Part shown: piece after piece, positions 1 to 64,000 of the stretch
How the letters are laid out: each line of letters begins with the position of its first letter
Position numbering within the stretch: position 1 is the first letter of the stretch
Virus record (IMG/VR): IMGVR_UViG_3300021963_006848
Coordinates: 1 to 64,000 of that record
DNA: 64,000 bases
Strand: one strand, 5' to 3'
Source of the DNA: a virus
The notes under the pieces: generated by a model
Told to the model about the DNA's origin: nothing
The model's input: the letters and a program-made list of their open reading frames with translations, nothing else
Database searches by the model: none
Position numbers and translations under genes: made by a program

Positions 1-26
1 TTTAATCAATTAAAAATGAAAATCAA

Positions 27-278
27 ATGTTCACACTAGTATTAATCACTATAACAGCCATTGTCGCTATTATAGGCAGTATCAAAATGTATAACCAATT
101 AAGTCATATCCAAAGCGATATCTCAGATATAAAGAAAGACAATGAGAGACGAATCGAATTCAATAGACAAAGAAACGAAAAACGAAAAGAATTCAAAACC
201 AATAGAACAGACATCGATAAGACCCTTAAAAGAGCCGATGCTATGTCCAAGATGCCAACGGCTGATAAGAGAGGATAA
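27..278 (+). CDS. hypothetical protein, N-terminal TM helix plus coiled coil
   Basis: ATG in A-rich context; hydrophobic N-terminus; followed by a hairpin; the only credible plus-strand gene. Confidence 0.65.
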   Translation: MFTLVLITITAIVAIIGSIKMYNQLSHIQSDISDIKKDNERRIEFNRQRNEKRKEFKTNRTDIDKTLKRADAMSKMPTADKRG

Positions 279-337
279 TTTCTGCTATCCATGTGCTATG
301 GATCCTTGGTATACAAGATAAGACATTACCTATATAC

Positions 338-372
338 AAAAAATTCTCCGAAAAAATTTCCGGAGATTTCTT
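338..372. terminator. probable bidirectional intrinsic terminator
   Basis: TCTCCG...CGGAGA stem flanked by A and T tracts, between convergent genes. Confidence 0.55.
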
Positions 373-406
373 GAAAATATACCAAAAAGGTTATTTTGAA
401 AACCGA

Positions 407-613
407 CTATAGGTAATAGTCTTTCTTGTCTTTGGGTTCACCTACGGTTAATATGCCTAATATAAGATTATATAGCATATAATAGACCATAGATAGGAGT
501 GAGACAATTAGAATAGCTTCTACAAAGGCGTGTAGAGGTTCTAAATAAAAAGAGAGGATAAATACTGTAATGATTAGAGCTGTTAAAAAGCCTGCTATAA
601 GTTTCTTTGACAT
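407..613 (-). CDS. small membrane protein
   Basis: two hydrophobic segments. Confidence 0.65.
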   Translation of the reverse strand: MSKKLIAGFLTALIITVFILSFYLEPLHAFVEAILIVSLLSMVYYMLYNLILGILTVGEPKDKKDYYL

Positions 614-621
614 ATTGTTTA

Positions 622-867
622 TTATTTAGTATCCTGGAAAGTAATTTGTTCTAATTCGACTGAGACATAAGTATCACCTCTTTCAATTAAACACTCATTG
701 GTTAACCATAACTCTCCCATACCCACTATCTGATAGAGATAAAAATTATGACCTTCGGTAGTAGTAAGGTAGATCTTGTCTGTAATACCGGCCTCTTCAA
801 AAAATTCTGCCACACCCATCCAATAATGGAAGAAAAGAGAGGTGTCATTGATTCGTAAATGATACAT
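622..867 (-). CDS. hypothetical protein
   Basis: ORF packed with its neighbours. Confidence 0.6.
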   Translation of the reverse strand: MYHLRINDTSLFFHYWMGVAEFFEEAGITDKIYLTTTEGHNFYLYQIVGMGELWLTNECLIERGDTYVSVELEQITFQDTK

Positions 868-878
868 ATTATTTTTAT

Positions 879-1112
879 TTATCTTGTTACTTTAACTAAA
901 TTAGATCCCCAACCCTTTCTTTCTATAGACTGTAAGTAGGCGGCCGTTTCTGGATTCTTAATTACTTCTATCTCGCAATACTCTGTCTTACCTGATATGA
1001 TAGTTCTTACATGCCACTTATCTTGAGAGGAACACTTAACACATACACGGGTAGAAGGTAGAGCTTTAAGTCGTAGAGGATTGATAGTATTACCGCAATT
1101 ATTACAATTCAT
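879..1112 (-). CDS. DksA/TraR-like C4 zinc-finger protein
   Basis: CxxC...I.PLRLKALP.TRVCxxC pattern. Confidence 0.6.
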   Translation of the reverse strand: MNCNNCGNTINPLRLKALPSTRVCVKCSSQDKWHVRTIISGKTEYCEIEVIKNPETAAYLQSIERKGWGSNLVKVTR

Positions 1113-1169
1113 AAATTATATATTTATATATTTATATATTACTATAGTTGAAAAATCATCAGAAATATA

Positions 1170-1330
1170 TTCCTAGGTAGGGCCCTCCCGGCTTCTCTCA
1201 CGCCGTCTTAGGGAACAATACCGGCACTGTTATATCACCTTGCCCTAACCTTGCTGTCTAGGTGACCGACTGCCCCCGAAGGGTGACCGGCCTACTCATC
1301 ACAATAGGCTCGGTCAGCGGTTATGGTCTT
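1170..1330 (-). ncRNA. candidate structured RNA in a GC-rich intergenic segment
   Basis: 7-bp outer stem TGACCGA/TCGGTCA, inner GCCTA/TAGGC stem and CCC-UUCG-GGG tetraloop on the minus strand. Confidence 0.35.
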
Positions 1331-1332
1331 GA

Positions 1333-1845
1333 TTAGATTAGGCTTAATTGTTGCTCAGGTGTCTTATCTATCACCTTATAGGCTCCAGTTACCTTACGAG
1401 TAGGCTTATACTCTGTACCTACATTGTCTATCATCACACCATCTACTACAGCAAAGGCATGCTTAGCTACTGTAACGATATATGATCCTTTAGGATAAGA
1501 CTCCATAAAGCTCTTAACAGTCTTCTGTCTATGGATTAACTCTCCATATAACTTATACATGTTAGTGATAGCTTGCTTAGGCATTACCTCGAAGGCTACC
1601 TCTTTGGTACCTATCTTAGCTGTACCTACTTCAGCTAGCTTAGACATATTCTCTACTAACTCTTTGTTAAGTACTCCTTTACGATCTTCTCTATTGAAGG
1701 TCTCTTTAACGAATGAATGAGCTGTATCATAAGTAACACCTATAGAGGCTGCTACTGCTTTGACTACACAGTCATTGTTTTCTTTGTTAGCTACTTTAGA
1801 TGTCTTGATACCAGCGATAACGTCTTTTGAATAATTGAATTTCAT
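1333..1845 (-). CDS. hypothetical phage protein (NDCVVKA...KHAFAVVDG, possible Cys-His fold)
   Basis: long ORF with its own promoter and AAAGGTTATG start. Confidence 0.7.
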   Translation of the reverse strand: MKFNYSKDVIAGIKTSKVANKENNDCVVKAVAASIGVTYDTAHSFVKETFNREDRKGVLNKELVENMSKLAEVGTAKIGTKEVAFEVMPKQAITNMYKLYGELIHRQKTVKSFMESYPKGSYIVTVAKHAFAVVDGVMIDNVGTEYKPTRKVTGAYKVIDKTPEQQLSLI

Positions 1846-1875
1846 AACCTTTATTTTATTTTTAATGATTGAATA

Positions 1876-1912
1876 TACCTTAAGATAAGAACCTTTACGC
1901 AGACTTCCAACT
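1876..1912 (-). promoter_or_regulatory. class I promoter (AGTTG-N16-TTC(G/T)TATCTTAAGGTA)
   Basis: 37-nt motif with about 20 related copies upstream of genes; spacing matches the Bacteroidota -33/-7 promoter. Confidence 0.75.
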
Positions 1913-1913
1913 T

Positions 1914-2249
1914 TTAATTAAGATGTTTTCCGGCAAAGGCCATATGAGCTTCATTCTCATATTCCGTATGTACCTCTTGTAAGGCAGCCTCGAAGTCCTC
2001 TGTAGAGATAACTCTAGGTTCTTCGAACACTACCTCATGCTCTAGGTACTCCAAACGAACATAGTCCGAAGACTTAGCCAATAAGATCTTCTTAATAGCC
2101 TTCACACACTCCTCTGTACAATAGAAGAATGAATCACTATCAGCTCTAAGGCTGAACTCCATACCGCCTTTCGGCTTCCAATAAGGTGACTCTGAAGAGC
2201 CATAATTCTCATAATACTGAGCTGTGATGCGAACTAATGAATTTTCCAT
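1914..2249 (-). CDS. hypothetical protein (start corrected to ATG 2249, MENSLV)
   Basis: the track start lies inside a promoter motif. Confidence 0.65.
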   Translation of the reverse strand: MENSLVRITAQYYENYGSSESPYWKPKGGMEFSLRADSDSFFYCTEECVKAIKKILLAKSSDYVRLEYLEHEVVFEEPRVISTEDFEAALQEVHTEYENEAHMAFAGKHLN

Positions 2250-2268
2250 AACCGTTGTTGTTTTAATA

Positions 2269-2305
2269 TACCTTAAGATACGAACTATTACGCAGAATAG
2301 CAACT
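2269..2305 (-). promoter_or_regulatory. class I promoter
   Basis: AGTTGCTATTCTGCGTAATAGTTCGTATCTTAAGGTA. Confidence 0.75.
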
Positions 2306-2570
2306 ATTTCACCAACTCTTTTTGAATTAAGTTAGTAGTAATTCTAAGCCTTTCTACGATAGATTCCGGAAGGCCAGCCTCTTTAGCTTGACCTAATAGG
2401 TTCCAATATAGATAGCCGTCCCAGATTCCACATAGCTCATTATACAAAGCATTGTACCAGGTCTCGTTGATAGACATATAATAGTCTTCTACCTGACGCA
2501 TGGTCTGGCTGTAGAACTCATGATCTTCGGCAGTGAAGATCTCATGGCGGTTAAATCTGATGGTTTCCAT
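2304..2570 (-). CDS. hypothetical protein
   Basis: ORF with promoter at 2587-2622. Confidence 0.65.
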   Translation of the reverse strand: METIRFNRHEIFTAEDHEFYSQTMRQVEDYYMSINETWYNALYNELCGIWDGYLYWNLLGQAKEAGLPESIVERLRITTNLIQKELVK

Positions 2571-2624
2571 ATCTCTCTTTCTTTATATCTAAATGTACGA
2601 ACTTATACGCAGACTACCAACTTT

Positions 2625-2912
2625 TTACTTGTATATTTCCACAATATTATCAAGTATTTCTTGTAAGGCAGCCTCCTGAGTCTTAATCCACTGATGGTAG
2701 GCAGACTGTTCTTTTGAAGGCGTAGCCCAAGGAATATAATAAGTACATATATCCCAGTAATCACCTCCTGATAATTCAAAGTCTCCATACTTAGGCATAG
2801 AGATCTGATATCTACCACCTTCTGAATGCTCTATAGTGGTACCTGGCCATCTCTCACATATCTCTGTAAAGAAGGCTCTCTTGATTGTCTTACGTCTTTC
2901 TGATGATGTCAT
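2625..2912 (-). CDS. hypothetical protein (start corrected to 2912, MTSSER)
   Basis: promoter at 2932-2968 directly upstream. Confidence 0.6.
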   Translation of the reverse strand: MTSSERRKTIKRAFFTEICERWPGTTIEHSEGGRYQISMPKYGDFELSGGDYWDICTYYIPWATPSKEQSAYHQWIKTQEAALQEILDNIVEIYK

Positions 2913-3390
2913 AACCGTTAATCTTTTAATGTACCTTAAGATACGAAGATTCTGGCAGAAAGGCAACTATTTCCCCATATATTTCCCCATATTATGGCCG
3001 GAAAAAAAGTTATATAGAAAGTTGGTCCCCTGGGTAAAAAGGTGCATATACTTCCTTCTTTTCCCTCTATACATTATACCCTGTTTATTCTACACAACCT
3101 CGTATATATCCATATAAACATATATTCATATAAAACTATAGGTATATACATATATCTTTCTTAATAGACTTTATGGTAATGAAGGTGATTTGATTGTGGT
3201 TCTCCCTATGATAGATTGGTTATCTCCGATTATCTCTTGTAACCTTATACCAAGTAGTAACCCAAGTCATACACTCTCAGCCACCATTTATATCTATATC
3301 CAGATATTGCATATTACATTCCCCAATATGTCAAAGAACTTGTCCTTATAGTCCCCCCCGTTGTAGGGTCGATGAAAGGTTTGGACAATA

Positions 3391-3445
3391 TGCGCGTGCT
3401 CACTTCGTTCGATGGAGAGGATAAGCCCCCTCCCTCTCACTCGTC
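3391..3445 (-). repeat. GC-rich dispersed element, copy 1
   Basis: shares GCGCG...CTTCG...GAGAGG...GCCCCC blocks with 3995-4040 and 50827-50885. Confidence 0.6.
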
Positions 3446-3982
3446 TTACTTTAAATCCCTCCAATTCTTCCACAATTCATAATCATGCTCGTTAATCTCA
3501 TAACCCCAATGTAGTAATGACTGTTGTATACGAGGACTAACATGCCATTCTCCTGTCTTACCCCAATCATTCTTATCTGCTTTATAGAGCTGATAATAGA
3601 TATTGTTTCTCCACCTACCTCCTCTACCGCAAAAGTCCTGCCATCGGGCTATCTGTCTATCATCATCTTCGTGTCTTCTACCCATATCATACTTACACCA
3701 CCACTCAAACCAACCATAAGGGTCATCCTCATGCATCCATCCCATATCCTTCCAATACTCATAATCCATACCCGATCTAACTCCCCATTTGTTATGCTTT
3801 GGTTTGTACTTCTCACCTAAGTAATACTCCACCGGTATATCTTTGAAATGATATTCAAATAAACTATTATAGTCGTAGTTGGTATACTCCTCTATAGGAA
3901 AGCCGAAATAACAGCCTCCAAATGCTCCTGCCTCTATTACTTGTCGAGGTGTTAGGTTAGGATAGAATTCTAATTTTGACAT
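3446..3982 (-). CDS. conserved hypothetical protein (FYPNLTP...GAFGG, DPYGWFEW...GRR..DD.RQI.RW)
   Basis: motifs recalled from an uncharacterised family in large DNA viruses and microbes. Confidence 0.75.
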   Translation of the reverse strand: MSKLEFYPNLTPRQVIEAGAFGGCYFGFPIEEYTNYDYNSLFEYHFKDIPVEYYLGEKYKPKHNKWGVRSGMDYEYWKDMGWMHEDDPYGWFEWWCKYDMGRRHEDDDRQIARWQDFCGRGGRWRNNIYYQLYKADKNDWGKTGEWHVSPRIQQSLLHWGYEINEHDYELWKNWRDLK

Positions 3983-3994
3983 AACTTGTTAAAT

Positions 3995-4040
3995 TTGCGC
4001 GGGTCGACTTCGTCGGAGAGGATAAAGCGCCCCCACTCGC
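3995..4040 (-). repeat. GC-rich dispersed element, copy 2
   Basis: GCGCGGGTCGACTTCGTCGGAGAGGATAAAGCGCCCCC. Confidence 0.6.
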
Positions 4041-4282
4041 TACTTTCCGGACTTCTGTCTTATCCATTTGTACATATAATCTCTATCATATGCTAATGGA
4101 GATGGTAAGTCGCTATATTGACATATCTCTTCTTCTTCTTTGCAAGGACTATCATCAAAGATTGACCTATTGCATTTATCACACCAATCAGTATCATCTA
4201 AGTCTAATAACTCTCCACAACATTCACATGGTTGGGTGTTACTATAGGCATGTCCTACACATGGTGGTATCTTCTTATCCAT
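4040..4282 (-). CDS. small zinc-ribbon protein
   Basis: CECC...CDKC. Confidence 0.6.
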   Translation of the reverse strand: MDKKIPPCVGHAYSNTQPCECCGELLDLDDTDWCDKCNRSIFDDSPCKEEEEICQYSDLPSPLAYDRDYMYKWIRQKSGK

Positions 4283-4288
4283 TTATTA

Positions 4289-4531
4289 TTACTTATATAG
4301 TCCGTCGTATAGTCCTTCATCATAACCATCCATCCATACTTCCTGATATACTGCATCTAAATTCTCAGGCTTTCTACCTGTCTTTCTTATCTGGGGATTA
4401 GTCTCTATTATATGAGCTATTGCATGGACTATCTCTTCGGTGCCGAAATGAGTCTTCCAGTCGCATTCATCTGCTACTTGATTTACCCACTCCATATATA
4501 ACCGATGTAGTTCTTCTTTATCTATAATCAT
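4289..4531 (-). CDS. hypothetical protein
   Basis: packed ORF. Confidence 0.65.
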   Translation of the reverse strand: MIIDKEELHRLYMEWVNQVADECDWKTHFGTEEIVHAIAHIIETNPQIRKTGRKPENLDAVYQEVWMDGYDEGLYDGLYK

Positions 4532-4532
4532 A

Positions 4533-4715
4533 TTAAGGTTTTTGTCTATCGGCTCTTTCGATATCTCTCTTGAGCTTGTTAACGGTTCTTTGTTTACTTT
4601 TTATTGCTACAGACTTAGCCCACTTACCCATATTATTTACAGGTACTCTCTCTTCCCATTCTTCGAGCTCATGTTGAGCTTTCTTCAATCGTTGCTTTAG
4701 TTTGTTACTTGCCAT
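4533..4715 (-). CDS. hypothetical basic coiled-coil protein
   Basis: packed ORF, TAATG coupling. Confidence 0.6.
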   Translation of the reverse strand: MASNKLKQRLKKAQHELEEWEERVPVNNMGKWAKSVAIKSKQRTVNKLKRDIERADRQKP

Positions 4716-5356
4716 TATATTAAAACTTCTTTTGATTCTATTCCTAATTTATCTAATACTATGCTTAAAGCTAATCCTTCTGCTCCTCCTAATGCAAATG
4801 GCGTCTTAATGTATGTATCGTTATTCATTAAAGACATATAAGTAAAGACTGGAGCTATTGTTTCTAGCTCATACCTTATTGCTTGATAGTCTATATCATC
4901 TCTAAAGAACATCACATACTCCCATATCGTCTTCCAATCCTTATACTCTATGCCCTTATACTCGCAATAATCTTTTAGATACTTAAAGCATGGATTAACA
5001 TTCTTGTAATGTCCGAAGTCACCTTCCGGCCAGCTACCTTGATAGGTTATCTGATGGTGTTGAGACTTCTCCAGAAAGCTTTTTATTCTATGCTCATCGT
5101 AATACTTGTCGGCATCTAAATGCAGGACACTACAGTCATACTCCTCAATTAAATTTAAACAAAAGAGGAGCTTATCAAGATAAGTAAAGATCTGTCTAGG
5201 GTATACATAAACATCTACTGGGTCAAATAATTCTGGACGGCTAGTTAGTATTTTTACTGTATACCCTTGTTCTTGTAGAAACCTGTAAGTACTTATAGAG
5301 TTACTTACATGATAACTATTAACTCCTACTAAAGATATAATAACATTGTCTTTCAT
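4715..5356 (-). CDS. GT-A-like (DxD) protein
   Basis: K...VLHLDAD motif. Confidence 0.5.
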   Translation of the reverse strand: MKDNVIISLVGVNSYHVSNSISTYRFLQEQGYTVKILTSRPELFDPVDVYVYPRQIFTYLDKLLFCLNLIEEYDCSVLHLDADKYYDEHRIKSFLEKSQHHQITYQGSWPEGDFGHYKNVNPCFKYLKDYCEYKGIEYKDWKTIWEYVMFFRDDIDYQAIRYELETIAPVFTYMSLMNNDTYIKTPFALGGAEGLALSIVLDKLGIESKEVLI

Positions 5357-5357
5357 C

Positions 5358-6533
5358 CTATAATACTGTTGATGGTTTAAACTTAAAACCTGTTATCTCT
5401 TCGTAAAGAAGTTCTCCTCTAGACATGTAAGGTATATCAATCTTATATTTATCCCACACTTTAGTGTAGAAGTTATGCACATTTCTTATATACTGCTCTC
5501 CAAACTGTTCAGCTATTGCTCCGATTGCTAAACATTCAAAGAAAGGAGCCCACTTATTAAAAGTAGGATGCAATACCCCGGTAAAACTATCTTTAAATAA
5601 CTTCTTAAGACCTTCTCCGTCAGCAACTGAGTATTCTTTGTATTTTTGCTTCTCTACTCTATAGCCTGATGCTCTAGCCAGCTGGGCATTAGCTTCTACT
5701 CCTGGGAGGAAGCCGTCTTTAAGCGTATGTAGTTTAAAGTTAACCGGGAATTTATAATGTAGATAGTCTACTAAGTTATCTTTACTACTATAGTTAAATT
5801 GCATAAAGACATCATCACATACAAAATGCTCATTCTTCATTACACTCTGGTAATACTTCGGATTATCTTGCATCATATACAAATGTATTAACATCTGTTC
5901 TACATATACACCCCCGTATGTATTTCTATCGATTACATCTTTATGTCTATCGTAATACTCTAAAGCTTTTCTTGTAGCATAACGCATCAAAGCAGTATCT
6001 TTTACATAAGTTAAATTACCATTAGGTATTTTAAACAAATCTACATTAATAGGGTCTAAATGTTCATGCTCTTCCTCATGTAAGAAAAATAGACTTGTAT
6101 AACACCTTGATATATTATTAATGTACTGGCTTAATCCAGGGGATGAAGTAAGATTCTCGAAATCTACATGTTGATCAGAGTGAGCATAAGTAACTGGGCT
6201 TGTTGATTTAGTAAAATCGATCTTATTAAAGATATAAGTATCCGTATCTATATGTAGATAAGGTAAAGTTAATTCTTTAAATACTCTCATCTTAGGATAG
6301 GTATAACTCTTAGAAACTACTCCGTCTAATAGACTTGTATTAATCTCTGTATAAGGTACCCCAATTTCTTCTATCTGCCTAGCTATAACCTTATTTGTAT
6401 ATAAAGTTATGTTACCATACTCTCTTTGAGCTAATAAAGCGCTTAACATCTGTCCATACATTAGCTCCTTCCAGATTATAGGAGGTACTATTTCTCCTGG
6501 TACTGTAGGTATGTAGGTATGTACTACTTGCAT
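5358..6533 (-). CDS. DUF6734-like / nucleotide-diphospho-sugar transferase-like protein
   Basis: YGNITLYTN, PK...PYLHIDTD; paralogous to 25811-26773. Confidence 0.55.
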   Translation of the reverse strand: MQVVHTYIPTVPGEIVPPIIWKELMYGQMLSALLAQREYGNITLYTNKVIARQIEEIGVPYTEINTSLLDGVVSKSYTYPKMRVFKELTLPYLHIDTDTYIFNKIDFTKSTSPVTYAHSDQHVDFENLTSSPGLSQYINNISRCYTSLFFLHEEEHEHLDPINVDLFKIPNGNLTYVKDTALMRYATRKALEYYDRHKDVIDRNTYGGVYVEQMLIHLYMMQDNPKYYQSVMKNEHFVCDDVFMQFNYSSKDNLVDYLHYKFPVNFKLHTLKDGFLPGVEANAQLARASGYRVEKQKYKEYSVADGEGLKKLFKDSFTGVLHPTFNKWAPFFECLAIGAIAEQFGEQYIRNVHNFYTKVWDKYKIDIPYMSRGELLYEEITGFKFKPSTVL

Positions 6534-6536
6534 ATG

Positions 6537-6794
6537 TTATCGAGTATAGCAGTTTCGTTTAGCTAAAGTATATAACTTTAAGTACTTAAGTGATGTATTA
6601 TCTGCTCTAGTAATAGCAGCATACAAATCATTCTCACAGACTGCTTCAACAAAGCCTCCGCCTTGCCATACTCCGTCTCTATGCATCATAATACTAGCTA
6701 CCATTCTAGTAGCGGTAGGATCTTCTACATCCCATCCTTTTAAAAACTCTTCTGCTGTCTTAAGACACTTCTCATGGTGTGCGTTTCTATCCAT
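6537..6794 (-). CDS. hypothetical phage protein (GGFVEAV.ENDL..A..RAD)
   Basis: recurrent phage motif. Confidence 0.65.
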   Translation of the reverse strand: MDRNAHHEKCLKTAEEFLKGWDVEDPTATRMVASIMMHRDGVWQGGGFVEAVCENDLYAAITRADNTSLKYLKLYTLAKRNCYTR

Positions 6795-6979
6795 TATTTA
6801 TTTCTTTTAATGTGTTTTGCTAATGCAAATTTATAATTTAATTCATGATTCAGTTGATCGTTAGCTAAGATTCTATCTTTATTCTTAGCCCACCATACTT
6901 GATATTCTTCTGAAGGAGTAGTTGGTTTAATCAAACCATCTTCTAACATCTCCTTATACTTCTTGATTGAATCGCTCAT
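6794..6979 (-). CDS. hypothetical protein
   Basis: packed ORF. Confidence 0.55.
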   Translation of the reverse strand: MSDSIKKYKEMLEDGLIKPTTPSEEYQVWWAKNKDRILANDQLNHELNYKFALAKHIKRNK

Positions 6980-7244
6980 ATTCTTGAATTGCTGCTAGTA
7001 AATAAGTCACTTCTTCTTCGTCTAAATACCCTTGTACATCTCCTCCGGCTACTGGATTGTCATAATGTAGCTCTCCATTAGAGTCTAGTACTGCTAATTC
7101 ATACTTGCCGTCTTTACCTCCATAAGAGTATGTATGGCTAACAACAGAGGCTCCCCATCCGTTATCAAACATGATACGGCTTATTTTACCCGACATAAAC
7201 GGGTCTGATAATGTTTCGAATTGTAAATCGTTGAATGTCTTCAT
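6954..7244 (-). CDS. hypothetical phage protein (FDNGWGASVV...GKYELAVL)
   Basis: recurrent phage motif; AAAGGTTATG start. Confidence 0.7.
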   Translation of the reverse strand: MKTFNDLQFETLSDPFMSGKISRIMFDNGWGASVVSHTYSYGGKDGKYELAVLDSNGELHYDNPVAGGDVQGYLDEEEVTYLLAAIQEYERFNQEV

Positions 7245-7298
7245 AACCTTTATTTGATTTCGTTTATTAAATATAAGAAAAATTACGCTAATCTAATA

Positions 7299-7811
7299 CT
7301 ACTTCCAGTGATTGTTTTCCTTCTCCCACCAGAAGGTTAAGTCTTGGGTCTCGTCATCATAGTACTCTGCTATATGGTCGCACTTAAAAGCTGAATGTTT
7401 ATTTTCATAAAGCGAGGTAGTTATGATAGGATTATCCATTTCCAGAGAGGTTCTCATTAGGTTAATTAAAGACTTATAATTACTTCCTCTGATTACTCCT
7501 GCTTCTACTAAGATAACATTCTTAACTCCTATAGCATTCTTATGAAGTAAGAACATGGAACACGCCTCATTAACAAACCTAGTATCCCATTCTTGGTCTG
7601 GGTATGGAACGTCTACTCCAAAGCCATCTGCTATCTCTCCTTCATGAGTAAGCTCATGTCGAATAATCTGTCCGGCTATAGAGGAGTAGTCTGTTGATAC
7701 AGTGACCACTACGCTGTTACTAGCATTATAACCTGCTTTAGTTAAAGCTTCTGCTACTGATTGAATACATCTCAATTCAGTAATCGGGTCAATGTACAAT
7801 TCTGTTCTCAT
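7299..7811 (-). CDS. divergent phosphoribosyltransferase-fold protein
   Basis: VILVEAGVIRGSN resembles a PRPP loop; C-terminal LTFWWE resembles WLVFPWE of 61120-61542. Confidence 0.5.
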   Translation of the reverse strand: MRTELYIDPITELRCIQSVAEALTKAGYNASNSVVVTVSTDYSSIAGQIIRHELTHEGEIADGFGVDVPYPDQEWDTRFVNEACSMFLLHKNAIGVKNVILVEAGVIRGSNYKSLINLMRTSLEMDNPIITTSLYENKHSAFKCDHIAEYYDDETQDLTFWWEKENNHWK

Positions 7812-7821
7812 ATGATTTAGT

Positions 7822-8124
7822 TTATTTTACAAGTCCTAGAGTCTTAGCTCTATAATAACCTACCATTTTACCTGTAGCAGGATTTAAAAACTGCTGCTGA
7901 CTTTTTGGAAGCTTCTTATTAGCTTTCTTCTGAGCCTGCTCTGGTGATAAATAGTCTTTAGGGTATACATTTTCTACCTCAATAGGTCCTCTTGTAAACT
8001 TATCTAGATCATATTTCCAGATTGTAATTGTTCCGTCTGAGTCTTTAAACTCATGTTGGAACTTTCTAGGGGTATTAACTACATTCATCGAATTTTTCAT
8101 TTGCATATTCAATAGCTTCTTCAT
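7822..8124 (-). CDS. hypothetical protein
   Basis: ORF; start uncertain. Confidence 0.6.
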   Translation of the reverse strand: MKKLLNMQMKNSMNVVNTPRKFQHEFKDSDGTITIWKYDLDKFTRGPIEVENVYPKDYLSPEQAQKKANKKLPKSQQQFLNPATGKMVGYYRAKTLGLVK

Positions 8125-8183
8125 GTGATAGGCCCATTGCTAGGCCGACTTCATAATGGTATTCTAAGAATACCTGATTCTGA

Positions 8184-8402
8184 CTAAGACTCATACTCTA
8201 CCTCCTCTTCTTTGATGATGAAGGTGCCACCTGTCTTGAAGCTTTTCTTAATAGCTTCATAAGCTTCTAGAGCTTCTTCTTCAGTACGCTTTAATGCAAG
8301 GCAGTTATTTCCTGCCCAAACGAAGTACTTGGTTTCCATAGTCATGCTATTAGCATCCCACTTTACTTCTTTTTCGATTTTAAACTTTGTGTAACTTTTC
8401 AT
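8184..8402 (-). CDS. hypothetical protein
   Basis: AAAGGTTATG start. Confidence 0.65.
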   Translation of the reverse strand: MKSYTKFKIEKEVKWDANSMTMETKYFVWAGNNCLALKRTEEEALEAYEAIKKSFKTGGTFIIKEEEVEYES

Positions 8403-8431
8403 AACCTTTATTTTATATGTTTTTAATTTAA

Positions 8432-9232
8432 TTAAGCAACAATTGATTCTCTGTAGTAAGAAAGTAAGCTTTCTACCTTATCCATTCTAACCTTATCTGC
8501 AGTAGTAACGTTATCATGGATATTACCATCCCAATCTTTGTAACGGGTAACAACCTCTATGTCAGCAGATTTACCGGAAGCAGTCTTCTTAACAACTTTG
8601 ATCTTACAGATGTTTCTTATTGACCAGTCCCAACGTGCATCTAAGCTTGGGTAATGGTTGTACTTATCAGGAGCAAACTCAACACCTTCTGTCTCAAGTT
8701 TAGCTAAAAGAGCTTGACGTTGTAACTCAGACTTCTCATTATTTAAAAGTCTTAACGCATCACCAAGTCTATAGACTTCTTTCTGTTCAGCAGAATTCCA
8801 AGGTGAAGCGATTCTAAAAGTCTCTATTAGGTTTGTTTTGTTTTCTTTAACAAAAGCTGCTACCTTACCTACGGTAATCAAACGATCGAATTCGAAGTCA
8901 TTATCTACTGTAGTAGAATAAGTACTGATCTGGAAGGGCATACCTTCTTTACTTCCGTAACTTGATCTACAGATATTATAAATCTCTTGACTGTAGTTAT
9001 ACTCTTTTCCAGATCTATCAGTTCTAACCTGAATACGTTTTACTCTGATACCTTCACTGTAATCGTTTTCTAAGATATCACCTTCTTCTAAGATGTTACC
9101 TAACTGAGCAACCCATGTTTCTTTGATAAGATTCTTGTGATTGTCTTCTACTGCATAAAGAGCAGTTTTAGCTGTTTCTAACTGAGCTTCTAAAGAAGCA
9201 ATTTCTGAATTGATGATTTCTAAATTTCTCAT
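8432..9232 (-). CDS. hypothetical protein with coiled coils
   Basis: long ORF, promoter at 9262-9298. Confidence 0.8.
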   Translation of the reverse strand: MRNLEIINSEIASLEAQLETAKTALYAVEDNHKNLIKETWVAQLGNILEEGDILENDYSEGIRVKRIQVRTDRSGKEYNYSQEIYNICRSSYGSKEGMPFQISTYSTTVDNDFEFDRLITVGKVAAFVKENKTNLIETFRIASPWNSAEQKEVYRLGDALRLLNNEKSELQRQALLAKLETEGVEFAPDKYNHYPSLDARWDWSIRNICKIKVVKKTASGKSADIEVVTRYKDWDGNIHDNVTTADKVRMDKVESLLSYYRESIVA

Positions 9233-9289
9233 AACCTTTATTTTTATATGTTTTTCTAATATACCTTAAGATACGAAATAGTACGCAGA

Positions 9290-9406
9290 CTAGCAACTTT
9301 TTTCATGATTATTTTCCGGATTTTTCAAGCCTAAATAAACAAAGAATCCGATTACAAATGGAGTAAAAATTGCGATCTCGATTAATAACTCTTGTAAAGC
9401 TGTCAT
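9290..9406 (-). CDS. small membrane peptide (start corrected to 9406, MTALQE)
   Basis: promoter at 9426-9462. Confidence 0.5.
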   Translation of the reverse strand: MTALQELLIEIAIFTPFVIGFFVYLGLKNPENNHEKSC

Positions 9407-9501
9407 AATATCTATCTTTTGATTATACCTTAAGATACGGACACATACGCAGACTAGCAACTTTTTTACATAAAAAATCACGGAAAACCCAAAGATTCTT
9501 G

Positions 9502-9547
9502 ATTGAGAATCAATGAGTTATACCATATTGAGAATCAATGAGTTATA
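9502..9547. repeat. 21-nt direct repeat x2 (ATTGAGAATCAATGAGTTATA); third copy at 11432-11451
   Basis: seen directly; contains the ATTGA-N3-TCAAT palindrome. Confidence 0.8.
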
Positions 9548-9848
9548 AAAGCTCTAAAAGTAAGTAAGAAAGCTTATATCCGGCAAATGCTCCGAAAGCA
9601 GACGGTAAAGGAAACATAATCATCTGTCCTAAATCTGTTACATACTTTGGCCGATTAACTATCCTACCCATAAAGTAATAGTACGCAATATAACCTCCTA
9701 GTACTGCTAGGTCTGTTTTAGTTGCAATAAAGACTACTAGAGTTGCTCCAAGAAAGCCGAATGTAAAATTATCTCTAGCAGCTTCCCATATCTCTTTGTA
9801 AGAGGCATCTCTATACTCCTTTACTATCTTTCTAACCTTTACTTTCAT
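9543..9848 (-). CDS. membrane protein
   Basis: hydrophobic segments. Confidence 0.65.
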   Translation of the reverse strand: MKVKVRKIVKEYRDASYKEIWEAARDNFTFGFLGATLVVFIATKTDLAVLGGYIAYYYFMGRIVNRPKYVTDLGQMIMFPLPSAFGAFAGYKLSYLLLELL

Positions 9849-9849
9849 A

Positions 9850-10518
9850 TTATTGCTCTCCTTTTAGTCTTTCTTCGTGATGGTCTTTAGGTAATCTGTT
9901 TGCCTGAACTGCTCTTCCGGAAAGCTTCCTAACTATATCATCCATCAGGTAAGGTTTCATATCATTTCCATCCATACCGACATCCATTGATCGACCTCCC
10001 ATTATCTTCTTATCTGAAGGTAAATGAACGTGGCCAAATAGATGAAAGCGTCCTTTATTCATATCATGCCAGCTACACAAAGGGTAATGGTCTATTACAA
10101 ATTCATGTAACTTCTCTCCTTTATGTCCATACACAGTTAGTACTTCATACTGGAATGTCTTTGTAAAGATCTCTTGAATATCTTCTCTGTTATTCTCAAT
10201 ATGATGATCATGATTGCCGTAAGCTAGGTAGATGTTTCTACAAACTATTCTATCTCTAAACTCTTTAATCGATTCAAAGCCACCAAACGACCAGTCACCT
10301 AAGTGGATTAGTATATCATCTTGACCTACTACTTCGTTTATATTATTTACGATAGTAGCATTCATTTTCTCTAAGTCCGGAAAGTCTCTAGTCTGGCTGA
10401 TTGGTATCTCTCCATCTTGGGTTCTCCAGCCAGTTACTCCTCTACAGATGTTCTTATGATTATAATGCGTATCAGAAGTAAAGAAAAGCTTCTGATCTTT
10501 TTCTAATGTAATTCTCAT
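9850..10518 (-). CDS. calcineurin-like metallophosphoesterase
   Basis: SDTH, LGD, GNHD, HYP, GHVH motifs. Confidence 0.9.
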   Translation of the reverse strand: MRITLEKDQKLFFTSDTHYNHKNICRGVTGWRTQDGEIPISQTRDFPDLEKMNATIVNNINEVVGQDDILIHLGDWSFGGFESIKEFRDRIVCRNIYLAYGNHDHHIENNREDIQEIFTKTFQYEVLTVYGHKGEKLHEFVIDHYPLCSWHDMNKGRFHLFGHVHLPSDKKIMGGRSMDVGMDGNDMKPYLMDDIVRKLSGRAVQANRLPKDHHEERLKGEQ

Positions 10519-10532
10519 AACCTTTATTCAAT

Positions 10533-10700
10533 TTACTTTCTACTTCTAACTGCTGCTCCTATAATCGATATAATTAGAGAGATGCCAAATGCCTGAGTCC
10601 ATGATATCGGGTAGAATAAAGATACTGCCCATTTAATCAACAGTAACTCAAAGAAAAAGACTATCACTGCTCCTATTAGGAGGTATACTAATGGTTTCAT
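10533..10700 (-). CDS. small membrane protein (start corrected to 10700)
   Basis: two TM segments. Confidence 0.55.
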   Translation of the reverse strand: MKPLVYLLIGAVIVFFFELLLIKWAVSLFYPISWTQAFGISLIISIIGAAVRSRK

Positions 10701-10701
10701 A

Positions 10702-10881
10702 CTACTTCTTATTACTAGATACAGCTCCAAATAAGCACATAAATCCTACCATGCCACTCATAGCAAAACTAAAAGCTTCATTGAGAGGTTGGATTTCTAA
10801 ACCAGTATTACCTGTTATCAACAAACCTGCCCAAGTAAAGGCAAGTACAGATCCGATTGCGTATAAAATTCTTTGTTTCAT
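10702..10881 (-). CDS. 59-aa membrane protein, not in the ORF track (MKQRILYAIG...)
   Basis: translated by hand; fills the gap, two TM segments. Confidence 0.55.
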   Translation of the reverse strand: MKQRILYAIGSVLAFTWAGLLITGNTGLEIQPLNEAFSFAMSGMVGFMCLFGAVSSNKK

Positions 10882-10904
10882 ATCTATAAATATTGAGTGG
10901 TTTA

Positions 10905-11318
10905 TTAAGCTAATACAATTTCTTTAGGTTCATTCATTACAAAGGCTTTACTTGCCCAAGTCGTTGCTTTAACAGCTGCATACTGTGCTTGGCTGTATAG
11001 GTTAGTTTTTAAGAAGTAACAATTAATAGTTCCTACTTCTAACTCAGCTAAGATCTCGCTGTCGATTAAAACTACTTTCTTACCTTTCAAAGCAAATACT
11101 GTAAGCCAGTTATCAGATCCTTCTGCTTTGAATTCTACTGTCTGTAAAGCTCCTTTCTGGAAGCTGTTTAATACTTGAGCACCAGAAGTATAACGACCTT
11201 TAGACTCTGCTATTGTAAAGAATCCGGCCTTACATTTAACTACTGCTCTAAATTCACCTTTACGTCCGTTGATGAAATCTACTGTGTTAATTCCGATTGC
11301 ATTGATGATGTTTTTCAT
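10905..11318 (-). CDS. hypothetical protein
   Basis: promoter at 11370-11406, AAAGGTTATG start. Confidence 0.7.
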   Translation of the reverse strand: MKNIINAIGINTVDFINGRKGEFRAVVKCKAGFFTIAESKGRYTSGAQVLNSFQKGALQTVEFKAEGSDNWLTVFALKGKKVVLIDSEILAELEVGTINCYFLKTNLYSQAQYAAVKATTWASKAFVMNEPKEIVLA

Positions 11319-11447
11319 AACCTTTATTTTTATTGTTTAAGTATCGTTAAAGTATCTATCTCTCTAACATACCTTAAGGTACGAACATTTGGCCAGAATT
11401 CCAACTAATTCACAAAGTATTTTTCACTTTTATTGAAAATCAATGAG

Positions 11448-11660
11448 TTATGCAGCAAATTCTGCTTGTTTTATATTGTAGAATTCTCTTAAAATTGCTT
11501 GCTTTTCTAGTGCTATGTTAGGGTCTGTACCTAATCCTACTTCAAATCTAGTATAGATTTCTATCATCTTCTCACAAGCTTCGAATTGAAGAATGTTATT
11601 CAATGATTGAATAGTCTTATAGACTTTCATAAATGCAGCTGTCTTTTTCTCGTTATTCAT
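11448..11660 (-). CDS. hypothetical protein
   Basis: AAAGGTTATG start. Confidence 0.65.
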   Translation of the reverse strand: MNNEKKTAAFMKVYKTIQSLNNILQFEACEKMIEIYTRFEVGLGTDPNIALEKQAILREFYNIKQAEFAA

Positions 11661-11665
11661 AACCT

Positions 11666-12085
11666 TTATTTTTTAACTGTAAGTAATAGTTTATCTTCTA
11701 CAATCTTAATAGCAGTAACAACTCCTTCTAAGCCACCTCCAAAGCGACTCATATCAGTTCCTACACTCATATAAGGACCTCCTGAAGGATCGAACATATC
11801 GATTGTTTCTAAATCTGATGATACTAATGGACCAAATAATTTCATAATCCAGTTCTTACTATCTCTCCATTCATGAACTACTTCTTTAAACTTATCTAAA
11901 GATAGTGGAGTACCGTCTGGGTGTTCGAATACTACATCACAATAAGCCTGATAAGCTTCTGTGTATACATTTGGAAAGCCGTAACGGCAATACTCTGGAT
12001 TATACCCAGACATTATGATAGTATCTTCGTTTTGTTCGAAGACAATCTGATCGCGATAGCGATTAACGTAAGTTTGTTTGATCAT
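11666..12085 (-). CDS. hypothetical phage protein (NRY.D...DPSGGPY)
   Basis: promoter at 12106-12142. Confidence 0.7.
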   Translation of the reverse strand: MIKQTYVNRYRDQIVFEQNEDTIIMSGYNPEYCRYGFPNVYTEAYQAYCDVVFEHPDGTPLSLDKFKEVVHEWRDSKNWIMKLFGPLVSSDLETIDMFDPSGGPYMSVGTDMSRFGGGLEGVVTAIKIVEDKLLLTVKK

Positions 12086-12156
12086 AACCTTTATCTTTTT
12101 AATTATACCTTAAGATACGAATAATAAAGTTCTAAAGCAACTCTTTTTTTCCGGAA

Positions 12157-12345
12157 CTACTCTTCTTCGTTATTAAAAAAGTAATAGAGAAAAACTGCTA
12201 CTATAATAGGCCAAAGTAAAACGTTTCTAAATCTATCTTCCATATCCCAAGGCGGCCCTATCTGTCTTGATGTTGTAAACCATTCTAACCATGCTCCCCA
12301 TGTCATTCCTAAACAAAGGTAGTAAACTAATAAGTATTGTTCCAT
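12157..12345 (-). CDS. small membrane protein
   Basis: two TM segments. Confidence 0.6.
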   Translation of the reverse strand: MEQYLLVYYLCLGMTWGAWLEWFTTSRQIGPPWDMEDRFRNVLLWPIIVAVFLYYFFNNEEE

Positions 12346-12354
12346 ATTAAATTG

Positions 12355-12588
12355 TTAAGCTGGCCATTTTCCTTTTGGACAGTTGTTTTGTGCTGGAGTT
12401 GCAGAAGTAAAGACCTTTCCTTTAAGAGGGCAGCCGCATGCATTACATACTTCTAATCCTAAAGCGTTTTCACCTTTAAATTCACAATTTGAACATATTC
12501 CGTATCTAATCTCTGCTAATCTTTTTCTAATAGGGGAAGGATTTATAGCTGTGGACCAAGCTTCTACTATTTCAAAGATTTTGTTCAT
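12355..12588 (-). CDS. Cys-rich small protein (CxxC..CxxCxC..CP..KW), paralog of 24117-24404
   Basis: direct alignment by eye. Confidence 0.7.
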   Translation of the reverse strand: MNKIFEIVEAWSTAINPSPIRKRLAEIRYGICSNCEFKGENALGLEVCNACGCPLKGKVFTSATPAQNNCPKGKWPA

Positions 12589-12589
12589 A

Positions 12590-12778
12590 TTAGTTAAAGA
12601 TTACAATTTGTTCTTCTGTTTGAGTATTCTGAAGGCGTCTTTTAATAGAACGACCTCTTGGTGCTGATCTTAATCTTTCATATGTAATATCTTCTACTAC
12701 AATATGGTGACCATATTCTACTAAGTCTGCGATCTTAGGAGAGATTCTGGTTGAAGCTACATAATAACTTTTTGTCAT
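12590..12778 (-). CDS. hypothetical protein
   Basis: packed ORF. Confidence 0.55.
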   Translation of the reverse strand: MTKSYYVASTRISPKIADLVEYGHHIVVEDITYERLRSAPRGRSIKRRLQNTQTEEQIVIFN

Positions 12779-12797
12779 AACATTTATTGGTTTTGGT

Positions 12798-13406
12798 TTA
12801 TATATTTTGTTCTTTGTAAATCCTTACATACTTATCTGCCATATTTTTATAGTTCATTCTGAAGCTACTAGGCATTGATTCGTATATGGCTTGGTTTCTA
12901 TAAGGAGAGTTTCCTGGCTTACACCATTTTCTAGAGTAGTACATATAGTTATAAAACTGTACATAAGCATTTGCTCTCTTAATATAATCCTCTATGTCTA
13001 TTGGCAGGTTCCACTTCTTTATTAGCTTTACTGAGCGTTTCTCATTGTCTAATTCAAGGTCTCTACTCTGCCCTAAGTACTTCTTTATATTTCTTACCTT
13101 CTTACCAGATAACCACTCTTCTACAAAAGCCAGTCCATCTGATCCTTTAGCCCATGGTTCACAATTATCTACCCATTGAGTAAGATGAGCGAACTCGTGA
13201 ACTAATAACGGTAACCAGGTATCTTCATTCTTTGTAGCAACTACTAAATGCCTGTTTTCTGAATCAAAGTAACCGCCGCATTTAATCGTCTTATCTAGTT
13301 TAAGGTACCTAACCTTCCTAAGCTCTAGCTTTACTTTATGTTTTTTACACTCTTGTTTAACATACTCTAAGAAAGCTTGAACGTTTGGATCTTTGCGGAA
13401 AAACAT
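12798..13406 (-). CDS. HExxH zinc metallopeptidase-like protein
   Basis: LVHEFAH plus a downstream E. Confidence 0.6.
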   Translation of the reverse strand: MFFRKDPNVQAFLEYVKQECKKHKVKLELRKVRYLKLDKTIKCGGYFDSENRHLVVATKNEDTWLPLLVHEFAHLTQWVDNCEPWAKGSDGLAFVEEWLSGKKVRNIKKYLGQSRDLELDNEKRSVKLIKKWNLPIDIEDYIKRANAYVQFYNYMYYSRKWCKPGNSPYRNQAIYESMPSSFRMNYKNMADKYVRIYKEQNI

Positions 13407-13456
13407 AATAGACGTTTTATATCTATAAATATATGCTTTTTCACGCTTGATACAAA

Positions 13457-13774
13457 CTATTTGATGTAGATGTATTCCACTCGCTTTAGCTTTCTAGCCT
13501 GCTCTTCTTCTTCTTTCCATTCCCTAATTACTTCCAAGGCTTTATATCGACTAGTAAATACAAAGTCACTATAGACCCATTCACGTAAAATTTTCCCGTT
13601 AAATACTTTCCTCATTGGAATGTAGATACGGTGTCCGGAATGAGTATACTTTACTGCAATCTTATACTTGTCGTGTCCTACAATAATTTCTTCAACTCTA
13701 TCTTTGAAGTTTAGAGTTTGAGCTACAACACTGCTTACGAAAAAAAAACTTAGAATTGTTAATAACTTTTTCAT
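13457..13774 (-). CDS. secreted hypothetical protein
   Basis: signal peptide MKKLLTIL...VVAQ. Confidence 0.6.
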   Translation of the reverse strand: MKKLLTILSFFFVSSVVAQTLNFKDRVEEIIVGHDKYKIAVKYTHSGHRIYIPMRKVFNGKILREWVYSDFVFTSRYKALEVIREWKEEEEQARKLKRVEYIYIK

Positions 13775-14037
13775 TTATTAGGTTCTTTATTGCCAACAAG
13801 TTGATAAGCATCTGCTAACTTATCCATAGCTTCTTCTACTAGAATAGCTAAATCAGCTTCTTTCATTGTTAACGGGTGGTAAAATATATGATCATTTACT
13901 GTTGAAAGTACTACGTGTAATCTATCCATCAACTCTAGATAATGTCCTGGGTTGATTTCTATTTTAAATTCAGGTATGAATTCATTCTCGTTGAATTGTT
14001 TTTCTTCTTCCCCAAATTCTAATTTATACTGTTTCAT
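13771..14037 (-). CDS. hypothetical protein
   Basis: packed ORF. Confidence 0.6.
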   Translation of the reverse strand: MKQYKLEFGEEEKQFNENEFIPEFKIEINPGHYLELMDRLHVVLSTVNDHIFYHPLTMKEADLAILVEEAMDKLADAYQLVGNKEPNK

Positions 14038-14041
14038 ATTT

Positions 14042-14293
14042 TTATCGCATTAATTCATCTAATACTATTCCGTTATCGTCTAGAATTTCTCGTAATTTTT
14101 CTCTAGTTCGTTCTATTGCTTTATAAGCTTCCTCTGATAGCTCTCCTTCTCTAGTTCCGTACTTCAATTCAGATCTAAGATGTTGATCCATATCCCAAAG
14201 TGCTATTGTCAAAGATAGAGATTTTACAGCTCTTAAATGAGCATCTCTATCATCTACATCGTTCAAGTCGTATTCTAATATTGCTTTAGCCAT
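14042..14293 (-). CDS. hypothetical phage protein
   Basis: packed ORF. Confidence 0.65.
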   Translation of the reverse strand: MAKAILEYDLNDVDDRDAHLRAVKSLSLTIALWDMDQHLRSELKYGTREGELSEEAYKAIERTREKLREILDDNGIVLDELMR

Positions 14294-14675
14294 TTATGAT
14301 AAGTTTATAAGTACTATTAGTTGTATTGAATGTAACAGCTCCTTCTTCTTCTGTAAAAGATTCTACCGTAGTTGTTAACCACCTGTATGTACCGTATTGA
14401 GGATCTACTACTAAGCTTGCTCCTACTCTTGGAGTCTCATGTTCTTTCTTAAAGGTTCCATTCTCATTCCATTCTAACCAAAGTACTTTGTTACCTGTTA
14501 CTGTTAAGTTATCACTAGAACGAATAAGTTTATACTTATAGGAAGGTGTACCGCCATGCTCTTCGCAGTATAAATCTTCAGTCATTCCTTCTGAGATAAT
14601 CTTACGACATTCATGACAAAGAGTAGCTCCTCTTCCTCCGTTAAATTTATGTATGGGTTTAATCTTTTTCGACAT
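14286..14675 (-). CDS. hypothetical protein with N-terminal Zn-binding motif
   Basis: CHEC...CEEH. Confidence 0.65.
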   Translation of the reverse strand: MSKKIKPIHKFNGGRGATLCHECRKIISEGMTEDLYCEEHGGTPSYKYKLIRSSDNLTVTGNKVLWLEWNENGTFKKEHETPRVGASLVVDPQYGTYRWLTTTVESFTEEEGAVTFNTTNSTYKLIING

Positions 14676-15030
14676 GTAACCTTTTTTTATTTTCTTGTAC
14701 GTCTTCTCTTCTAAAGCGTTCTTTAAAGCCTATAATTCTATGAAAGTCTCTATAAGCTTCTGGATGGTACTTCTCTAAGTATTCGATACCAAATTCATAT
14801 TCAAATAAGATATCTTCGTATCGATGCTCTTTGCTATCAAAACCTTTATTCTGAAATTCAATTTCAGTCTGTAAGGAGTCAATAACGTGCTGTAGAGAAT
14901 CTACTTGAGTAACATTAGCCGATTGTAAAGGCTCTATAATAGTCTTGCTAGTACATTTATCTACTATAAGTACTATTGCTGTGAGTACAAAAGCAATTCC
15001 TACAATGTAAGGGAAGTTATTCAGTTTCAT
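14659..15030 (-). CDS. membrane-anchored coiled-coil protein
   Basis: N-terminal TM, DSLQ..IDSLQ repeats. Confidence 0.65.
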   Translation of the reverse strand: MKLNNFPYIVGIAFVLTAIVLIVDKCTSKTIIEPLQSANVTQVDSLQHVIDSLQTEIEFQNKGFDSKEHRYEDILFEYEFGIEYLEKYHPEAYRDFHRIIGFKERFRREDVQENKKRLHVEKD

Positions 15031-15268
15031 GATTCATATAATTACTAGCCTGCAAAGCGGCTTTAGGATTAACCTCCTGTAAATAGTCTAATGTTAACTC
15101 ATATCTTCCTAGCTGAGTCTTCAATATAAAATTCTCTGCTGCTAAACTATCTGTAGTTTGAGTTAAGGCTTCAACTTGCTGTTTATACTCTATAGATTTG
15201 TTTCTGGTTGATACAGCCCAGAAGCATAGAATAATAACCCCAATAATTAATACTACTGTATTTCTCAT
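15017..15268 (-). CDS. membrane-anchored coiled-coil protein
   Basis: N-terminal TM; partly similar to 14659-15030. Confidence 0.65.
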   Translation of the reverse strand: MRNTVVLIIGVIILCFWAVSTRNKSIEYKQQVEALTQTTDSLAAENFILKTQLGRYELTLDYLQEVNPKAALQASNYMNHETE

Positions 15269-15405
15269 TTTTTACGTTTTAAAATGTCTTTTAATTTTTT
15301 ACCTTCTTTAATTACTTTACCGCGTTGGTCTAATGTAGGAGCAGTGTAGTATTCTACTGCTATCCAAATAAACGAAACCAAAGCGCCGATTGCCATTGCT
15401 ATCAT
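15265..15405 (-). CDS. 46-aa membrane peptide, not in the track
   Basis: hand translation MIAMAIGALVSFIW...; ATGA overlap with the next gene. Confidence 0.5.
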   Translation of the reverse strand: MIAMAIGALVSFIWIAVEYYTAPTLDQRGKVIKEGKKLKDILKRKK

Positions 15406-15463
15406 ATACTTCCTTTTTATAAAGATAAGAAAAAATAAGGTACGATCCTACAGGTTTATTTCC

Positions 15464-15625
15464 CTATAGAACATGATCTTTATCATCTTCATCAAAGGGT
15501 CCGAATAGATCATCTCCTTTATAGTCCGGATGATTCTTTTGCATATAGTCGATTCCTTCTACCCATCTCCATGAGATTAATGCCACTACTGCAAACATAA
15601 TTCCAAACACTAGTACGTATTCCAT
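15464..15625 (-). CDS. 53-aa membrane peptide, not in the track
   Basis: hand translation MEYVLVFG...GIDYMQKNHPDYKGDD. Confidence 0.55.
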   Translation of the reverse strand: MEYVLVFGIMFAVVALISWRWVEGIDYMQKNHPDYKGDDLFGPFDEDDKDHVL

Positions 15626-15634
15626 TTTATATTA

Positions 15635-16102
15635 TTATTTAAGTCTTCCTGCTCCTTTGTATGCTCGCCTATAACGAGGTTCATTTAAACTACTTACTTT
15701 TACTCCTTCAATTCTATTAGATGCATGTATAAAATAAGTGTTACCTAAATAAAAGCCACAATGCCATCCGGAAGGTGATTGCGTACTTCTAAAGAATACT
15801 AAATCCCCAAGCTGTAAGCTGTCTCTCTTAACTCGTTCTGTCTGATTCCATTGCTTATATGCTACATTAGCTAATTGCTTACCATATACATCCATATAAA
15901 GACGTTTTGTAAATTGTGAGCAATCAATTCCCCTTTCTGTACTACCTCCTAACTTGTATGGCTTTCTCATCCAGTGAGTCATAAATTTATTCAAGGTAGT
16001 GTCTGCTGTAACTACATCATTAAATCCATTTTCATACTGTGCTTGTGCATTTACAAAATGTGCCCATAGCATACATATCCACAATATTATTACTCTTTTC
16101 AT
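15635..16102 (-). CDS. NlpC/P60 cell-wall peptidase with signal peptide
   Basis: PYKLGG...GIDCS, GDLVFF, HCGFY, FIHAS. Confidence 0.9.
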   Translation of the reverse strand: MKRVIILWICMLWAHFVNAQAQYENGFNDVVTADTTLNKFMTHWMRKPYKLGGSTERGIDCSQFTKRLYMDVYGKQLANVAYKQWNQTERVKRDSLQLGDLVFFRSTQSPSGWHCGFYLGNTYFIHASNRIEGVKVSSLNEPRYRRAYKGAGRLK

Positions 16103-16114
16103 ATTTTTCTAATT

Positions 16115-16681
16115 TTAATCCCACCACCCTCTCATATCTGACCCATCGTAGTTCTTATTGAACTTTCTAGAGTTTTTAGTACCTTTAAGTATATTCCATA
16201 ACTCTTTCCATTCTTCATCTTCTATCTGTCTTGCTCTTACAAATACCTTTCTGTTATGAGCTTTTTGTTCAGGAGTATCCTTGTCTATGAGCATACCGTC
16301 TTCATTTACGTTCCAATCCCAATCACTCAAAGGACCCAACTCTGCTTCTGCTCGTTCTATAAAGTTATCCTCTCGTGCATTTTTTAAAAGCTCTAAGACT
16401 CTTCTAATAGACTGTACTTTAGCATCTCTACTTTCTGGAACTTCTATACCTTTAGTACTTAAGCCTTTTTCCTGCACATGTAGTGATTTTTCAAAAAGAT
16501 TTAAAGTATACCTATAATCCCACCAACGATGATCCCATAACTCTTTTCTGAAAGTCCATACATTTAGTATGAAATTTTTTAGATCCCATCGCAAGGTTTT
16601 GTAAATCTTATACCACCATGTATTATGTCTTGCTAGTACTTTTAGACTATCAACAAAACTATCTGATATTTGTATTTTCAT
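16115..16681 (-). CDS. hypothetical phage protein
   Basis: long ORF. Confidence 0.75.
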   Translation of the reverse strand: MKIQISDSFVDSLKVLARHNTWWYKIYKTLRWDLKNFILNVWTFRKELWDHRWWDYRYTLNLFEKSLHVQEKGLSTKGIEVPESRDAKVQSIRRVLELLKNAREDNFIERAEAELGPLSDWDWNVNEDGMLIDKDTPEQKAHNRKVFVRARQIEDEEWKELWNILKGTKNSRKFNKNYDGSDMRGWWD

Positions 16682-16682
16682 A

Positions 16683-16790
16683 TCAAGTTAATGCTGCTAT
16701 AATTAATGTTACTACTAATCCTAAAAATGCCCAGAACGAAACGTCTTCAGCAAATTTAATTTGGTCGGGTCTTCTTCCTTGATTTTCCAT
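16683..16790 (-). CDS. 35-aa membrane peptide, not in the track
   Basis: hand translation MENQGRRPDQ...; directly after the promoter at 16793-16827. Confidence 0.45.
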   Translation of the reverse strand: MENQGRRPDQIKFAEDVSFWAFLGLVVTLIIAALT

Positions 16791-16825
16791 ACACTTAAGA
16801 TACGAAAAAATATAATTAGAAACAA

Positions 16826-17398
16826 CTAAATTAGAGTCTTTTTTACCCCTAAATTATCTTTCCTGTACTTGTTATTCTTATCTAATAAAAAACGGTAATT
16901 TTTGCCTGTAATTCCAACATACTTATCTATTGTGTCTAAATCTTCTCCAGTTATATAAACTTTTTCATAAGTTGTTTTAAAATCATCAATACCTTCTATC
17001 TCTTTATATCCATCTTGAAACGATTCTAAATGCTTTTGTATATCTCCTTCCGGAACTTGTTTATCAGTATACATATAAGGTTCGTGCCAATGTTCTTGTG
17101 AATTTTCAAGAGCAGCATATGCAAAACTTTGTGCCTGCTCTAATGTATTTTCTCTCCAGAGTATAATAACTTTATCAAACTTATCTTTCAATTCTTTATA
17201 CCAATAACCTCCTTGTCCCCATATTGATTTTACAACTACATTATCTCTTTCAAAAATATCGTAGTCAGTTAAAGTTGACTGCCAGAATCGGGAATCGTGG
17301 AAAGGCTCTATTGCTACTAAGTAGTTTAAACTTTCTGCCAAGTAATAAGCTAGGTTTGTTGAACCTGTTCTAGGAAGAGCATAAATTAGTATTCGCAT
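16826..17398 (-). CDS. sulfotransferase-like protein (P-loop fold)
   Basis: ALPRTGST PAPS-binding loop, IEPF, LWREN..Q..S; ends KKTLI. Confidence 0.75.
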   Translation of the reverse strand: MRILIYALPRTGSTNLAYYLAESLNYLVAIEPFHDSRFWQSTLTDYDIFERDNVVVKSIWGQGGYWYKELKDKFDKVIILWRENTLEQAQSFAYAALENSQEHWHEPYMYTDKQVPEGDIQKHLESFQDGYKEIEGIDDFKTTYEKVYITGEDLDTIDKYVGITGKNYRFLLDKNNKYRKDNLGVKKTLI

Positions 17399-17772
17399 AT
17401 TGACTTTCCGTAGTTTTTATAATCTCTATTTACAAAGTTAGATTTAAAATACTCTCCTTTGGGCCGTTCTAACTTATATTCTACTACATGGTAACTTACC
17501 GTAATTTCATCTCCTCTATCAATAGGTCTATTGGCATATAAGTTATACCCATTCTCAGTTTTAACTAGCGTAGTATTAGGACGTTCACTATGGTTACAAA
17601 ATCTACCTAACGGATCACTTTCCCATAAAGTTGCTGTGAGCTTTCTTCCTAGTTTACTAGCTCTAGATTCAACATACTCACCTATAAATTCTTCTTCTTC
17701 AAAATAAGCATTTGAAAAAACTCCAACTCCTTTTATTGGTAATACTATAAGAGTAAAATTAGCTTCTATCAT
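17386..17772 (-). CDS. SET-domain methyltransferase
   Basis: GVGVF, FIGEY, RFCNHS..PN, I..GDEITVSY. Confidence 0.85.
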   Translation of the reverse strand: MIEANFTLIVLPIKGVGVFSNAYFEEEEFIGEYVESRASKLGRKLTATLWESDPLGRFCNHSERPNTTLVKTENGYNLYANRPIDRGDEITVSYHVVEYKLERPKGEYFKSNFVNRDYKNYGKSICEY

Positions 17773-19289
17773 AGTACCTGAATATTATCTATAGAGTTAT
17801 CGTAAATGGTTTTTAAATTTATTTTTAGCTTTTCTCTAAGAGGAGCTAATTTAATATCTAAGTTAAGATCATTATTCTCTTCTATAAGTAATGTATTATT
17901 TAATACCCTTACACCAGCTCCTACTAGGTACCAACTGTACATATCAAATACGTCTGATTTACCTAATACAGATAAGTCCCCATTTTTTGGCGGCCTTATG
18001 CTCCATAACTTTAATAACGCTTTCAGTTTTTCTGGAGTCTCTGTTCTAGTTTTATATGTTCTCCAAAATTCTGTATCTTTTCTTTGAGTCATATAATGGT
18101 AATATAAGAATGCAACACATTCATCATTAAGTTCTCCTATAAGGTTATTGTAGATATCTCGAATACTTTGGTTATCTACTTTTAATGAACTAGGATCTAA
18201 GTTAAGGAGTTGCATTATTACAAGCATTACAGAAGTAGCTTCTAGAGGTTCTGTAAAACCAGCTGATAAGCCGATTGCAATACAATTCTTATGCCATACG
18301 TTTTTAAATCTTCCAGCATTAAATTTAAAGACTTTTGTACTTTCAATTGGGTGCCCTAAAAACTCTTCTACTTCTGCTCTAGCCTCTTGTTCGTTTATAA
18401 ACTTATCATCAAAAATATATCCACACCCCCATCTACCTTTCACAGGAATTTGCCACATCCAGCCATACTTCATAGCTATAGCTCTAGTCTCAGGTCTTAT
18501 AATTTTTTCAGTTTGAGGTAAGAAGAATGGAATAGCAGAATTTACTGTTAGTTGTTTATCGTAAGATACCCACTTTGAATTGTATGCATTACCTATTAAA
18601 AGTCTTTGAAATCCGCTACAATCAAAAATAAAATCACATTCGAAAAATCTTCCATCTTGTATAGATATACCTGTAATCATTTCGGATTCATTCATAAATA
18701 CTTTATCAAATTCTCCATCAACACATATAACACCTCTAGCTTCAGCAACTGAGCGTAAGTACTTAGCAACTTTTCTGGCATTAAAATGAAAAGAATATCC
18801 GACTGAGTTGTTAACTTTGTTACCTTCCTTATAAAAAGGACTTTTCTTTTCTTTAATCAACTTACTTGCAGGTATTACTTCATCTAAATCTTCTTTATTT
18901 GCTAAAGCATTTAGTATAAAGAAAGCACTATTAGTATTAGGTACTCCTGTGTTTGAATTTATATTAAGGTTATTAAGTTGTTTAAAATCTATTGACGAAC
19001 CGGGAGGTGCAGCAAATGGATGTAAGTAGTTTGTTCCATCTCCATTCCAATTTTCAAAATTTATTCCTAGTTTAAAAGTAGCGTCACATTCTTTTTTAAA
19101 CTCACCTAAGTTTATATTTAAACTTTGTAAAAATGCTGGTAATAAAGGTACTGATCCTTCTCCGGCACCTAAGATTCCTACCTTACTGCTTTCTATCAAA
19201 ACTACTCTGGTCTTTTCATAAAGCTGTTTTACTTGTAAAGCTGTTAACCACCCTGCTGTTCCTCCTCCTAATATAACTATATTTCTCAT
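17769..19289 (-). CDS. flavin-dependent tryptophan halogenase family protein
   Basis: GGGTAGW, ATFKLGI (catalytic Lys position), DCSGF, WMWQIP, GFTEPLEATS. Confidence 0.9.
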   Translation of the reverse strand: MRNIVILGGGTAGWLTALQVKQLYEKTRVVLIESSKVGILGAGEGSVPLLPAFLQSLNINLGEFKKECDATFKLGINFENWNGDGTNYLHPFAAPPGSSIDFKQLNNLNINSNTGVPNTNSAFFILNALANKEDLDEVIPASKLIKEKKSPFYKEGNKVNNSVGYSFHFNARKVAKYLRSVAEARGVICVDGEFDKVFMNESEMITGISIQDGRFFECDFIFDCSGFQRLLIGNAYNSKWVSYDKQLTVNSAIPFFLPQTEKIIRPETRAIAMKYGWMWQIPVKGRWGCGYIFDDKFINEQEARAEVEEFLGHPIESTKVFKFNAGRFKNVWHKNCIAIGLSAGFTEPLEATSVMLVIMQLLNLDPSSLKVDNQSIRDIYNNLIGELNDECVAFLYYHYMTQRKDTEFWRTYKTRTETPEKLKALLKLWSIRPPKNGDLSVLGKSDVFDMYSWYLVGAGVRVLNNTLLIEENNDLNLDIKLAPLREKLKINLKTIYDNSIDNIQVL

Positions 19290-19768
19290 ATTAATGTTTT
19301 CTGTTCTTTATGAAGATAAGAATTTTCTGCTAAAAATGCAACTAAAGTATACCTTTGTCCTTCTATTACCGGAAGAACTCTATGTCTTAGAGTAGGTCCA
19401 AATATCATAGCCGTATTTTCTTCTGGTAGTATCTTTGATATTTCTTGATCTATATACTCAAATTCACCACCCGTGAAGTTTTGATTTAAAAAGCAAACTA
19501 AGTTTTCTTTATACTTAATATGATGACGGTGGTAGTTTTCTGTCATCCTTATGTTTTTATCTATTCGTTGAATTCTTAATATATCTATTTCCCCTACTAG
19601 ATTGTGTTTTCTAAATAAGCTTTCTACTTCTACATACAACTCCCCAGTAATATTACAGCCTCTGAAATTATAGATATCATCTTCTACTTTTCTATATTTA
19701 CAGATCTCAGCATATTCTAGAAGATTTCTGTGGAGATCTTTTGGTAAGAAGTTCTTGATAGTTTTCAT
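19286..19768 (-). CDS. 2OG-Fe(II) oxygenase (prolyl-hydroxylase-like)
   Basis: HRH, FLN..F.GGEF, HRV.PV..G.RY; ends KTLI. Confidence 0.8.
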   Translation of the reverse strand: MKTIKNFLPKDLHRNLLEYAEICKYRKVEDDIYNFRGCNITGELYVEVESLFRKHNLVGEIDILRIQRIDKNIRMTENYHRHHIKYKENLVCFLNQNFTGGEFEYIDQEISKILPEENTAMIFGPTLRHRVLPVIEGQRYTLVAFLAENSYLHKEQKTLI

Positions 19769-20472
19769 TAAATTAAAGTACTGCTCTTCTTATAAGGAGG
19801 TTCTATAAAATTAAAATAAAAGTCCTCTAAACTACTATCTATTGTTAAGTTACATTCTATATTCTTTGTATGGTTTGTTATAATAAAGTCAAAAGGCTTA
19901 CCTGTAATTTCCTTGACGTACTTTTCTATCTTACTATTTTCTTTTAGGTTAAAGTATAAGATACTTTCATCATTCTCATGCCACCTAGAAGGAGCTGTCA
20001 TTACAGATGAAAAAATCATGTAAGTATTCTTACTATAGGGTAAACCTGTAGGTATTAGTCTTTTGAAGAAATTACTACATTTTTCTATATCCTGTAAATT
20101 AGAACTAAATCCAATTTCGTTCTCCCAAGCGTTAATAAAGTCTAATGTAGTAGTGCTTGTTAAGATTTGAGCAGCTGTTACGTTATATTCAGCAATAAAC
20201 TTTATTACATATTTCCATGCAGATAAGAACCTATCTAAAGGATCTCTATTAATAGCTATTACAGGATAATCATATCCAAAATGTTCTCTTAGTTTTGAAA
20301 TTCGTTCATGTGCATGTCTACGAGGTTCTAAACCTCTGTCCGCCTGTCTTTGTGCTAGTACATTGTTTGTAGGGTACTTAATAGAGAACCCTGCTAGAAA
20401 ACAAGAACGTTCAAATGCTACTGTAGCTGTTCTAGGTATCTTAAGAAACAAAAACTTGTTATCTACTAACAT
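19768..20472 (-). CDS. sulfotransferase family 2-like protein
   Basis: FLKIPRTA and RDPLDRFLSAW PAPS motifs; ends STLI. Confidence 0.8.
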   Translation of the reverse strand: MLVDNKFLFLKIPRTATVAFERSCFLAGFSIKYPTNNVLAQRQADRGLEPRRHAHERISKLREHFGYDYPVIAINRDPLDRFLSAWKYVIKFIAEYNVTAAQILTSTTTLDFINAWENEIGFSSNLQDIEKCSNFFKRLIPTGLPYSKNTYMIFSSVMTAPSRWHENDESILYFNLKENSKIEKYVKEITGKPFDFIITNHTKNIECNLTIDSSLEDFYFNFIEPPYKKSSTLI

Positions 20473-20489
20473 ATAACCTTTTTATAAAA

Positions 20490-20519
20490 TTAAGATAAGT
20501 GCTTGTCTCTGATCAAACT
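20490..20519 (-). promoter_or_regulatory. class I-type promoter for the sulfotransferase-2OG-halogenase-SET-sulfotransferase operon
   Basis: TTTG followed by TATCTTAA at class I-like spacing. Confidence 0.55.
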
Positions 20520-20604
20520 TATTATAGACTCTATTGCATTTTTCACTTTTACATCTGTTGCGGGTGCTGTGGGTACTACCACAATATCTACTATATTTGC
20601 CATC

Positions 20605-22488
20605 TTATTGTAATTTTTTTGCCATGTTATGAACTAGTATTCCTTCTGCTATATAATTCTGAGTATCTTCAACTGAGATATTATATACTAATCCTTTATA
20701 ATCCTCAAATTCTATCGTCTCGATTAGAACCCAGTTCCCCATAAGGTTAATAAAGTACTTATCGGTTTCTAATTTTTCGACTACTAACTCTTTGTGAAAA
20801 TCTTTATCAGCTTCTGGATCTACTGCTGCCCATTTGATATTACCTTCGAAATCTTTAATAGCAAATGGATGTCCTACTGTAGCTTTAGTTCTTATTCCGT
20901 TTATAACTACAAGCTTATCATTGTAGTCTGATTTCCATATACCTTTTACCTTCTTTGTAACTATATCATTAGTATTAAAGTCAAAAGATTGTACTATATC
21001 TCCAACTTCTATATCTTTGATTTCTTTTTCACCATCTGCTGTAAATACTACAGCGTCGCCTACAAAGCATTGTGCTTGACAAGTCCAGCAAGAATTATAA
21101 CAACTCCACCAGCCGCAATTATATCCACTACACCAGCATGGGTTATGTTGTACTAATGCTATATTGGTTGATTCATCTAGAATAGATAAGAAAATATCTT
21201 GTTCTTCTACATCGAGTTCATAAATTAATTTGGTATCGTAAACCGCATCAAGAGCTACTATTTCTTTCTTTAAAAGCTCATTAGTAGCAACATCTAATAG
21301 AATTACCTTATCTCCTAATTCTACTTGACTAAGAGACTTAAACCTAGTTACTGTACTTCCACTAACTTCTGTATAAAAAGTAGATCTAGTAGAATCATCC
21401 CAAGTAGTTCCATCTTCTAAAGTAATATTCAAATAAACTGTTTCTAAACTAGAGCTGATAAATCCTACAACGTTAGCGGAGTTAACCTGTAATGAGCTCT
21501 CCATTTCTGCAAAAGAAGAAGAAAAAGCTAGGACATCAACAGAACCAGTAGGTAGGTTACTAAATTGAACTGATTTTACTACTGTTCCTTCTTCTACATC
21601 TTGGATAGATATATACTCTCCTGTAGGTGTTACAATTTTTGTATCTTCATCTACGTGGTATACGTTCTTCTGATTATCTGTAGAGAGTTTAGAAATCCAT
21701 TTAATTCTAGATTTATTAGTAAGTGCAGTTGTTCCTGCTTGTAATTCATCGGGCCAAATATCTAAACTATAAGGTGATGTTTGGTGATAAGAACCAAGGT
21801 GTAGTGTATCTAAAGTAGAACCATAAACTAAATCTAAACTTCTAATAATAGAATAACGTCCTTGTATAACATTATTTTCTGAATTGATAAACTCTTGTAT
21901 AAAATATGGTGCTGTAGTATTAGCCACTAACGTGTCATATTCAGTTTGATTTGTTATAGTATGTACTTGAGGGTATACTTTTGCATCATACTGAGGCTGT
22001 ACTGATTTAACTACAACGTTGGGTGCTTTAGTAGCATCAAATCCTGCCGGAATAGCGTACGATTGGCTTTGTATAAGTTCTTGTAAGTTTCCTTTATCTG
22101 CACAATACACATCATCTATTAAAGCTGTACTATCGAATGCCTGTCTAAGAATAAACTTCGTGGGAGAATCTTCTACATAAGGTACTGTGGTAGCATAAGT
22201 ACTTACTTGATAAGGAGTGTATGCAATACCTAAGCTCTCACAAATACTCTGTAGCTTTGTACCTAAAGAAAGATTAGCTCTAAACTTAGGATCTGTTACT
22301 AACTGTTGATCATTAAAGATATAAACTAACTCTGCTATAGAATTTGATTGAAGTAATGCTTCAAGCCCAGAAAAATCTAAATGCGGGATCATACTTTGGT
22401 AGATTCCGGCACTTGTATTTAATTCAACAAGCCTTGCGTTTCCATCATCATCAAGCAAGAAGTCACTTCCTATTAAAACAGCTTTCAT
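20605..22488 (-). CDS. polyprotein: circularly permuted ATP-grasp-like domain (aa 1-277), Hint-1 (278-449), Cys/Trp-rich core (450-473), Hint-2 (474-621), MAKKLQ
   Basis: DFLLD...LVELN, VVVK, IQEFI; Hint-1 HVDEDTKIVTPTG...LVQHN; Hint-2 CFVGDAVVFTADG...TVGHPF...VYNISVE...ILVHN. Confidence 0.8.
   Translation of the reverse strand: MKAVLIGSDFLLDDDGNARLVELNTSAGIYQSMIPHLDFSGLEALLQSNSIAELVYIFNDQQLVTDPKFRANLSLGTKLQSICESLGIAYTPYQVSTYATTVPYVEDSPTKFILRQAFDSTALIDDVYCADKGNLQELIQSQSYAIPAGFDATKAPNVVVKSVQPQYDAKVYPQVHTITNQTEYDTLVANTTAPYFIQEFINSENNVIQGRYSIIRSLDLVYGSTLDTLHLGSYHQTSPYSLDIWPDELQAGTTALTNKSRIKWISKLSTDNQKNVYHVDEDTKIVTPTGEYISIQDVEEGTVVKSVQFSNLPTGSVDVLAFSSSFAEMESSLQVNSANVVGFISSSLETVYLNITLEDGTTWDDSTRSTFYTEVSGSTVTRFKSLSQVELGDKVILLDVATNELLKKEIVALDAVYDTKLIYELDVEEQDIFLSILDESTNIALVQHNPCWCSGYNCGWWSCYNSCWTCQAQCFVGDAVVFTADGEKEIKDIEVGDIVQSFDFNTNDIVTKKVKGIWKSDYNDKLVVINGIRTKATVGHPFAIKDFEGNIKWAAVDPEADKDFHKELVVEKLETDKYFINLMGNWVLIETIEFEDYKGLVYNISVEDTQNYIAEGILVHNMAKKLQ
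21070..21141 (-). other. putative core peptide PCWCSGYNCGWWSCYNSCWTCQAQ between the two Hint domains
   Basis: lies exactly between HN of Hint-1 and Cys1 of Hint-2. Confidence 0.65.
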
Positions 22489-22516
22489 ATTATGAGTTTA
22501 AATTAATTCGTTTATA

Positions 22517-22524
22517 TATAAATA
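22517..22524 (-). promoter_or_regulatory. class II motif TATTTATA upstream of the polyprotein
   Basis: TATTTAT also at 13424, 31433, 33865, 45599, 49646, 50248, 53386 and 62809 upstream of gene starts. Confidence 0.5.
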
Positions 22525-22538
22525 TCTAAGCGGACTGT

Positions 22539-22994
22539 TTATATAAGAGTCTTTGTACTTTTAATTCCGCTTCTTCTAAAATAGCTTATAAATAAGTACT
22601 GTGTTCCTTCTTCCACGCTTTCTAACTCTAGATCTATTCCGAAATCAAAGTAAACTGCTTTATTAGCTTCTGGTACAATTATGCTTTCTTTATATCTTAA
22701 TCCACCCCCAGAATAGTTTTCGTTAATAAAATAGATAATAAGTGCGTAATCTAGATCCTTAAATTGCTTATATATAGTCTTTATACCTTTACTTCTCTTA
22801 CTGAAATACATTTTATCACATTGGTAAGGAATACCAACTCCTAAGAACATGTTTTCAAAATCTATTGCAATCTGATGAGATGGGTATGTAAACCTATAAT
22901 AATTACCATCCGTATCATCTAATGCATACTTACCTTCAATATCGATAAGTCTATTTCGAAAATAATCAGGTAGTATGTTATCGAAGATTATCAT
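22539..22994 (-). CDS. degenerate 2OG-Fe(II) oxygenase-like protein
   Basis: IYFINENYSGGGL and VEEGTQY, but no metal-binding His; ends KTLI. Confidence 0.6.
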   Translation of the reverse strand: MIIFDNILPDYFRNRLIDIEGKYALDDTDGNYYRFTYPSHQIAIDFENMFLGVGIPYQCDKMYFSKRSKGIKTIYKQFKDLDYALIIYFINENYSGGGLRYKESIIVPEANKAVYFDFGIDLELESVEEGTQYLFISYFRRSGIKSTKTLI

Positions 22995-23587
22995 CTAATC
23001 TCTGTTATATTAAAGCTAATGTTTGAACAAATAGCAATTCTAGTTCCTTCTGAATTAGGAGATAAGTTAGGTTTATGTTCTACATCTCCTTTAAAAAATA
23101 TAAAATCTCCTTCGTTTGGCTTAGTTGCATATACCCTACCGTCTTTATCTCTAAGTAACAATGCACCCTCTTCTCCTTGTAAATCATAAGGTACTTGAAC
23201 ATAAAAGCAATAAGTCCAGTCTGTAAGAATAGGTGCATTAATCTTTGTATCCGGAAAGTTAATAGCAGCTGTATGCATATGAAAGCCGTTATCTGGATCT
23301 TTAGAGGTTTTATCTTGTATGTAACTCCATGTTTTACCTACCCAAATTGGTTTAGACTTCTCAGGTATATTGGATAAGCCTTTAGCAATCTTCTTACCGT
23401 ACTTAATAACATGGTCTATTTCTGGGCTATGAACTTTAATCTCTGTTGTATTAAAGTCTGTAGTACCTAATAGCCACTTATTCTGCTTTACTCTATATAT
23501 AATTTCATCTTGTCCGTAGGTCCAATCATATTGAGCTTTATAGATGGTGAGTGTATCACTTACTCTAAATTCTTTTACAGGTATCAT
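22991..23587 (-). CDS. 2OG-Fe(II) oxygenase-like protein
   Basis: HMH, FYV..P....G.L, VEH.P, RIAICSN. Confidence 0.75.
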   Translation of the reverse strand: MIPVKEFRVSDTLTIYKAQYDWTYGQDEIIYRVKQNKWLLGTTDFNTTEIKVHSPEIDHVIKYGKKIAKGLSNIPEKSKPIWVGKTWSYIQDKTSKDPDNGFHMHTAAINFPDTKINAPILTDWTYCFYVQVPYDLQGEEGALLLRDKDGRVYATKPNEGDFIFFKGDVEHKPNLSPNSEGTRIAICSNISFNITEIR

Positions 23588-24120
23588 ATAAGTGTCTTTG
23601 ATTCTTTTTGCTTAAATTCTATAAAGACTGTAAATGTAAGTCTTCCGTCTTTAATAGAAGTCCCAAACGGCTCTTGTACTGCATGGTTGATATTAGCAGG
23701 ATAGCATACAAATCTATTAAAAACATTTTCTACTTCGTCAATCTGAATATAGTTGTCATCATAGAAAGAAGTTCCGGAATTAGGTACTTGAAACGGAGCT
23801 AGATAAATTACTCCTGCGTAGTCTTTCCTACGGTCTTTATGTATACGGTTCTTACTGTACCCTTTCTCTTTTGTAGTATCTTCTAATGTATAATGGAAAT
23901 AACAATCATAAGCTGCTGTTGCAAACTTAGAATCTCTTTTACTTAATTCAGATTTTACAAGATTGGTTACTTTTAATGTAAGTTCGTTTTGCTTTAAACA
24001 TCTAAAACCCTTCCATCCTTGTTCTTCAAACGGAGGAGTATATTCTAACTCTAAAGCTTGATCTCTGATATCCCAGACGTCTTTTAAAAAATCATCTATC
24101 TGAATTAAACCTTGTATCAT
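23584..24120 (-). CDS. 2OG-Fe(II) oxygenase-like protein (DUF6445-like)
   Basis: IDDF, IHKD, AGVIYL, GTSFY, FNR...H, GRLT; ends KTLI. Confidence 0.75.
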   Translation of the reverse strand: MIQGLIQIDDFLKDVWDIRDQALELEYTPPFEEQGWKGFRCLKQNELTLKVTNLVKSELSKRDSKFATAAYDCYFHYTLEDTTKEKGYSKNRIHKDRRKDYAGVIYLAPFQVPNSGTSFYDDNYIQIDEVENVFNRFVCYPANINHAVQEPFGTSIKDGRLTFTVFIEFKQKESKTLI

Positions 24121-24404
24121 ATTAATGTTTTATCTTGTTTAATTACTGAGCTTTCACTGAGGTATTTATCTTCAACTGGTAGCCATTTATGAAGAGGACA
24201 GCCATCATAGAGACGGCTGAATACCTTTCCTTCAAGTAAGCAAGAACATTCACCACAGTACTCTGACCATTTACGGTTATTAAATAGAGTCTCTCTCTTA
24301 GAACATTGTTCACATATTTCATAACGTTCTTGAGCTAGTTTCTTTTGACTCTCTTTTGGATTTATTTTAGTAATCCAGGCAGAGATAATCTCTTTCATAT
24401 CCAT
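24117..24404 (-). CDS. Cys-rich small metal-binding protein
   Basis: CEQC...CGECSC...CPLHKW; ends KTLI. Confidence 0.7.
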   Translation of the reverse strand: MDMKEIISAWITKINPKESQKKLAQERYEICEQCSKRETLFNNRKWSEYCGECSCLLEGKVFSRLYDGCPLHKWLPVEDKYLSESSVIKQDKTLI

Positions 24405-24405
24405 A

Positions 24406-24741
24406 CTACATACTTAAGTTTCTTATTATAATAGTCAAAGATATACAAATCCATATAGTGTTGAATAGGATTAAGGTAGGTAAACTCTTTCTCATACTAG
24501 CCCATATCAAAGCTGATGATGTAGTTAATGTTAAGAAATGTAACTGCCATACTTCTATTCCAAATATCAAACCTGGTATAATAATAGCTGCTTTAGACAT
24601 CCAAGCTGCTGCTTCTATTATATTATAATCAGTCCAGTAGTCCTTAGATAAATACATTTTGTACCTATCAAGAATCTTATTAAAACCTATAGTTGAATAT
24701 AAAACTGTAAGGAATATAAAAAATGTCAGTACATATATCAT
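24406..24741 (-). CDS. membrane protein
   Basis: about four hydrophobic segments. Confidence 0.7.
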   Translation of the reverse strand: MIYVLTFFIFLTVLYSTIGFNKILDRYKMYLSKDYWTDYNIIEAAAWMSKAAIIIPGLIFGIEVWQLHFLTLTTSSALIWASMRKSLPTLILFNTIWICISLTIIIRNLSM

Positions 24742-24743
24742 AT

Positions 24744-24956
24744 CTAACTCTTCTTTAGTCCGTATTTAATCCACTTATACCAGACTCTTTCATGTATATA
24801 GTATTGGATAGGTTTCCAAAGTAATTCAGCTATTCCAAATGCTGCTCCAAACTTAACTGAACCTGTAACAGCCCACATTGTAGCAAATCCAATTGCTGTA
24901 CTAACTACTCTGTATGAGATAGTTTTAGCTATATGTCGTTTCTTTTCTACTATCAT
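24744..24956 (-). CDS. DUF2061-like membrane protein
   Basis: R...KTISYR...YY.HERVW. Confidence 0.75.
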   Translation of the reverse strand: MIVEKKRHIAKTISYRVVSTAIGFATMWAVTGSVKFGAAFGIAELLWKPIQYYIHERVWYKWIKYGLKKS

Positions 24957-25354
24957 AACTTACCCTCCTCTTTCATCTTATTTCGTATGCCTGTAGCTGA
25001 GATGTCTCTAATCTCTTCTGGTGGCATATGCTCAATAACATCGTAACCAACTCCTCTTCCTATATTGATTGATTCAATATCTGGAATGATAATAATTTTT
25101 AACTTACCTTCTTCAATCAAATCTAATAATTCATTAGTTAGGTTACTCAATACCTCTTGAGGTGTCCATGGATTCTTTTCGTCAGGTTCTACATCTCTGA
25201 TAGCTAGTAGAACTCTTTTACCTTCTTTTAATCTTTGGTCTATCAACCAGCGATGCCCTGCATGCCAAGGTTGCCATCTGCCAATAAACATAGAGTACTT
25301 AACATCGTTAGATGAAGACTGAAATGCGGCAGTTGCTAAATATTTACTACTCAT
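24953..25354 (-). CDS. HxGH nucleotidyltransferase (candidate minimal sulfate adenylyltransferase)
   Basis: GRWQPWHAGH and ISATGIR; adjacent to cysC. Confidence 0.75.
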   Translation of the reverse strand: MSSKYLATAAFQSSSNDVKYSMFIGRWQPWHAGHRWLIDQRLKEGKRVLLAIRDVEPDEKNPWTPQEVLSNLTNELLDLIEEGKLKIIIIPDIESINIGRGVGYDVIEHMPPEEIRDISATGIRNKMKEEGKL

Positions 25355-25376
25355 ATCTTAATGTATGAATTTTAAT

Positions 25377-25814
25377 TTAAAGCTCCAACTTATCTACTAA
25401 CTCTCTATAAGTATGGAAAGGATCCTTATTTGTAGTATCGACATCTAAGTAATTTTCCAAAGGCGGTTCGTAATTTTCTACATGAAAATGATTACGTCCT
25501 CTATCTTCAGATGTATGTACATAAATTTCAATTAAATCTTTTCCTAACCTAGCTTTAAAAGCTTCTCGTTGATCTCTATAAGGAGAAACTAAAGATACAA
25601 ATACGCAGTATCCTTTCTCATTTAAAAAGTAAGCTATATTCTGAGCTAGTTCTATATTCTTTCTTCTTCCAGCTTCTGAATAATCTTTGTTTTCAAAAAT
25701 TTCTCTAATATCATCTCCATCAACTGTTATAGCAGAATGATGTACGTGAATTTTCAATGAGGTAGCTAAGGTAGTCTTACCTGCTCCAGGTTGTCCTGTA
25801 AACCAGTATATCAT
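25377..25814 (-). CDS. cysC: adenylylsulfate (APS) kinase
   Basis: WFTGQPGAGKTT, DGDDIR, SLVSPY, YEPP. Confidence 0.9.
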   Translation of the reverse strand: MIYWFTGQPGAGKTTLATSLKIHVHHSAITVDGDDIREIFENKDYSEAGRRKNIELAQNIAYFLNEKGYCVFVSLVSPYRDQREAFKARLGKDLIEIYVHTSEDRGRNHFHVENYEPPLENYLDVDTTNKDPFHTYRELVDKLEL

Positions 25815-26773
25815 AATTTACTTTTTATAACTTTAATATTTTCTTCTGTTCCTTTTGTCCATTTATCAATTACATTCTTTTTATATTCCGGATCAGAATG
25901 TATTCCTATCTTCTCAAACCATACGTGATGGTATTTAACTTCCGGGTACATCCTTCTTATATTATCAAAATGTGTCCATCTAGGTGTATTACCGACTGCA
26001 GAAGATCCAACCGAGTCCGCAAATTGGATATATATTTTATTGATTGCATGACCGACAATAGCATCTTTATCTCTCATTATGTACCCTAGTATATTCTGAT
26101 CTGTCATTAACCATAACTCGTCCGGTACATAGTCATACTTCCTAGTTACAATATCTAAATGAAGTTCTCTATACCTGTCTATAATACTTTTTACCTTTTC
26201 ATTATCATTTATAAATAGGAAACAAGTATTAGGGATTAGCATTGCATCTGCAAATTCTGGAATATCTAATCCGAATTGATCTTTAGCTTTACTAACCGGT
26301 ACGTGTAACCATGCTCTTAGTAACTCCCAGTGAGCATGTACTATATCTTTATCAAAAACCCACTCTGGTATTTCAGCTTGTAAGAAGAAATCTGTATCCA
26401 TAAATAAAAATGGAGGTTTCTCATTACATATAGATAATACCTTACCGCTTGTCCAAAATTGAGCTGCATCTATACGAGTATCTTTGTTAACTAAATTAAG
26501 AAAGTCTGTATCAATTTCATCAAAATACTGTAACATATTCTCTTTACGGTAGTACTCATACCCGGCTGTATCTGTATACATTTTTATTGAAGCGCCAGTA
26601 TATCTTTTAGCTGAGGTAAAGCTATAAATTTGCATAACCTTTTCATACTCCTCTAACTTATAGTCAGGAGCTTCTTCTGGTGCATCTTTGAGGTAGCTTT
26701 TTATACCTGTAAACTTTTTCTTATTGAAATAAGGTTTAGTCCAGTTAACATATATTATTTTAAAATTACTCAT
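25811..26773 (-). CDS. DUF6734-like / GT-A-like protein
   Basis: WTKP, MYTD, FWTSGK, PFLFMDTD, PN.CF, DQ. Confidence 0.55.
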   Translation of the reverse strand: MSNFKIIYVNWTKPYFNKKKFTGIKSYLKDAPEEAPDYKLEEYEKVMQIYSFTSAKRYTGASIKMYTDTAGYEYYRKENMLQYFDEIDTDFLNLVNKDTRIDAAQFWTSGKVLSICNEKPPFLFMDTDFFLQAEIPEWVFDKDIVHAHWELLRAWLHVPVSKAKDQFGLDIPEFADAMLIPNTCFLFINDNEKVKSIIDRYRELHLDIVTRKYDYVPDELWLMTDQNILGYIMRDKDAIVGHAINKIYIQFADSVGSSAVGNTPRWTHFDNIRRMYPEVKYHHVWFEKIGIHSDPEYKKNVIDKWTKGTEENIKVIKSKL

Positions 26774-27530
26774 GAATAAAGTAGATATCTTTGTTAGCTT
26801 TTGTATTAATATAATTATTGAGTATATATTGGGAAGCCCACATATCCCCGTCGCTCTTACCTATACACACCTTAGGTTCAACTTTGTCTATATATTCGTC
26901 TAGACTATGTATATACCTATTAAAATACAGTAGAGCACAAAGCTCTTCTATGTTTGTTGTTAATGTCTTCTCTTTGAATATCCTAAAGAGGTCGTGAGTA
27001 AAAGAAGGATCTCTACTGTATACAAATCCAGCATTAGGTATAGCTAATCCACCATTGTACTCCCATTTACCATATCTTAGTATCTGATACATCATTAGAT
27101 TGAAGTAATGAGTCTTTTCTAAACCTTCTTCTTCTATAAACGGAGTTATAGTTTGAAACTTTTGAATAGCTTTTTGCGGGAAATAGTATAGAGGCATCTG
27201 TATCGACTCTCCTTTTTCTAAAATACTCCAAAAGTTACCATCCAAAGGTTTTTGTTGAATACAGTCCCAATCTAAGTATAGGAAAGGTCCTGTTAAAGAG
27301 GAAAGGCGGAAAGCAGTCAGCTTGTTAACAAACCAGCCCTCCCAGCCTATAGTATTTTCACCCATGTACTTAGTATTATATCCTAGATCCTTGATAAACT
27401 CTAAGTTCTCAAAATCCCAACAATATACTAATTGATCTTTAGGATGTAGTCCGTACTCAATACTAGCTTCTGTACATCGTTTTACTTCCTCATGATGTCT
27501 ATTTCCCCATATACACCTAATTATCCTCAT
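26766..27530 (-). CDS. GT-A-like (DxD) protein
   Basis: K...FLYLDWD, PNAGF. Confidence 0.5.
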   Translation of the reverse strand: MRIIRCIWGNRHHEEVKRCTEASIEYGLHPKDQLVYCWDFENLEFIKDLGYNTKYMGENTIGWEGWFVNKLTAFRLSSLTGPFLYLDWDCIQQKPLDGNFWSILEKGESIQMPLYYFPQKAIQKFQTITPFIEEEGLEKTHYFNLMMYQILRYGKWEYNGGLAIPNAGFVYSRDPSFTHDLFRIFKEKTLTTNIEELCALLYFNRYIHSLDEYIDKVEPKVCIGKSDGDMWASQYILNNYINTKANKDIYFIHE

Positions 27531-27705
27531 CTGGAGCTTTTACTATTACTTCTAGATTAAAACTATCCATATCGACCTTAATACCAACTGGTTCAAGACC
27601 TTGATCTATTAGAGTTTGAAAGAAGGTTTTTAGATCATTCCTAATGAAGATGCCACCCTTTGCAGTATAATCTCCATCCTTCCAAAATATAATCTCATTT
27701 TCCAT
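27517..27705 (-). CDS. hypothetical protein
   Basis: packed ORF. Confidence 0.55.
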   Translation of the reverse strand: MENEIIFWKDGDYTAKGGIFIRNDLKTFFQTLIDQGLEPVGIKVDMDSFNLEVIVKAPDEDN

Positions 27706-27808
27706 AATTCTAGTGTTAATGTTGGGTCTGTTAAAATAGCGAGAAAGCTTAGATGCTTCTCACCACATAGACCTAATATATGTAAAATTTCGTGCATAAC
27801 CAAAAATT

Positions 27809-27840
27809 AAAAAAAGAGCCGGAGGTGAGTCCGGCTCCCT
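27809..27840 (-). terminator. intrinsic terminator
   Basis: GAGCCGGA/TCCGGCTC stem plus U tract. Confidence 0.8.
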
Positions 27841-27852
27841 TATATTTACTAA

Positions 27853-28689
27853 CTAGTTAAGCATTGCAGTTGCTAACTTAAACAACTCTTTATTAACTGT
27901 CAAATCCTTTTCGAAAGATTTAATCTTACGAACCTTGCGAACCTTAGCTCCACGAAGAGCAGCACTAAAACCTCCTTGAGTAACTTTCTCTTGGATTACG
28001 TTAAACACTTTCCAAAGATCATCTCCTTCATCAGCTTTACGCTTTGGAGTTAACATATCACGAAGAGTTTCATCATCGTATCCAACTACAGTTCCTTCTG
28101 GAAGCTTACCTGAACGGATAGTCATAGCTTTAAGAGCTAGATCCATCTTCTCTTCGTCAGTTAAGATGCGTTGTTTCATCTTGTTAAGAACTTCTACCTT
28201 ATTAGGTAAGTCGTTAACTGCTTTAGATACTACACCGCGTAGTTCTTCGAAAGTATACCCTGAGTGACGGATACGGAAGTCAGCAAATTGCTCATCTGCA
28301 ACAACCAAGCCATTAGAACATACTAGTCGGAAGATACCAACAGCAAACTGAAAGGAGTTAAAACCATCGTGAGAGTTAGTCAAGATGATTCGAGGAAATG
28401 CATCATCTCCGTCTGCACCTTTGATTTGAATATCAGGGTTTTGGAAAGAGATCATATGCTTAGAGAAGATCGTATTAGATTTATTCTTACGAGCTTTTCT
28501 TTGAGCAGCTGTAACTGGGAACCAGTTCAACTTAGCTAAATCGTCAACAATAGTCTCAGTATTAACGTGTAAATACTTTCCACTAACTTTTGGGTTAGTA
28601 GGAGCTGAAGCGAATGCTAATGGACATACTTTGTTGATGTCTTCTTTTGTCATGAATGTGTCGAGTGACTTGCTGAATTTTTGTAACAT
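27853..28689 (-). CDS. DUF932/DUF945 family protein
   Basis: LTNSHDG, G.FRLVCSNG, RH.G, DLW..FN.IQE. Confidence 0.85.
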   Translation of the reverse strand: MLQKFSKSLDTFMTKEDINKVCPLAFASAPTNPKVSGKYLHVNTETIVDDLAKLNWFPVTAAQRKARKNKSNTIFSKHMISFQNPDIQIKGADGDDAFPRIILTNSHDGFNSFQFAVGIFRLVCSNGLVVADEQFADFRIRHSGYTFEELRGVVSKAVNDLPNKVEVLNKMKQRILTDEEKMDLALKAMTIRSGKLPEGTVVGYDDETLRDMLTPKRKADEGDDLWKVFNVIQEKVTQGGFSAALRGAKVRKVRKIKSFEKDLTVNKELFKLATAMLN

Positions 28690-28757
28690 AACCTATTTTT
28701 TTAAGTGATTGATTAATTATTATACCTTAAGATACGGACTTTGATGCAGAAAAGCAA

Positions 28758-29099
28758 CTAACTCACCTTATTTTTTTTCTGCTTTTTTCCGGAAGGAGGA
28801 TTGAACATTTCCGTCCATTTAGTACCTCCTACAATCATATTGAGTCCTTTACTCTCAACAACTGTGTTAGTACCTTGATGATAAACCGGTCCAAAATAAT
28901 CGTATGTAATCATCGGGATATCTCTATTTGCTCTAGACACATATTCCGGCTCGGTAATACGTCTCTTTCCGTCGAATGATCTGAATTCTGAAGCTGTAGT
29001 TCTATACCAGTTATCTAAATCTGGGTAGTAGACTTCTAATACTCCTGCTGTATTGAATGGGTATTCAATCTTAACTGTATGACCTCTTTTCTCTGACAT
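28758..29099 (-). CDS. hypothetical protein
   Basis: ORF, GGTTATG start. Confidence 0.65.
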   Translation of the reverse strand: MSEKRGHTVKIEYPFNTAGVLEVYYPDLDNWYRTTASEFRSFDGKRRITEPEYVSRANRDIPMITYDYFGPVYHQGTNTVVESKGLNMIVGGTKWTEMFNPPSGKKQKKNKVS

Positions 29100-29103
29100 A
29101 ACC

Positions 29104-29334
29104 TTATTTTAATTTGTAAGAATATAAAGTACCACAATCGTCATCGTCGATATCGTCTTCAACAACCTTGAATCCAAATCCTAACATTTCCTGAAGCTTA
29201 CCTACGTTAACTCGTCTCCAGTATCCAAAGCGAAGGTAAACGCTATTACTTCCGCCCATTACTTGACCGATTTCAAACTCACCAAACTCTGCAGCGATCT
29301 CTGCTACTTTTTTACTACTTAATTTATTCATCAT
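29104..29334 (-). CDS. hypothetical protein
   Basis: AAAGGTTATG start. Confidence 0.65.
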   Translation of the reverse strand: MMNKLSSKKVAEIAAEFGEFEIGQVMGGSNSVYLRFGYWRRVNVGKLQEMLGFGFKVVEDDIDDDDCGTLYSYKLK

Positions 29335-29369
29335 AACCTTTATTTTTTAAATTTTAAATACTTTTGAAA

Positions 29370-29531
29370 TTACGCCTCTAAGGCGTCAATCTTGGCTTCT
29401 AACTTAGCCATTAGAGCTTTAGTGCTCTCTACCATAGAAGACCAACCTTTGGCCTTATACTTCTCCAATCTAATGGAGGCTTCTTCTAACTGAGTTAGAA
29501 GCAATTCGAATTTTAAATCATTCTTATTCAT
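29370..29531 (-). CDS. hypothetical coiled-coil protein (start corrected to 29531)
   Basis: the track start is inside the promoter at 29564-29598. Confidence 0.55.
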   Translation of the reverse strand: MNKNDLKFELLLTQLEEASIRLEKYKAKGWSSMVESTKALMAKLEAKIDALEA

Positions 29532-29627
29532 AACACTTACTAAATTTATATCTCTCATTACTCCATAAAGATACGAACTAGTACGCAGAAAAGCCACTAC
29601 TTTCTAAATTATTTTTCCGGAAAGAAC

Positions 29628-29659
29628 AAAAAAAGACCCCCTAAAAGGAGGCCTCTTTG
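29628..29659 (-). terminator. intrinsic terminator
   Basis: imperfect GC stem plus U tract after 29675-29908. Confidence 0.55.
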
Positions 29660-29674
29660 ATTAATCCGGAATGC

Positions 29675-29908
29675 TTATTTAGCAGCAGTTAACTGAGTTG
29701 TTAACTTACTGATCTTTGTAGCATTGCTCTCTCTGCGATACAACAAACGATAAGCTGCATTAACGATACGGTCGTTGAAACGAACTCCGTTTAATACATT
29801 TGTGATGTGAGAAGTGCTGTAGTTGTTTTCTAATACTTCACTAATACGTGGAACATCACCGTTGCGGCGCTTGCTTGCGATCTTTGAGATCTTTTGTGTG
29901 TAATTCAT
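29675..29908 (-). CDS. small basic protein, possible HTH
   Basis: YSTSHITNVLNG helix pattern. Confidence 0.55.
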   Translation of the reverse strand: MNYTQKISKIASKRRNGDVPRISEVLENNYSTSHITNVLNGVRFNDRIVNAAYRLLYRRESNATKISKLTTQLTAAK

Positions 29909-29950
29909 CTTATAACTGTTTAATTGTTTATATAATTTAATATATGATTA

Positions 29951-30280
29951 TTATTTTTTAGATGCAACTTTTTTCTTGATAACTTTTCCTGCTTTAATTC
30001 CCTCCTGTAGTTGCCAAACATCTATACATTCATCTGCTCTCTCTTCTTTATGGAAAAATGAAAGGACTGTGTCTAGGACGTTATTCCATTCTGCTTGAGG
30101 AACGCTAACTTCATAACAATAATCAGCATCACCGACTGTAATTTTAAATACATCAGCAGAAGTTCTACCCTCTTTGTGAGCTTCTGAAACAGCTTTATAC
30201 ATCTGCTCTACTAACTGAGCGTTATTGGGGTTAAAGATTTCATCTAACTCACTATAATCCTTTACATTTATTTCTAGCAT
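29951..30280 (-). CDS. hypothetical protein
   Basis: ORF. Confidence 0.7.
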   Translation of the reverse strand: MLEINVKDYSELDEIFNPNNAQLVEQMYKAVSEAHKEGRTSADVFKITVGDADYCYEVSVPQAEWNNVLDTVLSFFHKEERADECIDVWQLQEGIKAGKVIKKKVASKK

Positions 30281-30281
30281 C

Positions 30282-30653
30282 TTATCGGATAGATTTTTCT
30301 ATATTAGTTAATAGGCTTACCTCGTTAACGAAAACCTTTCTATCAAATTCTTCCATTTGAGCATGTATAGCATCTCTTACAATAGAAAGAACTTCACTTC
30401 CAAATTCACTACTATATACATGGTTGTAGTTGAACTTAGTATTAGTAATTGTAACTTCAAAATCTGTAACTTTCATATAATAATGAAGCTTTTCGTTAGA
30501 TAGGTAGTAAACATTACTCATTGGGTTACAGACTAAATCTACATCTGTACTGTTAGCCATTTTCTGTACTACCTCTAGAAGCTTAGCTTCCTTATCATTA
30601 TAGATACGTTTTCTCTTAAAGAACTTTTCGATTTTTTGGAAAATGTCGATCAT
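30282..30653 (-). CDS. hypothetical protein
   Basis: AAAGGTTATG start. Confidence 0.7.
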   Translation of the reverse strand: MIDIFQKIEKFFKRKRIYNDKEAKLLEVVQKMANSTDVDLVCNPMSNVYYLSNEKLHYYMKVTDFEVTITNTKFNYNHVYSSEFGSEVLSIVRDAIHAQMEEFDRKVFVNEVSLLTNIEKSIR

Positions 30654-30668
30654 AACCTTTTGTTTTTT

Positions 30669-31223
30669 TTAGTTGAATTTAGATTTAAGTTGTTCATTTT
30701 TAATTAAGTTCTGTACTTTTTCTACGTAAGCAATATCTTCCGCATAGAATTTAGATAAGAACTGGTAATACTCTCTTTCTGTTCTGATATCCTTTAAGTA
30801 ACTAGAATAATAAAGAGCATAATCCATTAGAGATTCAGTCCAATTATCATAGGAAGCATATCCATGTTCTTCTCCTGTAGCTAAAGTTAATCTAGAAGCC
30901 GGTAACTTCATACCAAACATATTATTATTCTGCTTGAATAAGTATGAGCGGAAATTATTGGATTCTAATTTAGCTTGTGCTAAAACAATATGAGGGAATC
31001 TAAAGTTTAGGCCTGCAATCTCTTCTACTAACCTGTCTTCTGAAAATTTATTTATTTCTTGTAAGACGATTAACTTTTGCTCTTCTGGAATCTTAGCTTC
31101 TTGTTTAACAGTATAGCCGAAGACACCAGTTATAATAGCAGTAGCGATTATAGGACGGGCTAATAATTTGAGTTTACTTGTTTTCTCAAAATTTAAAGAA
31201 TTTTTGTTGAACTTGTATATCAT
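30669..31223 (-). CDS. membrane-anchored glucosaminidase (GH73-like)
   Basis: LAQAKLES, NNMFGMK, YASY...ES..DY, YAED..Y. Confidence 0.8.
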   Translation of the reverse strand: MIYKFNKNSLNFEKTSKLKLLARPIIATAIITGVFGYTVKQEAKIPEEQKLIVLQEINKFSEDRLVEEIAGLNFRFPHIVLAQAKLESNNFRSYLFKQNNNMFGMKLPASRLTLATGEEHGYASYDNWTESLMDYALYYSSYLKDIRTEREYYQFLSKFYAEDIAYVEKVQNLIKNEQLKSKFN

Positions 31224-31273
31224 AATTATTTTATTTAGTTAATAAATGTACGAACTTTTCTACTAAATTCCAA

Positions 31274-31429
31274 CTAGAATAGTTTAAAAAAGTCCGTCTT
31301 GATATTTTTCTCTCGTAACTTTTCGTTACGTTCATGTAACTTAATTAAATCATCTGCTACCTTTCTTTCTAAAGGTTTAGGTCTTTTACCTTTTAATTTA
31401 GGTTTTCCTTTTTTTGATTGTTCTTCCAT
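31274..31429 (-). CDS. 51-aa basic protein, not in the track (MEEQSKKGKPKLKGKRPKP...)
   Basis: hand translation; TATTTAT motif just upstream. Confidence 0.5.
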   Translation of the reverse strand: MEEQSKKGKPKLKGKRPKPLERKVADDLIKLHERNEKLREKNIKTDFFKLF

Positions 31430-31440
31430 GTACATAAATA

Positions 31441-32079
31441 TTACTGGCGAGTGATATACTCATGACCTATTGGCTTCTCTTCTTCTTCTTTATAAAGTCC
31501 AAGTGATTTTAAATGCTCTAGATGGTACTCGTCTAACTCCCATCCAAACTCTTCCTTAGTCGGTACATAATCTTCCATTCCATCTACCTGAGCATCTGTA
31601 ATAGGTGATGCAGCATATAAGAATGAACAATTATAGCATAAGAATTCTAGATTGTCTAGGTGATAGTTTCTCTGGTTACCGTCTTTATGATTAAGTATCA
31701 AAGGTATTTTATTATCTATTACTCTTCGTTCACTGAAGTCACATTTATTACATTTCTCTTCAATCAAAGCTTCAAAGATAATTCTCTGCTTAATCTTCTT
31801 AGCATCAAAATGCTCTACAGGAATACGTCCTTCTATTAAATCCATTAATGGTGGTTCCTTACCTCCATTACCTAAAAATTTAGGAATACCTTTACCTGAT
31901 TGGTTTAAGTGAGCCTCTAACAAAGTCATACCTGTAGCTTCATCTTTATAAAGCTTAGCATACTTTTTGTAATGATTATAGGAAACATGAAGATACCTAG
32001 CTGCAGCTCGATTAGATCGAGTCATTTTCATTGCACGTAGTAAATCTTCTTTAGATAATATCTTTGATGGTCTTGCCAT
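31441..32079 (-). CDS. HTH plus HNH-like nuclease-domain protein
   Basis: AAARYLHVS; CNKC...LNHKDGN..N...NL..LCYNC. Confidence 0.7.
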   Translation of the reverse strand: MARPSKILSKEDLLRAMKMTRSNRAAARYLHVSYNHYKKYAKLYKDEATGMTLLEAHLNQSGKGIPKFLGNGGKEPPLMDLIEGRIPVEHFDAKKIKQRIIFEALIEEKCNKCDFSERRVIDNKIPLILNHKDGNQRNYHLDNLEFLCYNCSFLYAASPITDAQVDGMEDYVPTKEEFGWELDEYHLEHLKSLGLYKEEEEKPIGHEYITRQ

Positions 32080-32080
32080 A

Positions 32081-32497
32081 TTAATCGTCTAATATATCAT
32101 CACCTTCTTCTTCCTCCTCTTCTACAGAGTCGTAATCAGCGTCGTAGACAAACTTAGACTGGTCATCCATTTCTTCATCGTCTATTAAACGTTTTATTAT
32201 AGGTGTTGCTGATTGGGATACTGGGCTTTCATCTGTATCAAAATCTAGTACTTCTATCTCGCCTACTACTTTTCTTCCTAAAGCATTTGCCTCTAGTTCT
32301 AGAATTCTTTGAGCTTGATCTTGTGTAATAATTTCCGTATCTGTCCAGATATCATCTCCAGTCCCAAATGTAATAGTTCGTGCCATTAAAGGTTTTTCTG
32401 TTGAACAATTAACACAGAAGTTGTATCCGTATTTTTCTTTTCTCAACTTAGGCATTGGGGAATTGCACTTGGTGCAGGTAATCATTTCTAATTGCAT
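32081..32497 (-). CDS. DksA/TraR-like zinc finger with acidic tail
   Basis: CTKC..PMP.LR......CVNCS; paralog of 879-1112. Confidence 0.55.
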   Translation of the reverse strand: MQLEMITCTKCNSPMPKLRKEKYGYNFCVNCSTEKPLMARTITFGTGDDIWTDTEIITQDQAQRILELEANALGRKVVGEIEVLDFDTDESPVSQSATPIIKRLIDDEEMDDQSKFVYDADYDSVEEEEEEGDDILDD

Positions 32498-32577
32498 ATT
32501 ATAACCGTTTTAAATTAATGTTCATAAAGATATGAATAATAAATTTCAAAAGCCACTACTTTATAAAAAGAATTTCC

Positions 32578-32769
32578 CTATTGGGTAGGGCCGAATTTCT
32601 TTTGAACGTATTTTGCTTTTAATTTTTCAGCTCTTTTCTTAACTGATGGTTTTACAAATTCCTGACGTTCTCTCAGCTCTTTTACTATACCTATTTTATT
32701 ATGTTTTTGCTTATAGGCTTTTAATGCTTGATCGAGGGATTTGTACTTTTTTAAATCTATTGAAATCAT
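32578..32769 (-). CDS. rpsU: ribosomal protein bS21
   Basis: SLDQALKAYK, ELRERQEFVKPSVKKR. Confidence 0.9.
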   Translation of the reverse strand: MISIDLKKYKSLDQALKAYKQKHNKIGIVKELRERQEFVKPSVKKRAEKLKAKYVQKKFGPTQ

Positions 32770-32999
32770 TTTATTAAAATTTACAGAACTTTTATTAAGG
32801 TCTAAAGAATCTTATATTTTTTTATTACTTAATGGATTATTAACAATAGTTATATTAAAATAATTATAATATGTTAAATTTAATACTCTCTATTTTCTTT
32901 ATCTGTTCTTCTTTCGGTTATGCTATAGCTAAAACCACTCCTCCTATTGGAACGAAAAAACAAAGACAGCATCAAGCTCCTTTGTCTTTAGATAAGGAA

Positions 33000-33413
33000 T
33001 TATTTTAGAAGCTCAATTACATTCCAAACCTGTTCTGGAGTTCTGAAATCGAAGACTTGTTGTTGAACTTCTCCGTTACCTATCTTTAAGTCTAGTTGCA
33101 ACTTTCCATCCCACTCTGCATCGTGTACTAAGTCGAACAAATAGAGGTTTATTAAAGTTAGTTGCTGCTTATTAAATATCATTTTGAAGAGATTTTCTAT
33201 TACTTGTATGAACTTCTCTTCATACACTGTTGGATCTAATCCAATCTCCTCCTCCATAAAGTCTCTCCTATCTTCTATTTCTCTTAAAATAGTCAAGGTT
33301 TCCATAAACAGCTTCTTATTCATAAGGTCTCTATCTTGTTCTTTAAGCTTGAGCTTAAAATTAACTTTTAAATAATTCTTTACAATTGATCTTATTGCAG
33401 TTTTCTCATTCAT
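33000..33413 (-). CDS. hypothetical protein
   Basis: ORF. Confidence 0.7.
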   Translation of the reverse strand: MNEKTAIRSIVKNYLKVNFKLKLKEQDRDLMNKKLFMETLTILREIEDRRDFMEEEIGLDPTVYEEKFIQVIENLFKMIFNKQQLTLINLYLFDLVHDAEWDGKLQLDLKIGNGEVQQQVFDFRTPEQVWNVIELLK

Positions 33414-33453
33414 GTTTAATCAATTTAAAGTAACTTATTCTAATTACCTACTC

Positions 33454-33837
33454 TTAAGCTGTTAGCTTATCCTCTGGTGCTTCTTCTGGAGCAGCGGTTC
33501 CTGGGTTCTGTCCAGATAATGCTTGACGTACAATCTTATCAATATACTCTATGTAGATAAAGAAACCTACAATAGTCTTATCCTTTAAGTTACGGTCTCT
33601 CTCTACTCTCATACCAAACTCTGCTAGACCTTTTTCAAGTCTTTCTTCTAGTTCAATAGCAATATCATTTTGCTCTGTCGGAGTGATAGCTCCAAACTGA
33701 GTAGGTAGGAACTGCACCTTAATACCTTTCTTTTGAGGATCTTCGTTTACGTCTACCTTTAGAATAAAAGAATGTCCAGCAAAGTTTACTTTTGCTGCTT
33801 CACTTATTACTTGTTTAATTTCTTTAATATACTTCAT
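33454..33837 (-). CDS. hypothetical protein
   Basis: ORF with an upstream TATTTAT motif. Confidence 0.7.
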   Translation of the reverse strand: MKYIKEIKQVISEAAKVNFAGHSFILKVDVNEDPQKKGIKVQFLPTQFGAITPTEQNDIAIELEERLEKGLAEFGMRVERDRNLKDKTIVGFFIYIEYIDKIVRQALSGQNPGTAAPEEAPEDKLTA

Positions 33838-33874
33838 AGTGTCTGAAATGTTTTCAATTATGTAAATAAATAGC

Positions 33875-35062
33875 TTAGGATACTTGTATTAGAGAATTTT
33901 GAGACTCAACTAATCGTAAGATTGTTACTGTTAAGTTACCTAACTTAAACTTGCCGTTATGCCCTTGTTCTTTCATTATTTCTGGAAGTATTTGAAGAGC
34001 TTGATAGTCTTGGTTAGTAAAGGCTTTGCCGTCTATCTCTACTACAATATCATCATAGTCAAATGGATTTTGATAACCTAATGTAAAGACTCTCTTATGT
34101 AAATCATAGCTAGTTCTCTTATGTTCATATTCATAATAAGATGCAAATAATACTCCCATCTCATCATCTATGTAAATTCTATCGCACCAAGGTTCTAAAG
34201 TATCTAATAACTTTAAATTACAGCTCTTAACTGCATAGGCAATGTTGTACTTAGGGCTAACGATTGGCTTCATTAGCGACGTGTGATTAACGTTAGACCC
34301 CCATTTGCGAATGAACTCTCTAGTAGAATTATTCATAAGCTGTTGCCATTCTTCGTCTTTCTTTTCTCCTACACTTCCATGTTGGAATTGTCCTCCTCTT
34401 CCTGTAAAGTGGTATACTAAGCTAGACCAAGGCTGTATAAAGCTGAATCCGGCTAAAAGCATTCTATTGAAGATATCTGAATCTTCTCTGGCTGATTTTA
34501 GAATAGGATCATGTCCTCCTAATGTTGAGAAATCTTCTTTATACATCATCCATGGAGCAAAAATACCTTCTGTTACTTCGCTTGAATTATTCTCTCTAGC
34601 TACGAATGTATTAAAAGCTTCTTCTTTAAACTCTTCTGGCCATACTCCAAAGTCCATCAGAATCTTTTCTCCTGCGTTTGGGTGTAGAGGTGGTTCAATT
34701 CGAGTAGAACAAACTACTGTCTTCTTTTGTAACTGATTCCATGCTTGTAGGTCTGCGTTTTTTCCTAATATCATATCAGCATGGAATATCATAAAAGCAG
34801 CTGTTGTGCTCTTATCTATACAGTAGTCATATGCTTTCCCTATACCGTAGAGTTCTTTACCTAGTTTAGGATTTACAAAATAGGTTATTTCGTATTTATC
34901 TTTATTTTCACGCAACCATTCAACTGTACCGTCGTTGTCTGAATCTACAAATACAATTATATCGTGATCTGGTCTAAATGCATTCTTCCTAATAGAAGGT
35001 ATACAGGTCTTTAAGTACCTTAAGTTATTCTTACTAGGGATGCAAAATGTTATTTTTTCCAT
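33875..35062 (-). CDS. glycosyltransferase family 2
   Basis: CIPSKN, D...DGT, HAD, GG.D, EDSD. Confidence 0.85.
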   Translation of the reverse strand: MEKITFCIPSKNNLRYLKTCIPSIRKNAFRPDHDIIVFVDSDNDGTVEWLRENKDKYEITYFVNPKLGKELYGIGKAYDYCIDKSTTAAFMIFHADMILGKNADLQAWNQLQKKTVVCSTRIEPPLHPNAGEKILMDFGVWPEEFKEEAFNTFVARENNSSEVTEGIFAPWMMYKEDFSTLGGHDPILKSAREDSDIFNRMLLAGFSFIQPWSSLVYHFTGRGGQFQHGSVGEKKDEEWQQLMNNSTREFIRKWGSNVNHTSLMKPIVSPKYNIAYAVKSCNLKLLDTLEPWCDRIYIDDEMGVLFASYYEYEHKRTSYDLHKRVFTLGYQNPFDYDDIVVEIDGKAFTNQDYQALQILPEIMKEQGHNGKFKLGNLTVTILRLVESQNSLIQVS

Positions 35063-35892
35063 TATTTTATTCCATTTACCATTCCGTAAGCATCAAAGGT
35101 TGGAAGACCGTTCCACTTACTATAAAATTTTCTTACGTTTTCTGCTTCAGCTCTTTTTTGTCTCTCTGAAGATTGACCTCCATTCTCTTCTAATCGATGG
35201 CTTCCTCTTGCTCCAAAATGCCATACTACAGATTTAGAAGGCATTACAAACTCTACCCCTACTTGCTTCATTCTTAAAAATAAATCCATATCATCCCAGC
35301 TAGTAGGAGCAAATAGAGGATCATTTCCTCCAACCTCGTCCCATACAGCCTTCTTAACTAACCCCGATACTCCTTCTCCTTTTGGTATCTGGAAGTCATT
35401 AAGTAAAGCAAATTCTTTAGCATATTCTTCTAATCTTTCTTTGTCGAAATCGTTTGCGAAAGCGCCAAAATCAGATGGATCAACTAACAATGTTCCCCAA
35501 CGAGTTGGAGAGTTAAACATATTAGGTTCTATTCTAAAAGAATTAACCCATAATTTTTTATCAGGATTAGCTTCATGTACTTTCATTAATTCTAAATCCC
35601 AATTCTCTGTAACATAGAAGTCTGAGTGAAGGAAGTTAATATACTCTGTTTCACATTTCTCAGCGATAAAATTCATTCCCTGTCCTAACCCAGAAGGCTC
35701 TAAGTCTTTTATATAGACTGTTAGGTTGTACTTTACTCCATTATCTGCTAACCATTGGTAAGTTCCATCTGTACAATTCTCTGCATGAATAATAAATGGA
35801 GCGTCTTTGTAGTAGCTATTCTTCCTAACAGATTCAACTGCTAGTTTTAAGTACGGTAGATTGTTGTAAGTACTAATACAATGTGTTAACAT
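35062..35892 (-). CDS. glycosyltransferase family 2
   Basis: ISTYNN, TDGT, HSD, VGG.D, DDMD. Confidence 0.85.
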   Translation of the reverse strand: MLTHCISTYNNLPYLKLAVESVRKNSYYKDAPFIIHAENCTDGTYQWLADNGVKYNLTVYIKDLEPSGLGQGMNFIAEKCETEYINFLHSDFYVTENWDLELMKVHEANPDKKLWVNSFRIEPNMFNSPTRWGTLLVDPSDFGAFANDFDKERLEEYAKEFALLNDFQIPKGEGVSGLVKKAVWDEVGGNDPLFAPTSWDDMDLFLRMKQVGVEFVMPSKSVVWHFGARGSHRLEENGGQSSERQKRAEAENVRKFYSKWNGLPTFDAYGMVNGIK

Positions 35893-36665
35893 AGTGATTC
35901 TTTTTTCCAGTCAATAAAATATGCCATCCATTTTTCTTCTGCATGAGTTGAATATGCAGTAATCGGGCTTAATAACTTCTTTCCTTTTTTGGCTAGCATT
36001 TTAAAATTAGCACCACCCATTGGTAGAGGCTGCCCTGCATGTAGTTTAAAAAAATCGTCATAATCTTCAACTACGTTCTTAGCTGTAGTAGCCCACGTCA
36101 TTGTAGTACTATCTACTGTTCGCCAATGTGTTGACTTACTTATGTAGATGGTATCTTGTTTACCAACATTATAGATTACTCCTGGTTTTCTAATACCGTT
36201 TTCTTCTACGTCTACCATTTCATGTCCCCATTCGTATCTAGGATCTTTTAAATTCTGATACTTATCTGGATGGTCATAAAGTGTTACATAATCTGCTTTT
36301 AGATCTTCAAAAGCTTCCATTAAGATCTCGTAAGCACCTCTTCTATGTAAGTAATCATCTTCTAGAAAATAGAAGATAGTATCCTCAGGTGCTAATCCTT
36401 CTTTTATTATGTTGTAAGCTAAATCTATACTAGCTAAAAATGAACCGGTGTTGCCGTTATTAGTAAGGTAGATATTCTCTTCTTGAACATACTTCCTGAC
36501 CATATCGTGAGTTTCTTCCGTAACATTATCACACAGTATTATCAGATTCTTATTTGTAAACTCTCGTACATAGACCCTTAAACAGTCTTCCTTACTTGCG
36601 TAATCAGGTTTTACTTTTTCTGGATTACTGTAATCGCTAATTCTATATATTGTTACTAGATTCAT
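35886..36665 (-). CDS. GT-A-fold glycosyltransferase-like protein
   Basis: YFLEDDYLH. Confidence 0.7.
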   Translation of the reverse strand: MNLVTIYRISDYSNPEKVKPDYASKEDCLRVYVREFTNKNLIILCDNVTEETHDMVRKYVQEENIYLTNNGNTGSFLASIDLAYNIIKEGLAPEDTIFYFLEDDYLHRRGAYEILMEAFEDLKADYVTLYDHPDKYQNLKDPRYEWGHEMVDVEENGIRKPGVIYNVGKQDTIYISKSTHWRTVDSTTMTWATTAKNVVEDYDDFFKLHAGQPLPMGGANFKMLAKKGKKLLSPITAYSTHAEEKWMAYFIDWKKESLC

Positions 36666-37536
36666 ATACCTGTCTTAAAAATGTTATCATTGCTTCTTCA
36701 CTCTTCTTTGCATATTCTTTAAACAGCTCGTCATTTCGAGTAGCTGAAGTATTTGCTCTCTTCTTTGGATGCCAGTAGTTATGTCCTTTTAGTCTTGTAG
36801 TTACGCAAATCTGAGGTATTAATTTGGCTTTGAAAAAATTCTCTGCACAAGTATCTTCTCTTACAAAATGCATATCCGCAGGTATCCAAGGATAAGGAAC
36901 TCCTTTAGAAATACAAAGAAGAGCTCCGTCTATTTTTAGCGGTACTTGCTGTAACACTATGTCGCTCTCTTGATTAAACCTATCTAATTGATCTTGTGTT
37001 ATTACGTCTTTATATTTCAATGGCGACTTTAATAATTCAATACAATCTGCTCTATGTTCTGTTCCGCATTTACACGGTTTACTATATCCTTGTAAATTAT
37101 TATGCGTTACAATATCCCAGCTATCATCCCACATTGGTCTAGAAGCAAAGGTTAGTAAGTGAGGAGTATCTATCTCAGTTTGCTGTAGTATATAAAAGAA
37201 ATCTACAGGAAGAAGCGTATCTGTTTCTCCCCAAACTGTATACTTAGCTGCAGGGTTGTATATCTCTCGTCTCCAATCGGCTATATTATAGAAAGCTGAT
37301 CTGTTATCTTTCTCCCAGATCTCAACTCTACTCATTAGAGGATGGTCTATAAACTTTGCTACCATCTCATCTACAGTTACCTCTTGTGGTTGTTCTAAAT
37401 AAGTCTGTTTATTGATACAAAACTTTAAACGTACATCTAAACCTGGTGCTTGTTCTAAAGCAGCTTGTATAGAGTCTAGAGTTTCGTTAACCATCTCTGC
37501 TTCGTACCACATTATATGCATTTGGAATAGTATCAT
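36643..37536 (-). CDS. GT-like hypothetical protein
   Basis: WGETD, REDT; cluster context. Confidence 0.5.
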   Translation of the reverse strand: MILFQMHIMWYEAEMVNETLDSIQAALEQAPGLDVRLKFCINKQTYLEQPQEVTVDEMVAKFIDHPLMSRVEIWEKDNRSAFYNIADWRREIYNPAAKYTVWGETDTLLPVDFFYILQQTEIDTPHLLTFASRPMWDDSWDIVTHNNLQGYSKPCKCGTEHRADCIELLKSPLKYKDVITQDQLDRFNQESDIVLQQVPLKIDGALLCISKGVPYPWIPADMHFVREDTCAENFFKAKLIPQICVTTRLKGHNYWHPKKRANTSATRNDELFKEYAKKSEEAMITFLRQVYESSNNI

Positions 37537-38333
37537 AGTTGCTCTAGAGTTATACGTTCGAATCGTTTATCTGCAGGATTATTATTTGACAATATACGAA
37601 CTTTTATTTCATTTTCCAAGAACCAATCATACATTTTATCCGTACACTCAATTGTGTGAAGTAACTCTTCATACTCAGGACCTCCTCCTACATCTACTTT
37701 ATAAAGATCTTTAGCATGTTGGTCGATCCAATTAGTATCAACTGACATTAAATTGTTAGAAGGATACTTGCTTAAATCTCCAATATCCCAACCTATTGTA
37801 ACTATATCTTTACATCCTAAATGTAATGCTAAAGGAAAACCTGATTCATACATTATACCTGGGCCCCATACTAATTTACCTTCTCCGTATAATTTCCAAT
37901 TATCAAAGTTTCTAGTATACGCAGTAGTCTGATCTTTAGTAACCCAGGGTGTTGAGTAGACAGGAATAGCTAAGTCTATACGTTGGTCCCATTGTTGGAT
38001 ACGGTCTAACTCTCCTTGTATATTCATAGCAGTCAACTGCCAATGTCTAATTGTATTCTCAGAAAAGTATTCGTAAGGCTGGTAATTATATACAGACAGT
38101 AAATGAAAATCTACTACCTCTTTTATATACTCATAAGATTGCTTACAAGCAATTACTAGCTTACCTTCTAACTTTTCTATTAAGGAATCTCTATCATGAG
38201 ATAAAAGAGAAGGACCGCATGTAACTAAGTATGCAGTCTCTCCTTTATAAGTGTCTTTTAATAGCTGTATTCTTTCGAAGGAATCTTCTTGAGATCTTAG
38301 CTTAGCTAATACGCTTGGTGTTGCTGAATTCAT
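37533..38333 (-). CDS. Maf/DUF115-like nonulosonate transferase-like protein
   Basis: AYLVTCGPSL, ALHLGCKDIVTIGWD. Confidence 0.65.
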   Translation of the reverse strand: MNSATPSVLAKLRSQEDSFERIQLLKDTYKGETAYLVTCGPSLLSHDRDSLIEKLEGKLVIACKQSYEYIKEVVDFHLLSVYNYQPYEYFSENTIRHWQLTAMNIQGELDRIQQWDQRIDLAIPVYSTPWVTKDQTTAYTRNFDNWKLYGEGKLVWGPGIMYESGFPLALHLGCKDIVTIGWDIGDLSKYPSNNLMSVDTNWIDQHAKDLYKVDVGGGPEYEELLHTIECTDKMYDWFLENEIKVRILSNNNPADKRFERITLEQL

Positions 38334-39009
38334 TATATAAAACCTCTCCTACTTTAAATTGCCAGTCGTAGTCGATATCGAATGCTTCTAATTCTGGCAT
38401 TGTGAATAATTTAATTCCTCCTGGTGCTTGAAAGTCTCCCATAAATCTATCTTGAGCGATAAGATCTAATCTAGAAGCATATAATACGTGAGCTGCTTCA
38501 TAGGTAGGTTCTACTGCTTTAGTATTCATTATAGTCTGATCTTCAGGCCATGGTGTAACTAAAGCACCTTCTTTATTCCAATAGTATTGCTTTTTTTCTA
38601 TAACTGCAAAAAGGTTTTCTTCTTCTTGAACTATAAACTGTCTTACAAAGGAATCAATAGTATCTGTTGTTAGTAGAGGATTACATCCGGAAATTAGAAC
38701 TACATACTTATACCAAGGTGGTAATTTATCATGCCATTCATAAATCTTCTGTAAACTATTATCGTTGTTTGCTGATTCGTGGCTTCTCCCAAATACGTAA
38801 ACTCCTTTTTGTGCTGCTATATTAGATAGCTCTTCTTCGTGTACTGAAGCAACAATGTTATTACGTGGAATTACATCGGAATCCAATAACTTATCTAATA
38901 CTAATTCAAATAGATTTGTATCTGCGAAAGGCTTGATCATCTTTCGAGGTACTCTTTGACTATTAAGTCTTGCCTGTACTACGAATGCAATTTCTGCTAT
39001 ATCTTTCAT
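38302..39009 (-). CDS. neuA: acylneuraminate cytidylyltransferase (CMP-nonulosonate synthetase)
   Basis: QARLNSQRVPRKM, NPLL, FDIDYDWQF. Confidence 0.85.
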   Translation of the reverse strand: MKDIAEIAFVVQARLNSQRVPRKMIKPFADTNLFELVLDKLLDSDVIPRNNIVASVHEEELSNIAAQKGVYVFGRSHESANNDNSLQKIYEWHDKLPPWYKYVVLISGCNPLLTTDTIDSFVRQFIVQEEENLFAVIEKKQYYWNKEGALVTPWPEDQTIMNTKAVEPTYEAAHVLYASRLDLIAQDRFMGDFQAPGGIKLFTMPELEAFDIDYDWQFKVGEVLYNEFSNTKRIS

Positions 39010-39695
39010 ATTAGTTTTTTTGTTTCTTCTGTTAATGGAAAAAATTCTCTACTGATAGGTGTTCCTATATTGTAATCAAATCCTTCTCCTAGATTTTGTA
39101 AAGTTTCATGTCCTCTAACTCCTTTCAATACTGTATAAGCATCTGTAAAAATACTTAAATAAGACATTGGATGTCCTTCGTAATCTCTCCTAGTATCTGT
39201 AGGCTTTAATCCTTTATGTTTAGTGAAGGCATGTATGTTACTAAAATCTTTATTAAATCCATCAAACCCAGCAAAGTAAATTATATGAGCTTCTGTAGAT
39301 AAAGCAAGCTGTATTAACCTAAAAGCGGCTCCAGATTTGTAAGCTGGGCGGTTATTATCTTTGAAAAACTGTAACTCTGTTTCGTGAATAGGTATATTGA
39401 TAGTTTCTTTAAACTTACGAAACTCTGAAGTGTTTTGCTTGCCGCGGTAATGAGAAGTTTCGAAAACTACTGTTGTATTACTATTAGTAAGTTTCTTAAT
39501 TAACCTTTCTTCTTTAAGGGGAGTTGTGTACGCAAGTACGTAGAAATCAATCTCTTGATTCAAAACTCTAGGCTCTAAATAGAAATCGTTACATGTCCAT
39601 AAATAATCGTAAGGAAGATTCTCCCACTTAGTATCTAAAGTAGATTGCCCTCCTCCTAGTATTAATATTTTTTTATCTTTATACTTTGCTAGCAT
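39006..39695 (-). CDS. sialyltransferase/Maf-like protein
   Basis: ILILGGGQS, CNDFY, SG..LIQLA, IYFAGFDG. Confidence 0.6.
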   Translation of the reverse strand: MLAKYKDKKILILGGGQSTLDTKWENLPYDYLWTCNDFYLEPRVLNQEIDFYVLAYTTPLKEERLIKKLTNSNTTVVFETSHYRGKQNTSEFRKFKETINIPIHETELQFFKDNNRPAYKSGAAFRLIQLALSTEAHIIYFAGFDGFNKDFSNIHAFTKHKGLKPTDTRRDYEGHPMSYLSIFTDAYTVLKGVRGHETLQNLGEGFDYNIGTPISREFFPLTEETKKLI

Positions 39696-40410
39696 TATTT
39701 TTCTTTTTAAGAGTGCTCCAGAAAGTATGAGTACTGCCTTCTGCTTCTCTTACTTTTCCTCTGTATCTGTAGTTAAAAATATAATGGTATCCGCTATCAT
39801 ACTGTTCGGACAGCGGTCCAATAAACTCAAAATTATTAAAAATTTCTTCCCATTGAGATTTTTTCTTTATCTCATGAGAAAGATGTAGATTAGTCTTTTT
39901 GTCTACTTTAGAAGGTTCAAACCACGGTGATAAACTAAATGCAAAAATACCTTCATCTGATAAATGGTTATATACGTTCTTTGCAAATGTAGCTAAATTT
40001 TCTGGAGCTATATGTTCAATAACTTCCCATGCATTTATCAGATCAAACTTAACTTCTTTTTCAGATTCTAATATTTGAAAAGGTTTACTGATATCACAAG
40101 TAAATAAATTCTTATTATGTAACTTAGTCCAATTGTCTACCTGATTAATTACAGGCCAGTTACTTCCTTCTAATCCGACTGTTAAACATCCTCTTTTTAA
40201 AAAATCAGATACAAGGTAACCACTTGCGGCTCCTAAGTCTAAAACTCTTAAGTCTGGTTTTTTAAAGTAATCTACAACTTCATCTGCAAACGGATTAAAT
40301 CCATCCGACCAGGTATAATAAGGACCCCCTAAGATATTCTTAGTACCTTGGGGGTAAATATGGTCCGGTGAATCTACCGCTATCGGAAAGTCTGTGAGTA
40401 CTTTAAACAT
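39679..40410 (-). CDS. class I SAM-dependent methyltransferase
   Basis: VLDLGAASG, FDLI...EVIEHI. Confidence 0.85.
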   Translation of the reverse strand: MFKVLTDFPIAVDSPDHIYPQGTKNILGGPYYTWSDGFNPFADEVVDYFKKPDLRVLDLGAASGYLVSDFLKRGCLTVGLEGSNWPVINQVDNWTKLHNKNLFTCDISKPFQILESEKEVKFDLINAWEVIEHIAPENLATFAKNVYNHLSDEGIFAFSLSPWFEPSKVDKKTNLHLSHEIKKKSQWEEIFNNFEFIGPLSEQYDSGYHYIFNYRYRGKVREAEGSTHTFWSTLKKKNNASKV

Positions 40411-41261
40411 TATCCTCTTAGTTTAGCTCGTACTGGTTTTTCTGATTCTGTAACTTGTATAACACCGTCGCCAAAAGCTTCTTCTAATTCTCTAATACCA
40501 CTTACAAGTTTAAATAATCCTTGCGGCTCTACCGATGCTAAATGATCAGAACCCCACATTTGTCTATCTAATGTAATATGTCGTTCTATAATAGAAGCTC
40601 CTAAGTAAACTGCAGCTACTGTTGTACCTAATCTAAACTCATGACCTGAGTAACCAATTTCAAAGTCTGGATATTCTGCACTTAGAGTCTGAATACCAGA
40701 AAGGTTTAGTTCATTGATTGGAGCTGGATAGGTAGAGTTACAATGTAGTAATCCAATCGTATGAGGATTATTGTGGATTAACTTAGCTTTACGTAACACT
40801 GCTACTGCGTTATCAATTTCTTCTCTTGTAGACATACCTGTCGAAAAGATAACTCTTTTACCTGAAGCTACGCACCCTTCTAATAACTCGTTATTTGTTA
40901 ACATTGCTGATGGTACTTTCAAAAACGGGACATCGTACTGTTTTAAGAATTCTAGAGAATCCATATCCCAAGGAGATGCAGACCATTCAATACCGTGAGA
41001 TTTACAATGAGCATCAATAGCGTCATACTCAGCTTTTTCAAACTCTACCTTATACTTATAGTCTAAGTAAGTCATTTGACCCCATGGAGTATCCCTCATT
41101 ACATTTTTTTGATGCTCAGGTACACATACGTCTGGGTTTCTCTTTTGAAACTTAACTGCATCACATCCAGCGGCGGCTGCAATATCAATTAGTCTTAATG
41201 CGTTTTTCAAGTCGCCGTTATGGTTAATTCCAATCTCGGCAATGATGTAAGTCTTTTTCAT
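40410..41261 (-). CDS. neuB: N-acetylneuraminate synthase family (short form, apparently no C-terminal AFP domain)
   Basis: IAEIGINHNG, AVKFQ, LHCNSTYP, GYSGHE, IERHITLD. Confidence 0.92.
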   Translation of the reverse strand: MKKTYIIAEIGINHNGDLKNALRLIDIAAAAGCDAVKFQKRNPDVCVPEHQKNVMRDTPWGQMTYLDYKYKVEFEKAEYDAIDAHCKSHGIEWSASPWDMDSLEFLKQYDVPFLKVPSAMLTNNELLEGCVASGKRVIFSTGMSTREEIDNAVAVLRKAKLIHNNPHTIGLLHCNSTYPAPINELNLSGIQTLSAEYPDFEIGYSGHEFRLGTTVAAVYLGASIIERHITLDRQMWGSDHLASVEPQGLFKLVSGIRELEEAFGDGVIQVTESEKPVRAKLRG

Positions 41262-41264
41262 ATT

Positions 41265-41576
41265 TTAATCTAAGTAAATTTCTTCAATTCTACAACTCTT
41301 ATCACAGATAAGTAAATCATATGGAGGTTTTTCTCCTACTATGAGGTTATGAAATTTACAACCCCAAGTATTTAATTGGAATAGAGTTAAGTCTTCGTAT
41401 TCTGGAATTCTATCTCGATGTACAGACCCTCTTGCAGTCCAGTAGGTAATTGTATTACCTTCATCGTACAGCTTATTAATTTTTTCTATATTACTAAGGT
41501 TAGGAAGTGCGTACTGGTATTCTCTTTCTCCTTCGTAATAGCAAATCGTTTCATCGATGTCTACGTATATGTTCAT
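41265..41576 (-). CDS. HAD-family phosphatase
   Basis: DIDETI, WTARG, KP, CDK. Confidence 0.75.
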   Translation of the reverse strand: MNIYVDIDETICYYEGEREYQYALPNLSNIEKINKLYDEGNTITYWTARGSVHRDRIPEYEDLTLFQLNTWGCKFHNLIVGEKPPYDLLICDKSCRIEEIYLD

Positions 41577-41578
41577 AA

Positions 41579-42205
41579 CTATAAAGTTTCGTAATAACTA
41601 TTTTGTCTCTCTTGACGAGCTATATCTTTTGGATGATATAGAGCTAAACTCTGTTCAGCTGGTAATGGTGCATATGTCTTAAAGCCTTCTAACCTTTCGT
41701 GTACTTTGTTAACCCATTTGATCTCAGGTTTATTTTTCCAAATTCTCCATTGATAGTCAGGCCAATTAACTCTGCCGTTAATATCAACATACCAGCCCCA
41801 TTTATTAATATGCTCCATTGTAAGTCCTTCTACGGTATTTACTCTAGGAACTAAAAGAACTTCTAGATCAGTATTTTCTTCTAGAATTCCTGGAAGAGCA
41901 TCTATTAAGTACTTATGTGGTATTTCATCAGCATCAATCTGAAAAATGTAATCACCGGTGCAGTAAGATGTTAGTTTATTTTTCCAATCTGCAAAATGAC
42001 CTTCAAACCATAAACCTCTCCAAAACTGAATATTAGGGTAGATATTCATCTTAGTTAACCATTCAGCTACTCGCTCATCACCGTTCTTTTGATCATATAA
42101 AATAATTACTTCATCTTGTACTCTTTTATTTTCTTTTAAAAAAGTAACAAGCTTCTGAATTTCTTCATACTCATTGCAGACAGTTATTGCATAACTAATT
42201 TTCAT
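41579..42205 (-). CDS. glycosyltransferase family 2
   Basis: TVCNE, IDADE, WPDYQ.R, VHE. Confidence 0.85.
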   Translation of the reverse strand: MKISYAITVCNEYEEIQKLVTFLKENKRVQDEVIILYDQKNGDERVAEWLTKMNIYPNIQFWRGLWFEGHFADWKNKLTSYCTGDYIFQIDADEIPHKYLIDALPGILEENTDLEVLLVPRVNTVEGLTMEHINKWGWYVDINGRVNWPDYQWRIWKNKPEIKWVNKVHERLEGFKTYAPLPAEQSLALYHPKDIARQERQNSYYETL

Positions 42206-42206
42206 A

Positions 42207-42656
42207 CTATAACTCTACTTGAAAGAATCCAATATATTCTAATGCATCCATGAAATCTCTTTGTCCAAACTTTTTCAAGTTCTGCATATCCATCTTAAAG
42301 TTATGACCTTCAGGATACTTCTTACTATCTAACTCTTCTTGAGTTAGTTTAATAGCACGTACTCCAGCCCAAGACCATTCTTTAGATGTAGTACCATCTA
42401 AAAATACCATTCCTTTTTCTGGTATAGTGATCGTAGCAGGTAACCATGCTAGGTTTGTATCATCTACAAACTTAAGATCTTTGTATAACTCTGGAGAAGA
42501 TTCTACAGCTGTTTTTACAACTGCTCCATTTTCTTGCATTACTGTTGATGTAGTAAAACCACATGCCATACAAAGCCATGTCTTAGTCTTATCGTCTATA
42601 TGCTGTTCATAACAAGCATTACCTCCACATCTTTTACAGGTTGTTAACGTATCCAT
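42207..42656 (-). CDS. zinc-ribbon hypothetical protein
   Basis: CKRC...CMAC. Confidence 0.7.
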   Translation of the reverse strand: MDTLTTCKRCGGNACYEQHIDDKTKTWLCMACGFTTSTVMQENGAVVKTAVESSPELYKDLKFVDDTNLAWLPATITIPEKGMVFLDGTTSKEWSWAGVRAIKLTQEELDSKKYPEGHNFKMDMQNLKKFGQRDFMDALEYIGFFQVEL

Positions 42657-42657
42657 A

Positions 42658-43935
42658 TTAATCTATTTTTTCTAATTTTGGTAAATTTAATTTAGGGAGC
42701 ATTAGCTCTATCTGTTTAGGGAACACCGGTACGTAATTTGTTAGGATCTCGTCCAAAGCTTCTTTCATCTTATCAAAGCTGAAATTAGTTCTATTTTTAT
42801 ACCCTAACTTCTTAGCATTAACTCGATACTTATCATAATTTTTATACAACTCTTTCATTGCCACAATTGCATGATTATCATAAGGAAAAAACCAACTACT
42901 ACCTTCAACTAAAACTTCTTCTGCTATTGAGCTTTTATGTAGAGGTTTTAATTCTCCACCAACTAAAATCGATAACTCCTTATCAAGAAAATCTATATGT
43001 CCAGACCAAGCTGATGCGATAATAGGTTTATTTACTAAGCTAAATTCTAATAGAGGTCTGCCGAAGCCTTCTCCTTTAGTTAAGCTAACCATAGCTTTTA
43101 CTTTAGCGTTATTATACAACTCATTCATTTCTTCATCTGTCAAGTCTCCATGAAGTAAGTATATATTAGGTAAAGTACCTTTAACTTCGTTTCTGATCTT
43201 TTCTATATTGTTTAAGATCTTATTTCTATCCATAATAGAAGATGTAACCATACTTACCTTTAATATAAGAGCTGGTGGATTAGGCTTATTTTTAAATGCT
43301 TCTAAGAACAATCTAACAAGCAATCCGATATTCTTTCTATCATGACCTAATGCTCCGGGTAGCCAATGCCCTACTGCTAAAAAACAAAAGGCTTCAGGTA
43401 TGTCATTTTTTAAATTAAACCTAGTAGGTAATTCTAATGGACGGTACTTATTTGTATCTGCGCCCTCAAATAGAATCTCAATAGGTTTAGTTACTTCAAT
43501 TTTCTCTCTAGTACCTCTTGCTGTATCTGTCATATCGTACTTACTTTCTTCAAATACTAACTTAGAATGTGCTGAAGATGTTAGTACTAAGTCCATTACA
43601 TTACACCCCATTACCCATTGAGGAGAAGCTAATGTAGTCTCTATACCGGCAGTTACTCCAATATTAAACTTACCTACTCTTTGAAACTCATTAGGTACAG
43701 TAATCTGAATCCAAATATCCGGTTCATAAGTTAACTGCGGTATAATAAGGCTTGCTAGGTCGTCTCGTTTATGATCATCTAAATAACCCTGTCTTGTATT
43801 CCCCCATCGTTGAGATAAGATACGTACATCGTATTTCTCTAATGCTAATAAAGCTTGTACAAAATCTCTTGCTCTAGCTCCATATCCGGAGTAGGTATCT
43901 ACTGGGCAGCTTACTACAACCTTTATCTTACTCAT
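42658..43935 (-). CDS. GT-B (family 4-like) glycosyltransferase
   Basis: SGYG, RKN, GEGFGRPLLE. Confidence 0.85.
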   Translation of the reverse strand: MSKIKVVVSCPVDTYSGYGARARDFVQALLALEKYDVRILSQRWGNTRQGYLDDHKRDDLASLIIPQLTYEPDIWIQITVPNEFQRVGKFNIGVTAGIETTLASPQWVMGCNVMDLVLTSSAHSKLVFEESKYDMTDTARGTREKIEVTKPIEILFEGADTNKYRPLELPTRFNLKNDIPEAFCFLAVGHWLPGALGHDRKNIGLLVRLFLEAFKNKPNPPALILKVSMVTSSIMDRNKILNNIEKIRNEVKGTLPNIYLLHGDLTDEEMNELYNNAKVKAMVSLTKGEGFGRPLLEFSLVNKPIIASAWSGHIDFLDKELSILVGGELKPLHKSSIAEEVLVEGSSWFFPYDNHAIVAMKELYKNYDKYRVNAKKLGYKNRTNFSFDKMKEALDEILTNYVPVFPKQIELMLPKLNLPKLEKID

Positions 43936-45382
43936 AACTATATTTACTTAATTTATGTTGAATGTAATTTTTATCTAATTTGTCTACTCGGATAATATCG
44001 TACTTACCTCTAGGTGTAAACGTATTAAAAGTTTCATCTATTGCTGCAATTACGTTCTTACCCATGTTGGTAGCTGTCATCATCGCTTCATCAGATAGTA
44101 CCCACTCTCGTCCAGCTGCTCCTCTCTTTACTCTTTCCTCAGGACTCATGTTATAAACTTTCTCTATTGCGAGTGCTATATCTTCTGGTGAACTTCTATC
44201 GTCAAAGATATAAGGTGTTTGTGGGGATCCTACTAACGATAAGTTAGATGGGAAAACCGGTACAGCCCATTCTCCGCATTCTTTGATAGTACCTCTATGA
44301 TTAGATGGAAAGTCTTTAGTTAATTCGACCCATTTACCATCTTTAGAGAATCTCATCTGGTCTTGCATTCCACCGGTTACGTTAGCAATAATCATAGTAC
44401 CTGTCATCATAGACTCTGTTAAGGATAATCCCCAACCTTCGTTAGCTGAAGTAAGTACTGTTACGTCTGCTAAGTTATAAAGCAGGTTCATTTGTGCTGT
44501 GTTTAATCTCTCTGCTGAGAAGAATACATTCACATAAGAAGGATCACATAAAGCTTCTTTTACTGCTGCAAGATCTGTACCGTTTTGGTCTACTACTTGA
44601 GTATGCATAACTAAAGCACATTTCTTAGCTGCTTCTTCTCCGATGTTATCACAGAAGAACCTATAAGCTAAAATTAGATCTTCTACTTTCTTTCTATGTA
44701 TGTTTCGTGAATTAAAGAATACTACATATTGTATATCTTTTCCTTTAAATACCTCTTTTTTAAACTCTACAAACTTATCCCAATCTTCATAACTTTCAGT
44801 AATAGGGAAGAAGTACTTTTCATTTACTCCGTGAGGTACGTACTTAATAACCTTATCTTCAGCTTTATCTCCTAATACAAGCTCGTTAATTAATTTTGTC
44901 TGTTTAGAGATAGCCATTAATAAATCTACCGATTCATAGTAAGGCTTGTTATACATTGGAGTAGGATAATTATCCCAGATATTCAAATAGAAAATAGGTA
45001 TTTTAGACCTGATTTCTCTCTCCATATCAAACAACCATATCCAATATCGAGGATCTGTAAAAATAAAGATAGCATCGGGTTTTTCATCCTTTAATAATTT
45101 TCTAAGCTTAAACGGATCTCCATATCCTGTGCTTGGATAAATTTTAACAGAAGCATCTTCTACCCCTGTTTCTTTTGAAGTATCTTCAGATAGGTCTATG
45201 ATTGTACCTTCTTCTTTGTGTTGAACAGCAGCTCCAAGATTTACCCAATTATAACGATGAGCAGTAGCTAGTACAATTTCTTTAGCCATTGTACCTACAC
45301 CTGAATGTACTCTAATATCATCGCATAAAAGTAAAATCTTTTTACGCTCTTCTTTCTTCAAATAACCAATTCTTTCTTGCAT
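43928..45382 (-). CDS. GT-B (family 4-like) glycosyltransferase
   Basis: PHGV, RN..RK, NEGWGLSLTE. Confidence 0.85.
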   Translation of the reverse strand: MQERIGYLKKEERKKILLLCDDIRVHSGVGTMAKEIVLATAHRYNWVNLGAAVQHKEEGTIIDLSEDTSKETGVEDASVKIYPSTGYGDPFKLRKLLKDEKPDAIFIFTDPRYWIWLFDMEREIRSKIPIFYLNIWDNYPTPMYNKPYYESVDLLMAISKQTKLINELVLGDKAEDKVIKYVPHGVNEKYFFPITESYEDWDKFVEFKKEVFKGKDIQYVVFFNSRNIHRKKVEDLILAYRFFCDNIGEEAAKKCALVMHTQVVDQNGTDLAAVKEALCDPSYVNVFFSAERLNTAQMNLLYNLADVTVLTSANEGWGLSLTESMMTGTMIIANVTGGMQDQMRFSKDGKWVELTKDFPSNHRGTIKECGEWAVPVFPSNLSLVGSPQTPYIFDDRSSPEDIALAIEKVYNMSPEERVKRGAAGREWVLSDEAMMTATNMGKNVIAAIDETFNTFTPRGKYDIIRVDKLDKNYIQHKLSKYSYE

Positions 45383-45387
45383 GTAAC

Positions 45388-45576
45388 TTATTTAACTTTT
45401 GTGTCTGTTTGATCGTGAATTTTTTCTCTAAACTCCTTATCTGTAATATAAAGAAAAATCGCTCGTGAAGCAAGCTTTTGAAAAGAAAATTTGTACTTTA
45501 CACAGGTAAATTTAAACTGCTGCAATAAATCTTCTTCCAACTGAACTGTTGTTAGTTTTTTAGGACCATTACTCAT
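45388..45576 (-). CDS. small ribbon-helix-helix-like DNA-binding protein
   Basis: LTTVQL strand followed by two helices. Confidence 0.5.
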   Translation of the reverse strand: MSNGPKKLTTVQLEEDLLQQFKFTCVKYKFSFQKLASRAIFLYITDKEFREKIHDQTDTKVK

Positions 45577-45618
45577 AACTTATAGTATTATATACATATA
45601 TAAATATATAGAAAATAC

Positions 45619-46551
45619 CTAAACACCTTGTGGGCATATAGGATTATTTCTGAAAACGCAAAATCTACAACTACTCTCAGATGGAGTAGCTTGAAAATCT
45701 TTATCAAAAAAGTTTCCAGCTTCGTCTAATGTCTCTTTGACAAACTTAGTCATCATAGCAACAGCTTCACCTCTTTTTATTTTACCAGATGGTGGTTTGA
45801 ATTCTTGGATACGTCTTTGCATCGAAGCAAACTCAGCTTCCATTGGAACTTTTCTTTTTAAAATATAATAGACAACTTCAATCTTATCAATATCGATATC
45901 AAATTGCTTAGCAAAGAACTCTTTATACAAGAGTACTTGAGCAATCTTAGTATTATCTTTCTTTACATAATCTGACCAACCTGAAGTAGATGTCTTTAAA
46001 TCTATAATATACCACTTGTCTACTGTTTCGTTATATAAAACAATATCGATTAATCCTTTGAAAAATACACCAGGTCTTAACTCTTGATATAGTAAAGTTT
46101 CTATACCTGCTAGATAAGTATTCTTATTAGAAAAATATAAGACTCTCTTCTTCTTTAAAAAATCAAGAATATGAATTCCATCTAAGTAAAATAGATTCAT
46201 CTCATTCTGATCTGAAAAATGCTCATGACTATACATTACTTTCTGAGCTTTGTAGGCTTTCACCATATTCTCTTGAAGTAGACTATGTAGGTCCATTTCA
46301 TTAGCTTTCTTTATAGTATCATTATAAAGTACATCTAACCAGGACTGTATAGTTTCATGCATAGCTGTACCAAATACAGCATGTATAGAAGGTTTGTAAG
46401 GTGCTAAATTTTTAACATAAGTTAAATACCATTGCTTTGGACATGTTTCAAAACTTGATAATTGACTATAGGAGATATGTTTATTAGCCCTAGTTTGTTT
46501 TATTTTACTTTCCTGTACTAGCTTGACTAGTTGTGGTATTTTCTTGGGCAT
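45619..46551 (-). CDS. PD-(D/E)XK (RecB/Cas4-like) nuclease
   Basis: SYSQL...CP, G.IDIV, IDLKT, Q...Y, C..C......C. Confidence 0.85.
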   Translation of the reverse strand: MPKKIPQLVKLVQESKIKQTRANKHISYSQLSSFETCPKQWYLTYVKNLAPYKPSIHAVFGTAMHETIQSWLDVLYNDTIKKANEMDLHSLLQENMVKAYKAQKVMYSHEHFSDQNEMNLFYLDGIHILDFLKKKRVLYFSNKNTYLAGIETLLYQELRPGVFFKGLIDIVLYNETVDKWYIIDLKTSTSGWSDYVKKDNTKIAQVLLYKEFFAKQFDIDIDKIEVVYYILKRKVPMEAEFASMQRRIQEFKPPSGKIKRGEAVAMMTKFVKETLDEAGNFFDKDFQATPSESSCRFCVFRNNPICPQGV

Positions 46552-46723
46552 AACCTTTTAATTTTTCTACGTAAACCGCAGCGTCTAATAATTCTTCCTG
46601 TAAATGTGTTAACCAGTCTAAAAAGTTGAGATCATCTCTCTCCATCGTTACACCGTACTTCCGGAAGCCTACATCAGCCCTCTCTAATAATCTCTTGGCA
46701 ATAGCCTCTTCTATTTTGCTCAT
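46505..46723 (-). CDS. all-alpha nucleotide pyrophosphohydrolase-like protein
   Basis: G..KYG...W..HLQEELLDAAVY. Confidence 0.6.
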   Translation of the reverse strand: MSKIEEAIAKRLLERADVGFRKYGVTMERDDLNFLDWLTHLQEELLDAAVYVEKLKGYAQENTTTSQASTGK

Positions 46724-46783
46724 TATATAACTTTTATTTATTCTTTAAAGATATGAAAAATTACGCAGGGTAACAACTTTACT

Positions 46784-47971
46784 TTATAGGTACCTAATCG
46801 TATTGTCTTCGTCTGGTTTTATATTCTTAGACACCCAACCTTCTTTCCCGTTAGAATACTGTACTCTCATTCTGGAAGGAGTCTTCTGTAAAATCTTAAC
46901 TATTTTTATTTGCTCAGGATGATCTTTGATTTCCTTTCCGGATTCATCTACGATCTTCCAGTCATCTTCTAATAGCTTCTCTTCTTCTAATCTGATAGGT
47001 TCTTCTTGGATCTCTCCTTGTATCTTACTCTCTTTATACCTTTGTGCTGCTTCTTGCAATGCTTCGTTAGGTTTAAAGATCTCATCATCATCTAAACCAT
47101 CAGCTATTGTAGCATCCCATTCTTTCATCTCTTCATGATAAGCTTTCTCTTCATACAAGGTCTCTTTTGGTTTTAACTGAGCAAATGCAAAATTAGCTGC
47201 AATTACTAGTGAGATTGCTAGAGGGTCGAATACGAATATGATAATAAGGAGTAGATAGTTAACGATTTGGTCCATAGGAGCTCCGGTAAGTCCGGAAATA
47301 TACTTCAAAGGTCCTAATTCAGCAGCTATATCACTACCTGTTTTTACTTCTATAATTTGATTATCTAACTCAAAAATTTTAGTATTGATATCATCAAGCT
47401 TTATATTAAGAGCTTCTTGTCTAGTATTAGAAGCATCTAATTGTCTTTCTAAAGACTTTCTATCAGCAGAACTACTTGACTGTATTAAGTTACCTTTCTT
47501 ATCTACATAACTAGTTTTGTTATTAGCTAGCCCTGATTGAAGATTAGTCATACTAGTTACTAACCCTTCTTTCTCTTTTACAAGCAAGTCTCTTTGACCT
47601 ATGTAATTAGTTCTTTTAGTTTCTAATAGAGTAACTTGTGCGTCTACAGTACCAGCTCTATTAGCTGTTTCTTGGTATGCACCAGATAAAAACCCATAAA
47701 TACCCATTGATGTAATCAACATAAGTACTATGGTTGCAATTGAGAGATAAGCTCTAAGTACCTTATTTAAAGTATCCCAATACTGGTACAATAGAGATGC
47801 TATTACTAATTTAGCAACTTCTAAAGAAGAAGCCATAATAATAACTTGCAAAGAAGCTCCAGCAAAAAGCTTACCGAGACCTGATACTGAATAAAAGGCC
47901 GCCGATAAGCTTACTGATAATGCTGAAAATGCAATAATGAAGGGGAATATACCTTTACGTAACTTTTCCAT
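46784..47971 (-). CDS. multi-TM coiled-coil membrane protein
   Basis: three N-terminal TMs, a coiled coil, then a TM with FDPLAI. Confidence 0.75.
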   Translation of the reverse strand: MEKLRKGIFPFIIAFSALSVSLSAAFYSVSGLGKLFAGASLQVIIMASSLEVAKLVIASLLYQYWDTLNKVLRAYLSIATIVLMLITSMGIYGFLSGAYQETANRAGTVDAQVTLLETKRTNYIGQRDLLVKEKEGLVTSMTNLQSGLANNKTSYVDKKGNLIQSSSSADRKSLERQLDASNTRQEALNIKLDDINTKIFELDNQIIEVKTGSDIAAELGPLKYISGLTGAPMDQIVNYLLLIIIFVFDPLAISLVIAANFAFAQLKPKETLYEEKAYHEEMKEWDATIADGLDDDEIFKPNEALQEAAQRYKESKIQGEIQEEPIRLEEEKLLEDDWKIVDESGKEIKDHPEQIKIVKILQKTPSRMRVQYSNGKEGWVSKNIKPDEDNTIRYL

Positions 47972-47977
47972 TTATTT

Positions 47978-48388
47978 TTATTTAACCAACAACAGCAAAG
48001 TAGACACGATAGCTACTCCAGATCCAATCTTGTAGAAAAATACTCGTGTATTAGCTGCTTTTAAAGCTCTTTCTAAATCCTTAGAAAGCTGTTGTTGTAG
48101 TTTAAACTGCTCATCTTTTCTAAGAATAATCTCATTAAGATTCACAATTTTACTTGATTGCGTTACTATAATACTATCTTTAAGAGCTACCTTTTGTTCA
48201 GTAGCTGCTAAAGTTTGATGTAGGTTAGTGATCTCTACTTGAGAACCATCACCCTTAATCAGATCCTTAATTACGAGACGTGCTATCGGCTTGCGCAGTT
48301 GTATCGCTGATGAGTCCTTTGTAACGTTCTGTGAAAAAACGCTCAAGCTCGTCATCAGTATAAGAATCGACAGAGTTAACTTTTTCAT
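47978..48388 (-). CDS. spanin-like secreted coiled-coil protein
   Basis: signal peptide, coiled coil, hydrophobic C-terminus; overlaps the upstream gene. Confidence 0.5.
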   Translation of the reverse strand: MKKLTLSILILMTSLSVFSQNVTKDSSAIQLRKPIARLVIKDLIKGDGSQVEITNLHQTLAATEQKVALKDSIIVTQSSKIVNLNEIILRKDEQFKLQQQLSKDLERALKAANTRVFFYKIGSGVAIVSTLLLLVK

Positions 48389-48650
48389 TTGTTTCTTGTT
48401 TAATTAATACTAATTTGTCTTTTAAGCTCTGAATTTTATCGTCCTGAATTGATACTTCAGTTTCGTATTCAGCAATTTGATCATCTAGTTTGCCGTTCTC
48501 AACATATATAGAATCTACTGTATGTTGAAGAGAGTCGATCTTAACCTCATATCCTTTAACATCTACCTTTATAGGTGCTTGTACAAAGAACAGGATATAA
48601 GCAGCCAAGACCGCTATGATCCCTATTAAGATAATATTTGTTTTCTTCAT
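48267..48650 (-). CDS. i-spanin-like protein
   Basis: N-terminal TM plus coiled coil, after the endolysin. Confidence 0.55.
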   Translation of the reverse strand: MKKTNIILIGIIAVLAAYILFFVQAPIKVDVKGYEVKIDSLQHTVDSIYVENGKLDDQIAEYETEVSIQDDKIQSLKDKLVLIKQETNEKVNSVDSYTDDELERFFTERYKGLISDTTAQADSTSRN

Positions 48651-48701
48651 TTTTTACCTTTTAATAATTTACGAAAAAATGCTCAGACGAGCAACTTTTT
48701 C

Positions 48702-49316
48702 TTATGCTTTAACGTATCCGTAGTACTTTAACGTTTTAGCTTTTCTATCCTCTAATCCATGAGTACCACCGTTAACTCTTTTTGTAAGAGCTAAAATAGC
48801 AGCTTCGTTTACACCTTGATCACAAATAGACCATAATTTATTCTTATCGAAAAAGAATAAAGCTGATTCAAATGAATAGTCAGTAGCAACTAAATCTGGA
48901 TTAGTTAAGATCTCAGGTTTGTTGATATGCTTAGAAAATTGAGTGTAGTTGTCTTTACCAGTCAATTGGATTGCTCCACGACCACGGAACTTCCAACCAT
49001 CACCTGATGCTTCATCACCATTACCCATACGAGAAGCATAAACGCGGTTAGCGATTTTCTCTGGTTGGCGAGCATAAGATTCTTCTAAGTTACCTGGGAA
49101 ATACTTTCCAAAGATACCCTGTAAGCCTTGAGCTGAATAGTTCAAGTTTTCATTGTATACTTTAAAGTCACCTGTCTCATGTCCTGTTTGAGCAAAGAAG
49201 TGTGCTGCTCTTTCCGGAGTAAGATTGTAAAATTTCATTGCTGCTTTCATAGTACCTGGACCGAAAGCTCCATCAGCTGTTAAGCCTAATTTGGTTTGTA
49301 GTGCTTTTAAACTCAT
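48702..49316 (-). CDS. GH19 endolysin with N-terminal PG-binding motif
   Basis: ADGAFGPGT, FFAQTGHET, ENLNYS, FRGRGAIQLTGK.NY, VNGG..G. Confidence 0.9.
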   Translation of the reverse strand: MSLKALQTKLGLTADGAFGPGTMKAAMKFYNLTPERAAHFFAQTGHETGDFKVYNENLNYSAQGLQGIFGKYFPGNLEESYARQPEKIANRVYASRMGNGDEASGDGWKFRGRGAIQLTGKDNYTQFSKHINKPEILTNPDLVATDYSFESALFFFDKNKLWSICDQGVNEAAILALTKRVNGGTHGLEDRKAKTLKYYGYVKA

Positions 49317-49334
49317 TTTAGTTCTATTTTATAA

Positions 49335-49577
49335 TTATTCTTCGTTATTTTCTGCTTTTTTACCAAAGATTTTACCAACTTCTGCAATACCGAATGCACC
49401 TAATGTGATGTATACGAATGAATTGAAGATGATAGGTTCAATTACTAATGGGTTACCTAAAAAACCTGTTACGATGTCTGCTGCTGCGAATACTACCATT
49501 ACTGCGAATGATGCAAATCCAACGATTGATTTTTCGTTGTAATCATTACTGTCTTTGAAAATGTCTTTAAATGCCAT
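49335..49577 (-). CDS. holin-like protein
   Basis: two TMs, charged C-terminus, immediately upstream of the endolysin. Confidence 0.6.
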   Translation of the reverse strand: MAFKDIFKDSNDYNEKSIVGFASFAVMVVFAAADIVTGFLGNPLVIEPIIFNSFVYITLGAFGIAEVGKIFGKKAENNEE

Positions 49578-49656
49578 AGCTTTTAATTTTAAGTTTTAAG
49601 TTAAGCTACAACCATGCACTCTAATGCTTTTACGCAACTCTTTGTTATAAATAGGC

Positions 49657-49697
49657 CAAAAAGAAAAGGAGCACGAAATTAATCGTACTCCTCTCTA
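49657..49697 (-). terminator. intrinsic terminator
   Basis: GGAG.ACGA/TCGT.CTCC stem plus U tract. Confidence 0.65.
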
Positions 49698-49747
49698 TAT
49701 GACCGGGCCTTGCTCCTACCCTCCTCCCGGTCAAGCTTTTAAAAAAT

Positions 49748-49972
49748 CTACTTGCTGAGTTCTTGTACTTCTTGTGGTAGGAATTCAACATTAACATGGC
49801 CGCAGGCCGTGCAAGCAAAAACCGGAATCGGTACATAAGATGGTACCCCAGTTCCTGTTAATAACCCAGATGCTTTTCTAAGATGAAGGACTTGATTGAA
49901 AAAATGTCCCCCGCATTCGTCGCATAAAACCGGGCTTGTTTGGTCGATACCAATATTTAATTTTTGTTCCAT
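49748..49972 (-). CDS. zinc-ribbon protein
   Basis: CDEC...CTACGH. Confidence 0.7.
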   Translation of the reverse strand: MEQKLNIGIDQTSPVLCDECGGHFFNQVLHLRKASGLLTGTGVPSYVPIPVFACTACGHVNVEFLPQEVQELSK

Positions 49973-49974
49973 TA

Positions 49975-50226
49975 TTAACGTGGTTGTTTGTAGTATTCAC
50001 CTTTGATAGGTCCTTCTGTTGCAGAAGCAGTTTCCTTCTTCTTACGTGGCGCGGATTTTTTCTTAGGTTTAGCAGCTTTTTCAACTTCGGCTTGTGCCTC
50101 TGCTTGAACTTCTTTAGCTCCTTCTACGATGTTAGCAATTGTTTCGGCGGTATTTTTTGCCGAAGTCTTCAAGTAAATAAACCCACCGATTAATACGATG
50201 GCAGCGAAAATTACAATAATTGTCAT
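49975..50226 (-). CDS. membrane-anchored Lys/Ala-rich protein
   Basis: N-terminal TM. Confidence 0.65.
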   Translation of the reverse strand: MTIIVIFAAIVLIGGFIYLKTSAKNTAETIANIVEGAKEVQAEAQAEVEKAAKPKKKSAPRKKKETASATEGPIKGEYYKQPR

Positions 50227-50265
50227 GGTTTTTGAATTGATTGTTTATATAAATAGTTTAATTGT

Positions 50266-50763
50266 TTAAAATTTAGGTACCGGAGTAGGCTTGATCCTAT
50301 ACTTGTCATCCATGTGTAAGAAGAACTTATGCAAGTCCCCATCCCAATTCAACATCTCATCCTCTACCTGCTCCTTTGTTACTCTATAGTTTCTTGTAAA
50401 CTCTCTAATCAACTCTTCCAACTTCTTATTCTCCTCCTTCTCGTGATCTTCAAGTAATCTCTTCCGTCTTGCTCTCATCAAAGATGACTCCTCCACCCAC
50501 TTGGCGTAATCTGGTGACATCTTCTCCCACATCTCATTTAGGTTATGCTCGCACAATTCGGCTTGATACTTCCAATGAGGGTAATCGTAGTCTCCGTTCT
50601 TAATCCTATCTCCTAAGAATGCTCTCGAGGATAAGGGCTTATTAACTGATTCATACATTCTCCACCACGTAAAAGGATTATAATTCAATTTTCGTAATCC
50701 TTTAAGCTTTGTATTGAGGAGCTGCTCACGGGTGTGAACGGGGTTATACATCTGCTGTTTCAT
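50266..50763 (-). CDS. hypothetical protein
   Basis: ORF with promoter at 50766-50800. Confidence 0.7.
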   Translation of the reverse strand: MKQQMYNPVHTREQLLNTKLKGLRKLNYNPFTWWRMYESVNKPLSSRAFLGDRIKNGDYDYPHWKYQAELCEHNLNEMWEKMSPDYAKWVEESSLMRARRKRLLEDHEKEENKKLEELIREFTRNYRVTKEQVEDEMLNWDGDLHKFFLHMDDKYRIKPTPVPKF

Positions 50764-50826
50764 ATAATAAAGATACGAAATAAAATGATAAGATACAACT
50801 ACTAAATTTCCGGAGACATCTCCATA

Positions 50827-50885
50827 TTCGCGCGGGACACCTTCGGTGAAGAGAGGGACAGACGCCCCCCTGCTTCCCCCTCCGG
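50827..50885 (-). repeat. GC-rich dispersed element, copy 3
   Basis: CGCGCGGGACACCTTCGGTGAAGAGAGGGACAGACGCCCCCC. Confidence 0.6.
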
Positions 50886-50887
50886 TT

Positions 50888-52513
50888 TTACATCATACCG
50901 CCAAAGTCGTTTTTCTCTTCTTTATCTTTTTTGATATTAGAGATAACTGCTTCGGTTAGTAAGATTGTACCTGCTACCGATGCGGCGTTTTCTAGTGCTA
51001 AACGTGTAACCTTAGCCGGATCGATAATACCTTCGTCAAACATATTTACTACCTCTTCTGTGCGTGGATTATATCCTACCCATTTATCATTCTTATCGTT
51101 AATCTTTGTAATTACTTCTGAGATTTGCTCTAAGCTATACCCTGCATTTTGTAATATCTTTACAAATGGCTGACGGCAAGCTAACTTAACAAACTGGGCA
51201 CCTAAGTCCTGAGAAGAATGGTTTGTAACTACCGGGTTTTCATCTAGGTACTTAGAAGCATTTAATAATGCAATTCCTCCTCCAGGTAAGATACCTTCTT
51301 CTAGAGCTGCTCGTGTAGCGTGCAAAGCATCGTCTACTCGGTCTTTCTTCTCTTTCATCTCTACTTCAGTATGACCACCTACATATACAATCGCTACTCC
51401 GCCAATAAACTTAGCTAAACGATCTTGTAGATTTTCTTTTTCGAATGGAGATTTAGCTTCGTCGATTTGAGTCTTTAATTCTTCTACTCGACCTGTAATG
51501 GCTGCATCTTCTCCTGAAGCATCAATAATTGTAGTAGTGTCTTTTCCTACCGTTACTTTCTTAGCTTTACCTAACCACTCAGGGTTAAACTTCTCTAACT
51601 TCATTGCTTTCTCTGAAGAGATTACCTGGCCACCTGTCAATATCGCAATATCTTCTAGAACTGCTTTTCTACGATCTCCAAATTCAGGAGCTTTAACAGC
51701 TACACATGATAAGATACCTCTCATCTTGTTAACTACTAATGTAGATAATGCTTCTCCGTCAATATCATCAGCGATGATTAATAGAGATTTATTCTGCGAA
51801 GAACATGCTTCTAATACAGGGAGTAACTCTTTAACAGAGTTTAATCGCTTGTCTGTAATTAAGATCAACGGACTTTGAAGAACGGCTTGCATAGTGCTAT
51901 TATCTGTTACAAAGTACGGGGACTTATAACCTCTGCCGAATTGCATACCTTCTACTGTTTCCAGATAGGTTTCTCCGGTACGTGATTCCTCGATTGTAAC
52001 AACTCCATCTCTGCCAACTTTGTCCATGGCAGTGGAAATCAACTCACCTACTTCGGTGTCGTTATTAGCTGAGATGGTAGCAACCTGTTTAAGCTGTCCT
52101 TCGTCCGTGATTTCTTTAGAGTAATTTTCTGTCAAGTATTCAACTACTGCTGATACTGCTTTATCTACTCCTCTTTTAATTTCTACTACGTTATCTGAGT
52201 CGTCAATTGGTGAATTAGCAATAGCATAAGCTAACAAGGTAGATGTTGTTGTACCATCTCCTGCTTCGTCAGCAGTCTTAATCGATGCTTGCTTTACTAA
52301 CTGCGCTCCAATGTTAGGAACTCTTTCCTCTAATTCAATAGCTTTTGCTACTGTAACACCATCTTTTGTCGAAACAGGACTGCCCATTTCTTGTTCGATG
52401 ATAACGTTACGTCCTGATGGACCTAATGTTGCTACAACTGCATCTGCTAATTGTTTAACTCCTTGCAATAACTCTTCACGAGCTACTTTTGAATATGTTA
52501 CTTTCTTTTCCAT
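50888..52513 (-). CDS. groL: chaperonin GroEL
   Basis: TLGPSGRNV, TKDGVTVAK, AGDGTTT, GIIDPAKV, GGMM tail. Confidence 0.97.
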   Translation of the reverse strand: MEKKVTYSKVAREELLQGVKQLADAVVATLGPSGRNVIIEQEMGSPVSTKDGVTVAKAIELEERVPNIGAQLVKQASIKTADEAGDGTTTSTLLAYAIANSPIDDSDNVVEIKRGVDKAVSAVVEYLTENYSKEITDEGQLKQVATISANNDTEVGELISTAMDKVGRDGVVTIEESRTGETYLETVEGMQFGRGYKSPYFVTDNSTMQAVLQSPLILITDKRLNSVKELLPVLEACSSQNKSLLIIADDIDGEALSTLVVNKMRGILSCVAVKAPEFGDRRKAVLEDIAILTGGQVISSEKAMKLEKFNPEWLGKAKKVTVGKDTTTIIDASGEDAAITGRVEELKTQIDEAKSPFEKENLQDRLAKFIGGVAIVYVGGHTEVEMKEKKDRVDDALHATRAALEEGILPGGGIALLNASKYLDENPVVTNHSSQDLGAQFVKLACRQPFVKILQNAGYSLEQISEVITKINDKNDKWVGYNPRTEEVVNMFDEGIIDPAKVTRLALENAASVAGTILLTEAVISNIKKDKEEKNDFGGMM

Positions 52514-52824
52514 TAGTTTACTAATTCTGTTTTTTCTTTTACTGTTGCTAAAATTTCTCTATCTTGTGTGATGTAGTATTCATCTCCTTCAAATTCGATA
52601 CGGATTGTACCGATCTTAGGAACTAATACAATATCTCCTACTTTAGCATTAACTCGAATATAATGTCCAAATTCAGATTGACGTCCTGGTCCTATAGCTA
52701 TTACTTGACCCATTTCTGGACGTTCTTTACCCATATCTGGAATTACGATATTACCATACATTTGCTCATCTTCCTCGATAGGTTTAATAAGCACACGGTC
52801 ATTTTGAGGTTCTAATACTTTCAT
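52513..52824 (-). CDS. groS: co-chaperonin GroES
   Basis: PQNDRVLI, G.VIAIGPG, VGDIVL. Confidence 0.93.
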   Translation of the reverse strand: MKVLEPQNDRVLIKPIEEDEQMYGNIVIPDMGKERPEMGQVIAIGPGRQSEFGHYIRVNAKVGDIVLVPKIGTIRIEFEGDEYYITQDREILATVKEKTELVN

Positions 52825-52897
52825 GATGTTTATAACTTGTTTATTAAATTTAATATACGAACTATTACTTTAAAATCAAACTCTAGGGCAGAGTTTT

Positions 52898-53305
52898 TTA
52901 CTTAATTTTTAAAGTTTTTGGTTTAGCTTTTTCCGAAATAGGGATAGCAATTTCTAACAAACCATTTTCAAGCTTAGCTTCTGCTTTACTTAGATCATAC
53001 TTTGCTGAGATTTTGTATCCTAGATCGAAAGAACGTCTTGCTAGACCTCTATGTATTGTTCCGGGATGTAACGTATCATCTTCTTCCGGTTTTTTATAAC
53101 TAATTTTGAGAATATCTTCTTCGATATTCACTTTTACATCTTCCTTTGTAAGACCGGTACATGCGACTTCGAAGTGAAGTTTGTCGTCGGTGTAGAAAAT
53201 GTTTAAGGGGTGTGGTTGTTTTGCCGTTGCGGCCGAGAGAAATCCACTTGTTGGGTGGAAAAAATTGTGAAATAAGATGTCGAATTCATTGAAATTTGTA
53301 CTCAT
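52898..53305 (-). CDS. small heat-shock protein Hsp20
   Basis: P.NI, HRGLARRSF, AKLENGLL.I. Confidence 0.9.
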   Translation of the reverse strand: MSTNFNEFDILFHNFFHPTSGFLSAATAKQPHPLNIFYTDDKLHFEVACTGLTKEDVKVNIEEDILKISYKKPEEDDTLHPGTIHRGLARRSFDLGYKISAKYDLSKAEAKLENGLLEIAIPISEKAKPKTLKIK

Positions 53306-53395
53306 TTGATTTACAGTTTGTGAGGTCCTAAGATCCTCGGTTTAACATTTGGTTAATATAACTACTCGCCCTAGAGTCGATTTAATATAAATATC

Positions 53396-53740
53396 TTATG
53401 TCCAAAAAACCTGCACACCAATAATAGCGCATGCAAGTAAAAGACATACGAATGTTTTGGTTGTAACCGGTTCATTAAATAATGCATAACTCATTATATA
53501 AAAAACTATAATACCTATTCCAAACCCTATCAAACGGCTTGGCCAGATCTCTCCATTAAAAGCAGCTACAAATTTTTCTACTGATTTAATGAATAGAATA
53601 GAAATAGGAATTGATATTAATAAGACCCAAAATGGATATTTAGCATACCACCCCCACTTTATATTTCCTTGGAGTTGTAGGAACGTTATGATTTGAGCCA
53701 ACGTTCCATACAATGCTCCTTCTAGTAATAATTTATACAT
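53396..53740 (-). CDS. four-TM membrane protein (SMR/DMT-like size)
   Basis: hydrophobic pattern; likely start 53740. Confidence 0.6.
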   Translation of the reverse strand: MYKLLLEGALYGTLAQIITFLQLQGNIKWGWYAKYPFWVLLISIPISILFIKSVEKFVAAFNGEIWPSRLIGFGIGIIVFYIMSYALFNEPVTTKTFVCLLLACAIIGVQVFWT

Positions 53741-53747
53741 AATAATT

Positions 53748-56063
53748 TTAGTGCCCATCTCTCCAGTTATCAGAAATCTCTGGTGGTGCTTTTAGGGTTA
53801 CACCCGGAAGAACTGTTGTAGTCTCCATGATGTTTCGTACTATAGGCGCAAACATCTCTGCGTCTTTTTCCGATACGTTTATAATTAACTGGTCATGTAC
53901 TTGAGCTTGCACTCTAGCATCAATGCCTAGTTCTTTTGCTTTACGGTTAATTTGAACTGCTGCTCGGTTTACTACCGCAGCTGCTAATGACTGTAATTGA
54001 AAGTTAAGACAGTTATTAAGGCCGTTTCGATAGTCTCTATAAAGAGCCATCACATCATCTTTACCGTACTGAGTTGCTAGTTCATTTCTAAACTTCCAAT
54101 CCATAATCTTTTCTCCGTATCTATCGTAAATTCGTTTTACTTTAGGTAAGTGACGAATACGCCCTACGTAGTTAGTAATAAATCCATGCTCTTTAACTTG
54201 CTTTCTAGAGTTCTCTCTCCAAGACTTTAACTCAGGGAAACCATCTAGATAACCTTGTACGAGTTTCTCAGCTTCTTTTTGAGGGATACCTAAAGTCATA
54301 CCTAATGCATAAGCCTCCATACCGTAAGCAATTCCTAACGAGTAAGCCTTAGCTTGATTACGTTTAACAGGGTCAAGTTTCTTAAGATAGTTAGGAGCTT
54401 TCTTATCTGGAGATACGCCTTCTAGTTTTTCAGTCTGAATAGCAACAGTAGAATAGAAGTCCCAACCATTATTAAAGATCTCTTGTAGTTTAATATCACC
54501 AGCTACAGAAGCAAAACAGTGAGGTTCTAGAGACTCGTAATCGGCGTCAATTACCTTACGTCCTTCACCAGCAATCAAAAATGCACGAACTATATTAGTA
54601 TACTTTACAATAATAGGAGCATCTTCCCCCTCTTCTTTCGGTTTAGGTAATTGTTGAGCATCTGAACCGTAACGTCCGGATACTGTACCGTTCTGCTTGA
54701 AGTAGAAATAATAACGTCCGTCTTCTGAGCCGTCAATAAAGCGGTCAATGTAGGTAGATTTAATCTTTAGAAGCTTATTATAGATTCGTAAGTTTTCTGC
54801 CCAAGTATATTCTTTAGATAAGTCCTCTAACATCTCCATATCAAATTGATCAGTTCCTTTAGTAGTCTTAGACTTAGCTTTGATACCCATATACTTGAAT
54901 ACAATCTCACCTAGGTGTTTTTTAGATTGAATGTTAATATACTCACCGTCGTTAGTTTCTTTCCACATCGCCATTGAAATACGAGCAACCTCTAATGGAT
55001 CTAGCAATTTAACATCCCCGGTAAGTAAGAATTCTTTATAGATAGAATCTTCTAGTTCAGAAACAGTCTTATTAGTAATAGAGTATTTACCAGTCTTCTC
55101 AGATCGAGGTAAAGGTAGAGAGTACCTTTTACATAACTCTTGAGCCCAGTTACCTTTATTAGTAGGAGGGTAGTTACTAAATGCAGTATCCATTACCCAA
55201 TTCTTACCATCATCGGTAGCTAATAGACTCTTCATTACGATCTTCTTATTTTCAATAAGATCTGCCTGTATCTCACTGTGAACTTGACGTAATAAATCCA
55301 TATCAAGATCAACGCCATACTCTTCCATCGGAACAGTAACTTCACGGTAGATAGGCATAACCTCTTCTTCAAAGAAGAACTTTTCTAGATTCTCTTGTTT
55401 TAGTTTATCTAAGTATAGGTTGCAAATACGTAACGTTAAATCGGTATCGGCAGCAGCATACTTAGATAGTATCTCCATATCGGCTTTGTAGATCTCGTAG
55501 TTTTCTTTCGTAACAGATCCTCCGTTAGCTTTTATAGATTCTTTAAGTTCTATCTGCTCTTTGTTGGCTGCTTCTTCTACATCTAAACCTAATGCTTTCT
55601 GATTCATAATAGCAATTGATTTCAATCCAAATGGATTACCAAAACCAAAAGCTCCATCTTCTTGAACCGTATGAACAAGTAACCCAGTATCTACCCAAAG
55701 ATCTTCTAACAGGTCAATACCGTAATAGTTTTTTACAAATCGAGTATCGAAAGAGGCGTTATGCATTACAAGCTTTTTACCTTTTAACATTGGTAGTAGC
55801 TTCTTAGTAATAGCATGAGCTCCTCTACCACCGATTAGACATTCCTCTAACTGCTGTGTAGTAGCGTTCCACATTTGAGTAGGTAGGTAAAAACCTATAC
55901 CTTCATCTCCGGATACTGACCAACCTACTATGCTACCTTTTCGCATATTAAGAGAGTCAGTCTCGGTATCGAATGCTATAACTTCAGAAGCATTAATATG
56001 TTCGATCAGTAGGTCTACTAATTCAATAGAGTCTACGGTGTAGTATTTTTTTTCTATATTCAT
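53748..56063 (-). CDS. polA: family A DNA polymerase with 3'-5' exonuclease
   Basis: FDTETD, HNASFD, YAAAD; DYESLE, RNQAKAYSLGIAYG, VHDQL. Confidence 0.93.
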   Translation of the reverse strand: MNIEKKYYTVDSIELVDLLIEHINASEVIAFDTETDSLNMRKGSIVGWSVSGDEGIGFYLPTQMWNATTQQLEECLIGGRGAHAITKKLLPMLKGKKLVMHNASFDTRFVKNYYGIDLLEDLWVDTGLLVHTVQEDGAFGFGNPFGLKSIAIMNQKALGLDVEEAANKEQIELKESIKANGGSVTKENYEIYKADMEILSKYAAADTDLTLRICNLYLDKLKQENLEKFFFEEEVMPIYREVTVPMEEYGVDLDMDLLRQVHSEIQADLIENKKIVMKSLLATDDGKNWVMDTAFSNYPPTNKGNWAQELCKRYSLPLPRSEKTGKYSITNKTVSELEDSIYKEFLLTGDVKLLDPLEVARISMAMWKETNDGEYINIQSKKHLGEIVFKYMGIKAKSKTTKGTDQFDMEMLEDLSKEYTWAENLRIYNKLLKIKSTYIDRFIDGSEDGRYYFYFKQNGTVSGRYGSDAQQLPKPKEEGEDAPIIVKYTNIVRAFLIAGEGRKVIDADYESLEPHCFASVAGDIKLQEIFNNGWDFYSTVAIQTEKLEGVSPDKKAPNYLKKLDPVKRNQAKAYSLGIAYGMEAYALGMTLGIPQKEAEKLVQGYLDGFPELKSWRENSRKQVKEHGFITNYVGRIRHLPKVKRIYDRYGEKIMDWKFRNELATQYGKDDVMALYRDYRNGLNNCLNFQLQSLAAAVVNRAAVQINRKAKELGIDARVQAQVHDQLIINVSEKDAEMFAPIVRNIMETTTVLPGVTLKAPPEISDNWRDGH

Positions 56064-56527
56064 TATGCAAATTTTTCGATTAAAGGATTCTTATCTACTG
56101 GTAACCATACTCCAATGCTGCCATCTTTTAAATGAGACGTCTTAATACTACGATCTTTTAATCGTTTATCAATGTAACCTCTCATCTCGTTGACGCTATA
56201 AAAGTATATATTCTTAGTATATACACTGTAGCAAAATATCCAATCAGACTTAGTTGTATTAAACCAACCTAACTTACCGGTGCCTTTATAAAGCTCCATA
56301 AACGTAAGTCCTGATTCACCGATATTAGCCTTTGCATCACCTCTATCCCAGGTGTTAGTCTTTCGATTAAAAAATTCGAAATCTAAACCTTTTTGTTGAT
56401 AGCCTTTGAATGCAGAGTAATCGGTTAGGTCTTTTACTTCTGTAATCTGACTTAGAGCTTGAATAACTGCGTATTCCCCTACTCTACCCTTCTCTAACTT
56501 TAATTGAAAATCTTCTTTTGTAGCCAT
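56063..56527 (-). CDS. PD-(D/E)XK-like protein (start corrected to 56527)
   Basis: GE, QQKGLDF, DAK, E..G.GW. Confidence 0.55.
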   Translation of the reverse strand: MATKEDFQLKLEKGRVGEYAVIQALSQITEVKDLTDYSAFKGYQQKGLDFEFFNRKTNTWDRGDAKANIGESGLTFMELYKGTGKLGWFNTTKSDWIFCYSVYTKNIYFYSVNEMRGYIDKRLKDRSIKTSHLKDGSIGVWLPVDKNPLIEKFA

Positions 56528-56560
56528 ATTATAACCTTTATTATTATACCTTAATGTACG

Positions 56561-56592
56561 AAAAAAAAGGGGAAGTTCCAACTGCTTCCCCT
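56561..56592 (-). terminator. terminator overlapping a class I promoter
   Basis: GGGGAAG/CTTCCCC stem plus U8. Confidence 0.7.
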
Positions 56593-56597
56593 ATTAT

Positions 56598-56861
56598 TTA
56601 ATACTCTCCGTAAAGATCAAATTTCTCTGGTTCCGGAGGGGTAACTGTGATTTCCTGCTCACGGATTGCATAAAGCTTTCCGGCAAGTGGATCTAATCTA
56701 TATGCTCCTTTAAACTTAGTCTTACGTAGGTAGGTTGTCAATGTTGGAACCAACCCTTCTATAACAACTCCTAAATCTATGTTCAGCTCCCAGTTATCAC
56801 CAGGAGGAACACGGGTAGCAATATGCTCTGTGAATTCTTGTTTAATTACTTCTGTTGCCAT
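56598..56861 (-). CDS. hypothetical protein
   Basis: packed ORF. Confidence 0.65.
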   Translation of the reverse strand: MATEVIKQEFTEHIATRVPPGDNWELNIDLGVVIEGLVPTLTTYLRKTKFKGAYRLDPLAGKLYAIREQEITVTPPEPEKFDLYGEY

Positions 56862-57775
56862 TATTGACGTAACGTTTTAGCGATAGTGTATTCTGGTTCT
56901 GTAAAGAAATCTGGGATGTAGCTCTGATGAGTAGCTCGGATAGGGTTAATATCTAAACCTCCTCTACGGGTGTATAAACATGCTACCATTAACTGCTCTG
57001 GTTTATATGCATCAGTTAAATGCTTGAATACCATTTCACAAATCTCTTCATGGAAGTGGGATACAGTTCTATGAGATACAATATACTTTGCTAAAGACTC
57101 AGGAGAAGGCATATTCGTACCTTCCATACGGATGTAAACATCGCCCCAGTCTGGTTGATTTGTTACTCTACAGTTTGAACGTAATAAGTTAGACTTATAC
57201 CGTACTTCTGCTGTTCCTACTTCTGCAACGAATTTAGTTTCTAACTGACTAGCATCAGATTTAAAGGAAGTAAAATCTACTTGATCTAAATCAGCTGCAT
57301 CAGCTAAATCTACATAACCTTCGAATGTAATTGGATTAGCTTCTTCTATCGTTGAATAGAAACTAACTGTAGTAGTGGTATTTAGTAACTCATCTAAATC
57401 TCTCTTTACCCTAGCTTCAATACCTGCAATACAATCTGCTGCTGTTTCTCCGATACGAGTCATATTAAATGAGTTTAGGTATAGTTTAATAGATTTAGAC
57501 TCTACGTGAAACTCTGAAGAAGCAGGGCATACAATCTTCAACATACCTGCTACAGGCTGTCCTTTAGTTGTAATGGCTGAAACCTCATATGCATTCCATG
57601 TATCTACTCCTACGAATTCTTTACCAGATAACTCATAAGCTTCTCGATTTAAGTATCGAGGAATCTTTACTAACAATTCCGGATCATAGGTATCTTTATA
57701 ACCTTCACCACCGACTTTACCTAAATGCTTACCGGCAATGGCTACTACTGCTTCTTGATTTTTTTCGTTTGACAT
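56861..57775 (-). CDS. queF: NADPH-dependent preQ0 reductase (bimodular QueF)
   Basis: VESKSIKLYLNSF, NCRVTNQPDWG, FHEEICE, YTRRGGLDINP. Confidence 0.93.
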   Translation of the reverse strand: MSNEKNQEAVVAIAGKHLGKVGGEGYKDTYDPELLVKIPRYLNREAYELSGKEFVGVDTWNAYEVSAITTKGQPVAGMLKIVCPASSEFHVESKSIKLYLNSFNMTRIGETAADCIAGIEARVKRDLDELLNTTTTVSFYSTIEEANPITFEGYVDLADAADLDQVDFTSFKSDASQLETKFVAEVGTAEVRYKSNLLRSNCRVTNQPDWGDVYIRMEGTNMPSPESLAKYIVSHRTVSHFHEEICEMVFKHLTDAYKPEQLMVACLYTRRGGLDINPIRATHQSYIPDFFTEPEYTIAKTLRQ

Positions 57776-57776
57776 A

Positions 57777-58295
57777 TTATTTTATAAAATTTAAAATTTG
57801 ATCTACTCTTTGCATAGGTGAACCAGTTATAGTTAAGTAAGGTTGTCTAACTGTTTCTAATTCTGATTTAAAACGTTCATCTATCTTCTTTCTCCACTCT
57901 TCATTAACACTTCTCACTCCATCATCTACTGATTCGAATTCAATAGGAAAATAAACATAATGTGTGTATTCTCCTTTGATTCTATTCCAAGTATCTTGAA
58001 TAAAGTCATGAGTACCTCTATCTATACCATCCATGAAACAAGTATAAACTAAAACGTCCATATAGCATCTATCTAAGACTAAGTTATAAGGCTTAAGTAA
58101 AGCTTCTAAGTGAAAAGAACTAATAGCTAACTGAGTAGCATCACTGCCATACTCGTTAATAGGAAAACCATAACTTGCTACAGTTCGAGTAGATTCATTT
58201 ATAAACTCATACTTAGGTAATTTATTCTTAAGAAGCTCATATACCGTAGTCTTACCTGTGCTACTTGCTCCTACTAATGCTATTCTTTTTATCAT
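57777..58295 (-). CDS. P-loop nucleotide-kinase-like protein (AAA_28/NadR-like)
   Basis: GASSTGKTT, LDR...D..VY, DDGVR. Confidence 0.75.
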   Translation of the reverse strand: MIKRIALVGASSTGKTTVYELLKNKLPKYEFINESTRTVASYGFPINEYGSDATQLAISSFHLEALLKPYNLVLDRCYMDVLVYTCFMDGIDRGTHDFIQDTWNRIKGEYTHYVYFPIEFESVDDGVRSVNEEWRKKIDERFKSELETVRQPYLTITGSPMQRVDQILNFIK

Positions 58296-58858
58296 GACAA
58301 AACTACTTTTAAAAACTTATACCACATATACAATGCCTTATCTCTTAATGTAAGATAAAAAGCTCGTTCATCCAACCCTTCTTGTAAAAATTCTTCATAA
58401 TCTATAACCTCTCCTTCGTCAACTCCAGCAGTTACTTTATGTAAAACTGCTCCTGCAGTTACATACTGCTTATACGATCTTTCTTGAGGATCTTTACCTT
58501 TTAATTCTGGATACTTTGTAATTAGTCCTGGGTGTCCGTTAAAGATTCTATATCTATCACAAATCTCAGGAGGCATTACTCTCAACCACCCGTGCAAGGT
58601 AACTACTAGTTTCTCAGGAGGAGCTAAATGACTAAATAGGTACTCGTAATCCTGTAATGTAGGTTTATTCGGAGTTACATAGAAAAAAGGTAATTTTAGT
58701 ATCCTCTCATCTACCTTACGTAAATGTTCTGGTCTTTCATTAGTTACAATCAAATTAGGCCATCTACCTAATTTCTCAGACAATGCTACTATCTCAGAAC
58801 CTGTTTGAGAGAAGAAAGCTACCCACTGATTGCTAGTATTTGGTTGATCCGTTTGCAA
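58292..58858 (-). CDS. PurN-like formyltransferase (candidate DpdN)
   Basis: FFSQTGS, HGWLR, NGHPG, HKVTAGVDEG. Confidence 0.8.
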   Translation of the reverse strand: MQTDQPNTSNQWVAFFSQTGSEIVALSEKLGRWPNLIVTNERPEHLRKVDERILKLPFFYVTPNKPTLQDYEYLFSHLAPPEKLVVTLHGWLRVMPPEICDRYRIFNGHPGLITKYPELKGKDPQERSYKQYVTAGAVLHKVTAGVDEGEVIDYEEFLQEGLDERAFYLTLRDKALYMWYKFLKVVLS

Positions 58859-59636
58859 ATTGTCTAAATCTTTGAATGTTAAATAATACCTTACTTACGT
58901 CTTCTACATTAGCATTAATCATCTCAAATAATTTTTGAGACTCTTTATCCCATAAACCTTCTTCTTTATACTCAATCCCTTTAATACCATGAACTACCGG
59001 GTTAGACGTATCTAGTGAATAAATCCAGTCGTAATTTGCATGCTTATAGAATGCAAACTCTTGAGGTAATCCACATCCAAGTAAATGGTGAGGTTTATCT
59101 ACATTAATAACACCGTCTTTGAGTAGATCTCCAAGTAACTTCACACGTCCTAACATCCAGCTAACATACTTATTAGGATGTGGTACTGATTGTGTATAAT
59201 ACGAGTAGTCAAAAGATATAGCTATCATATCTACGTTAGCTACCTTATCCATATGTTGATAACATTCAACTATCTGCTTATATGTTCTTCCTTGAACTAC
59301 CCCTATCTTTTTATTTTTAATTTCCGAGTACTTACTATTCCACATATCCATAGAAGCCATAGTTTTAACACTATCTTCTAATACGTCTGGCACTATATAC
59401 CAAGTAGGGTTTAGTTTCTTAATCCACCATGCAAATTCTTCTGAATCAAATGCATTTCCTAATTCAAAAATAGAATTATCTAGAATTACCTCTCTACCTT
59501 TCTCAATAGCATCATAAAATAAGTCATAGTACTCATAATCTTCTGCAAATAAATGCACTAAAGCATAATCGTAGTCTGTATACTGTTGAACAGTTTCAAA
59601 AATACTTTTTGGAGATTCGTGAGCTATCTTAATCAT
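58833..59636 (-). CDS. TGT-fold transglycosylase (DpdA-like)
   Basis: LDNS.F, PDV, GVVQG, HHLLG, SLDTS; context of que genes. Confidence 0.65.
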   Translation of the reverse strand: MIKIAHESPKSIFETVQQYTDYDYALVHLFAEDYEYYDLFYDAIEKGREVILDNSIFELGNAFDSEEFAWWIKKLNPTWYIVPDVLEDSVKTMASMDMWNSKYSEIKNKKIGVVQGRTYKQIVECYQHMDKVANVDMIAISFDYSYYTQSVPHPNKYVSWMLGRVKLLGDLLKDGVINVDKPHHLLGCGLPQEFAFYKHANYDWIYSLDTSNPVVHGIKGIEYKEEGLWDKESQKLFEMINANVEDVSKVLFNIQRFRQFANGSTKY

Positions 59637-59823
59637 TTGTTATATCGTTTAGAGTTTTTTGAACATCTTGCAATTGCTCTGCTAACTTGTCAAGTAAATC
59701 ATCTGCTTGCTTTGTTAGGTCAACATTATTTAACAGAGAAATAACTGCCGATAAGGGCACCATTTCAGTCTGGTATGCTTGTACATAGACAGCATGCTTT
59801 TTTATATCTTCTATTAACGACAT
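59629..59823 (-). CDS. hypothetical protein
   Basis: packed ORF. Confidence 0.55.
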   Translation of the reverse strand: MSLIEDIKKHAVYVQAYQTEMVPLSAVISLLNNVDLTKQADDLLDKLAEQLQDVQKTLNDITND

Positions 59824-60293
59824 TAGAAAAACTTTTTTAGATTTGGTTTAAAATAATTTACCGACTTCATTACCTTTCTATCTCTAGTTCGGTATACAAT
59901 ATAGAAGTCTCCTACCTTCTCGTAATGACAAGGCTCTCCTTGCTGCTCAGAGCGTATATTAACAGTCTCGATAGCCTCTTCTTCTGACTTACAAGCTTTA
60001 GACATATTAGATGCTTGAACTTCCGCATAAGCGTCATTAAACTTATCTTTAAGTCCGTGTAACATTACACCATTACCTAACGATACGTAAGTAATATCAC
60101 ATAAAGCATCTAATACTTCTACAATATCACCTTTCTCACATGCTTCTTTATACTCTTCTAGTTCTTCTAGAATAAAGTTATATACAAATTCCCACTCTTT
60201 ACGTTCAGGTATAACTGGGGTATAGTTATTTGGTTTACCGAAGGTAGCGTTAAACAGCTCTACTTCGTTCACAAAAGGTACGTTATTTTTCAT
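59823..60293 (-). CDS. MazG/PRA-PH-like NTP pyrophosphohydrolase
   Basis: EELEEY, DALCDITYV, EV..SNMSK, KV.KS. Confidence 0.8.
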   Translation of the reverse strand: MKNNVPFVNEVELFNATFGKPNNYTPVIPERKEWEFVYNFILEELEEYKEACEKGDIVEVLDALCDITYVSLGNGVMLHGLKDKFNDAYAEVQASNMSKACKSEEEAIETVNIRSEQQGEPCHYEKVGDFYIVYRTRDRKVMKSVNYFKPNLKKFF

Positions 60294-60332
60294 ATACTTA
60301 ATTTACGAAATTAATCAATAGGAAGCAACTTA

Positions 60333-61043
60333 TTAGTTGCGACATTTTCCTGCTAATTCTATATTCTTATAGAACTCAGCTCTACAAGAATCTTCTTTTA
60401 AAAATGCTCCTGAAAGTTTAGCTGTCTGCATTGAAGCACCATTATGTTTAGTACCTCGGCAAGATACACAATTGTGTGTTGCATCTACCATTACAGCTAC
60501 TCCTTCGTTACCTTCGCAGATCTTATCAATAGCATGATGAATAGCTACTGTTAATTGCTCTTGGATAGCTCCTCGACGACCGAAGTATTCTACAATACGG
60601 TTTAGTTTAGATAATCCAATAACCTTACCGTCTTTACCTGGAATATAAGCTACACTAACTCGACCTTGAATAGTCTGGTGATGATGTGAACACATCGAAG
60701 TTAAAGGAATGTTACTTTCCTGTACTAATCCGTCATAACCGTCTGATGGGAATGCTGTAATTTCTGGTGGTGCTGAGAATCGACCTGCCCATAGGTCATT
60801 TACGTATGCTTTTGCTACTCGACGTGGAGTATCAGATGAGTTTGGATCATTTCTCCAATCACACCCTAAAGCATCTAAGAACTTACCGAATGCTTCTGCA
60901 GCGTTTGAGATAATTTCATATTTCTCAGAGTCGGTAAGATGAACATCTACCATTTTACTAATTTTTTGCTTTTCAGCTAACTGTGTGGATAAACCATTTG
61001 CGTAACCTGCTTCGGTTACCTCTAACGAATACTTCTTCTTCAT
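60333..61043 (-). CDS. folE: GTP cyclohydrolase I
   Basis: TPRRVAK, SMCSHHH, GLSKLNR, IQEQLT, HNCVSCRG. Confidence 0.95.
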   Translation of the reverse strand: MKKKYSLEVTEAGYANGLSTQLAEKQKISKMVDVHLTDSEKYEIISNAAEAFGKFLDALGCDWRNDPNSSDTPRRVAKAYVNDLWAGRFSAPPEITAFPSDGYDGLVQESNIPLTSMCSHHHQTIQGRVSVAYIPGKDGKVIGLSKLNRIVEYFGRRGAIQEQLTVAIHHAIDKICEGNEGVAVMVDATHNCVSCRGTKHNGASMQTAKLSGAFLKEDSCRAEFYKNIELAGKCRN

Positions 61044-61119
61044 TTTATATGTTTGTTTTTAAAGTGGTGCTACGACACTACTATAACTTAATTTACGAAA
61101 ACTTTGCTTAAGATCCAAA

Positions 61120-61542
61120 TTATTTCAAGTAATCTTGAACGTAATCACTGTCTTTATTTTCCCAGGGGAATACTAACCATCTAGCATCATCGATTAACTC
61201 GCAATACTTATCCGGAACGTACTTACTATTATGCCTAAATGCTAATGATAAAGTTAAAAATTCATAAGCATCAATTTCTGCAAAAGTAATACCTGTATCG
61301 CATATATCATCTACTACTAGAGTTTTATGTCTCAGTCGAGTAGGTAGTAATTTAGCGTCTGCTAAACTTATATAATTAATTTTGTACCTATGTGAAATTA
61401 GAACTGCAGGAATTAAACCTCCTCTAGGTAAACCTGTAACGTATGCTATAGGTTCTTGACAATCTAGCCACATTCCAATTTTATCAATTTGACTCTCCAC
61501 CCACTCCCAGGTAAGGTCTCTTGTAATAATTACTTCTCTCAT
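61120..61542 (-). CDS. purine phosphoribosyltransferase (Gpt-like)
   Basis: RGGLIPA, LVVDDICDTG.T, WLVFPWE. Confidence 0.85.
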   Translation of the reverse strand: MREVIITRDLTWEWVESQIDKIGMWLDCQEPIAYVTGLPRGGLIPAVLISHRYKINYISLADAKLLPTRLRHKTLVVDDICDTGITFAEIDAYEFLTLSLAFRHNSKYVPDKYCELIDDARWLVFPWENKDSDYVQDYLK

Positions 61543-61937
61543 TTATTAGAAGTAGTGTAGCTAATTGAACTTCCGGACGGATATCCTAAAGTAGTTGATG
61601 TTTTTGTAAATGGCGGTGTAGCATATGTAATTGAACCACCACCCGGTGTTGTTGTAACTACTGCCTGCGTAGTACATGTTCCTGATAATCCTATCGGGTT
61701 AGTAAGTGGTACATCTCCTACATAAAATGGATTTACCTTATGAGGTTCTTGCCATCTTGGATATGATTCATGTACTCTAAAAGTGTTGTGATCTGAAATG
61801 ATACCTCCAAGTGGTATTGAATCGTCTACTTCTTTTAACTTATCTTTTAATGCATCCCATTGTTTTGGAGTTGGTGCGTACTCGTGGCAAGCTTCTACAA
61901 AACCTTGCATCCATGTAACAAATTCTTTTGATGTCAT
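61539..61937 (-). CDS. hypothetical protein with Thr-rich tail
   Basis: ORF. Confidence 0.65.
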   Translation of the reverse strand: MTSKEFVTWMQGFVEACHEYAPTPKQWDALKDKLKEVDDSIPLGGIISDHNTFRVHESYPRWQEPHKVNPFYVGDVPLTNPIGLSGTCTTQAVVTTTPGGGSITYATPPFTKTSTTLGYPSGSSISYTTSNK

Positions 61938-61942
61938 AACTT

Positions 61943-62542
61943 TTAATTACAATTTATTTTATATTCTTGCCATTTTTTAGTAGGCGGTTGATTCGGAAAA
62001 TAATAACATTCAGTTTTACCGCTCTTAGTAAATTTAATTACTTTATAAAATGCATCAGGTACTGTGGCATTTGTAGGTAGTTTGATAGACTTATCGCTGA
62101 AAATTGCTCTAACTGTTACTTCTAACACTTCTGTATCTGCCCATACTCTCTCTTGTGCTTCCAATAGTCGCCACTCTCCTCTATTTAATCTTTCATTCTG
62201 TAAAGCAGAATTTAGATAGGTAAAAGTCTGTTTTAAGTTCTCTTTGGAGTCGGTAAAATGTGCAGCAGGAGCCATATGTCCTTTATCGTATATGTTTGCT
62301 GCGTAGTCATTATTATCAGATGTATGGTAATCTTTCTCTGTGTAGAAATCTAACCCTTTTCTATCTGCTACTTTTACTATAGGTCTTGCAGTGTATTTAA
62401 CCCAGAGAGGCTGTTCTTTAGTCTCTGAATACATTACTTCAAATATTGGAGTTTTAACTAGTACTGAATCTCGTAATTGCCCGTAAGCAGTTGTTAATGT
62501 TAATAAAAATGCTAAAAGAAGCAAATTCGATTTTCTTCCCAT
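61943..62542 (-). CDS. secreted DNA/RNA non-specific endonuclease
   Basis: signal peptide, YDKGHMAPAA, N...Q...LN.G.W..LE, VP..FYKVI. Confidence 0.9.
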   Translation of the reverse strand: MGRKSNLLLLAFLLTLTTAYGQLRDSVLVKTPIFEVMYSETKEQPLWVKYTARPIVKVADRKGLDFYTEKDYHTSDNNDYAANIYDKGHMAPAAHFTDSKENLKQTFTYLNSALQNERLNRGEWRLLEAQERVWADTEVLEVTVRAIFSDKSIKLPTNATVPDAFYKVIKFTKSGKTECYYFPNQPPTKKWQEYKINCN

Positions 62543-62802
62543 CTGTAATTGTTTAACTGTTTATAATCGGTTTCTGATAAAATTGTAACATTTTGAGTAT
62601 CTACAGGATGTTCATCTATGTAGTTAATTAACTCTAGGAAAGTTACAGGACCAAATTCTATTTCGTCGTAATCTTCTGTTATTAAGTGAAGGTTACCGTT
62701 CTGTACTTTATAATCCCATACAATCAAACCATCTACTAGTATTTCAACATCTCCCATGTTGTCTATACCCACTTCAAATTTTAATATATCTTCTAAGTTC
62801 AT
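62512..62802 (-). CDS. acidic hypothetical protein (start corrected to 62802)
   Basis: TATTTATA at 62809-62816 upstream. Confidence 0.55.
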   Translation of the reverse strand: MNLEDILKFEVGIDNMGDVEILVDGLIVWDYKVQNGNLHLITEDYDEIEFGPVTFLELINYIDEHPVDTQNVTILSETDYKQLNNYRWEENRICFF

Positions 62803-62821
62803 AGTAAATATAAATAGAGGT

Positions 62822-63604
62822 TTACACAGCTCTCTTGGTATCAAAAGCAATAATATGCTCTCTACCTGTAAATCGGTATGCATTTTGAGTACACCATTCT
62901 ATAACTAAAGGATATACTCTAATTAGCTCTTGACGATTATCTCCTGGAGGCATTATAATTACCTTATTTTTAGGTATCTCTAACTCATCCAACCAAGCTC
63001 TTGTCTCTAACCATTCTTCAGGTCTCTCTACTGGATTAGCTACGATTTTAACGTGGTAATCTTTATGGTATGCCAATGTCTCTTTAATTGCTTCTTTATT
63101 GAGACGATGCCTGTTGTGCGTGTCAATAAGCTTCTGGTCCGTAACTGCACCTTGAGGAGTAAGTACCCCCAATACAGGCACACTATTGGTAAACTTAGGA
63201 CTAAGACTAATAAGGTCAATAGGATAGTCGGTAGCGAGGAAATGGCTCCCTTCAGTCTCGATGGTAATAATGATACCTCTTTCATGAGCAAAATGTGTTA
63301 ATTCGTTAACTAAAGCTGGATGCATTGTTGGTGAACCCCCTGTTAACATCATCTCCTTCACTTCTGGGTTCTCATCGTATATCTTAACGATATCGTTGAA
63401 ATTATAAATACCTTTTTCTGGATGTATACTGGTATACCAAGAGTCACACCATCCGCCTTCTCCAAAGTAACAACGGTGAGTACAACCTGTAGTTCTAATT
63501 GCTACAGTTGGGTAGCCAGCTCTTGAACCTTCTGATTGTACGCAAGTGTACAATTCTACGATAGGTAACTTTTTACTATAATCTGTAATTCTTCCTAAAC
63601 TCAT
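62822..63604 (-). CDS. queE: 7-carboxy-7-deazaguanine synthase (radical SAM)
   Basis: Q.EG...G, GCTHRC...WCDS.Y, LTGG.P, IETEGS, SPK. Confidence 0.9.
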   Translation of the reverse strand: MSLGRITDYSKKLPIVELYTCVQSEGSRAGYPTVAIRTTGCTHRCYFGEGGWCDSWYTSIHPEKGIYNFNDIVKIYDENPEVKEMMLTGGSPTMHPALVNELTHFAHERGIIITIETEGSHFLATDYPIDLISLSPKFTNSVPVLGVLTPQGAVTDQKLIDTHNRHRLNKEAIKETLAYHKDYHVKIVANPVERPEEWLETRAWLDELEIPKNKVIIMPPGDNRQELIRVYPLVIEWCTQNAYRFTGREHIIAFDTKRAV

Positions 63605-63615
63605 TATTTTTTATT

Positions 63616-64000
63616 TTATGCTTGATAAGATGCAGAATTTCTTTCGTGTTCGTAAACTTCTACTTTTACAGCTTTTACTCGTCCTTCGGTTTCTGCTTCT
63701 AAGAACTCATTAATTTCGTTATACAGATACTCTGCAAATCTTTCACATCCTGTTGCAGGAAGTATACGTAACTGTATTATACCGTCTTCATCCATCTGCT
63801 TAAAGTTCTCTAAATATGGATCATCCTCTGCTACTATTGTAGTATGGTCTAATAAGTAGTTAAAGAAGTCTTTAGGTGAACTACCGTACATAGTAGTCTT
63901 TGCTCTCTTCATTCCACCAAAGTCCCATACCCAGTTACGTTCGTCTAATTCTCCTTCGAACCATACTCTAAAAGATACTGCGTATCCATGTAAATACTTA
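63616..64000 (-). CDS. queD: 6-carboxytetrahydropterin synthase, truncated by the window edge
   Basis: the frame stays open past 63912: KYLHGY...WVWDFG, LDH, E..A, V.VYE. Confidence 0.88.
   Translation of the reverse strand, partial: KYLHGYAVSFRVWFEGELDERNWVWDFGGMKRAKTTMYGSSPKDFFNYLLDHTTIVAEDDPYLENFKQMDEDGIIQLRILPATGCERFAEYLYNEINEFLEAETEGRVKAVKVEVYEHERNSASYQA

What the first reader, a model, noticed from the sequence alone, without database searches (positions are those of the whole stretch)
16826..27530. Phage RiPP-like tailoring cluster matched to the core's residues
Seen: the polyprotein is flanked by a Trp-halogenase-family enzyme with intact catalytic motifs, four 2OG-Fe(II) oxygenase-like genes, two unrelated sulfotransferases, a SET methyltransferase, PAPS-supply genes, a Cys-rich small protein and two GT-like genes. 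Inference: the enzyme types fit the core, with Trp for halogenation, Tyr/Ser/Thr for sulfation or glycosylation, and Pro/Asn/Trp for hydroxylation. The product could be a three-disulfide peptide with conotoxin-like modifications (halo-Trp, hydroxy-Pro, sulfo-Tyr). Such enzymes in large phages are usually orphan AMGs, and here a candidate substrate is visible. The core has no Lys, so the SET target may be something else, such as the MAKKLQ tail. No flavin reductase is in the window.
Basis: partly seen in the sequence, partly recalled or inferred. Interest (0 to 1): 0.9.

Follow-up and report, generated by a model that had tools for sequence, protein, structure and literature searches.

The report
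Phage peptide-tailoring island around self-cutting precursor
An uncultured phage carries a conserved block of halogenating, hydroxylating, sulfating and methylating enzymes wrapped around a self-cutting protein that should release a small cysteine/tryptophan-rich peptide. This layout recurs in over a hundred distinct phage loci and I found it in no paper, but nobody has yet shown that the peptide is what the enzymes modify.

Summary
At 16826-27530 all genes lie on the minus strand in one unit. They are a Trp halogenase with intact motifs, a SET protein, two sulfotransferase-like proteins and four 2OG-oxygenase-fold proteins. One of these four is catalytically dead and two carry HxH in place of HxD. 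Also present are an APS kinase with a partner nucleotidyltransferase, DUF2061, a six-Cys protein and two weakly GT-A-like proteins. All surround a 627-aa ATP-grasp/Hint/24-aa core/Hint protein.

About 300 IMG/VR stretches encode relatives of the central protein. In 105 dereplicated loci, the six-Cys protein is present in 97, Sulfotransfer_2 in 87, the second sulfotransferase in 73 and the halogenase in 33. Most tailoring enzymes end in K-[ST]-[LI]-[IL]; the PAPS genes, GT-like genes and SET do not.

The residue-by-residue match is only partly supported. The halogenase tracks the CWC-type core, but its state changes only three times on the tree. Trp-rich cores without a halogenase exist. No modification has been shown.

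The scan has noted this system in at least five other genomes; here it is the rarer double-Hint form. I found no paper describing it. The closest prior art is the cyanophage dioxygenase/halogenase arrays (Iyer et al. 2010).

The parts
27812..27841 (-). Intrinsic-terminator-like hairpin that closes the upstream DUF932 gene and marks the upstream edge of the unit
   Evidence: 12-bp stem, 6 GC pairs, T run
26766..27530 (-). 254-aa GT-A-like protein (DWD motif), untagged, found in few relatives
   Evidence: No Pfam hit. One Atlas neighbour cluster has 20% Glyco_transf_8. Found in 7 of the first 80 loci.
25811..26773 (-). 320-aa DUF6734-like protein (DTD motif), untagged
   Evidence: Pfam DUF6734 26.8 bits against a cut-off of 27. 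Found in 10 of 105 loci.
25377..25814 (-). Short APS kinase (145 aa)
   Evidence: Pfam APS_kinase 3.6e-19. P-loop and DGD conserved. Found in 44 of 105 loci.
24953..25354 (-). 133-aa HIGH-motif nucleotidyltransferase (GRWQPWHAGH, ISATGIR). Inferred to be a non-canonical sulfate adenylyltransferase working with the APS kinase.
   Evidence: CTP_transf_like 3.4e-4; NMNAT-like in NCBIfam. About 30 of 42 longer homologues are fused to PF01583 APS_kinase. Found in 56 of 105 loci.
24744..24956 (-). DUF2061 small membrane protein, the constant neighbour of the nucleotidyltransferase
   Evidence: Pfam 7.2e-15. Found in 58 of 105 loci.
24406..24741 (-). 111-aa predicted membrane protein
   Evidence: No family hit. 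Found in 11 of 105 loci.
24117..24404 (-). Six-Cys 95-aa protein (CxxC...CxxCxC...C), tagged DKTLI; the near-universal partner of the central protein
   Evidence: Found in 97 of 105 loci, beside or within three genes of the central protein. Invariant W10 R27 C31 C34 C50 C53 C55 K60 C69 W74. The model (pLDDT 84) has no PDB fold match.
23584..24120 (-). DUF6445 2OG-oxygenase-fold protein with HKD...H...R, tagged SKTLI
   Evidence: Pfam DUF6445 3.6e-10; sequence
22991..23587 (-). 198-aa 2OG-oxygenase-fold protein with an HxH...H...R centre. It is untagged here, but its family is tagged in 67 of 72 members.
   Evidence: PHROG 81 3e-6. H103 H105 H171 R183 invariant. Tag counts.
22539..22994 (-). 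151-aa degenerate 2OG-fold protein that has lost both His and the Arg but keeps the tag TKTLI
   Evidence: Family alignment shows F78, L122, Q132 where the family has H, H, R
21664..22488 (-). Central protein, residues 1-275: ATP-grasp domain of the glutathione synthetase / glutathionylspermidine synthetase type
   Evidence: AF2 pLDDT 90.9. Foldseek hits 8fbz, 1m0w, 2io8, 7uk6 at E 3e-6 to 1e-4, TMq 0.40-0.48. Invariant D9 E22 N24 R115 D119 D125 K161 R216.
21142..21657 (-). Hint-1 (residues 278-449): His in place of Cys1, ends HN; expected to cut only at its C-terminal end
   Evidence: Profile against PDB: BIL domain 2lwy 1.9e-4, KlbA mini-intein 2jmz 8.5e-4. H448 and N449 invariant in 50 sequences.
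21070..21141 (-). 24-aa core PCWCSGYNCGWWSCYNSCWTCQAQ (6 Cys, 4 Trp, 2 Tyr, no Lys)
   Evidence: The six-Cys frame is shared with the single-Hint CWCPW clade. Cores have 6 Cys in 64 loci and 8 Cys in 31 loci of 105.
20626..21069 (-). Hint-2 (residues 474-621): Cys1, TVGH and terminal HN are kept, but +1 is Met, so no splicing is expected
   Evidence: Intein_splicing 1.3e-12; intein_Nterm and intein_Cterm. The +1 residue is M, F, K, V or A in relatives.
20605..20625 (-). C-terminal tail MAKKLQ plus the stop codon
20490..20603 (-). Conserved 37-aa ORF ending KHLS, directly after the central gene; missed by ORF lists of 50 aa or more
   Evidence: Protein-level conservation in L003, L004, L006, L027 and L007
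19768..20472 (-). Sulfotransfer_2-family protein, tagged SSTLI
   Evidence: Pfam 9e-5. Found in 87 of 105 loci. Tag present in 84 of 84 members.
19286..19768 (-). 160-aa 2OG-oxygenase-fold protein with HxH...H...R, tagged QKTLI; kept even in the minimal L005 cluster
   Evidence: PHROG 61 5e-12; alignment; L005
17769..19289 (-). Flavin-dependent Trp-halogenase-family enzyme, untagged here (ends NIQVL)
   Evidence: Found in 33 of 105 loci, nearly all with CWC-type cores.
17386..17772 (-). SET-domain protein, untagged; found mainly in this double-Hint clade
   Evidence: Pfam SET 6.4e-12. Found in 6 of the first 80 loci.
16826..17398 (-). 190-aa sulfotransferase-like protein (PRTGST loop, R82...S91), tagged KKTLI
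   Evidence: Profile against PDB: NodH 6.6e-4, CurM ST 0.1. Found in 73 of 105 loci.

Best explanation
The stretch 16826-27705 is one phage-encoded, RiPP-like peptide-maturation module.

The 627-aa central protein acts as scaffold, processing enzyme and substrate at once. Its Hint-1 cuts after Asn449 by asparagine cyclisation. This frees the N-terminus of a 24-residue six-Cys/four-Trp peptide. Hint-2 forms a thioester at Gln473-Cys474 and releases or transfers the peptide's C-terminus.

Before or after release, the surrounding enzymes decorate the peptide:
- the flavin halogenase acts on Trp or Tyr;
- three Fe-dependent oxygenase-fold proteins hydroxylate or oxidise residues;
- two sulfotransferases act on Tyr, Ser or Thr, fed by a phage APS kinase and its partner adenylyltransferase.

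Most of these enzymes are probably brought to the central protein by a shared C-terminal tail, K-[ST]-[LI]-[IL]. This would be a reversal of the usual leader-peptide logic.

Shown: gene identities, catalytic motifs, conserved synteny, tail distribution, ATP-grasp fold, Hint signatures.
Inferred: self-cleavage, docking through the tail, every modification, and the peptide's function.
For: 1. The central protein family is large and essentially virus-only. The exhaustive protein search gave 57 clusters at E<=1e-30. One IMG/VR scan gave 301 stretches. There was 1 hit in 185,579 species genomes and none in 50,697 GenBank phages.
2. In 105 dereplicated loci it is always surrounded by the same families: six-Cys protein 97, Sulfotransfer_2 87, canonical 2OG oxygenase 86, second sulfotransferase 73, HxH oxygenase 61, radical SAM 46, APS kinase 44, halogenase 33. 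Gene order differs between clades and the phage backbones differ.
3. The tail marks the tailoring enzymes across unrelated folds: Sulfotransfer_2 84/84, HxH oxygenase 67/72, six-Cys protein 71/81. It is absent from the PAPS genes, GT-like genes and SET. Codons and stop codons differ, so it is a protein-level feature. In this record '-TLI' occurs only inside the cluster.
4. Peptide tails differ completely between clades but keep 6 or 8 Cys, as RiPP cores do.
5. The minimal cluster L005 has a 7-aa Cys-free core and only the six-Cys protein plus one oxygenase. It sits between the same backbone genes as the larger clusters.
6. The halogenase is found in 20 of 20 full-flank loci with CWC-type cores.
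7. The second SET family occurs only where the core has an internal Lys (10/10).
8. Hint signatures and the ATP-grasp fold.
9. The nucleotidyltransferase is recurrently fused to APS kinase, giving a dedicated sulfate-donor supply next to the sulfotransferases.
Against: - No chemistry has been observed. Cleavage, docking and every modification are inferred.
- The halogenase/Trp link has only three independent changes on the tree. Sixteen Trp-containing cores lack a halogenase within 7-10 kb, and one Trp-free core has one.
- In this window the halogenase, the HxH oxygenase 22991-23587 and SET lack the tail. One oxygenase-fold gene is dead.
- Halogenase relatives at 30-39% identity in cyano- and pelagiphages sit among oxygenases and structural genes with no such precursor and no tail.
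- The retained, apparently active ATP-grasp domain has no assigned role in a simple tailoring model.
Confidence: 0.55

Rival explanations
1. Protein-tagging or hub model. ATP-grasp ligases of the glutathione synthetase / glutathionylspermidine synthetase type activate a peptide's C-terminal carboxylate. Here the ligase would recognise the K-[ST]-[LI]-[IL]-COOH end of the neighbouring enzymes and join it to the free N-terminal amine of the Hint-released Cys-rich peptide, or simply hold the enzymes together. The enzymes would then be targets or clients of the system. Their own substrates would lie elsewhere, for example virion fibres or the host envelope.
For: The ATP-grasp fold is closest to enzymes that act on C-terminal carboxylates, and its Mg/ATP residues are invariant. 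The tail is a free C-terminal motif on unrelated folds. Even a catalytically dead oxygenase-fold protein keeps it. Hint-1 would expose exactly one new alpha-amine. The peptides' own ends (...PKL...EKV...KI) resemble the tail.
Against: No case is known of a ligase that appends a peptide to many different enzymes. The enzyme repertoire is the classic RiPP tailoring set: radical SAM, halogenase, oxygenases, sulfotransferases, GNAT, SET. It also scales with the complexity of the core (L005). In the double-Hint form the peptide would carry a reactive C-terminus as well, which this model does not need.
Confidence: 0.2
2. Auxiliary-metabolism island as in cyanophages. The halogenase, oxygenases, sulfotransferases, PAPS genes and GT-like genes modify small molecules, host surface glycans or phage structural glycoproteins. 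The double-Hint protein would be an unrelated neighbour, for example a self-processing toxin-like or structural protein.
For: Cyanophage and pelagiphage halogenase/dioxygenase arrays exist without any such protein. Bacterial neighbourhoods combining dioxygenases, sulfotransferases, PAPS synthetases and acetyltransferases with tail-collar or Gly-rich proteins were described earlier (PMC2938197). The GT-like and PAPS genes here lack the tail. Some family members end in a tail-fibre-type chaperone sequence instead of a short Cys-rich tail; that reading rests on my own inspection of the sequences.
Against: The central protein is present and centrally placed in every one of 105 dereplicated loci, while the flanking backbone varies. 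Sulfotransfer_2 and the six-Cys protein have no homologue in 50,697 GenBank phages, which also lack the central protein. The tail is absent from the pelagiphage enzymes.
Confidence: 0.15

Closest known systems
RiPP biosynthetic gene clusters with peptide-acting halogenases, oxygenases or sulfotransferases. Examples from my own knowledge: microbisporicin/NAI-107 with the Trp halogenase MibH, and RaxX with the Tyr sulfotransferase RaxST and the PAPS genes raxPQ.
   Same: A gene-encoded peptide sits beside enzymes of the classes that modify peptides. It has a dedicated PAPS supply next to the sulfotransferases. The cores are Cys-rich and change quickly.
   Different: There is no short leader peptide, no RRE/PqqD-type recognition protein and no separate protease. 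The 'leader' is a 450-residue ATP-grasp plus Hint protein that should cut itself off. The enzymes, not the substrate, carry the shared recognition-like motif. The whole system is found only in phages.
Cyanophage tandem dioxygenase / tryptophan halogenase arrays (Syn9 gp49-58 type) and related bacterial neighbourhoods (Iyer, Abhiman, de Souza, Aravind 2010, PMC2938197)
   Same: Several unrelated dioxygenases plus a Trp-halogenase-type enzyme are packed together in a phage. The bacterial versions add sulfotransferases, PAPS synthetases and acetyltransferases, and peptide modification was predicted. The halogenase here is 30-39% identical to cyano- and pelagiphage ones.
   Different: Those arrays have no named substrate. 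They also have no ATP-grasp/Hint protein, no six-Cys partner and, in the pelagiphage checked, no shared tail. Here a candidate substrate sits in the middle of the array.
Bacterial intein-like (BIL) domains, pretoxin-Hint domains and mini-inteins
   Same: Hint-2 keeps Cys1, TxxH and the terminal HN. The Hint-1 profile hits the C. thermocellum BIL domain and the KlbA mini-intein. BIL domains are known to cleave rather than splice (PMC4031507 lists them).
   Different: Neither Hint has a Cys/Ser/Thr at +1, so no splicing is expected. Hint-1 has also lost Cys1. Two one-sided Hints bracket a 24-aa peptide. This resembles the engineered SICLOPPS layout rather than any natural intein arrangement that I know.
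VirX1, the cyanophage Syn10 flavin-dependent halogenase
   Same: It is a virus-encoded member of the Trp-halogenase family with a large, open active site and no natural product listed (PMC8407142). It matches the halogenase here at E 2e-43.
   Different: VirX1 is an orphan enzyme, characterised only on unnatural substrates. The halogenase here has a genomic candidate substrate. Halide preference is unknown here.

Membership tests
RiPP biosynthetic gene cluster | A ribosomally encoded precursor with a distinct core segment | tested here: met
   A 24-aa Cys/Trp-rich segment lies between two Hint domains. Equivalent tails of 25-70 aa are present in the whole family.
RiPP biosynthetic gene cluster | Conserved co-localisation of the precursor with modifying enzymes | tested here: met
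   105 dereplicated loci
RiPP biosynthetic gene cluster | The enzymes modify the core, and the core is released from the leader | not testable with these tools
RiPP biosynthetic gene cluster | A short leader or follower peptide recognised by the enzymes (RRE-type recognition) | tested here: not met
   The N-terminal part is a 450-residue ATP-grasp + Hint protein. No PqqD/RRE-like family was found among the neighbours.
Flavin-dependent tryptophan halogenase | GxGxxG, WxWxIP, the catalytic Lys and the substrate-side Glu | tested here: met
   GGGTAGW, GWMWQIP, K73, E347/E350. Pfam 5.6e-107. PDB relatives at 1e-56 to 1e-66.
2OG-Fe(II) oxygenase | HxD/E...H iron triad plus the 2OG-binding Arg | tested here: inconclusive
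   23584-24120 has HKD...H...R. 19286-19768 and 22991-23587 have HxH...H...R. 22539-22994 has none of these. Pfam hits for two of them are below the cut-off.
PAPS-dependent sulfotransferase | Family profile match plus the 5'-phosphosulfate and 3'-phosphate binding motifs | tested here: inconclusive
   19768-20472: Sulfotransfer_2 at 23.2 bits against a cut-off of 22. 16826-17398: no Pfam hit; profile against NodH 6.6e-4; PRTGST and R82...S91 conserved.
PAPS synthesis (ATP sulfurylase + APS kinase) | APS kinase domain | tested here: met
   PF01583 3.6e-19, though below NCBIfam equivalog cut-offs
PAPS synthesis (ATP sulfurylase + APS kinase) | Canonical ATP sulfurylase (Sat or CysDN) | tested here: not met
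   24953-25354 is an NMNAT-like HIGH-motif nucleotidyltransferase. Its recurrent fusion to APS kinase suggests the same job done by a different family.
Splicing intein | Cys/Ser at position 1, a terminal HN, and Cys/Ser/Thr at +1 | tested here: not met
   Hint-1: His at position 1 and Pro at +1. Hint-2: Cys1 and HN are present but +1 is Met.
Cyanophage dioxygenase/halogenase array (Iyer et al. 2010) | Tandem unrelated dioxygenases plus a Trp-halogenase-type gene in a phage | tested here: met
   Four DSBH-fold genes from at least three families plus a halogenase. The JOR/JmjC MINA-type member was not looked for.
GT-A glycosyltransferase | GT family profile match and a DxD motif | tested here: inconclusive
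   DxD is present in both genes. DUF6734 is just below its cut-off. One Atlas neighbour cluster has 20% GT8.

The most novel reading that the evidence does not exclude
The shared K-[ST]-[LI]-[IL]-COOH tail is a docking or ligation signal read by the ATP-grasp domain of the central protein. On this reading the island is a previously unknown kind of phage machine. A self-cleaving ligase would assemble a changing set of enzymes around its own peptide, or covalently join them to it. In the double-Hint form, the peptide's Hint-2 thioester would then be used to cyclise it or transfer it onto another molecule.
Probability: 0.25. Interest if true: 0.92.

Novelty: new variant of a known kind. Interest (0 to 1): 0.8.

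Why it matters
If the peptide is the substrate, this would be a phage-restricted RiPP-like pathway found in hundreds of uncultured water phages. It would run on a new logic: a self-excising enzyme-sized 'leader', with the recognition-like motif on the enzymes rather than on the substrate.

It would also give a natural substrate to the long-orphan viral halogenases and dioxygenase arrays. It would show phages investing in a sulfate-donor supply for peptide chemistry.

The double-Hint form in this window is a natural analogue of engineered intein cyclisation cassettes. It is compact enough, one gene plus a few enzymes, to test directly by co-expression and mass spectrometry.

Tried and rejected
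So the docking of a tagged enzyme on the central protein could not be modelled.
The reverse co-occurrence test, starting from the enzymes rather than the precursor, was therefore done only against GenBank phages. There Sulfotransfer_2 and the six-Cys protein have no homologue.
- DNA-level explanation of the shared tail (a recombination or coupling motif): rejected, because codons and stop codons differ and the tail occurs both with and without gene overlap.
- Phylogenetically independent test of halogenase against Trp: only 3 informative pairs, so no power.
- Six-Cys protein: no PDB fold match by Foldseek (best E 7.7) or by the wide structural search (best Z 3.9).
- ATP-grasp profile against PDB sequences: only biotin carboxylase at E 0.23. 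The fold search was needed to identify it.
- Six literature searches found no description of an ATP-grasp/Hint/Cys-peptide protein or of this island.
- Sigma-70-type promoter scan: fewer hits than in shuffled sequence, so uninformative.

Full report
**What is there**

The window is the first 64 kb of a 97-kb IMG/VR virus record that CheckV estimates to be 54% complete. From 27705 down to 16826 every gene is on the minus strand, mostly with 4-base overlaps. The block begins just after a strong terminator-like hairpin at 27841-27812.

Family searches give these genes, in transcription order:
- a 254-aa protein and a 320-aa DUF6734-like protein;
- a short APS kinase;
- a 133-aa HIGH-motif nucleotidyltransferase;
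- DUF2061 and a further small membrane protein;
- a six-Cys 95-aa protein;
- three oxygenase-fold proteins;
- the 627-aa central protein;
- a conserved 37-aa ORF that standard ORF lists miss;
- a Sulfotransfer_2 protein and a fourth oxygenase-fold protein;
- a Trp-halogenase-family enzyme, a SET protein and a 190-aa sulfotransferase-like protein.

**Checking each identity**

The halogenase is secure. Pfam gives 5.6e-107, PDB relatives PyrH, Thal, PrnA and RebH score 1e-56 to 1e-66, and VirX1 scores 2e-43. The flavin motif, the catalytic Lys and both Glu are conserved.

The four '2OG oxygenases' are not equal. DUF6445 has the canonical HxD...H...R. Two have HxH...H...R. The 151-aa one has lost both His and the Arg, so it is probably a non-catalytic fold that still carries the shared tail.

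The 190-aa protein has no Pfam hit. Its family profile finds the NodH sulfotransferase at 6.6e-4, and it keeps a PRTGST loop and an R...S pair.

The nucleotidyltransferase looks like an NMNAT, not an ATP sulfurylase. However, about 30 of its 42 longer homologues are fusions with an APS-kinase domain. This is good evidence that the two adjacent genes here work together as a PAPS-synthase-like pair.

The 'GT-like' label rests on DxD motifs, a DUF6734 hit just under the cut-off, and an Atlas neighbour cluster in which 20% of members carry GT8. It is the weakest part of the observation.

**The central protein**

Residues 1-275 fold with high confidence (pLDDT 90.9). The fold is an ATP-grasp closest to eukaryotic glutathione synthetase, glutathionylspermidine synthetase and YgiC/YjfC. 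The E-x-N and several Arg/Asp/Lys residues are invariant in 48-50 diverse relatives.

A profile of residues 265-449 finds a bacterial intein-like domain and the KlbA mini-intein. This Hint-1 has His where Cys1 should be and ends in an invariant HN followed by Pro.

The 24-aa core follows. After it comes Hint-2 with Cys1, TVGH and HN, but with Met at +1. Neither domain can splice. The expected chemistry is a cut after N449 and a thioester at Q473-C474. This is inference from motifs.

**The co-occurrence test**

An exhaustive protein search finds 57 clusters at E<=1e-30. Most members are about 500 aa and simply end, after Hint-1, in a 25-70-residue Cys-rich tail. Double-Hint forms like this one are a minority.

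Three IMG/VR scans returned 301, 37 and 92 stretches. GenBank phages have none. A scan of one genome for each of 185,579 species found a single 2-kb MAG contig.

I called genes in 195 loci, dereplicated the central protein at 85% identity into 105 loci, and clustered all neighbours. The central protein is always embedded among the same families:

| Family | Loci of 105 |
|---|---|
| Six-Cys protein | 97 |
| Sulfotransfer_2 | 87 |
| Canonical 2OG oxygenase | 86 |
| 190-aa sulfotransferase-like protein | 73 |
| HxH oxygenase | 61 |
| DUF2061 | 58 |
| Nucleotidyltransferase | 56 |
| Radical SAM enzyme | 46 |
| APS kinase | 44 |
| Halogenase | 33 |

GDSL-type hydrolases, GNAT, a second SET family and carbamoyltransferase also recur. 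Many loci are short contigs, so these counts are lower bounds. Gene order differs between clades, and the island sits in different backbone contexts.

**The shared tail**

Six proteins here end in (K/S)TLI. Codons and stop codons differ, and the tail is present whether or not the next gene overlaps, so it is a protein feature. In the whole record it occurs nowhere else.

Across the first 80 loci it is present on Sulfotransfer_2 in 84/84 members, the HxH oxygenase in 67/72 and the six-Cys protein in 71/81. It is also on most small oxygenases and on the radical SAM and other neighbours. It is absent from the PAPS genes, DUF2061, the GT-like proteins, SET and the central protein. The pelagiphage halogenase and its oxygenase neighbours lack it.

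The tail therefore separates a 'tailoring' set from a 'supply' set. It points to a common partner, and the only universal untagged candidate is the central protein.

**Are the enzymes matched to the residues?**

Partly.
- Cores differ completely between clades but have 6 Cys (64 loci) or 8 Cys (31 loci).
- In loci with at least 7 kb on both sides, the halogenase is present in 20, all with Trp and all with a CWC-type start. However, 16 Trp-containing cores have no halogenase, and one locus (L083) has a halogenase with a Trp-free, Tyr-rich core.
- On a tree of the central protein, halogenase state changes only three times. The raw Fisher values therefore mostly reflect descent, and the independent-pairs test has no power.
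- Tyr and the sulfotransferases are both nearly universal, which is compatible but uninformative.
- The second SET family appears only where the core has an internal Lys (10/10).
- The clearest natural experiment is L005. It has a double-Hint protein whose core is PNYSPFF, flanked on both sides by backbone genes, with only the six-Cys protein and one oxygenase.

**Mechanism and rivals**

I favour a RiPP-like reading at about 0.55. The central protein would be the self-releasing precursor and the docking platform, and the tagged enzymes would decorate its peptide with a phage-supplied sulfate donor.

A serious rival, at about 0.2, takes the ATP-grasp fold at face value. Enzymes of this type activate a C-terminal carboxylate. 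The tail could be the ligase's substrate, and the Hint-freed amine its partner.

The 'orphan AMG island' reading, at about 0.15, fits cyanophage arrays. It does not explain the invariant central position of this protein.

**Prior knowledge**

Iyer et al. 2010 described cyanophage arrays of unrelated dioxygenases with Trp halogenases. They also described bacterial neighbourhoods that add sulfotransferases, PAPS synthetases and acetyltransferases, and they predicted peptide modification. They named no phage substrate (PMC2938197).

VirX1 has an open active site and no natural product listed (PMC8407142).

Six full-text searches found no description of the ATP-grasp/Hint/Cys-peptide protein or of the tagged island.

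The scan itself has noted the same system in at least five other genomes, mostly as the single-Hint form. My results agree with those notes and were obtained before I read them.

**Limits**

Two tools that would have helped were closed: the look-up of encoding contigs and complex prediction. No experiment-like evidence was available. All chemistry is inferred.

Noticed in passing
window 20490-20603 (-): A 37-aa ORF directly after the central gene ends in KHLS. It is conserved at protein level in five double-Hint relatives (L003, L004, L006, L027, L007). It is too short for standard ORF lists and its function is unknown.
   Followed up: partly
window 22539-22994 (-): An oxygenase-fold protein has lost both iron-binding His and the 2OG-binding Arg but keeps the C-terminal TKTLI tail. 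Its orthologues in L003 and L027 are also degenerate, and L004 lacks the gene. It may be a non-catalytic binding subunit.
   Followed up: partly
window 12355-12588 (-): A second, shorter paralogue of the six-Cys protein lies about 8 kb downstream of the cluster. It is also present at the same relative place in L004, L006, L027 and L028.
   Followed up: no
window 24953-25354 and 24744-24956 (-): The NMNAT-like nucleotidyltransferase and the DUF2061 membrane protein form a constant pair. In many relatives the pair sits in the phage backbone, away from the APS kinase. Fusions of the nucleotidyltransferase with APS kinase are common in metagenomes. This may be an unrecognised minimal sulfate adenylyltransferase.
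   Followed up: partly
Proteins P0024, P0029, P0040, P0041, P0054, P0070, P0075, P0088, P0096, P0140: Some members of the central-protein family end in a sequence that looks like the intramolecular chaperone (Peptidase_S74-type) of phage tail fibres, instead of a short Cys-rich tail. I recognised this by eye only. L097 has both a Cys-rich segment and such an end.
   Followed up: no
Proteins of 750-790 aa beginning MKGTLFSADF (for example P0031, P0077, P0094): These family members have three or four Hint-like stretches and end in VHNK. They may be multi-Hint or multi-core versions.
   Followed up: no
window 39006-39695 (-): A 229-aa protein outside the cluster ends in KKLI, a near-match to the shared tail.
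   Followed up: no
L124 and L174 (the same IMG/VR contig, 3300042892_005961): One 211-kb phage contig carries two copies of the central protein about 38 kb apart, each with its own six-Cys protein and sulfotransferase.
   Followed up: no

Follow-up and report, generated by a model that had tools for sequence, protein, structure and literature searches.

A short C-terminal tag, of consensus K-(S/T/K/N)-(L/I)-(I/L)-COOH, is restricted to the gene module of one multidomain viral protein (here, the anchor) and travels with that protein through its whole superfamily. In the window—the entire 64,000-nucleotide stretch of DNA that was analysed—the anchor is a 627-aa protein (20605-22488) in which an ATP-grasp-like domain is followed by a first Hint domain, a Cys/Trp-rich peptide, and another Hint domain. 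With a probability of about 0.5, the tag is a docking signal through which the anchor gathers the enzymes that tailor its peptide; we infer that the docking is non-covalent and that the anchor itself is the reader. As part of this docking reading, the tag would single out the enzymes working directly on the anchor's Cys/Trp-rich peptide, which is the presumed substrate of the tagged enzymes. The enzyme label is a hallmark of the anchor module rather than a peculiarity of six genes, and no description of it was found in the published literature.

Six minus-strand open reading frames of the window end, in order of position, in VKKTLI, EQKTLI, KSSTLI, STKTLI, ESKTLI, and QDKTLI (Table 1), just as an earlier note on this DNA had reported, and all lie within 7.6 kb, among 10 adjacent genes (Fisher 1e-8). 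That note had proposed a count of C-terminal ends in the genome and its relatives. Among the crude gene calls (about 155) of the 97,038-bp record, TLI ends were observed on 6/155, where 0.06 would be expected from composition (P(>=6) = 4e-11), and chance is excluded as their source. The claim that the tag joins different folds also held: the proteins (Sulfotransfer_2, 2OG, DUF6445, Cys-rich, and P-loop) fall into separate families in an all-against-all BLAST. The P-loop protein carries a PRTGST motif near its N terminus and is probably a sulfotransferase; it matched nothing in the Pfam or PHROG library. The tag is conserved in the homolog families, being present in 69 of 69 members of the BLAST family of the P-loop protein, in 159 of 160 for the 160-aa oxygenase (whose iron-binding H..H plus Arg is retained in the alignment), and in 85 of 85 for the 234-aa sulfotransferase. 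In the small Cys-rich family, 74 of 80 members are tagged, the untagged ones being out-of-cluster paralogs, and the linker before the tag varies in both sequence and length. The gene for this protein lies immediately upstream of the anchor in most relatives; residues 85–95 are predicted to form a flexible tail (pLDDT <50, AF2 model), and no solved fold matched the protein with Z >5.2.

Table 1. Tagged genes, anchor domains, and untagged genes of the window (all on the minus strand).
Position	Strand	Feature	C-terminal end	Basis	Tag codons
12355..12588	-	Paralog of 24117-24404 without linker or tag	CPKGKWPA		
16826..17398	-	P-loop protein, 190 aa	KKTLI		16829-16840
17386..17772	-	SET-domain protein, untagged	ICEY	Pfam SET 6e-12	
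17769..19289	-	Tryptophan halogenase, 506 aa, untagged	NIQVL	Pfam Trp_halogenase 6e-107	
19286..19768	-	2OG-Fe(II) oxygenase, 160 aa	QKTLI	phrog_61	19289-19300
19768..20472	-	Sulfotransferase (Sulfotransfer_2), 234 aa	SSTLI	Pfam	19771-19782
20605..21072	-	Anchor residues 473-622, second Hint (BIL-type), then tail	MAKKLQ	Pfam Intein_splicing 1e-12	
21073..21141	-	Anchor residues 450-472, Cys/Trp-rich peptide PCWCSGYNCGWWSCYNSCWTCQAQ		AF2 model, pLDDT ~32	
21142..21675	-	Anchor residues 272-449, first Hint domain	HN	VIA-align	
21679..22488	-	Anchor residues 1-270, ATP-grasp-like ligase domain, candidate tag reader		AF2 model and fold match	
22539..22994	-	2OG-oxygenase-like protein, 151 aa	TKTLI	Weak 2OG-FeII_Oxy_3 match (Pfam)	22542-22553
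22991..23587	-	2OG oxygenase, 198 aa, untagged	TEIR	phrog_81	
23584..24120	-	DUF6445 (2OG-like) protein, 178 aa	SKTLI	Pfam	23587-23598
24117..24404	-	Small Cys-rich protein, 95 aa	DKTLI	phrog_13558	24120-24131
24406..25814	-	Untagged same-operon genes: 111-aa membrane-like protein, DUF2061, CTP_transf_like, APS kinase		Pfam	

Across 82 anchor loci, gene ends matching [LIVM][LI] occur on 715 of 1,612 genes (44%), compared with 57 of 1,715 (3.3%) in controls (Fisher 3e-195). The controls are 80 loci fetched via halogenase homologs and lacking an anchor; none holds a tagged halogenase, and a TLI end occurs on 0/1,715 of their genes. Since every anchor locus was found via the anchor, with ±10 kb inspected, only these halogenase controls break the circularity. 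The tagged share is 69%–97% at gene offsets −5 to −1 and +1 to +4 from the anchor (85%–97% except at +4) and falls below 10% past about ten genes. The earlier proposal linking the tag to the enzymes of the precursor, that is, the anchor, is supported. In each of 15 unrelated families, 85% or more of the members bear the tag, and tagged families comprise 2OG oxygenases, two sulfotransferase types, tryptophan halogenase, radical SAM proteins, methyltransferases, and the small Cys-rich protein. Weighted by family over these 15, position −3 is S in 32%, K in 26%, T in 19%, and N in 7%, and position −4 is K in 50% and N in 24%, Lys thus not being invariant. Lys is the commonest residue from −8 to −4, followed by the L-I end, with conservation limited to the last four residues. 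The anchor family itself never carries the tag (0/79), and no untagged protein other than the anchor recurs in virtually all tagged neighbourhoods. The consensus is kept in three further, distant anchor subfamilies, in which 345/435, 294/448, and 26/51 downstream genes are tagged. The tagged module, a virus-only one, was seen in more than 300 fetched loci. Cyanophage operons with many distantly related 2OG dioxygenases and tryptophan halogenases have been read as peptide-modification systems, according to Iyer et al. 2010 (PMC2938197), whose consulted passages do not mention a C-terminal motif; the dioxygenase/halogenase arrays of Syn9 and HTVC008M differ from the present loci in having neither anchor nor tag.

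Judged from codon usage and ortholog comparison, selection on the tag acts at the protein and not the DNA level, as the earlier note had argued from synonymous variation and from two genes without start-stop overlap. The six tags (AAG ACT CTA ATT TAG; AAA ACA TTA ATA TGA; AGT ACT TTA ATT TAA; AAG ACT CTT ATA TAA; AAG ACA CTT ATA TGA; AAA ACA TTA ATA TGA) indeed differ at synonymous sites only, apart from the Ser of KSSTLI. Over 677 tagged genes, the Leu, Thr, and Lys codons of the tag follow gene-body usage, and Ser at −3 draws on both codon boxes (AGY 40%, TCN 60%). Swaps among orthologs are conservative, from KTLI to KSII (the ortholog of 22539..22994 in related locus L002), KTVI, KSIL (the ortholog of 23584..24120 in locus L003, that in L002 ending in KTLI), and KTFI. 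That the ends lack any function as a peptide, being due instead to chance, to common descent, or to a nucleotide-level signal (translational coupling or a start context of the TTAATATGA kind), has next to no likelihood. It is true that 379/677 tagged genes overlap a downstream start—in the window by ATGA at 19286, 23584, and 24117 and by TAATG at 19768—that ATA is enriched at the last position, and that AAAACCTTAATATGA occurs once out of frame, ahead of the 4289-4531 start. However, ATA is the only enriched tag codon, its excess arising from 221 ATGA overlaps; 298/677 tagged genes have no overlap, and in the window gaps of 144 nt and 50 nt separate the stops of the 16826 and 22539 genes from the next start codon. 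The general start context of the genome also differs from the word AAAACCTTAATATGA. The tagging of 15 unrelated families excludes common descent, and the codon usage of the 677 genes and a chance probability of ~4e-11 effectively refute this alternative.

Because the same tag surrounds distant anchor subfamilies while the Cys/Trp-rich peptide is hypervariable over the superfamily, the reader must be conserved, and residues of the ATP-grasp-like domain are invariant. Anchor residues 1–270 are modelled mostly at pLDDT >85 (AF2). In a VIA-align fold search with the whole 627-aa model, they matched YgiC (7uka; Z 9.4, 194 aligned, rmsd 4.0), GspS (2io7; Z 8.8), 5oeu (8.3), and 3k1t (8.2), with glutathione synthetases, TTLL11, RimK, and ArgX lower. 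The Z of 9.4 is moderate for an ATP-grasp assignment, and this similarity and a D...ExN motif suggest that the region adopts the ATP-grasp fold; no Pfam family matched it at E<=0.1, and a profile of the domain found no ATP-grasp chain in the PDB at E<=10. D9, E22, and N24 (D...E-x-N) are invariant across four subfamily alignments and may be counterparts of the GspS catalytic residues. R115, K132, K161, and R216, likewise of catalytic type, are also invariant between subfamilies. The nearest solved folds (YgiC, GspS, and glutathione synthetases) belong to ligases that hold a short peptide by its C-terminal carboxylate, YgiC being a peptide-spermidine ligase according to the title of Pederick et al. 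2023, as cited in PMC12270671. The first Hint domain (272–470 aligned) matches the TvoVMA intein (Z 15.2) and KlbA (Z 14.9), and its H448 and N449 are invariant; the second matches BIL2 (6tmm; Foldseek 7e-10, VIA Z 20). The Cys/Trp-rich peptide between them is predicted to be disordered (pLDDT ~32).

Under the docking reading, a conserved site of the anchor would receive the free C-terminal tail of each enzyme, and this site is probably the peptide-carboxylate groove within the ATP-grasp-like domain. Held beside that domain by Hint 1, the peptide would be modified in turn by tailoring enzymes of unrelated kinds (2OG oxygenases, sulfotransferases, and, among relatives, also halogenase, radical SAM, and methyltransferases), and Hint cleavage would then free the product. 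The tag is limited to enzymes that should come into contact with the peptide: the same-operon genes for sulfate activation and PAPS supply (24406..25814) lack it, and their families carry the tag in 0/38 (CTP_transf_like), 0/38 (DUF2061), and 1/28 (APS kinase) members. Such an arrangement would resemble RiPP leader/RRE pairs and PKS/NRPS docking domains, in which short elements gather tailoring or assembly enzymes at a substrate-bearing partner, but with reversed polarity, as the common element of the phage lies on the enzymes and not on the precursor. A PKS/NRPS docking domain is a folded domain of 20–30 residues, and a RiPP leader is bound by an RRE; a folded helical docking domain (~15–30 residues) was rejected for the tag, which consists of four conserved residues on a disordered tail with a variable linker.

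The invariant, catalytic-looking residues of the anchor point to ligase activity more than to passive docking, and thus favour a covalent alternative that we consider unlikely. In this case, the ATP-grasp domain would take the alpha-carboxylate of the tag as acyl substrate and pass it, via an acyl-phosphate, onto an amine, which could be a small one, that of a lysine, or the N terminus of the peptide after its release by Hint, so that a tagged protein would end up with an altered C terminus or attached to the peptide. Among the closest folds (YgiC, GspS, glutathione synthetase, RimK, TTLL, and ArgX/LysX), all activate C-terminal or side-chain carboxylates of peptides or proteins, the tag is always at the extreme C terminus, and an HN-ending Hint 1 would expose the alpha-amine of the peptide. 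However, it is difficult to see how a dozen enzymes could carry out tailoring in many steps if each were joined to one copy of the peptide, and the variability of Lys at −4 also speaks against a covalent handle. The specific version, in which the anchor is a protein C-terminus ligase joining tagged ...L-I-COOH ends to the Hint-exposed amine of the Cys/Trp-rich peptide, is decidedly unlikely. Were it true, a defined group of phage proteins would receive a small Cys-rich module post-translationally, and the four-residue tag would specify a form of conjugation that is related to neither ubiquitin nor Pup.

There is also a minor possibility that the tag is an address read by another phage or host protein (a scaffold, compartment shell, or membrane site) and not by the anchor. 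The viral record is only 54% complete, and a reader could be encoded beyond ±10 kb, in the missing 46% of the genome, or by the host. In other systems, short C-terminal sequences do serve as addresses, PTS1 and the cargo peptides of encapsulins being examples. PTS1, of the S-K-L-COOH type with consensus (S/A/C)-(K/R/H)-(L/M)-COOH, is read by the TPR domain of PEX5. Like PTS1, the tag is a free-C-terminal signal of 3–4 residues on a flexible tail, borne by many unrelated enzymes and pairing a basic with a terminal aliphatic residue. Unlike PTS1, which is eukaryotic and directs proteins to an organelle, it sits on phage enzymes of one operon, with the basic residue at −4 instead of −2 and two terminal aliphatics. 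PTS1 membership was rejected, since the ends do not follow the consensus and the tag is borne by a record of tailed-phage type whose genes overlap on one strand; we know of no TPR or PEX5-like reader for the phage tag. The PDZ reading of the earlier note is a weak one. The class I PDZ-ligand pattern does fit the six window tags, which have T at P-2 and I at P0, and a free carboxylate would be needed for recognition, but across families only about half have S/T at P-2, the others having K or N. PDZ profiles PF13180, PF00595, and PF17820 matched nothing at E<=1 when run on the 97-kb record, 54% complete as it is (positive controls in 14/14 genomes). This null result tells weakly against a separate reader. 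The presence of the anchor, alone among untagged proteins, in nearly all tagged neighbourhoods, the fading of the tag with distance, and the cofactor needs of the enzymes, which argue for the cytoplasm, also tell against it.

The earlier note had offered a degron as its alternative, and such a signal, by which a host AAA+ protease adaptor of ClpX C-motif-2 type would time or limit enzyme life, is a live rival, though an unlikely one. The C terminus of the Mu transposase MuA (...RRKKAI) exemplifies C-motif 2, and the Lys-rich −8 to −4 stretch followed by L-I-COOH resembles this basic patch and short hydrophobic end on an exposed tail, a likeness of pattern only; the predicted flexible tail would suit an unfoldase. 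The phage tag is confined to one functional module, and no protease link was seen. The degron reading sits poorly with the untagged sulfate-activation genes of the operon; the absence of the tag from the anchor and its near absence from the PAPS-supply genes fit peptide contact better than degradation. Moreover, homologous enzymes are untagged in anchor-less phages, whose hosts also have Clp proteases, and the same tag recurs across very diverse phages with presumably diverse hosts. An ssrA-type degron (...LAA) was rejected, as the tag ends in L/I then I/L and none end in AA.

Not every enzyme needs the tag, since three proteins of the window (the halogenase, the SET-domain protein, and one of the 2OG oxygenases) lack it yet stay in the cluster. 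The NIQVL end of the halogenase fits the loose end pattern (54/56 in its family) without being a tag and was subtracted, giving a true count of 53/56; the tagged clade has as its sister group the untagged halogenases of L002, L003, and the window. SET-protein relatives are tagged in 4/7 cases, in other phages, and those of the 198-aa oxygenase in 65/68, its L003 ortholog ending in PSLI. The paralog of the small Cys-rich protein outside the cluster is untagged, as the earlier note had observed; it stops where the globular part of the tagged protein ends, the missing portion being the ~20-residue linker and the tag, and an untagged, CPKGKWPA-ending paralog likewise occurs in L003, L052, and L071.

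The C-terminal tag is selected, is specific to one viral module and travels with the anchor of that module, the 627-aa protein encoded at 20605-22488 (-). Six genes within a run of minus-strand genes at 10-30 kb of the window end in TLI (ORF listing; see table), all exactly as the earlier note had read them, and the encoded proteins fall into separate families (Pfam, PHROGs), in line with its claim of differing folds. The tag DNA differs solely at synonymous positions, as also claimed, and the two genes described as having no start-stop overlap have 144 and 50 non-coding bases after their stops; the next start is overlapped as ATGA in three cases and as TAATG in one. The paralog 12355-12588, which had been said to lack the tag, ends where the globular part of the small Cys-rich protein does, and hence the tag arrives with an added variable linker of ~20 residues. 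The tail of this small protein (residues 85-95) is predicted to be disordered. A role for it as a LysW-like carrier was considered and rejected: no solved fold scored above Z 5.2, and nothing LysW-like was listed.

Tagged genes of the window and parts of the anchor
Feature	Location	Strand	Assignment or basis
VKKTLI end	16826-17398	-	P-loop protein, no Pfam/PHROGs library match
EQKTLI end	19286-19768	-	2OG oxygenase
KSSTLI end	19768-20472	-	Sulfotransfer_2
STKTLI end	22539-22994	-	2OG oxygenase-type
ESKTLI end	23584-24120	-	DUF6445
QDKTLI end	24117-24404	-	small Cys-rich protein
Alpha/beta domain	anchor residues 1-270		AF2 model
Hint 1, invariant HN at end	anchor residues 272-449		AF2 model
Cys/Trp peptide, disordered	anchor residues 450-472		AF2 model
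Hint 2	anchor residues 473-622		AF2 model

A count of C-terminal ends across the genome and in relatives, the check originally proposed, established that TLI is not equally common in unrelated genes. The record that contains the window (an IMG/VR virus; linear, 97,038 bp, 35% G+C, estimated 54% complete) has TLI at the end of 6 of 155 genes in a crude gene call, all inside 7.6 kb, whereas 0.06 such ends are expected from amino-acid composition (P = 4e-11); in the control loci, no gene out of 1,715 has this end. A halogenase profile served to collect these 80 control loci, whose halogenases are 35-44% identical to that of the window; the anchor is present in none of them, and no tagged halogenase occurs among those scored (one for nearly every locus). 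With the looser end pattern [LIVM][LI], which also picks up a few conserved ends that are not tags (YEVV, DHVL, IDFI, NIQVL), 57 of the 1,715 control genes (3.3%) are counted, compared with 715 of 1,612 crudely called genes (44%) in the 82 anchor loci (Fisher 3e-195). Genes were called crudely as the longest ATG ORF, picked greedily and without overlaps, and all context derives from metagenomic viral contigs in IMG/VR, over ±10 kb around each locus.

The 627-aa anchor is a member of a large family, many members of which are ~495 aa long and end in a Cys/Trp-rich stretch. At gene offsets -5 to -1 and +1 to +4 from the anchor, 69-97% of genes are tagged (85-97% at all except +4), and the tagged share drops below 10% beyond approximately ten genes. 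The pattern is all-or-none: upon single-linkage BLAST clustering, the tagged share reaches 85% or more in fifteen unrelated families, including several 2OG oxygenase families, Sulfotransfer_2 (85/85), the P-loop family of 16826 (69/69), the tryptophan halogenases (54/56 when the loose end pattern is applied), the small Cys-rich proteins (74/80), one radical SAM and two methyltransferase families, DUF6071, and DUF6734. Untagged families comprise the anchor itself (0/79), CTP_transf_like (0/38), DUF2061 (0/38), and APS kinase (1/28). The family-weighted consensus is Lys-rich from -8 to -5, followed by K/N, S/K/T, L>I, and I>L. All four anchor subfamilies share this consensus, with no signal of co-variation between tag variant and anchor; from locus to locus, the proportion of tags ending in L rather than I changes smoothly between 0 and 0.58, in small samples.

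Gain or loss of the tag is possible enzyme by enzyme, since the window lineage has no tag on its halogenase, its SET protein, or its 2OG oxygenase 22991-23587, although relatives of these enzymes elsewhere carry it. The halogenases of the window (17769-19289, -) and of the related loci L002 and L003 are ~90 residues longer than the tagged ones, have an extended C terminus and, in a halogenase tree, form an untagged sister lineage of the tagged clade; the tag was thus either lost there or gained after the split. Two untagged control sequences from loci without the anchor nest within the tagged clade on a long branch. Neither anchor nor tag is present in Syn9 gp40-61 or in HTVC008M, which are published dioxygenase/halogenase arrays of a cyanophage and a pelagiphage. 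Such arrays are interpreted as peptide modification in passages of Iyer et al. 2010 (PMC2938197) that contain no mention of a C-terminal tag.

The tag is a protein signal rather than a DNA signal, and the protein-level selection suggested by the earlier note is borne out by codon usage and by conservative exchange of ends between related loci. Across 677 tagged genes from 15 families, codons at -2, -3, and -4 track gene-body usage, Ser at -3 draws on both codon boxes (AGY 40%, TCN 60%), and the downstream start is not overlapped in 298 genes; the sole codon bias, an excess of ATA for the final Ile, arises because of 221 ATGA overlaps. Related loci located via the 627-aa anchor carry the ends KTLI, KTLI, KSII, NTLI, ETLI, and KSLI (L002, 77% identity); KTVI, KSIL, PSLI, VTLI, KSLI, and KTLI (L003, 58%); and KTFI and KTII (L004, 40%). 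The general start context of the window genome is a different word from the tag DNA. The only hint of a DNA-level word is a lone out-of-frame AAAACCTTAATATGA at 4527-4541 (-), located at the junction of 4533-4715 and 4289-4531 before the start of the latter; it would encode K-T-L-I-stop and is the single such out-of-frame copy in the record.

Poor conservation in homologs had been named as a possible refutation; the ends are kept both in related loci and around three distant anchor subfamilies. A profile of anchor residues 1-275 retrieved 327 clusters (50% identity) among 1.84 billion representatives, and the profiled domain is N-terminal in all of them. The Cys-rich tails of these clusters are hypervariable; in some, a second Hint or a Peptidase_S74-like domain comes after the tail. 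The latter, a self-cleaving intramolecular chaperone, takes the place of the second Hint after the Cys-rich peptide in P0063-type anchors (L077:10001-11695). The peptide has three alternative endings (free end, Hint 2, or S74), and neighbours are tagged with all three. In the three distant subfamilies, genes +1 to +6 downstream are tagged in 345/435, 294/448, and 26/51 cases and distant genes in 57/489, 110/696, and 22/101 (same order), with the same tag consensus throughout. As the tag is conserved across the superfamily and the peptide is hypervariable, the reader must be something equally conserved, and not the peptide. Mimicry of the tag by the C terminus of the anchor peptide (often ...PKL or ...EKV) fails in general; these peptides end in PVC, LPL, or DCP in subfamily A6 and mostly in ...HNK in A7.

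The anchor is essentially virus-only, its one occurrence among 185,579 cellular species being a 5-kb MAG contig. This contig (JABJFP010000318.1, labelled Methanobacteriota) has a phage-like gene order of 2OG oxygenase, halogenase, small Cys-rich protein (KSIL end), and then anchor, and is probably viral DNA binned into a MAG. No match was obtained for the cluster against INPHARED phages by megablast or for the 493-aa anchor form by tblastn; with the window anchor, tblastn matched the Hint 2 part alone, to Vibrio phage inteins. Fused forms of the ATP-grasp domain with greater length did not turn up in a search, which is weak evidence, and a literature search found no description of a phage module combining ATP-grasp, Hint, and cysteine-rich peptide, of the anchor layout, or of a shared tag.

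The AF2 model of the window anchor (mean pLDDT 84.5) comprises four parts. In fold searches, Hint 2 resembles the BIL2 domain 6tmm (Z 20) and Hint 1 resembles inteins (Z about 15), while the N-terminal domain resembles the ATP-grasp ligases YgiC (7uka, Z 9.4) and GspS (2io7, Z 8.8), with further matches to glutathione synthetases, TTLL11, RimK, and ArgX. Ligases of this kind hold a short peptide or a protein tail by its carboxylate, which they activate. Every subfamily alignment shows D9, E22, and N24 as invariant, along with several Arg, Lys, and Asp residues. Pfam gave no sequence-profile support for ATP-grasp, and a profile compared with PDB sequences gave chance-level matches only; from its fold and motif, the domain is predicted to be ATP-grasp-like.

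We infer that enzymes tailoring the peptide are brought to the anchor by the tag. The strongest indirect argument is that the tag is confined to enzymes for which contact with the peptide is expected, the PAPS-supply genes of the same operon being untagged. The tag would probably reach the peptide-carboxylate groove of the ATP-grasp-like domain, with Hint 1 meanwhile keeping the substrate peptide beside that domain. The tag carboxylate could instead be a covalent substrate of the anchor's ligase domain, and the invariant catalytic-type residues do count against a purely passive dock; this is nonetheless considered unlikely. A degron, an alternative raised at the outset, would, if of the ClpX type, accord with the pattern of the tag but not with its distribution and is improbable. 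For the suggested resemblance to a PDZ ligand, a profile search of the 97-kb record (54% complete) gave no support for a PDZ reader.

Organelles, protein shells, and proteases all have known address signals consisting of a short C-terminal stretch; to our knowledge, no such signal is shared as a handle by an entire group of tailoring enzymes from one biosynthetic operon. Should the tag dock enzymes on the protein that bears the substrate, the logic of RiPPs would be reversed, with the recognition element on the enzymes instead of the precursor. This would explain how a phage can move oxygenases, halogenases, sulfotransferases, radical SAM enzymes, and methyltransferases into and out of a single pathway with no more than four added residues. 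The tag also provides a simple sequence rule for finding clients of a virus-only system in metagenomes, a minimal portable element testable for bringing arbitrary enzymes to a scaffold, and, as peptide bait, a direct route to the reader and to what this widespread, uncharacterised module does for the phages.

Several tag-like ends lie elsewhere in the window. The 229-aa protein 39006-39695 (-), of unassigned family and 15 kb from the cluster, ends in TKKLI, and its homologs end in TKNLI (L003 record, 91% identical) and IKQLL (L002 record, 37%); its neighbours are presumably sugar or nonulosonic-acid synthesis genes. This protein could be an additional client, or its end a coincidence, with ~5 ends of this kind predicted by chance in ~145 genes. 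The 213-aa protein 4715-5356 (-) ends in KEVLI and its L003-record homolog in QEILI; members of its BLAST family sit in other anchor loci with LKFI or ENII ends (4/6), and it is a possible client, at a distance of 12 kb. The 170-aa protein 1333-1845 (-) ends in QQLSLI, which we take to be closer to a QLxLF-type sliding-clamp-binding motif than to the tag. A separate word, ATAAAGGTT, immediately precedes ATG at ~20 gene starts (for example, 8402, 9232, 10518, 11318, 11660, 12085, and 29334), mostly of small genes in the left half of the window, and probably acts as a promoter or translation-start element common to one class of genes.

Follow-up and report, generated by a model that had tools for sequence, protein, structure and literature searches.

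An ATP-grasp/Hint/peptide/Hint gene as a candidate self-processing precursor in a putative peptide-tailoring island of an uncultured marine phage

The 64,000-nt window analyzed here, from the uncultured marine phage IMGVR_UViG_3300021963_006848, contains a single gene (P0001) in which an ATP-grasp domain, a first Hint domain (Hint-1), a 24-residue core rich in Cys and Trp and a second Hint domain (Hint-2) follow one another (Table 1). We give about even weight to the reading that its product is a self-processing precursor, central to a phage peptide-tailoring island, whose core would be freed by both Hint domains. The minus-strand ORF singled out in a preliminary description of the sequence is real, as it is conserved in 152 viral contigs and at least 351 clusters at 50% identity and is thus not a chance reading frame. 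The residues listed there (His278, His448-Asn449, Pro450, Cys474, T537-x-x-H540, His620-Asn621 and Met622) are all present, the core has the reported Cys, Trp and Tyr content, and neither Hint domain is followed by Cys, Ser or Thr at +1, these positions being Pro450 after Hint-1 and Met622 after Hint-2. Structure prediction and HMM searches assigned aa 1–277, 278–449 and 474–621 to an ATP-grasp, a Hint and an intein/BIL-type Hint domain, respectively. Literature searches for phage proteins combining Hint and ATP-grasp domains, and for related RiPP, halogenase or BIL precursors, gave no account of this layout, in line with the first impression that no such system had been described.

In the proposed processing, Hint-1 would be inactive at its own N-terminus and therefore remain fused to the ligase. 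Asn449, helped by His448 and the block-F residue Asp431, would cyclize and break the Asn449–Pro450 bond, freeing the N-terminus of the core. In Hint-2, Cys474 and the T-x-x-H motif would convert the Gln473–Cys474 bond to a thioester, and the C-terminus of the core would be detached as an activated acyl group that could be hydrolyzed, captured by a thiol or an amine, or closed on the peptide itself; Asn621 would additionally shed the short Lys-Lys tail. The net product would be a free 24-residue six-Cys peptide obtained without any protease. The core peptide would most likely then be decorated by the Trp halogenase, the 2OG oxygenases and the sulfotransferases with their own PAPS supply. As a predicted amide ligase, from a class of enzymes activating the C-terminal carboxylates of peptides, the ATP-grasp domain probably has the peptide or a partner as its substrate.

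Table 1. Position of the precursor gene, its parts and the neighboring island genes in the window.
Feature	Coordinates	Strand	Basis
Second sulfotransferase-like gene, 190 aa, ends KTLI	16826..17398	-	No Pfam match; 28/29 loci
Flavin-dependent tryptophan halogenase	17769..19289	-	PF04820 E 5.6e-107; 28/29 fully flanked loci
2OG-Fe(II) oxygenase-like gene, 160 aa	19286..19768	-	phrog_61 E 5e-12; family in 29/29 loci
Sulfotransferase-like gene (Sulfotransfer_2)	19768..20472	-	PF03567 E 9e-5; 76/80 loci, 29/29 fully flanked
Conserved 37-aa ORF, starts 1 nt past the precursor stop codon	20490..20603	-	tblastn
Whole precursor gene P0001, 627 aa	20605..22488	-	ORF check; full-length relatives 40–98% identical
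aa 622–627 and stop, short Lys-Lys tail behind Hint-2	20605..20625	-	Translation
aa 474–621, Hint-2, intein/BIL-type: Cys474, T537-x-x-H540, H620-N621	20626..21069	-	PF14890, BIL structures
aa 450–473, core of 24 residues: 6 Cys, 4 Trp, 2 Tyr, 0 Lys, 0 Asp/Glu	21070..21141	-	Translation
aa 278–449, Hint-1: Hint fold without Cys1 or TxxH, terminal His448-Asn449	21142..21657	-	Model superposition and conservation
aa 1–277, predicted permuted ATP-grasp amide-ligase domain (glutathione synthetase/GspS/YgiC type)	21658..22488	-	Fold match and conservation
Three more 2OG-Fe(II) oxygenase-like genes (151, 198, 178 aa)	22539..24120	-	phrog_81, DUF6445
95-aa Cys-rich small protein	24117..24404	-	76/80 loci, 28/29 fully flanked
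PAPS-supply genes: 70-aa membrane protein, 133-aa nucleotidyltransferase-like protein, APS kinase	24744..25814	-	22–26/29 loci

The AlphaFold model of aa 1–277 (pLDDT 87) found its best fold matches in eukaryotic glutathione synthetase (GS), GspS, E. coli YgiC/YjfC and the E-64 ligase Cp1B (Z 8.7–6.5 for all of these, 8.7–7.2 for GS, YgiC/YjfC and GspS), with a Foldseek E value of 7e-6 to eukaryotic GS and, in VIA structure alignments, Z values of 8.7 to YgiC and 8.3 to GspS. All top 11 VIA matches (Z 8.7–6.0) were ligases of the GspS/YgiC/GS type, followed by TTLL, RimK and LysX; such Z values are middling and therefore establish the fold, not the function. No family match was obtained for this region in Pfam (E up to 10) or PHROG (E up to 1). 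Classical non-permuted ATP-grasps (RimK, LysX, Ddl and E. coli GshB) covered residues ~50–270 only, and their alignments omit the N-terminal D9...E22-x-N24 hairpin, which fits a permuted order. Residues of the Mg/ATP-binding type (Asp, Glu-x-Asn, two Lys and Arg) are present, with Glu-x-Asn before the Lys motifs, their functions being assigned by motif and not by superposed ligand; D9, E22, N24, D107, R115, D125, K161 and R216 are conserved at 97–99% in 126 relatives. The permuted motif order originally ascribed to this domain is thus supported by fold matches, motif placement and conservation, and permuted eukaryotic GS shares its order of metal-binding and Lys motifs. The GspS/YgiC/GS/Cp1B group consists of carboxylate-amine ligases sharing just 10–16% identity with aa 1–277. 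At 277 aa the phage domain is much smaller than the GspS/YgiC/GS proteins and, unlike every other member of that group, it is fused to a Hint domain.

Hint-1 gave no sequence-family match, but its AlphaFold model (pLDDT 87) superposed on mini-inteins and on BIL and Hedgehog Hint domains (Foldseek E 1.6e-7, probability 1.0). VIA-align gave a Z of 16.3 to the NpuDnaB intein (rmsd 2.1 Å, 139/142 residues), a BUBL BIL domain was among the best structural matches (Z 16.2), and KlbA was also among the matches. Since model residues 9..180 (aa 278..449) align with the first through the last intein residue, with His278 at the place of residue 1 and Asn449 at that of the terminal Asn, the limits first given for this domain are exact. 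Compared with an intein, Hint-1 has the Hint fold and the terminal His-Asn and lacks a nucleophile at position 1, the block-B T-x-x-H (Trp363 occupying the place of the block-B His) and a nucleophile at +1. Position 278, His here, is H, K, G, L or S over 126 relatives and never Cys or Thr; without a nucleophile at this position, Hint-1 has no acyl group to transfer. H448 (93%) and N449 (96%) are the sole Hint-1 positions conserved at ≥85% in these 126 diverse relatives, in which the block-F position 431 is Asp or His. Fold and conservation are therefore those of a Hint domain that has lost its N-terminal chemistry and kept its C-terminal His-Asn, as had been proposed.

The residue following Hint-1 is Pro here and in 55/62 sequences of the Hint-2 clade, and Ser in 50/107 of the sister clade, with Cys at +2 being 86% conserved. 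Pro at +1 reportedly impairs C-terminal cleavage by engineered inteins, so its prevalence in this clade counts against a self-processing precursor. Class-2 inteins such as KlbA lack a position-1 nucleophile, and both the conserved +2 Cys and the presence of KlbA among the structural matches would suit a class-2-like Hint-1, in which Cys451 attacks the Tyr277–His278 bond and splicing removes Hint-1, joining the ligase to the Cys-rich tail. We consider such splicing highly improbable, given that Hint-1 occurs in every family member, unlike mobile inteins, that block-B TxxH is absent, that residues –1 and 1 are not conserved over the superfamily and that the nucleophile lies at +2, not +1.

Hint-2 matched Pfam Intein_splicing (PF14890; E 1.3e-12, 48.2 bits against a curated cut-off of 35.8) and the solved BIL domains 6tmm (BUBL BIL2; E 1e-12 with the family profile) and 2lwy (C. 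thermocellum BIL), and scored 23.7 bits with PF07591, for which the relative P0256 scored 76.7 bits. C474, T537, H540, H620 and N621 are kept in 62/62 Hint-2 sequences at identities down to 26%, and the +1 residue is the non-nucleophilic M, F, V, A or I throughout, so that what had been noted for this Hint-2, the retention of Cys1, TxxH and HN, extends to the entire clade. Hint-2 thus combines family membership, Cys1, T-x-x-H, a terminal His-Asn and a non-nucleophilic +1, as do BIL domains. All 62 forms end in a Lys-containing tail of 5–10 residues. In a FastTree phylogeny of 74 rows (one in two Hint-2 forms, one in three short forms and the full set of S74 forms), the Hint-2 forms, 62/176 sequences in total, were one monophyletic clade. 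Hint-2 is missing from 107/176 sequences, which end just past the tail, and in 7/176 a Peptidase_S74 intramolecular-chaperone module takes its place; excision by two Hints, as first put forward, is therefore not a general mechanism of the family. Because the peptide ends the protein in the larger sister clade, Hint-2 appears to be an add-on for a traceless or activated C-terminus and not the core mechanism. The Peptidase_S74 match was above the cut-off in P0176 (PF13884, 25.3 bits against 22 bits, starting at the Ser-Asp cleavage motif) and weak in P0064, P0072 and P0114 (E 0.007–0.04); the C-terminus of P0064 matched phrog_6121 (E 1.5e-7), and a profile search of the S74-type C-terminal module against PDB sequences gave no match. 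The use of an alternative self-cleaving module by some relatives argues that a free tail C-terminus matters.

Engineered twin-intein constructs place a target peptide between a C-cleaving and an N-cleaving Hint. The phage protein has the same order as these and SICLOPPS constructs, with the catalytic ends facing the peptide, but is natural and ligase-fused; SICLOPPS uses the halves of one split intein, whereas two separate full Hint domains are found here. The preliminary description drew the same likeness to a two-intein cyclization construct. In such a scheme, after Asn449 cyclization, the Pro450 amine or a Cys thiol would attack the Hint-2 thioester, giving a 24-mer ring closed head to tail or as a thiolactone. 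In addition to the shared order, the strong selection on both catalytic sets and the lack of a competing Lys in the core of the Hint-2 clade (0/56) speak for such a ring. We nevertheless judge it quite unlikely, as 107/176 relatives keep the same peptide without any thioester-forming domain and as the peptide begins with Pro-Cys instead of the Cys of the constructs, so that the usual S-to-N shift would be without its five-membered route.

The core was modeled with a pLDDT <50 and no confident fold without metal or disulfides. Its lack of Asp and Glu, pointed out earlier, holds for P0001 and not for the whole family. Comparison of homologs bore out the expectation that the Hint-1 HN and the Hint-2 Cys1 are fixed, but not that of a hypervariable core: the six-Cys framework is conserved within the clade, and the mean identity of the core (0.61–0.64) is the same as that of the domains, the non-Cys columns changing somewhat faster (0.46–0.50). 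Variability was seen only between deep clades, whose Cys-rich tails cannot be aligned with each other. Over the superfamily, these tails measure 20–160 aa, have differing frameworks and always begin right behind the HN of a Hint, which in P0238 is that of the second Hint. Some relatives have tails of 2–6 residues only, and Hints also occur in tandem, two or three in a row with spacers of 0–6 residues. The residues preceding Cys474 are small (G, S, Q or A).

The family was seen solely in uncultured large phages; all its clusters are viral or metagenomic and unannotated, and its members share the ATP-grasp domain and Hint-1. No relative was found in 185,579 species genomes or, with P0200 as the query, in the viral contigs scanned. 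Searches of 50,697 deposited phage records by tblastn with P0001, P0063 and P0200 left the ligase–Hint-1 part (first 470 residues) unmatched, the matches being to Hint-2 only, as inteins in helicase and other genes, and megablast with 13 kb around the precursor gene gave no match.

The island of tailoring genes proved real, and its linkage to the precursor gene is tight. Its near-invariant cassette, present in 28–29/29 fully flanked loci (22–26/29 for the PAPS-supply genes), comprises the Trp halogenase, both sulfotransferases, the PAPS-supply genes, the small Cys protein and several 2OG oxygenases; the gene order differs between clades while the set is kept. The locus thus combines a ribosomal precursor containing a core with tightly linked tailoring enzymes, as in RiPPs. 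Specifically, the 37-aa ORF immediately follows the precursor gene on its downstream side in both clades, also at the core-less locus L006 (tblastn); the 190-aa sulfotransferase-like protein has an N-terminal PRTGST motif, which we take to be of the PAPS-binding type; and the family of the 198-aa 2OG-Fe(II) oxygenase-like protein was found in 29/29 loci. The 95-aa Cys protein adjoins the precursor in relatives, its ESM Atlas look-alikes being viral hypothetical proteins only, and the PAPS-supply genes matched PF01583 (E 3.6e-19) and PF01467 (E 3e-4). A C-terminal KTLI tag, conserved at the protein level, is common to six island proteins. An origin of these endings as an artefact of overlapping start codons was rejected, since both the codons and the stop codon differ from gene to gene, and two genes have no overlap with the one that follows. 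A role of the single tail Lys as chemical partner of the thioester was set aside in favor of the simpler view that it is part of the islands' C-terminal Lys-hydrophobic tag.

The halogenase and both sulfotransferases are absent from the whole records of the core-less relatives L006/P0058 and L126/L127, these records being fragments that are 32–39% complete, which weakens their support for a self-processing precursor; L005, the nearest relative of L006, has these genes. The halogenase was found solely where the tail has Trp (26/37 vs 0/7, the loci not being phylogenetically independent). Loci L086–L088, with tails of 2–6 residues, still carry sulfotransferases, and not all island enzymes therefore need a long Cys-rich tail. 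Giant fibre-like proteins adjoin the islands L082, L053 and L071.

Several of these observations count against a self-processing precursor. The persistence of sulfotransferases beside the shortest tails is one; the fibre-like neighbors could be the real substrates of the enzymes; tandem Hints with near-absent spacers suggest that extra Hints may be self-removing passengers; and the within-clade conservation of the core, which matches that of the enzyme domains, would also fit a structural metal-binding module. The same points would suit a protein whose Cys-rich segment is never released, serving instead as a metal-binding (Zn or Fe-S) or disulfide C-terminal module of the ligase–Hint-1 unit, with Hint-1 structural or substrate-binding, Hint-2 (like S74) a self-removing appendage or selfish passenger, and the enzymes decorating, for example, virion fibres. 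The neighboring Gly is conserved as strongly as the domains, together with the Cys framework, and tail-collar or collagen-like substrates have been proposed for operons of 2OG oxygenase, sulfotransferase and PAPS genes (PMC2938197). We regard non-release as somewhat unlikely, because His-Asn would not be expected as the sole near-universal pair in a Hint with a dead N-terminal site, because tails that are unalignable between clades always start at HN, and because the core-less relatives are without halogenase and sulfotransferases.

The nearest solved sequence relatives of Hint-2, next to the C. thermocellum BIL, are in the Tetrahymena BUBL polyproteins (BIL – ubiquitin-like domain – BIL; BIL2, 6tmm/6y75), where a small cargo likewise lies between Hint/BIL domains and acquires a C-terminal thioester; that cargo is a ubiquitin-like domain conjugated to Lys, whereas here it is a six-Cys peptide. 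This kinship would fit a conjugation device, in which the Hint-2 thioester is captured by the amine or hydroxyl of a protein Lys, polyamine, lipid or cell-wall precursor, an ATP-grasp acyl-phosphate plays the same role in the one-Hint clade, and the peptide or whole protein is attached to its target as in Hedgehog cholesteroylation or BUBL/BIL. The nearest folds of the ATP-grasp domain (GspS, YgiC, GS, TTLL, RimK and LysX) activate a peptide or protein carboxylate for amine attack, the small residues before Cys474 suit an exposed acyl donor, and the KTLI tag could reflect a docking or acceptor system that the island proteins share. Conjugation appears unlikely to us, however, as no candidate acceptor was identified, the ATP-grasp domain is just as conserved in the Hint-2 clade, which would not need it for activation, and cleavage of the S74 forms would yield a plain carboxylate.

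The self-processing precursor, by comparison, has parallels in several known systems. In the PT-HINT proteins of bacterial polymorphic toxins and in type-A BILs, a Hint also precedes a variable C-terminal cargo thought to be released by autoproteolysis, and the +1 residue is not a nucleophile, there as here, so that cleavage rather than splicing is expected; the PF07591 score and the 2lwy match of Hint-2 add to the likeness. The PT-HINT cargo is a toxin domain behind an N-terminal secretion or trafficking domain, in contrast to the 20–45-residue Cys-rich peptide and the ATP-grasp ligase of the phage proteins, in which, moreover, nothing of the N-terminal catalytic set is left in Hint-1 and the family is confined to phages. 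Enzyme-fused RiPP precursors (borosins, OphMA type) also have the core at the C-terminal end of the enzyme, and RiPPs with peptide Trp halogenases or Tyr sulfotransferases have tailoring enzymes tightly linked to the core; unlike these clusters, the phage island has no leader peptide and no separate protease, its modifications are predicted, and release would be by Hint autoproteolysis. Cyanophage Syn9 gp49–58 form a tandem 2OG-dioxygenase/Trp-halogenase array (Iyer et al. 2010, PMC2938197). Like the island here, such arrays bring together several unrelated 2OG oxygenases with Trp halogenases in a phage genome, but a ligase–Hint–peptide gene has not been described in them.

It has been recognized since 2010 that marine phages carry 2OG oxygenases and Trp halogenases in large arrays that lack a known substrate (PMC2938197). 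The precursor family provides a concrete, co-inherited candidate substrate for these arrays and thereby opens the question to bench work. If the self-processing reading is true, P0001 would be the first protein found in nature to release a peptide by Hint autoproteolysis on either side of it. It would then have the twin-intein tools of protein engineering built in, and such a module could serve as a protease-free thioester-generating unit. A fuller picture, to which we would give only a modest chance, is that the two opposed Hints excise a six-Cys, Trp-rich thioester peptide that is then ringed or ligated, by itself or by the ATP-grasp domain, and decorated in a conotoxin-like manner by the tagged enzymes with bromo-Trp, hydroxy-Pro and sulfo-Tyr; this would represent a new class of ribosomal natural product and supply the substrate that has long been sought for the phage dioxygenase/halogenase islands. 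This abundant, unannotated surface-water family may mark an unrecognized phage-made peptide, be it a toxin, a signal, a metal binder or a virion decoration.

The minus-strand ORF of the twin-Hint precursor translates to 627 residues, and the residues named in the preliminary description were all found in place: His278, His448-Asn449, Pro450 and Cys474, likewise Thr537-x-x-His540, His620-Asn621 and Met622, together with a segment of 24 residues (aa 450-473) containing 6 Cys, 4 Trp and 2 Tyr. The window is contained in a 97-kb IMG/VR virus record (estimated completeness 54%) in which all genes share one coding strand; its other products include a DNA polymerase, GroEL and glycosyltransferases. 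Hint-2 (aa 474-621) matched Pfam Intein_splicing over the cut-off (E 1.3e-12), its nearest solved sequences being the Tetrahymena BUBL BIL2 domain and a Clostridium thermocellum BIL domain. No match was obtained in Pfam or PHROG for Hint-1 or for the N-terminal domain; each was folded from a family alignment of 54-55 sequences, both predicted models having a mean pLDDT of 87. The Hint-1 model resembled mini-inteins, BIL and Hedgehog Hint domains (Foldseek E 1.6e-7, probability 1.0; VIA-align Z 16.3, rmsd 2.1 Å, 139/142 residues). In the alignment, its residues 9-180 (aa 278-449 of the protein) span the intein from residue 1 to the last residue, so that His278 falls at the nucleophile position and Asn449 at that of the terminal Asn; the Cys-rich segment had a pLDDT <50 in this model. 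The N-terminal model matched eukaryotic glutathione synthetase, YjfC/YgiC, glutathionylspermidine and trypanothione synthetases and Cp1B, identified as the E-64 ligase (PMC12568646), with TTLL, RimK and LysX/ArgX ranking next. Classical ATP-grasps aligned with this domain only from about residue 50, leaving out a hairpin with Asp9 and Glu22-x-Asn24, which fits the permuted ATP-grasp motif order proposed earlier from the sequence. The permuted order is that of eukaryotic glutathione synthetase.

Conservation was assessed over 126 diverse superfamily members. The ligase residues Asp9, Glu22, Asn24, Asp107, Arg115, Asp125, Lys161 and Arg216 were 97-99% conserved; selection clearly maintains the ligase as an enzyme, which by its predicted activity belongs to the group activating peptide or protein carboxylates for amine attack. 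The only Hint-1 positions conserved at ≥85% in the same members were His448 (93%) and Asn449 (96%), position 431, which aligns with the intein block-F His, being Asp in 75 and His in 30, and position 278 being His, Lys, Gly, Leu or Ser across the superfamily. This pattern therefore indicates that the needs of Asn cyclisation have been retained and that nothing has been retained for an N-terminal acyl shift. Most economically, Hint-1 would be a dedicated C-terminal self-cleaving module freeing whatever follows it, the same release role as has been proposed for pretoxin-Hint domains, and from its sequence the precursor is probably cleaved at Asn449. Cys474, Thr537, His540, His620 and Asn621 of Hint-2 were invariant in 62 sequences with identity down to 26%, and its +1 residue was hydrophobic. 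In its clade, Hint-2 would also cut the C-terminus of the peptide loose via a thioester, whose formation at Cys474 is very probable, and would then remove itself along with the tag.

A word-indexed search gave 142 relatives, and an exhaustive profile search at least 351 clusters (50% identity), of which 127 scored below E 1e-30. Relatives are encoded on 152 IMG/VR contigs (up to 333 kb), and every named member is annotated as “hypothetical protein”. No relative was found in 185,579 species genomes or in 50,697 deposited phage records, the latter giving only intein matches to Hint-2. When forms were counted over 176 distinct close sequences, 62 had Hint-2, 107 stopped 4-12 residues past the last Cys, and seven had, in place of Hint-2, a C-terminal module opening with a Ser-Asp motif and matching Peptidase_S74, the self-cleaving intramolecular chaperone known from phage fibres. 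The Peptidase_S74 match was weak in three members and over the cut-off in P0176, a more distant relative; the module also matched the C-terminus of a PHROG of virion proteins (E 1.5e-7). In a FastTree phylogeny of the ligase and Hint-1 part, a branch with 100% support separated the Hint-2 forms from the rest, and the S74 forms had at least two origins within the clade without Hint-2. Other members had two or three tandem Hints separated by spacers of 0-6 residues. The order ligase-Hint-Hint-Hint was seen in P0230, P0256, P0257, P0259 and P0265 and at loci L126 and L127; in these relatives the protein ends in a Lys that follows the last His-Asn, and in several the Asn of the first Hint immediately precedes Cys1 of the next.

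Within the two close clades, the core kept the framework x-C-x-C-x4-C-G-x3-C-x3-C-x2-C. The hypervariable core that the preliminary description had envisaged among homologs was not seen at this level, since the mean pairwise identity of the core (0.61-0.64) was that of the domains (0.55-0.64) and only the non-Cys columns were lower (0.46-0.50). Between deep clades the tails were wholly different in Cys pattern and length (2 to >160 residues), and in all of them the tail started directly after the His-Asn of a Hint (the second Hint in relative P0238). The +1 residue after Hint-1 was Pro in 55/62 Hint-2 forms and Ser, Gly, Ala, Pro or Thr in the sister clade. Each of 106 one-Hint tails (P0059-P0121; loci L007-L081) contained exactly one Lys, situated ≤4 residues from the end in 105; the seven S74 forms had a single Lys immediately ahead of the Ser-Asp motif, and the 56 Hint-2-clade cores had none, the short tail past Hint-2 always containing Lys. 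The simplest reading is that the primary product bears a Lys-hydrophobic tag at its extreme C-terminus, like the KTLI endings of six neighbouring proteins. A C-P-K motif occurred mid-tail in deeper clades.

A cassette of tailoring genes accompanying the precursor gene emerged when 80 related loci were searched by tblastn with its neighbours in the window and all ORFs were then clustered; island genes were assigned by Pfam and PHROG.

Precursor, neighbouring genes and related-locus examples; occurrence is given over the 29 loci with full flanks
Feature	Position	Strand	Occurrence or match
Twin-Hint precursor	window 20605-22488	-	
37-aa ORF	window 20490-20603	-	starts one base past the precursor stop codon
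SET-domain protein	window 17386-17772	-	PF00856 E 6e-12; between halogenase and second sulfotransferase
Gene ends encoding (K/S)TLI	window 16826-24404	-	six proteins
2OG-oxygenase family			29/29
Sulfotransfer_2-like gene			29/29
198-aa 2OG-like gene			29/29
95-aa Cys protein			28/29
190-aa second sulfotransferase-like gene			28/29
Trp halogenase			28/29
PAPS-supply genes			22-26/29
GDSL hydrolase			13/29
Radical SAM enzyme			9/29
Radical SAM/GDSL example, locus L007	13527-14594		
Giant fibre-like protein example, locus L082	14228-20653		

The gene set was constant between the two clades and its order rearranged; distant superfamily members had similar islands in which radical SAM enzymes were commoner and the halogenase rarer. 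A radical SAM enzyme (weak PF04055 match) and a GDSL/SGNH hydrolase were present in many one-Hint and distant islands (L053, L071 and L091-L125 in addition to L007), and neither was found near the window's precursor gene. The SET-domain gene occurred only in Hint-2-clade islands (6/80 loci). The 37-aa ORF, which falls below the size of default ORF lists and gave no family match, was conserved immediately after the precursor gene in each of the two clades and also at the core-less locus L006, its product always ending in KHLS or a close variant. The six (K/S)TLI proteins are of unrelated folds (the 190-aa and a 234-aa sulfotransferase-like protein, the 95-aa Cys protein and three proteins of 2OG type). 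This ending is selected at the protein level, given that its codons and stop codons are not constant and that overlap with a following gene is absent for two of the six. Its counterparts at other loci were KLI, SLI, KLL or NII (L082), and it could serve as a tag for docking or sorting, or as an acceptor tag.

The relation between core and tailoring enzymes was considered at loci lacking a core. In P0058, the relative encoded at L006, a 7-residue Cys-free spacer replaces the core, and no halogenase and neither sulfotransferase was found in the 74.6-kb record; L005, the nearest relative of L006, has the halogenase and both sulfotransferases at the same positions. Core-less tandem-Hint loci of the L126/L127 type were likewise without halogenase and sulfotransferases, the core-less records being fragments. 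The halogenase was present in 26/37 fully flanked loci with a tail Trp vs 0/7 without (Fisher 0.0008, with related loci sharing labels), a tracking of tail Trp that is suggestive only. A simple link between core and tailoring is countered by the sulfotransferases retained beside tails of only 2-6 residues (L086-L088) and by the giant fibre-like genes adjoining some islands, whose products are an alternative candidate substrate of the hydroxylation and sulfation enzymes. At L082, L053 and L071, a giant repetitive fibre-like protein (1575-2223 aa) is encoded immediately downstream of the island.

Each component (ATP-grasp, Hint/BIL, S74 and tailoring enzymes) is of a kind already known; searches of the literature and family libraries gave no match for a ligase joined to a C-cleaving Hint and a Cys-rich peptide, whether or not a second Hint follows. 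Judged from sequence, release of a free 24-mer is slightly favoured, ring closure of the peptide is unlikely, and on balance the island enzymes would tailor the peptide once released. For the halogenase at least, and for part of the enzymes of hydroxylation and sulfation, the tail is the likeliest substrate.
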